A program made the translations under genes and the position numbers. A DNA stretch of 61,771 nucleotides from Stylophora pistillata (taxonomy: Eukaryota): NCBI RefSeq assembly GCF_002571385.2, contig NW_019217829.1, positions 787,232 through 849,002 of the forward strand. The letters are read 5' to 3'. The notes below the pieces were generated by a model. That model searched no databases, had not been told where the DNA came from, and worked only from the letters and a program-made list of their open reading frames with translations. Below, one piece after another: positions 1 to 61,771 of the stretch (the stretch's first letter is position 1; each line of letters begins with the position of its first letter).

Positions 1-11950: not shown

Positions 11951-13588
11951 TATATTTCAGGCTCATTGCTTATTTCAAAACGTAGCTATATTTTACATTT
12001 TTCTGTAGGCTAAGTAATCAGTCAGCCCAGGTAGAAAGATCAACTTGAGTGATAGACAGGGTAATTACATTTTCTCATCTTGTATCAGAAAGATTGCACA
12101 TTCCATATTTGTGTCATGGTTTAGCTAACAACCTCAAGTTAACTATCAAAGCGTTGGAAGCGAAGTAAAACTGACCTAGGCCAGCCAGGGAGAACAATCA
12201 AGTACAATTTGACCCGAATGAATATAAATAGCTACCTCCAATTATTTCATTTATTTTTTTTCTTCCTTCGAAACATAAAAATTGGCTCACCCACCGTGTT
12301 GAGTGCTATGTGTCATCAATGCGTGCGGGACGATTAAGTGAAAGATATGACTTACTGGTCGACCAATCATGGCGCACATTGGTACACAGAATGTTCGATG
12401 ATTGATCAAAGATATTTCGTGAAGACCAAGCCATTTTCCCCGCTGCCGGAATCGAGTGTCACAAATTCAAATCTCTGCCGAACCCTCCACTTTCTCCTTA
12501 TCAACGCAAATTCGTTACGGTGGGTCTTTTAATCGACGGAATTATCGCGTTATTTTTCACCGCTGGAGACGAACAAAACACTTTATTTAGACTGTTTTGC
12601 CTGACAGGAGTAAAATGGCGAGAAAGTGCACCAAAGCCTCTTTGAAATGCCATATTTTAACAGTATAATGATTATCAAGTTTACGGGGAATAATGAGATC
12701 ACTGGTAATCGAATTTTAGATTTTTAATGCACAGCTGATTGACAATTTCATTGATCTTCCACCAGTGGAGCTACGTCTCGCAAACAAAGCTAGCTATTTC
12801 TTTGGGAGAAAAATGATTCAATCCGTGACCAGAGAAAACAAAAACAACAACAAAAACCAACTCTGTGATCAAGTAGTTGTTATTTACGATTGATTCGTAT
12901 CTGCAAGTATAAAAGGAGGAGTTCATCTTCTCAGCATTCGCAATGGATCATGGGATATATAGATTCACCTTTATTCAGCTCGAAGGAGTGGCTCTCGCAA
13001 GCTTAAAAGACTTATTAGGAGTGAATGATCTTTTTAAACAAAAAAGTAATGATAAAACTTGATTATTTTACACCCCTCCCTGCTAGATCCATTTTTTTTT
13101 TGGTCAACAAGAAATTTATCTAGCAGCTCCTTTAATTTTATGAGATACGAGGCTGGTGGTCGAATATCTGAACTTGGACTGAAAAGAGATAAGCGACTTC
13201 TGTGTGGAATTCGGTCTTGACCTCTCATATTAATTAATCTTATTTTTCCCCGCAATATGGGTTATAATCTTTTAGCTAAGTATCTCTAATTCGGCTCAAC
13301 ATTGTATGGATGTTTTTGGGTAAGCACTGGTATTTCCTTACTGAGCTTGCGTTTTCAAATTAGGGTCTGACAAAAAAAAATTTAACCCCTAGATGATGTG
13401 ACGTCGTGACTTTGGCACAGATTCTTCTTTTGAATGTCACTTCTTTTTTTTTTTTTTTTTCGCTGCTATGACACAGTCAGCCAGATTAGTAGGGGTTTGT
13501 GTATAGGATTTGCAATTACTTTTGTAGTGGGAGAACCTGGTTCCGTCAGTCGTAATACCCCTTTATCAATATTTTCTCTGCAATGAAT

Positions 13589-14551
13589 AGGGTCTCGAGG
13601 GGGTAACTGTCAACTGTCAGTCAAAAAATTAACCGCTGATCGTAAAATTGCAAGGTTTTTATCGTTAAGCGTCAAGCGTCAATGAATCTAACCAAAATTA
13701 GCCCTCAAATCTCGCCGGTAGAGCATTTGCTGATTAAAATTTGAAATGGAGCCAAGGTAAGCTGTATTAGGAGCCATAATCAGGGATTGTGGCTCCTGAT
13801 CATTAAATCGGCTTAGGTTTACACAAAATACATCCATGTACAGGTACTTTAATTCGCATCTACGGCCGAATAAGAACTGACCTTCTACTTAAAACCCTTC
13901 CTGTGTCGTAAACCTCTAGTGGTAAAGCCTTAGTTTGTCAGTTGTATTTATAAATAAACTTCCTTCGCTGTTGAGTAAGCGAGTTAAAAAAAAAGTAACG
14001 ATTCCTTTTTTAAAATGTTATGATTTTGTTGTTTCTGTTGTTGTTGTTGTTATTGTTTTTTTTCTTTTTTTCTTTTTTTCACAAAGCTGAATTAGTGAGC
14101 AGTATCACAAATTTGAATGACAAAAGAAAATCAATTCCCAGACACATTTCGTCTGATTAACAAAGACCTGTCCACGAGAGTTTTCCCATGCGGCAGCTTA
14201 TGTAAGTATGAATGCCCAAGAGCTAAACGAACTACATTTCGTGAACATCGCCCATGTGAAAGCGGCTAATTCCACGTAGGAACCAAGCAAAACAAATGTT
14301 CAAAAAGTATTTTCGGGTAACGGTTTTACGAACGATATTTCTTTTATTTCTATGGAATTTTTTTTATATATTCTCCAAATTGTAAGTTTAAACAATACAA
14401 AAATTAAATTTGTGATCTATCCCTCGTGTTTACTTGTTTTTCTGGTACATAACCATTAACTGTAAAGTGGCCTAAAATTTAACCTTGTATAGTCAAAACA
14501 GCGTTTTTCTGACGGTCAGCTGCTAAAGATGCTTCCTTACTGAGAATCTCT
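13589..14551. mobile_element. Degenerate ~960-bp non-autonomous DNA transposon
   Basis: Imperfect termini AGGGTCTC.../...GAGAATCTCT, with subterminal TAAC(C/T)GT(C/A)A-like repeats at both ends. Confidence 0.35.
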
Positions 14552-17500
14552 TGAAGTTCGACACGAAAAGTTTATTAAACCTAAGCTTTAGAAAGGAAAA
14601 CGAGGATTCCTCGCCATTGCAAGAAGTATTGCTGAACAGTTTCTCAGATTCTTATCAATATTCGGAGGAAAACCTGTGTCATCAGTAGTGATGTAGTTTA
14701 TCTTTAGTGCTAATTAATGTTTGTCAATTAGTTCCAAATGAATGTCAAACATTGACTCACTCAAAAAAGAGGAAAATGTGAACCAGGACTAGATCTGGGG
14801 GTTGAAATTATAATATACACTTAAGTTCATCGTTTACTCCTGAGAAAAAGAGCTCTTTTGTTTGCCACAGGTGCTGTTGTGTAATTTCTTTTCATCGGTG
14901 AAGAGAACGATTTTGTTATCGCTCATGCAAAAGGGATAAATACTTACGTGTTCAATGTGACGCCGAACATCGACTGATTAGAAAATAAGTAGAGGATTAG
15001 GATATAATGGGTGCAAATAAGTGGGTCTTACTGTCTTATCAGTCCACTTGTCCTTATTTCACCTTATTTTCCTTACATACTGCTTTTTCCTATCAATCGT
15101 TGGGAGCCGAGCAGAATTTTTTTTTTTTATGCTTTTAGAGCAAACTTTAATCCTCTCATCTTACGTCTCCTATCAAAACAAAAAAATCTAACAATCTTCT
15201 TTAAGCTGAATTAAACCCGGTTATTGCTCTAAAGTGTGACCAACCCATTCGATTCCGGAATGTAACAACCTCTCCAAGTGTCTGTGTTTTTTTGAAGCGT
15301 TCTTGAGGTGTCAACAGAAACTTATAAAGTATCGAACGGTACAGGTACCTTCAGGCTCGCTTTGGGTGAAGCGAAAGCCAAATGAAACGAAAGGCAACAA
15401 AACCGAATCAAGCTGGAAGACGATATTAACACTGATTGTTACAGCAGTCAAGCGAAAAAATGTTCTTCACGTCTCGAACATCACATTCTCATATCTGTCT
15501 TTGTGCACAGCATTTTTCCGCATCTCTCGCCATGATTTCCATGTCTGCCACTGTCGCAAAATCCCGTCATGCATCTCGCACTTCTTCACCTTCCTTTCAT
15601 CGCTACATCGTTCTCGTCCCAAGTCACCCATCTCACACTGCCACGCTATGTCCACCAATTCTCATGCGTTACTGCCATCCTCAATTCACATATCCACGTC
15701 TACTATCTCATGCACATCTCGACTAGTTTCCGCACGTTTCGCAGCATGATTCCCTTCCTCCGTAATAAACGATTCACCAGCCTCGTACCTCCATACACAC
15801 ACTCTTACTGACCCTCTTGGAATGAGACCGTCAGAAAAAGTTTCAGCCAAGTTATTTCGATGAACCCTTCGTAAACTGTTGTCAAGCGACGCACTATTGT
15901 CTCGTGCCTAAATCTCACCAAAGCGGAAAGAGAAAAGAAGTGTGATCAAGAGTTAAGATTCTGAATAAGAAGGCTTTCGCTGTCGGACATCCTACTATTG
16001 AAACATCTACCTATAAGTTAGAGGGGAATTTTGTAATTCATGTCAGCGAAAAGTGGCGAGTACCACTTTAATCATTTTTTATCATATTAAGTACAGTACC
16101 GAATTATATGTATCTTTAATAGACAAAAACAAAATACTGCGCTTTCGTTGTGGGAACGCAGCGAACTTGATCTTCGTTTAAGACCGTGATAGGGCATCAG
16201 TACAGCTATGGCCACTACCCTTAAGAGCCTTAAATTATGATCGAGTGAAAAATGACGTTTGTTAATCGACTTTCCCGTGACTCGAGCGCAGTTGGTACTC
16301 CCCAGACTTATTGACTACAAAACTATAATTAAATGACAAAGCTTACATTCTTTTGCGATCAAAGCTCAAGGAGGGCTAATTTTTTTTCTGTCATGCTAAG
16401 TGCTTAGGTAGATATAACATCAGGTACTCCTAATGTTAAGAACAATTATATTTTCATTCTGTTTTGGAACTAACACTCGGGTTCATTCCACCATAGGCGT
16501 CTTTCGGAGAAGTCGAAGAAAACGTTGGTGGACAAAAAGGAAGATCTTTGGATACAGAAGAACTCAGCACTAAAAAAATTTATCTTCAAAAGGTCAGTTA
16601 TATACTCGTTACAGAAGAGCCAATTAATTGTAAATAGATTTAGAAAGCCACCGGTACCATGTTTATAACAAACGCGAAGGGCACGATTAACCCCCGTTTT
16701 CGCTTACTTTTCCTTCAGTTCTGTTTCGACGCAACAGAAAAGTACAGAATTCTCTTCTATTCATAGAGAATAGAAAATTGTTCACAGTCTCGATTAAACA
16801 GCTGTAAAGAAGAGAGCATAAATCTATTTCCTTCCTCCTTTTCTATTCGGGAAAACCTTGCTCTAAATCTAAATGATTGGTGTCGGATATTATGGAACTT
16901 GGTCAGCAAATGTTTGGCAGACAGTTGCCTCTCAATAAATTTAATTCCTGAGTTATTATTGCCTGGTTATCAGATATCCAGAGTTTACGAGAGTTCATGA
17001 AAAGTTAGTACAGTCTTGTTCTTATTTCTGGTACATCGTAAACAGAACAATTGAATAAGAGCCAACACGAAGAGGCTTATTTAATTTCTTGGGCGAGGGC
17101 TGTATTCATTTATGAATTCCATCATTTGTTGATCTTTCTCGATATCAGCGGTACTTTCTGACCGCAAACCCCTCATTTAATTCACGTACGTGGATCAAGC
17201 CTAAAAAACTCTCGAAAACGCGTGCCAATAAATTTTTGGCTCGTATCTGATGAGTCAGACAAGAGTTAAAGCTCTTGACAGCTGCGACAGCTATTCGCCA
17301 TATTCGCTGTTAGCTCAAGGCGGAACCAGCGTTGCCAACTCTTTTGGCGATCTTATTTCGATTTCAAACACAAATCTCTAGAGATTTTTTGTTTTCAACT
17401 TCACTGACTTTGGCAAATTTTTGCATGTATCGTGTCAGAGACGCCTTGTGGCAGCATAATCCAACTTTTGATTTTGCCGTTTTAATTAATGTTTATTTAA

Positions 17501-20500
17501 TTCTCGGAGTATGCGAATTAGGTCTGCGGCAAGGATTTCTGTCTTATTAAACATCTCTAAGTCGGTATTCATCTCGACAGCTGTTGAAAAGCTGTGGAAA
17601 AGCAGAGAGTTTTTTGCTAACACCTGAATGAATTTCATGTTTATAATGCGAGCATGACTTAATGCAAAGAAAACAAAATCCAGACGACGAAAGAAAGCTA
17701 ACATTAGTTTGACCATCGTGTTTTTCTACCAATCAACAAATTCGTAAGGACTTGCAAACTTTAACCAATGCGGGTGTTCTTAAAGGTTCTTCAAGAAATA
17801 AAAGATAAAGTTACCAAGAAAGAGTTAAATATAGTGAAACCTTTGCTCGCAAGAAATAAATATCGTTGCGCGAATTATTGACACTTCTAAAGTTCCAAAT
17901 CACGTGACCCGACTAGACGTCAAATAAATGTCTATCGGTGTTTTATTTTGTGATTTGTTTCGTCCTACATCGAACAACGAAACAACTTTCATTTTTAAGA
18001 TTGGATCCGCCTCTCATAAATATTTCATTTACAAACTGAACTTTCTACCTTAAACCTTTCAACGGTTTTAATGATCAGCCAAAATCATGTGATGTGCCTA
18101 TTTCTAAACTATGACTGAAATAGCATGCCTCAAGAGATGGGAGGATTTCGGTTGTTGAAAGGGACAACGACGGTCATTTTTTTAGGGCCACCAAAGCGTA
18201 GGTTTGATATTCCGGCAATCAACGTTTCAACAATTGATAAATAGAAGCCGGATTTTCATCGATCACAAGCGAGCATAGTTTGCGTTCACAGACAATTCCC
18301 GCTATTTGAAGCGATTATGATTTCTTTTTGGCGGATGATCGTTGGCCCTTAAAGCGGCTGACAATTTGTTTCTCGTAGGAAAAGCCCCTCGAGTCTCATC
18401 AATGGTCTGAAAAAGCTTTGTCAGTACTCCAGTTACTTATAGAAAAAATATCGGATTCGTGGTTAATGACATCAAGAATGTCTGGTGTGAAAGATAATGG
18501 GCATACATACGTCAACAATGGTAGTAGAGTTTAAAGCACATTAGCCTCAAGACTCCCTGCACTGTCTGGACTTAATGACGCCACAATTCCAAGGCTAAAA
18601 TATCAAGTATTTTTATCCCCCCTCCTCTGGACAGATACTTCAGATCGTTTAACTGGCCTCAGAAAACAAAATAATTGGATCGTTTATTCTTGATGTCGTC
18701 AATCATTTAACCTAAGCTCCCTTTTAGTCCAGAATATACGCGTCGCTTAGCAACAAGCGCTGAGACTGTGTACCCGAGCAGCTTTTACAGACAGCTTCCG
18801 ACAGACTTAATATTAATACAATTATGTCACAGTCATGCAAAAGAGTTTTCAGAGTATCTCAAATTTAGCAAAAGGCTCTAACAATTAGCAGGACTGCAGG
18901 CAAAAAGGAAGCACAGGGCTAGATCAGTAAGTATTATATTAATTTTCCTAAGTCTTTTAATGCTTTCTAAGCAGGTTTAGTTCGTTGCAAACCAAGGAAT
19001 CTAACCGTAGAAAAGAGCCCAAAACGGTGGCTGAAATTTGACTGACGTATTCGTTCGGACAGTGTCGCCTTTACAGGAGGTTGCATAGGTCTATGTGGTT
19101 TGAGCTCGGCTGATTAATTTACACTTTTAATGTGTTTCCCCTTTAAGTCTCCTAACAAAAGAAAAAGTTTAAAAAAAATCGTGAACAATCGCAAAAGCTG
19201 CCAATCCCTCCAACCCAGACTTATCTCAGTCATTTCTTTTGTTGTAAAGAAGCTGACATAAAAAAAAAAGCTTCCTTTGAACGAATGTACGTATCAACAA
19301 CGCAGCTTTGGAGAAAAAAAATTGTCCCACCCAGTTAGAGGTAAAGGATATATTTGCAGCATTAAACTGATGAGGCCCGCAACTCTGGCGACTTCGCTGA
19401 ATCTTCGAAACACTTAACTCTTGACACAGAGTGAGAATTTAAGAGACTTGTGTTCTTCACAGTTCACGAGGCATCCTCTTAAAGTATCATATGTTCGATG
19501 CAAATTTTCGCACGCATAGTGCCTGGGTGTCAATGATGTTCCTTGAACTTGTCCTTTTAAAATTTCATTGACTCTGAGCAAAAGACGAAATCACTTTTGC
19601 TTTTAACTGTTTTTTTTTTTTTTTGTTATCTGTTTTGCCTCCAGACTTAATTGGAAAGAGAAAACGATTCCTTGTGATATTTTAAATTATTTTCTCAGAC
19701 CCCTTTGTTAAAAAAAAAACAAAACAAAACAAAAACTACTGCTACAATGTGCAGATCATCTAACAAACAAAATTTGTATCATTTTTTGTTTGCCCGGGGA
19801 GCTTTGAGCTTGTTTATTTAAAGCGGGAAAGTCAAAATCACAAAGAAAATCGTTAGCTGCATTTTTTCGGTAATTCAATATTAGACGAGGTTTAAAAAAC
19901 AATCGCCTTGCACTATGGATAATTTTACAAAGTGCTACCACGGCCTGAGCCTATAAAAGATCGTTGCTTGGATATCGATCAGACATGCTAGCAGAAAAAT
20001 AAGTTTCAATAAAAAAAAATTCAAAACAAATATGGCCAAGAGGAAACGAAAAAATGGTTTAGACAAACCAGCTCCACCCACGATCCGGCTTACGAAGTTC
20101 TTACAAATGCATTGTCGGGCCGCCATTTCCAGCAACACGACACGTCGAGAATTTAGAGCGAACGCCAAGTGCTTACACCACAATCCCGGCAGGCGGCATG
20201 GTTGTCAAAATCCCGTGATATCGTAAGCTGTGTGGCTACCCACACTCGGCCCGGATGAAATTTCTGTCCCAAAAAAACTCGACCCGTTCACATTTTGAAT
20301 TTCTTTCTTTAGACTGGTTCACTGGGGAGAGATATTTTTTCACCAAAATTAAGCCAAAAAGAAATGAAAAGGCAATGCCTTTTGAAATAACTACGTTTTT
20401 GTTAATCTCTTAGAAGTTAATCTGACATATATCTCTCAAGATGTGACGACCTGGGTTTTTTTATGGTGTCAACAGCCCATTGGATGTGTTATTTCGAGGC

Positions 20501-23500
20501 ACTGTTAAAGAAAAATTATGCTCGCTGTACTGTGCTAAAAGACAAAATTTTCTCACCCCAATATTCCTTTTTCATGTTCGACCTAAGTTCAGTCCATTTT
20601 ACTCTGTGTCCTTCAGTTTAACAGCATTTTCTAACTCCAGGAAAGAATTAAAGAACTGGCAGATTTGCCACGCTCTTTGGCCTGATGTGTTCTCTGATGT
20701 TGCCCTTTTATGAGCACGTCAAATCTAGAATAAACTAGAATCTAAGTAAGATAAGATGGGAATTGTTCAATCGTTGCTTACTTAACAGATAGCGCGAGGA
20801 TTCGCGTCTCAATTCTTGGCCGGCGTAGAAAAACAAACAAAGAATCAAACAGACAAAAAAAAAATTACTTGAATTACACCACTGTGCTCCCTCGCCTTTG
20901 TATGCGGTTTAATACTTTGAATGACGTTGTTGCGAGTTCTTTGTCCGTCGAATTTTTCAATCATACCACAGGAGTAAGGTTACTTAGGACTCACTGCACC
21001 ATATAACATTAGTATTGTGCAAAGAATGTTAAGATTTTGAACGATGCTTAGGGCTGAAGGCAACATATAATTTTTAGTTTAGACGTGTGGAGACGATTAT
21101 TGTTATTCACATTCTTTTACATTGTTTGAGCGTTTTCTCAGACGAAAGAAAGTAATCCAGAAGAAAACAGAAAAAATTTGGACAAGTTTTACCTGAAATC
21201 TCATGTAGTAAGTTTCAATATTTTGCAACGAGCTATCATGATTTTGATACCGCTTAAGACAACTCTTGACTGAAAATATACCTCAACGGACTATCTACTG
21301 ACAATGACAGAAAAAAGTGCTCACGACAATGAAGTCCATGTTTCGCCCAAAAAAACTGAGAATTTCTCAATTGAAGGCTCCCTCTCTCAATTCCAATAAA
21401 GGTGCCGAGGTGCCACGGAAGGTCAAAGCTATTCTATTCAAAGTCTAGCCTGTAAAAGTACTTATTATCATTTCCGTTCATCAGGTTTTATGTTTAAACA
21501 AGGTGTGTTTGGTATAGGGTCGAACACGGTCCAGGTGTTTTAAGTCAAGGATCTATTTACCTCTCTAAATTTCCTGATTAAAGTGGGTCAGACTATTGAG
21601 CTTTTGATAATGAGCGATATCGGTGTTGGGGTCGAAAGACTGTGGGTTTCTAATCGACTCAATTTATACTTTATGCCATTTTCATAAGAAAACCGGTGTG
21701 TCTGCTCCATTTTTTATTGCACTGATTTCAGATAAAATTACCTAAGAAAGTCTTTGTCTGATTGACATGCAAAATCCGACACAATTACTCGTGCTTGGTT
21801 TGAAACTGTTCATGACTGTTTTGTCACCAGTCTCCTCCAGTTAGCTCGGGTACCTTGACCCAACACTCCATGCCCCATGGGAAAAAACTTGTTGAAGATG
21901 ATCGATGAATGTTTATATAAAGGGGTCGGTAGATGCGATTGATACTTCCTGATCAAACTCTGTTGAAATGAGTTTCGTCCTTAAACGGAAAAAAGGTAAT
22001 TTATCATGCTTATGGCAGCCTTGATTGGATCAGGAAATTTAACAATGGTAAATTTGATTAAGCGATGTTATGTCTTTTTGCTTTAATGAACCCTTTCTAG
22101 AACTCAGATGAAGCTTTCATCATGTCTTTTAGCGGCAGTTTTTCTACATGAATTAAGTCACTTTGCGAAAAAAAGATGGAGAGACATTTCTTGTTCTCAC
22201 ATCACGAGGAGTGATATTGAAATTCACAGCTTATCATAGATATAGATGTGCTCCTTGCTAGAATTCTGCGTTTTTGGGGAGTTTGAGTTTGATGACTGAT
22301 GTAGCTTTTTTAGTCACAGTTTGATTAATTCCGTCCACAATTATTGGATCAGGAAATGACTCAATAAGATCACTTTAATTAAAATATGCTTTAAAAAACA
22401 GTAAATAACTTAAACCGTGATCTCTTCCTTCTGGCAACTTATCTCGATGTAATCCAAATAGAAACATACCTTACGGGTAGAACGTTGTCATGATTTATGC
22501 TTCAAATCAAACTATTCACGTATCGGAAAATCTCCCCGAGCAAACAGCTTCATTTGCTTCAATCTACGAGTGTGTGGATTGCACGGTGTTCTTATATCGT
22601 ACATGGCATTCGCGCAAAAGTAAAAGGTCTTATAACGTAAACAACGTTTACCCTTTGTTCAACAAAAGCCCGTCCTAGACAATCCTCAGTTTAGCTGAAT
22701 CTTTTATCTGTACGTTTATTTTTCTAAACTGTATCAAGAGTGACGACGAAAGCTAACAGTGCGGAAGGACATTTCTTTAGTTAAGTCAACTCTCTCAGAG
22801 AGAAAGCCTTAGGCTCACTGATTGCGTAAAACCGTGGTTTGGGTTAGACCTTGTATAAATAACCACCTGAAGGGTTAAAAAAAAAAAAAAGACTAAAAGA
22901 CGATTCGCCTTACTCAGGGGAGAAGACGACCTTTACATGTGGCTTTTCGAACAGATAATTTTTCCTATTTACCCTGGATTTATCTCATTCCAAAATGCCT
23001 GATCGAATGCAACTTTTAGCCACACTAAACGTAGATGCTAAAACGCCTTTTTTTGTTTTTACAATTTGAACACTATTCGCCTTTCTAATGGCCATTTTAC
23101 AGTGCACTCTTTGTGTCCTGCTGAGCTTGCGTGCTTTAAGACTAATGTGACAATTGGATGTAATTTAATGCATTCACTTACCTCCTGTGAAGTCTTGTCT
23201 AGAAGGAAAAATTACCGCACATGAACAACTCAGTTGTACTCTTTGTGAATCGTAATTGTTTTATGTGCAAATGTGATGAATTAGCAAACAAGAATTCCAA
23301 ACAAACCAGATTATACTTTCAAGTGATGTGTAGTGGCGCTAAACTATTCACGAGTACATGGCGAGGACGCACTCTTTATAATGACTGGCCTTGAGTTAAT
23401 AGAACGCTAAGTTTGGTTAGAACACTAAAAATGCATTCAAAAGTTGCAACATGTTTAGCGAAGAGAATGAGTTGCGCAGACGGCGCAAGAATCCGACATA

Positions 23501-24309
23501 TTGTATTTGCGGAGGGATTAACTAACGGAGGCTGGTTTTTTCAGCCTAATCTTGTTTTACCTGTCTCATTAGTGGTTAAGATTTATGATTACCACCACTT
23601 TTACTTTAGTCTTACATTGTGCAATAGGCTGTGACTAACTATATTTATTCATATTGAACCAAAGCAAAAAGTTAAAACTAAAGAGCTGAAGAGCTAGGAC
23701 TCGGGAACTTCTTGAAATAATTGTTTCCCAGGGTAGGCAAACATTCAAGAGATGACAACAAGCGAACTCGCAATTTTCTACCTCTTTCATCCCCTGTTCA
23801 TTAGTTTAAGGCAGAACGAGGTCATGTTTAATCGTGATCGTTTCATCAGTGCTATATGAACCCGTGTCGATAAAATTCATCAGTCGAACTGTAATATTTC
23901 TGACAAGCTCTAGATTAATTTCCTGTATCGAGATACTCGTACAGGCACCAGGTCATAGTGAAAAGCTCTGCACTAGTTTTCATTGCAAGTCTTAAAGACT
24001 AGAGGTAACATGGCACTCCGGGGCCAGTCCAAAGTCCCTGAGATTTAGCATAAATGTTCCAAAACTAACTGGCGCCAGATCTGAAATAGCAACAAAAGGG
24101 TTCAAACCAAGCACTAACTAAACTTAAAAGAGCATGTTTGTTTCATTATTGGGCTCCTGTCGCAAGGCTATGATCACTTTTTAGCTTCAAAGGTTAGTGT
24201 TAAGTTTTCCAACGCGCTTCGGCTCTTCGAGTCATAACCGATAGGAAAGATTCAAAGACTGTGAGTGTCAGCTCTGTCTAAGCACTTTCAAAGCCTGGCG
24301 CTTTTAGAA

Positions 24310-24507
24310 CACTGAAGTGCATTGGGATTTAGTGCATCCGAGTTGTGCACTTAGAATGCGTGGACAACAGCCACAGATCCAACCACAAATTACTACACGA
24401 GAAGTTTCAGAATCAAGTCTGACGCTTCTCTACCACTAAAGAGCATTGGGCTCTTGTGCATCTGTTGTGCACTTAGAATGCATCGACAATAGCCACAGAT
24501 CCAACCA
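24310..24507. repeat. Two-copy ~75-bp direct repeat (period ~123 bp)
   Basis: 24310-24385 and 24434-24507 share GCATTGGG...GTTGTGCACTTAGAATGC...AGCCACAGATCCAACCA. Confidence 0.9.
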
Positions 24508-25849
24508 AGTCCATATGAACTTGATGGCAAAGGAATAGAATCGAAAGACACCAATCCTTACCCTCTGCTCCCATTTCGCTAAGAATCAAGTTACATTCCA
24601 GGTTCCTTTAACAAAAGTCAATTTCAAATCCATTAAAAGATTGCAAAAGTTAGTCAGTAGGCTATTCATAAGACTGTGGGGATCTTCAAAGTCCACAATA
24701 TTATTGACGCTTCAGAAGTTACTGCTAATGCAACGTCAAAAATGATAATCCAAATCACTTATTGTATAGCGAAAGCCCTGAGGAAGATTCACTACTATGC
24801 CATAACAGCTTGAGCAGTCTGAGGCTGGACTCCTTTTAGCAACAGTGCTTCAGGAGTTTATTCTAGACGGTAGACAACATCAAGAACGGGTTTTGACAGC
24901 CAAGTGACCGATAGTTTGTGAAGTTTTATAGAAGAAAGTGAAAATTGAATGATCACATCTTGTGGAGGAAAGAAAAAAAGGGCTGCGACAGTTTGCAATA
25001 GGAGCCACAGAGAGTAAGCGAGAACATAAATGAAGACGTGGTAAGACCGACCTGGACGAAACAAAATGGAGAAGCAAGGTAGCCACAGCGACAAAGAAGA
25101 AAAGAGGAACCAGTAACATGCCCTCCAAGGACGTAGCTCCTGACAGAAGGAATCCAGTATATTAGCGCGGAGGCTTTTTAACGCTTACTGGAGCGAGACG
25201 ATCTGTCATGACTGAAGTTATATTAACATAACACTTGTAGGTTACTTCTCTCCGCACTATGTTAGCACGTACACGGTCGCATGCCAGGCCACATTTTGGG
25301 TGAATAGACTTGACAAATTCTTCATTCATCAGGTAAAAAAGCGGTCCATGGTTGCTAAGATTTTATATTCGTTGCCTTTCTGACAATGCTTAATATAGTG
25401 GATAGATCGAAAAAGAGTCAACAATCCACAAAGAGAGTGACCCAGATAGTTCCATTTACTCAAGTTAGGGTGAAATACCTCTAAACGTAAAGACGATTTG
25501 GCAATGTGAATATTATCCCACATGTTTTTTGAGTTGGAAAAAAGAAAGAGAGAAGTTGAGAGCGACGAATTAAACTAATCTATCAAACATACACAAGAGT
25601 CTACCAAACTGAGAACAACCAAAAGTTAAGTAGCCTTACATAACATTGCATAGCGAAAACTATGATAATGAATAGCACTCTAGCACGCAAGTTCTAAGTA
25701 TTTACAACTGACACCACAGTCTTATCACCTCCAACTTTCATTGCCAATGATGACGGAGGAATTTCAATATGGACCAGTATGCAAGAAGGTGTAACAGTAC
25801 AACGACTTTTAAGCAATTTACGTTACTACTAGTAAGATTGTTTTGAACA

Positions 25850-27300
25850 TTTCTTGCTTCCAAAGACTTGCTAGGAATGTGCTATTATCTCCTAGGGAAC
25901 GTCACTCAAAACAACGCTAGAGAAATGACGCTTTGAAGTATTCAAGTGCCAAACAATATTGTCGTTTCAGCATGATTCAGAAACTTTCATGTCCTGTTTG
26001 TAAATTATTTGTCAGCGGTTTGATCTGCTCATAAGGGGGTGGAATACCAACGATTACCTGTAACAAAAATGAAACGCTTTGAAATCTAATATGATCTCGA
26101 GAATTTCAATATTCGCGCATGCGAGCACCTGGTTGTACCTTATAAACAATGCATCACACTTGGCGTCGAGCAGACGTGTTCAGAAATGATTATGTCTCAG
26201 ATTGAGCGACGTTTTTCCGGTGCAAGTAATTAACAAATTGGTTGTCCACTTAGATATAGCCTTGCCACAAATTCTCATTGTCTTATTGTTCGTTGCATTC
26301 ATCTGCAGCACGCATTCTGCCTATTGGTAATCTCTGTCGCTATGAAAGGGACTCAAAACAAGAAACCATTAATATTTAACCATTGAGATGAATAGCGAGA
26401 AGGCGAGGGGCCGATCTGCCCATTTTGGGTCATAATTTGGAACCGTTTCCCACATGACGTGACATCGATTTGGTGTCAAACTTATTTCCCTCCGTCTGAT
26501 CGAAGTAATGGCAGGAAATTTATCACATGCACAATTATTTACTGCCCCAGAATAACTTTGTTTCCAATTACGAACGTCAGTTTTTGTATCATCTCACAGT
26601 AACGTTCATTGATGACGGCTAGCCACAATCTAATCTGTTTATTGTAGCTAATCCCGGGAAGTTTGGTAATTGAAACAAACTGCTGGCCAATAAAGGTTGA
26701 TATCATTACTATCCAGATGTACCTTTGTGTCATATTTTGGCCTGCAGTGACGAAGGAGAACGAGAATCTATATAGGATTCATACGGAAAATACACTTTTG
26801 GCTTGCTTTTACATTATTACAGCCAAGACTCTACTCGAAGGTCAGTTGAATGCTTGGGTGATCTAGCCATATAACTTTGAAATTTATATCTCTTTGATGA
26901 CGAAGGGTGGTTTTTCCTCCTGCAAGTATTTTGTTGAAGTAATGCATGTCTGTCGATTGGTCAGCACAAAAGAACTACAATGCGGGAGTGGATGTATTTT
27001 TTCCTGTTTTATCAATGAATTCACGGTGGAATTTCCGTAATTCAACCTCACATTCGTATGGAATATCTTCCTGAAGGCTTCGATTGCTCCGTGAACAATC
27101 TAATATTCGTGACAGTGGTGCAAAAGTGTTGAAGGCTCCAAATTAAGAGAGTGATCACTGATGCCATGACAAACTCAAACGCTACAAGTTGAGAACAACG
27201 TCATCCAGGAGCATTTCTGTGGAATAGTCTTGGGTCAATAGCTCGGGGTCGACTTGCTTCAATAGGCTTCAAAGAAGACAGAGGGCTACTCAAGAACTTG
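25850..27300 (-). pseudogene. Possible very old LINE reverse-transcriptase remnant
   Basis: Colinear decayed motifs on the minus strand: SLKPIEASRPRAIDPRLF (cf. KASGPDGIP), KLPGIS..IRLWL, LQMNATNNK (cf. LNxxKCK), IEILEIILD (cf. KILG). Confidence 0.3.
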
Positions 27301-30300
27301 GTCTGAGAAGGCACAGTTCGAATGTGTAACCAAACACCTTGGGCATGTTCGCCTTTTAACTCAAACTCTCAATTCTGAAATTGCTGATAAACACTTATCT
27401 GACAGATGATGCGATAATTCTCGCTAATGAGTCTTCACTTGTAAGGTCCATTAGAGAGTTATTCTTTTCCCAGAGCGTTTCTCGTGACCGACGCAGTTTT
27501 CAGCATCGTCATTCGAAGGTATGGCCACCTAAATAAGTAACTTGTCACAGTTTTCACAAATTTAAAGAGAAAAATCGCTCATAACTTCACTTGCATTCTT
27601 TCCACAACGGTCTTTTCCCAGTAACTACAGCCTACGAAACTGATACTATCTCGTGATGTTTGCTTTGGTTATTACAGTTTATCCCTCGATCTCTCTCTTC
27701 GGACACGATGATGAAAGCAAACAAGGGGTGTTCACCTCACCTTATCAAACAAATCCCTGAAATGTTTGCATGTTTTTATGCTAATCCCAAGTCCGGGATT
27801 TCGTGGCAGTTCTCAAGAATTTCATGTTGAGCGGAAACGATGTCTACTGCGATTTTGACAGGTTGAGAAGTGTAATAGGTATTTGTACACAGTTGGTGAG
27901 AGAAACGATTTGTTAAGCATCCGTGAAACAAACATAAGTGTAATTTTGCTCGATTGAAAAAATTTTGAGTCAGCATCCTCTCAGACAACGATCCAAATTT
28001 CACGAAAATTGCAAATCTTTCTTTCTTTGCAAAAGACGTTCATAAGGGCCTCTCAGTTTTGGAATGATTCGTTTCAACCAGCTTTAATCGGAGAGGGAAA
28101 TATAGCAAGCTTAATAAATTCCTTGCGGTTTGGGAGCGAAGTATTTCACCCACGCCAAAGTGAGGTACTTTGTGCATTGAGTCGAATTAAACTGAAATGC
28201 TCATTTAATTGGTCTTGAATGTTTGTTAAAGCGCCATCAAAACATAACTTTACCAATAAGTTGAAGTTAAATTTTTTTCGCTGAAATTTTCCGATGGCTT
28301 AAAATCTTGATAGATGAACTCTTTTGAAAGAGTGAAATAGTTGTAAAAATACATTTGTAAAATAGGGGGTTTGGTAATTTTTTAAGCCTTAAACCTGACT
28401 CAGTCAAGGCGCTTCATTGGCTTTTTGCCTACGTTCAACTGGGTCGGCGCTAGAAACTTAACTCGTACTGACTGACAACTGAGTCCAAGAAGAATTGCAA
28501 TGCTACGGCGTTTCTGCAGCAGCGATGACTTCTGTCATTTAAAACAAAAAGAATGAAATCTTTTGCAAGTGACAGACAAAAATCCGATCAAGAATAGCTA
28601 AACTCTGAGGAATCCGGTTGATAAGCAACTACCCGTCTCATTTTACGGTCAGTTCAAATGGCTCGTACAGTTGAGATAAGTTAACTTGCCATGCTTGTGG
28701 TCAGCTAACAGCAAGGGTATCCCACATTTACTACGTTTTTCGCCGGCCTGATACTCGAACAAAAAATGCTAAAAAATTTCACCTCAAGTGTTGTTTTACA
28801 TTTTGCGTAAAGATCTAGAGGTCTATGTATTGTTCTCTCGAGCCCGAAGATTCTGCATTTAATTTGCGGTCGGCTGAAACTCAATTTTTTTTGTTTATTT
28901 CCAGTCAACTGCAGCGGATACCACTTAAATCACTCCAACTTTTTTTTCACGAATGATGACTGTATTTTAAAGGAATTCTGTTTGTTATTGAATATCGTTC
29001 TCCTCTTGTGAGCATTTTTATAGGATACTTTCGAACCACTTATTCTCACTGATAAATTATCATCGTGATGATGTCATCAGAATGATGTCATCATGACTCA
29101 CTCGTCCTCAGGCCTTGTCAAAATAATGAAGTTTTTGACGGCTGGCTAAGGAAGCGTGGCGGAGAATTTTTCAAATTTATAAAGACATATTTCTACCTAA
29201 ATTTCCCTGAATACTTAGCAGTCAGATGGAGAAAATTTTGTTTCATTCGCCCCTATGAAAACAAAAGCAAACTTTTCAATGGAAGACAGTACGGGGCCAA
29301 TATAAGAGGGGTAGGCAAAGCCTAAAGCGCGGGAAACACAGGAAAACACACGAGCTGCCTTAGTCATCTGACTGGTTGAGAGGGAGTCGCGGTTTTTCTA
29401 AGTCAATCACAGAGTGGATTAAAGCAAAGCCAATGCTCTCCCGGATGTTCTCTGTCATTCAATTTAAAGGTATTGAACACACGAGGAAAGAAGAAGATGA
29501 GAGCAGCGCTTGTTCCTCGTTAATGCAAACTCCACGTATGAAATGTGTAGAAATAGTTGCTTCTGATTTTCTGAAGGATAGAAGGAAACCATGAACTTTT
29601 TTTCGTCTTTTTTTAATCACTTTGTTCAAGCGAAGATTCGCGGAGCAAAAATATTTTTCTCTGTAAAGCGTGAAGTAATTTCAACAAAAAGTTGAAAATT
29701 GCCCTTTTTTGTTAAGGCTTTCGGAAATCAACTTTTATGATCATTAACTTTGTCACCATACACTCGCATCCATCTTTCATCGTTTTACATCCCTCTAGAG
29801 GCTATGCAGTAACGTCTGATTAGACCACAACCAAATCACTCCCTGTAACCAATTAAAACGAATTAAAGACGGCAAGGGGCCAGGCAAAAACTGAGTAAAA
29901 ACGTGCAAAGTTCTTCAAGCCCGGGGAAGTGCGCGTGACCAAGTCTCGGTTCCTTCTACCATAAGTTGGCAACACATCAGGTGATTTTAAACGCCTATGA
30001 CGAAAAACTTGATCGACGTCAACGATATTCACAATCGAATTTCGCCTTTGATAGATTCGGCCACGCGGCCCTTCCACTTTGTTCTAAGGCTCCATTTTGA
30101 AATTTGTGTGATCGAAATTGTATCACCTCACGTTTTTCCGCAGTATTACCACTGACTTGAATACATCCAATACTACTAAGAAAAAAAAAATGGTTAACCG
30201 ATCTTCTGGCGACATGAAATGCCAAATATAATTACAGGCACACTGCAAAATTGTCATATGATTCAAGAAGGGTTTCGAATACGATCTCATTGACATCTCA

Positions 30301-33165
30301 CGTGCGAAAAAGCTTATTCATTCCTCACGTTTCGAAGAAGAACTATTACTTGAATGCATCCAATACTAGCTACAAATAAGGCTTTTTTTTAATCCACCAA
30401 CCACCCAACCAAACATTTTCCTTCAAGTCTGACCTGTCAGAAATTTTTGACGCAAATTTTCGCCTCACTAAAAAAAAGTCATTTCTTACTGATTGTTACG
30501 AAATGTAACAAAGACGCTGCAAGTTCAAATTTTATCGTCGCCAGCATCCCTCCTGGGTTTTTTAAACGCTCTAACGTCCCTCACGTTTGTGTGGGGTATT
30601 ATTACTTAAATGCATCCAATATCCCTAAGGGTTTATTTTATGCTCCTAATTGAGATGTTTTCGCATTTCCATTCAATATTCAAAATATTGAATCTTTTCC
30701 ACTTGCCCCCACTAGGCATGAAAATATATCATGATAACAATCCCTTGGGCTGTAATGTTGTTTAATGTATTTTATATCGCCCATTAATTCCAAATGTTTT
30801 CATTTCTTTTGGGCCAATAAAGAAAATGAAGCATCCAAACCTAAGGCCCTCGCAGGTACTTGTTTAGCGGTCTTTTCGTGACACGAACTAACTTGATGCG
30901 AGTTGAACTCAGTAGAGTTATAATCAAGCTTGGTTCGGGCTGTTTTTCTGAATCGTTTTTTTTTTTTTTAGTTGATAAAGATTCTTTTTCTTTAAGCTGC
31001 AAACATAATTTTTTTTTTCACCCTTAATTAAAAGTTATACCGGACTTGCGATACATGTATTTCGGTGAATTCACTCCACTCACCAGTCTTATCTCAGTTG
31101 TCAGTTAAGTGAAAATTCTTACTACTCCAGATTAAAACCGCAATTGTTTATAAAATTCGAGTTTCTGACCACAAATCTATTTTCGTCTCAAAAGTCCTTG
31201 AGATTGCTACTTATTTCCTCTCAGATTTGTTACATTTTTATACAATATCTCCTAACGGCAGTGTTAGTAGGATTAGCTTTCTTCGAACTTGACTCGAGCC
31301 ACACCTTCACGAAACATGTTCCTTGCTGAAAGAGAAGCTTTCGACCACACGGTGTTTCAAAATTAAAGAAAACAATGATTATAAAATCTCGAGAGCAAAC
31401 GAATTCGCACTTAAAAAGGACTTGGAGGATCCTTCTTTCCGTGATTTTTAGTTTAGCTGCAGTGATTTTGGATGCGGAGGAGTGACAGCCGTGATCAAAT
31501 TCATGACATTTTCCATCAACTTAGACTAAATCCAAATTCTTTCAAATAATGCGCTTGCTAGCAAACGTGGGAAAAGCATGCAGTAATATTGGGTCGCAGT
31601 CACATTCGGTCAAATGGTTCGAGTGACTGTAGACTGTTGAGAGAATCTCATTGGTAGCTGGCGTTTATAGCTTTCAGTTAGATTCCCTGACACAATGCTT
31701 GTCAAAGTGCCTAGTGACAGGGCGCTTGATATCGACGTTGACATTGTAAACTGCAATTGCTGGACATTCTATTTGGGGGGTTAATCGGCATTGAAATAAA
31801 GCGCTTTAGTGAAAGCCGTGTTTCGCACTCGGTATGAAGTCTGGTCAGTACATCTTTGCAGATACGCAGACAGTACATCTCTTCAGCGAGTCTCTGACAG
31901 TAGCAGCAGTTTCTATCAAATACATAATTCAGTACAGAGGTGAGTTTCAGTTGCAACATAAAGTTTTCTTCACGGTTTTCGTCCTTTAAATTCATCTCAG
32001 TCCATATATTTCAACTGGCAGTTGCGTAATTTCGCCACCTGCAGTTTATTGGTGAAAATCTGAATCGTAATTTTAATTGTGGACCACTAAAAAGCATTTA
32101 CTTTAAAACTGTTTCTTGATTTGAACAACCTTTCCTCTAACTTGTACAAAATTGTAGAGTATGTAAACTAGATAACAATAGATGTGTTTTGGCCTGACCG
32201 CCTATCCAGCCGATATGTTTCCTAAGTAGGAAAAATGACGACATTAAGATGTTAAAGATACAGTTTTCCCTTATTTACTCTTAGCCCCATCAACTACAAA
32301 CAATCTTTGCGTTGAACTGATTTTTCCTATCTTTGAAAAAAACATACGGGCAAAAATTTTCCAACTCTGCCCCCACACGAAGCTTCCTAGGATAAATGCA
32401 ATTAGTTTATTTCTTCAGGAGTAAGTTGAATCATGGAGTGATAGAGCTGAAAGAATAATTCTTTAGTTATGTGCTTTCACCTGGAACTAAAACGTTAAGT
32501 GGCCGGACAAACGTAGCTCATGCGTTGCGCAGAGAATACATCCAGTGCTCTTCAACGTGTTTGATTCTCTGACTTGCCGTCAAGAAAAAAAGGAAACAAA
32601 CGTGTGACCAATGGGCAAATTTAATTTCAAATTGTCAGCCAATGTGAAGAGTAAAATAAACTTCATTAAACTGATACAATGGCAAAAGTGGGCGCGTAGG
32701 GAAAAAAAATGCCCCTGCCAAAGAAGAGGAAATATCGAATGATATCAGCTCGAGAGGTGGCACGTTTTCTCTTGAAAGGGCTCATAAAATCAACACGATT
32801 TCGACCAATGAATGAAGCGGATCAATTTTTATCTGATCTGTATTTCAAGCTTTCTCCGTCTTTGTGGATAACGATCGTTTCGTGCATTCATGTAAAAGAG
32901 AGCCAAAAGCTGTAAACATTCGTAACGTTATTTGCCGAACATTGACAGTACGCTCCAACTGGTGACTCTATTTTAGTTGAAAACATTGACAAATGTAATT
33001 ACTTCTGGATTTGCATTGCTTACTCTAACATCTTTAGCGACCCGTGGAATAAAAAAAAAATCAATGAAACTTTCACTGCTTCGCGTTATTACTGCAAGAT
33101 TTTGATCACTAACAAATCGGAAAACCGAAAAAAACTACCTGTGCAAAACTCATTTAGAACTGAAA

Positions 33166-33270
33166 CTCGCTCTGACGAAGGGCTAACGCTCGAAACGTAA
33201 GCTTTAGAAGCTCATTAGTAAGGCTAATTTACATTAACAACTCATGCAGTTGATGAAACCAAATTATCTC
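33166..33270 (+). ncRNA. Minimal type I hammerhead ribozyme motif at the head of a short Penelope-LTR-like repeat
   Basis: GCU (33169-71), CUGACGA (33172-78), extra A, stem II GGGC/UAAC/GCUC, GAAA (33192-95), C, GUA cleavage triplet (33197-99), then AGC (33200-02) pairing with GCU. Related copies at ~46325 and ~54191. Confidence 0.7.
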
Positions 33271-36200
33271 ATTTTAGAAAACCCCTGGAAGACATTTTCT
33301 TATGCGGCCATGGTCTACCAATTAAGACTTATTTATTTTCCTCTGACGTGCTGAAACATGACCTTCGATCATCACGTGTGTTGGGGAACTGATTTTGTCA
33401 AAGAGGGGTCAAGATCATGGAGAACTATTAGTATTATTTTGAAAGAGATATAAGCAGTGAATTGCATAACATCTCTTGATGTACGTTGGCATAAATTATA
33501 CCTTCAGGTTATATTGTAACACGGTGCTGTTATCGATATTCAAGCCTCGTAGTTCGGCAAGTTTACGAGAGGAAACATAAATGTTGCATCCACAAGTTTT
33601 GTATAATTAGAGGTTTTCGCTTTCTGAAAGTAAGATGTGGAATTTATTGCGGGTTTCCCCTGTTGTTTTGAAAGTATATTGTCTTTCATTCTTTTGTTTA
33701 TGCTGTATTTTTTTTTTCACTTTAACTATGCAAAGGCATTGTGTATTGCCATTTCTTTTCTCCTTGGTGTTGAATCAGGCTCGTTTCGAGAGAGGCCTGT
33801 GATTAGTTCACGAGTAATTCCCAGAGGATAAGACCTTCGTGGGGGCTTGTGCAGACCTACGGCTAAACAATGTGTAATTATAAGCTAATTCCTGTATTAA
33901 ATGTGAAAAACAAAGGGACGGGTTCTGTGAAGATCTTTGGCAGATACCTTGAGTTTCTGGGAACCTCTCTCACCTTTCTTTCCAAAGATGTTTCTTTACC
34001 TAGATACTCTAGCTGCTACTAATACAGCTGGCGAACCCTTGCCTAAGTAATTCTATGCTTTTTATTCATTCAATTTTGGTGTTCCCTTGAGAAATTACCG
34101 TGTCTGATTCCTTGGTAGTGCGATCAAAACGCTACTCATTACTTTGAAGAGGTAAAAGTCTTTCAGTTCATAGATCTTTATAGTGAAGTTGTTAAGAACT
34201 ATCGGTTTCAAATTTTGCTAACGTGTTCAGATTTGCTAAAAGACCAATCACCGTTGTTGTTAAAAAATAGTTTTCACAAGAACTCTCGAGCCTGAAACAG
34301 GAAATATAATAAATGCGTGTTAATGGCAAACTTTGAATGTCATGATTCCTGACCCCTCCTGACGGCAAATGACAATCCTGCAGCCTTTAATTAAACGATC
34401 CGTCTGTGTGTTGCATGTGTAAAGAATACTTTTGTACGTTGAATGCAATTGTTTGCCTAAGTTCACCTGACAGATCTTTTCGGCCCCCAGCGTGTTTGTG
34501 TTGTCGAATAATTGTAAATTAGTTGCTTTGTTCCAAATCAATCTGGAAGACAAAGTTAACTAGGCTTGGAAGTTGAGTCGCCGTGTTGTTTGGGCAGCCC
34601 AATTACCCAGTTTACGGTAAGATTAGACACCTGAATTTTCTTCAACGCTGTTCTTAGGTCACAATCTGTACGAGATTCCGATGCTGCGAGGTTATTAAAG
34701 GCAAAAGGAAGTTTCTTGATCCGGCAAGGTCATTCTTTCTCGAGCCAAGCTAAGATAGCGCAGTTGAAATAATTTCGCGTGGCTTTGACGGCATTTTACG
34801 ACAGAAATGTCATTATCACATAGTGTGTACTGAACTCAACATAATGCAAGAAACGTTTCTTGTAAGCATTTGTTTTCTGGCGTCTTTGTGTGGGTGGACT
34901 AAACTGTAGCAGCTAGGATCATGATACTGACAAGACTCCCAGCACGTACATGTGCTAAGACAACTTTTGTACGTGGGCCGCGTTTTTAAAGTTGAGCTGA
35001 AAATCCTGGCTCCCAATTCCTTGGTCTAACGCTCGCGTAATCAAAACGAGAGTGGATTCCTTGGTTATTTTGGTCTTTTCAATTTCCTTAGATGTATAAA
35101 TTAGCATTTATTTCAAGAATTTCAAGTATAGTTTTTGGAGTTGAAGTCTCATAGATGAGACAAATGTTCCTTTAGATCATTTTAGTCATGTTAGCACAAA
35201 GACTGAAGTAAGACCAGTTTACCAGTCTGCGAGGAAGACACTTCTAATCAGATCTTTTTGTCCTCGAAAACTGGCGAAAAGATAAGTCAGGTTGCAATTT
35301 TATAGAAGCTTCCTCCGCATTTTATCACCAACGCTACAGAAGCACGAAGAATTTGTAGTTTTGAGGGGGGCAGTTTCGGAAATCTTTCGGCATCAAATTC
35401 TTCAGCATGGTGCACCATTATCAATCGCATAGATCGGCTCGGCACTTTCACGTTTTTCTTCGGTGCTTTGTTGTCCGACTTCCACCGAAAATGTAAAGTA
35501 TTTGGATGTTACTAATACTCCGTAATTCTATCATCAGACTGAAGGGCAGAAATTTCGTAGCAAAGTATATAGATTACGACAATAATATGACATAGAAAGA
35601 TATTCCTTCGATTTATCTTTACTTTTATTACAGATTTTCGTAAGTATTATTCACTCTGACTGTTTGGATTTTCAAGCTTAAGGAATGATGTAGGCACCGT
35701 AGATAGATAAACACGTGTAAAGAATTCCGGCCAAAGGCCTCGCTCAAATTGTATAAACTTTGACTGGTGACCACACGTCACTTTCGAGTATATACAGGTG
35801 TACCCTCCATGCGGTTTTCAGCAATCGTTTGAGATCAGTGAAGTCTTCAGGTTAATTACCGTCATTTGAATCTATTGCCACGCCGTGCGGCCGACTAAAT
35901 GGATCAGATTTAATTTTGTTCCACTTCTGAAGGGCTCAGTTGAGGAGTATCTATGTGCACAACATTCACCGCTTGGTACTTGCAGTTTGGCTCTTGAACA
36001 GAGCCTTTTAGAGATTTGACCACCATTTATAAGCTAGATAACTTCTTGAGGACATCTTCACGGCAGTTTGTAAACGCATTTGATTCCGTGTATCGTTAAC
36101 GAACTCAATAATTGTCTCATTGTATCTGCCTGATGCTGTATTTATATCACCTCTATATTGTATCGTGAGCATAAGATTTAAGAATTTAAGAGAGAAGTAT

Positions 36201-37149
36201 ATTGCGTTAGAGCCTCTGATTGTCTTTGAACAGATATTGTTTTAAAAGCTGTCACAGGTAGTTTGTTTCATCTGTCGAACGATCCCCTCTTTGCCATTGA
36301 AACTGTCAGAAAACGACAGTAAAGTGACAACGCTGTGAAAGAAGCTTTTACTTGCAAACAAAGCTTCGTGTAAATAGCTTTCCAAAACAAGTATCTTGTC
36401 ACTATGCACTTATTAATTACTACAAAAGCTGTTAATTTTACAGTAATGATACTTGCTTCAAGGAATTAATCTTGATCTAAACGATTACGTGATAAGAGCG
36501 AAACGAAAATAAGTCTGAGTGGGTTTTAACTCAACTACGAGCTATTCTTGGTCATACCCTCAGAGTGAACGTTCCCACTCAGTTTTGGTCACCAGTTTTG
36601 TTTTCGGCGTACCGTATACAGCTTAACGCCAGTCAACAGCGAGGTCGAATTGATTATCCTCTTGAGAGGGGTTTAGAAAACGGAAATTTTTGGTTATCGT
36701 GAGAATGACAATAATTGGGTTCTCACTTCACACCTTTTTATAGCCCTAGCGGCTCTTAAGAATCCATTTAATTCAGTTTTAATAGCCTATGTAATTATTG
36801 GGTAACTTCCGTTTTGAAAAGTATAAATAGACCTCCTACAGAGCAGCTATACTTATAGCCTTTTGTTCTAGAACGGCTGCTGTTTATAAGTTCAGATAGC
36901 TGCTGTGAAGAGCGTTCAAGGGACCCGCGTTTACTAAGCTTAAGCTCCATTGAAAAACTGGCTTTAATATAGCGAGATAAAACGTTCGCCAACACGGGCG
37001 TCGAACTTCTGTTGTATTACAAGGCGTGTTATTCGTCAAGGATCTTGTCATTTCCACTTCCGAAGACAGATCGTGTCGGCACTGAATGTTTTTGATGAAT
37101 TCTTTACATTGTGGCGCACCTGGGCAGTGCGATTGTCTTTGCGTGTGTT

Positions 37150-37722
37150 GTTTATAAATTTGGTTACAACAGTTGTAGCAAGGGATCGTGCTTGGTGTTG
37201 AGTGTTGTTAAATCACTTCGCAGCTTCAACTAGTGACCCTATGATCCTCATTCCGGGGGTCAACATACGCCGTGGGGCTTTTTATGGAAAGAAAGCAAAT
37301 ATTGGAACGTGATACGGCAGTTATTTAATTTGCCTTCCTGTGATACAATATAAGTGCTTCGATTTTTACCTTAAATCGTTGTGAATTCAGAGATTAGGGA
37401 TCTGTGGGAATTTGTCTGTGGAACAACAGGGCGAGTGCGCAGAGAACCGTCTGTTGTTAAGAATATCACTTAATTAATTCAGGTAAAATCTACCCGACGA
37501 GTTTCAATCGTAACTTTATTCGATGAAATCGGACAGATTACGTGGTAAAGCTGTATATAGATAAGTTACGAGCGGATGCGGGAAGTCATAATTCTTGAGC
37601 ATCCAATGCCACTTAATCCTTGTAATCTTTGGGAAACACTTATGTAAAGACGAAATTTAGATAACGTAAAATTCAATCGCCTAAGCCATTGACTCATATA
37701 GATCGTTTCCTGTTCTCTCAAG
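37150..37722 (+). promoter_or_regulatory. Putative BMP2/4 core promoter, non-coding first exon and 5'UTR intron (37483-37722)
   Basis: TATAAA at ~37153, CAG|GTAAAA donor at 37483, and TTTCCTGTTCTCTCAAG acceptor at 37722, 22 nt before the ATG. This fits the usual BMP2/4 layout of one non-coding plus two coding exons. Confidence 0.5.
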
Positions 37723-37744
37723 GAGTTCGTGCTAGGAACGAAAG

Positions 37745-39046
37745 ATGTTGATCGCTCAGATGTGGTGTTTACTCTTTGGAGCAACGATATGCTTAGAAGT
37801 ACGATCCCTCTCTTTGGGTCATTCTGCGGACAACCAGCGTTCGGAATTATTCAAAGGAGCAGAACAAGCCATGTTGCAAAAGATGGGTTTACAATCTCGC
37901 CCCAGACTGAGAAAAGGAGAAAAAGACAAAGTACCTCAGTATATGTTCGACTTGTATCACAATCACATCAGTGATCCAGAATGGATTTCTACCAATTTTA
38001 GAAACAAGGGAAAATGGACCTTTGCCAATACCATCCGGGCATTTGATCATGATGGTGAGTGGATCATAATTTGGTACTAGAGATAGAATATTTAGGTTGG
38101 CAACCTGTCCTTTGTAAACGTGACATATCAAGGACCAATGCAGTGTTACGAGTGTTTCCCACCGGCTGTGTTCCCTATGCGAAAACAAGTGTTAACTCTG
38201 TTTATTTTTGTTTGTTCAAAAGGTGACCATCTGCCTGTTCCAGTGGCAGGATTGGCCTCAAACGGATGGAACCTCTTCTTCGACGTACGCTCCCTTCCCA
38301 GTCAAGAAACCTTGACGGCAGCAGAACTTCGTTTGACGTTTTCAGGCGCAAAGAACCACACTAACGAAACTGTTCCAGTAGTACAGCATCGTGTGGACAT
38401 TCATCAAGTCATGTTACCGCAAACAGCTGGGCATCCGGCTATAACTCGTTTAATAGACACAAAGAGAACGGCTGGTCGTGGAGTAGAAATTTTCGACATT
38501 AAATCTGCAGTTCAACATTGGGCACTTAATCCCGATGAGAATTTTGGCGTTGAGGTACGTCTTGTCAGCACTGATGAATCTCCAAATGTTCACATGAGCG
38601 CGAACAAAAGAGCGACAAAAGACACTAAACCACTTCTGGTCACGTTCAGCCACGACGGGAAACAACACGTCTATCGCCGTCGTAAACGAAGAAGTCGACG
38701 GAGTACGGGAAACCGTCTGGCGAAAGACAGCACCTACTGTCAAAGGCTGCCTCTATATGTTGACTTTGTAGAGGTTGGATGGAATGATTGGATCGTTGCA
38801 CCACCCGGATACCCAGCATTTTATTGCAATGGCGAATGTCCCTTTCCTATCGCAGACCACTTGAACACCACAAATCATGCCATTGTACAGACCCTTGTAA
38901 ACAGTGTAAACGCGGACCTTGTGCCTCGTGCCTGCTGCGTGCCTACGACACTAAATCCTATCAGTATGCTTTTCGTGAACGAGCACTCTAAGGTGGTGCT
39001 CAAAAACTACCAGGATATGGTGGTAGATGGATGTGGATGTCGGTGA
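37745..39046 (+). CDS. BMP2/4: Bone morphogenetic protein 2/4 (Dpp) preproprotein, 377 aa; exons 37745-38054 and 38223-39046
   Basis: Signal peptide; prodomain motifs [39 protein letters not shown]; polybasic furin site RRRKRRSRR. The mature seven-Cys domain reads [60 protein letters not shown]....[18 protein letters not shown]. Phase-1 GT-AG intron. Confidence 0.97.
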
Positions 39047-39332
39047 AGGAAGGGACGAGGAAGTAACAAATGCCCAGAACCCCTGAAGCTAAACTGATGT
39101 TAGATTGCTTCGGTAGTAAGACACAACTGAGGCGAATTTCTTAGCAAATGGTCAAGATCAACCATACGATCCTGTCCAGTTCTGCCATCAGCCGTGGCTT
39201 CTTCACCGAGGAAACCACAACGTAGAACAGATCTCAAATTTAAAAACTGCACGTGCATTGCCGAGATGGATAAATATAAATACAGAAACATGTGTACATA
39301 ACGACTGTCGACGATAAATGATACGTCGACGA

Positions 39333-61771: not shown

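What the first reader, a model, noticed from the sequence alone, without database searches (positions are those of the whole stretch)
33166..33270. Intact minimal hammerhead ribozyme motif ~4 kb upstream of BMP2/4
Seen: all core nucleotides are in order: CUGACGA, one extra A, stem II GGGC(UAAC)GCUC, GAAA and a GUA triplet. Helix I is 3 bp (GCU/AGC) and helix III is reduced to the palindrome ACGU. Known: such minimal type I hammerheads occur in Penelope-like element LTRs and small non-autonomous retrozymes, and are proposed to cleave as dimers through the palindrome. Inference: the ~140-bp repeat family (3 copies here) is a ribozyme-headed, non-coding retroelement mobilised by Penelope RT.
Basis: partly seen in the sequence, partly recalled or inferred. 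Interest (0 to 1): 0.7.

Follow-up and report, generated by a model that had tools for sequence, protein, structure and literature searches.

The report
Penelope retrotransposon end carrying hammerhead ribozyme
The hammerhead-ribozyme motif near this coral BMP2/4 gene is real, but it is one old, decaying copy among thousands of the end-piece of a Penelope-type jumping gene in which the same motif has already been published, so it is likely ordinary genomic debris rather than a separate element or a regulator of the gene.

Summary
The motif is at 33169-33202 as described. It is the minimal hammerhead in the terminal repeat (pLTR) of an autonomous Neptune-type Penelope-like retrotransposon. Except for the triplet (GUA here, GUC there) it matches the motif published for a coral Neptune (PMC4209133 supplement). 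The 27-nt core occurs exactly 586 times, and 3,603 times in a U4C form. Longer copies run into an RT + GIY-YIG ORF, and one locus has the 5' ribozyme-ORF-3' ribozyme layout. The window copy is a 105-bp fragment of an old subfamily whose inserted copies decay neutrally; no RNA read carried its private bases. Short copies start just upstream of the ribozyme, below a TATA box, not at its cut site, and end at two fixed points. They are likely run-off reverse transcripts of uncut element RNA, not a separate retrozyme. Side result: the youngest subfamily amplified most while carrying U4C in the catalytic core. Earlier scan notes describe related Penelope-linked hammerhead repeats in other genomes, and Penelope-style ends on another repeat in this genome. 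Verdict: already known, low interest.

The parts
33165..33269 (+). Copy 1: short pLTR fragment of a Neptune-type Penelope-like element, old subfamily A, ending at the first fixed 3' end (no tail)
   Evidence: Aligned to the subfamily A consensus with 10 mismatches in 62 flank positions plus a 4-nt insertion; starts 5-7 nt above C3
33169..33202 (+). Minimal type I hammerhead motif: helix I 3 bp, extra A at 33179, stem II 4 bp, ACGU palindrome in place of helix III, GUA triplet, predicted cut after 33199
   Evidence: Sequence; shuffle controls; same motif with GUC in PMC4209133 Suppl. Fig. S3
46295..46321 (-). Inverted partial arm (ribozyme part only) head-to-head with copy 2, sharing some of its changes
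46322..46439 (+). Copy 2: subfamily A fragment with decayed core and degenerate partial tail
54188..54335 (+). Copy 3: subfamily A fragment, core U4A, GUC triplet, full tail to the second fixed 3' end
36822..39046 (+). Neighbour, not part of the element: BMP2/4-type gene (TATA box 36822, ATG 37745, coding intron about 38054-38222)

Best explanation
This is a 105-bp fragment of the hammerhead-bearing terminal repeat of a Neptune-type Penelope-like retrotransposon, one of thousands in the genome, and it was likely pasted here long ago as a short reverse transcript of uncut element RNA and is likely inert now. Shown: the full element is pLTR (TATA-like box, ribozyme, two fixed ends) - 5' leader - one ORF (RT, CX4CX2C linker, GIY-YIG with CCHH) - pLTR; short copies start 0-10 nt above the core and end near +92 or +150; about half of the short ones have an inverted arm. 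Inferred: transcription starts about 7 nt above the core, 31 nt below TATAAA, so the ribozyme sits at the RNA's 5' end. The element's RT-endonuclease nicks DNA, starts copying at one of two internal sites (as shown in vitro for another PLE, PMC11167929) and runs off the RNA's 5' end, which gives 100- or 155-bp inserts; priming on both strands would give the inverted pairs, and read-through tandem RNAs would give the longer copies with ORF. The ribozyme would cut only as a dimer or with protein help, and cutting is not what defines the insert ends.
For: Copy number: 586 and 3,603 exact cores, reversed-pattern control 0. ORF link: the core begins 101 nt after the ORF in L064, which has RVT_1 and GIY-YIG hits. 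L292 has ribozymes 2,932 bp apart around the ORF plus an inverted one upstream; the published coral Neptune has 3,033 bp. Subfamily A copy L143 runs 423 nt upstream into the endonuclease, 77% aa identical. 5' ends: 54 of 85 copies stop within 10 nt above C3, 4 of 85 at 13-40 nt, 27 of 85 longer; TATAAA or TTTAAAA at -38. Reads show loose ends and strand switches at -7, -6 and -3. 3' ends: 25 of 74 at +85-100 and 31 of 74 at +136-160, the PLE tail signature. Inverted arm in 30 of 61 short copies, three loci counted from both arms. Uncut template: 24 of 26 copies picked on a downstream anchor keep the core upstream of the cut site; no pile of read ends anywhere. Neutral decay: catalytic positions 30 of 261 mismatched against flank 74 of 539, p=0.43. 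No read carried the window copy's private bases at 33210, 33237 or 33238, and RNA depth was 0 at 32601-33002.
Against: The start site is inferred from a TATA/initiator spacing only; random-fragment RNA-seq cannot show it, and D. virilis Penelope uses a TATA-less internal promoter. The young subfamily has the weaker TTTAAAA. 5' ends spread over about 10 nt rather than one base. Only 4 of 38 subfamily A copies are long, which also fits a short non-autonomous source. No intact full-length ORF was recovered (longest clean frames 594 and 604 aa; L292 is frameshifted). The RNA test read only about 2% of one pooled raw-read set plus one contig set, so low or tissue-specific transcription of this copy is not excluded. 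Neptune membership rests on motifs and the published label, not on a tree.
Confidence: 0.85

Rival explanations
1. The short copies come from a dedicated non-autonomous master derived from the pLTR and mobilised in trans.
For: 34 of 38 subfamily A copies are short. pLTR-derived tandem arrays exist: 6 units of 315 bp in L287, each with a ribozyme, and shorter runs in L288. Inverted arms share 31 non-consensus bases across 18 arm pairs, so variant templates were copied. A preprint derives animal retrozymes from pLTRs.
Against: Short copies are colinear with the ORF-linked pLTR in all three subfamilies, lack the TATA box, are not circularly permuted and do not start at the cut site. The 315-bp arrays are of the young subfamily and contain leader sequence that only 2 of 74 sampled copies could reach (3' ends beyond +160).
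Confidence: 0.1
2. Same element, but the sharp 5' boundary comes from the RT stalling or switching template at the ribozyme's internal inverted repeat (CUGACG/CGUCAG), not from the RNA's start.
For: The family RNA's best fold pairs these six bases (-12.3 kcal/mol). Inverted arms end variably from -10 to +12.
Against: Forward arms mostly go past the hairpin to -3..-9, and a TATA box sits at the textbook distance in old and middle subfamilies.
Confidence: 0.25
3. This copy has been co-opted as a self-cleaving or enhancer-like control element of BMP2/4.
For: It is in sense orientation, keeps all catalytic bases, and BMP2/4 has a distal 5' exon whose donor (34616) is only 1.4 kb downstream (6 reads, 3 starts). 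GUA is a working triplet in natural hammerheads (PMC1636495 abstract).
Against: 8 of 24 unselected subfamily A copies also keep all 11 catalytic bases. The flank is 16% diverged and the triplet has drifted. No RNA on either flank and no read with its private bases. No partner ribozyme nearby, and the monomer folds no better than shuffles (z -0.04 to -0.69). With one exact core per 95 kb, closeness to some gene is expected.
Confidence: 0.04

Closest known systems
Minimal hammerhead in the pLTR of Acropora digitifera Neptune (Cervera and De la Pena 2014, PMC4209133; main text parts 1-2 of 4 and supplement part 1 of 3 read)
   Same: Helix I, core, extra A, stem II, loop and palindrome are letter-identical; ribozymes in both pLTRs about 3 kb apart; most motifs scattered as single truncated copies.
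   Different: This copy has GUA for GUC and an older downstream flank; the largest subfamily here has U4C, which I did not see in the parts read.
Poseidon PLE of the anole, PAc (Frangieh et al. 2024, PMC11167929; parts 1-2 of 4 read)
   Same: Two internal RT start sites matching the genomic tail; ribozyme in the pLTR; uncut RNA is the main template; no reads ending at the cut site.
   Different: Different clade; there the ORF starts inside the ribozyme, here the ATG is 227 nt downstream. Nothing was assayed here.
Metazoan non-LTR retrozymes (PMC7229834, passages; bioRxiv 10.64898/2026.07.22.740005, part 1 of 5 and passages)
   Same: Type I hammerhead, Penelope link; a few 315-bp tandem arrays here fit the preprint's definition.
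   Different: Coral retrozymes have canonical hammerheads in 220-240 bp tandem units and make circular RNA; the same paper assigns coral minimal motifs to PLEs. This copy is solo, minimal and colinear with a pLTR.
Penelope of Drosophila virilis (PMC2377424, passages)
   Same: Transcript starts inside the upstream pLTR; tandem and inverted arrangements; 5' intron (here only predicted).
   Different: TATA-less promoter there; a TATA box with initiator spacing here (predicted).

Membership tests
Minimal type I hammerhead of PLEs | Core CUGANGA...GAAA...NUH in order | tested here: met
Minimal type I hammerhead of PLEs | Extra nucleotide between 9 and 10.1, G10.1-C11.1 pair, palindromic 15.2-16.2 (PMC4209133) | tested here: met
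   A33179; G33180-C33191; ACGT 33195-98
Minimal type I hammerhead of PLEs | Stem II covaries between families around a fixed core | tested here: met
   Other families among the first 100 of 1,378 generic-core hits have different, paired stems; within this family stem II does not covary
Minimal type I hammerhead of PLEs | Self-cleavage as dimer or with protein | not testable with these tools
   Computed dimer fold -10.3 against best cofold -19.5 kcal/mol; no read-end pile
Endonuclease-bearing Penelope-like element | One ORF with RT and C-terminal GIY-YIG with CCHH | tested here: met
   RVT_1 E 1.6e-7 and GIY-YIG E 4.5e-4 (below Pfam's cut-off) in L064; IYC..C..YIG, REH, RHF in the translation
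Endonuclease-bearing Penelope-like element | pLTRs with hammerhead at both ends; inverted truncated copy at the 5' end | tested here: met
   L292; 30 of 61 short copies with inverted arm
Endonuclease-bearing Penelope-like element | Optional tail giving two 3' ends | tested here: met
   Bimodal ends near +92 and +150; this tail is longer than the 30-40 bp cited
Endonuclease-bearing Penelope-like element | Retained spliceosomal intron | tested here: inconclusive
   Branch-point-like, pyrimidine-rich, CAG acceptor 18 nt before the ATG; no donor or spliced read sought
Neptune clade | CX2-5CxxC linker between RT and endonuclease | tested here: met
   CARARCKTC in L064 and L085; shared with Nematis
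Neptune clade | RT phylogeny | not tested
   No reference set held; label taken from PMC4209133 Table S1 for the element with the same ribozyme
Non-LTR retrozyme | Tandem units of 170-400 bp, each with a hammerhead | tested here: not met
   Window copies are 13 kb and 8 kb apart; met only by separate arrays such as L287
Non-LTR retrozyme | No ORF-bearing parent colinear with the unit | tested here: not met
   Long copies of subfamilies A, B and C continue into the ORF
Non-LTR retrozyme | Abundant circular RNA of unit length | not testable with these tools
   No small or circular RNA library was offered

The most novel reading that the evidence does not exclude
This family is a natural experiment on what the Penelope hammerhead is for. 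The youngest, most amplified lineage fixed U4C in the catalytic core while keeping the rest of the 34-nt fold, and thousands of inserts were copied from uncut RNA between two internal RT start sites and a TATA-driven start just above the ribozyme. The motif is then kept mainly as a 5' structural or protein-binding module, or as a deliberately weak brake on the element's own RNA, and weakening its cleavage helped the lineage spread.
Probability: 0.3. Interest if true: 0.5.

Novelty: already known. Interest (0 to 1): 0.2.

Why it matters
The locus itself matters little: it is an old fragment of a known element with a published ribozyme, and its place near BMP2/4 is expected by chance. The family is more useful. 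The role of hammerheads in Penelope-like elements is stated to be unclear, and in vitro work found cleavage unnecessary for insertion. Thousands of genomic copies with fixed ends, and matched U4 and C4 lineages, make that question directly testable in a coral element. It also warns that solo minimal hammerheads in cnidarian genomes should be checked against pLTRs before being called retrozymes.

Tried and rejected
Rfam scan of the whole window: no hammerhead model reaches E 1; uninformative for minimal motifs. CpG-decay rival (CUG core arising from CCG): rejected for this copy, because subfamily A picked without regard to the core has U4 in its consensus and the published motif has U4; it may explain 7 of 49 young-type copies with T. 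Target-site duplication: an imperfect 11-12 nt repeat at 33149 and 33268 is ambiguous because other copies end in similar letters; not claimed. Folding gives no support beyond chance for this copy, and forcing a double hammerhead on two array units costs 16 kcal/mol. Cross-species conservation of the site: run X19 (another species label) did not cover the flanks at 90% likeness, and X15 is identical to the window and may be its source; no conclusion. The loose read ends at +33 carry older-subfamily flank letters and are not cleavage. Subfamily comparisons A-C (p=0.053) and B-C (p=0.25) were not significant alone; A-B was (p=0.013), and B was picked on its core. Searches of earlier findings by sequence and by relatives returned nothing. 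Literature: 'hammerhead + U4C + self-cleavage' gave 1 paper, about a viroid variant; 'Penelope, pLTR, transcription start, TATA, hammerhead' (4 of 5 terms) gave 3 papers, 2 listed, listing only; two searches gave nothing on short Neptune copies. These searches cover open-access papers only; Repbase reports, parts 2-3 of the PMC4209133 supplement, its unreadable file 1 and preprint supplements were not seen and may already describe U4C or the start site. No protein-database, structure or complex job was run.

Full report
Observation. The motif is present as described at 33169-33202, with a predicted cut after 33199. It is not chance: 2 window matches at up to 3 mismatches against none in 100 shuffles, and one descriptor hit against none in 100 block shuffles. 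Rfam has no match. The neighbour is a TGF-beta family gene. The host appears to be a stony coral, from the labels of runs that hold the element.

Genome-wide family. The 27-nt core occurs exactly 586 times with CUGACGA and 3,603 times with CCGACGA, that is U4C; reversed-pattern controls are 0. GUA at the triplet occurs in 16 exact copies, so it is a sporadic change from GUC. A generic core pattern gives 1,378 hits, and the first 100 include other families with different but paired stem II sequences, which supports the fold for the motif class.

Link to an autonomous element. Copies that extend upstream run into an ORF. L064 and L085 hold open frames of 594 and 604 aa with RVT_1 and, below Pfam's cut-off, GIY-YIG hits. 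They show the CX4CX2C linker and the CCHH-type endonuclease that PMC8557442 gives for Neptune and Nematis (passages). The core starts 101 nt after the ORF. Downstream of the tail, 5' copies continue through a leader to an ATG at +227. L292 has ribozyme-ORF-ribozyme over 2,932 bp with an inverted ribozyme upstream; its ORF is frameshifted, and no intact full-length ORF was recovered. The same ribozyme, with GUC, is printed for a Neptune element of Acropora digitifera, with copies 3,033 bp apart in the two pLTRs (PMC4209133 Suppl. Fig. S3 and Table S1). That paper says most such motifs are single and probably belong to truncated PLEs, and that a minimal hammerhead from a fluke did not cut as a monomer and cut weakly as a dimer.

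Subfamilies. Downstream flanks separate three subfamilies. The window copies are type A. A is the most decayed (13.7% flank mismatch among anchor-picked copies; 10 of 62 for this copy), and its ORF end in L143 is 77% identical to the young ORF. Type C is youngest: 4.7% flank divergence in 11 classified copies, ORF pieces mostly 92-99% identical. Among loci picked on the ORF or leader rather than the core, 40 of 49 type C ribozymes have C4, 7 have U4 and 2 have A4. A and B have U4, as does the published motif, so U4C is derived. Between consensuses the 34-nt ribozyme differs at 0 (A-B) or 1 (to C) position, against 7-10 of about 61 flank positions; only A-B is significant (p=0.013) and B was picked on its core. 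Among inserted type A copies picked on a downstream anchor (24 of 26 kept; 2 lacked the core), catalytic positions are mismatched at 11.5% and flank at 13.7%, p=0.43; 8 of 24 keep all 11 catalytic bases and 1 of 24 the exact 27-mer. So selection appears to act on the source lineage, not on inserts, and an intact-looking core here is unremarkable.

Ends. From 116 loci had no usable core and 13 were duplicates, leaving 85. Of these, 54 stop within 10 nt above C3, 4 at 13-40 nt and 27 go further. TATAAA (types A and B) or TTTAAAA (type C) lies at -38, 31 nt above an initiator-like A at -7; the promoter reading rests on textbook spacing recalled from general knowledge. The young type has more long copies: 1,352 of 3,603 exact cores carry the exact 21 nt upstream, and 17 of 42 sampled are long, against 4 of 38 for type A. 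3' ends are bimodal: 25 of 74 at +85-100, 31 of 74 at +136-160. An inverted arm precedes 30 of 61 short copies. In PAc, two internal RT starts produce the tail, both strands are nicked and extended, and ribozyme mutants insert normally (PMC11167929). Putting these together, short copies are best read as cDNA running from an internal start to the RNA's 5' end, made from uncut RNA. The start site and the priming steps are inferred.

RNA. Reads laid on the young element cover both strands, with depth falling steeply away from the pLTR; loose ends and strand switches cluster at -7, -6 and -3; there is no place where many molecules begin or end. This fits passive transcription of many inserts. On the window, nearly all reads at the motif come from other copies: all 28 reads at 33210 and all 4 at 33237-38 carry the family base rather than this copy's, and depth is 0 at 32601-33002 in both RNA sets. 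BMP2/4 has a polyA contig from 36940 and a minor distal exon spliced from 34616 to 37723 (6 reads, 3 starts); nothing joins it to the motif. Only about 2% of the raw-read set was read, so this is weak evidence of absence.

Folding. The monomer cannot form helix III, and its best fold pairs core bases with the cleavage strand. For this copy it is no more stable than shuffles. The computed double hammerhead is 9 kcal/mol above the best cofold. None of this shows or excludes protein-assisted cleavage. GUA works in natural hammerheads, more slowly than GUC (PMC1636495, abstract only). U4C is reported to lower activity considerably in vitro while sufficing in vivo for a viroid (PMC3088659, passage).

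Comparison. It works like, and is, a PLE pLTR hammerhead. It is not a retrozyme by the tandem-unit criterion, although derived arrays exist elsewhere (6 units of 315 bp in L287). PMC7229834 already reports more than 6,000 type I hammerheads in a coral genome, most of them minimal and PLE-like (passage). Earlier scan notes agree in spirit; I read them after forming this view and did not use them as support.

Verdict. Observation confirmed; interpretation partly supported; already known; interest 0.2. What remains worth a specialist's look is the family-level picture: fixed ends consistent with run-off copying of uncut RNA, and a U4C lineage that out-amplified the canonical one.

Noticed in passing
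Genome-wide; e.g. L062-L090, L111-L140: The youngest subfamily carries U4C in the catalytic core (3,603 exact copies against 586 with U4).
   Followed up: partly
L287:3025-4600 (G000:C459); L288 (G000:C67): Six 315-bp tandem units made of pLTR plus leader, each with a ribozyme, 0-1 differences between the five complete units: a retrozyme-like array derived from this element. One frame is open around the whole unit but has no ATG (63 of 5,000 shuffles do as well).
   Followed up: partly
L292:2022-5086 (G000:C111): Full-length but frameshifted element with both pLTR ribozymes and an inverted 5' arm.
   Followed up: partly
L259, about +175 to +209 from C3: Branch-point-like and pyrimidine-rich sequence ending in CAG 18 nt before the ATG: a predicted intron acceptor; the donor is unknown and could lie near the ribozyme.
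   Followed up: no
window 34616 to 37723: BMP2/4-type gene has a minor distal 5' exon spliced over a 3.1-kb intron, besides the main unspliced 5' UTR from about 36940.
   Followed up: partly
L199, L211, L222 and one search list: At least five other minimal-hammerhead families with different stem II sequences exist in this genome.
   Followed up: no
window 49788-51126: 76-bp inverted repeats (89%) enclose a THAP-domain frame (50274-50981, minus; Pfam E 4e-14) and an opposite 179-aa frame: a DNA-transposon-like unit.
   Followed up: no
window 391-3043, minus strand: Exon-like frames of an ABC transporter (ABC_membrane hits at 391-717 and 952-1431).
   Followed up: no
window 52980-53084; 57389-57660: A hairpin with 47-nt arms and 11-nt spacer; a 27-bp-period tandem repeat.
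   Followed up: no
window 61139-61618 and 11171-11518: Frames that look like LINE remnants (weak zf-RVT hit for the first; the second by eye only).
   Followed up: no
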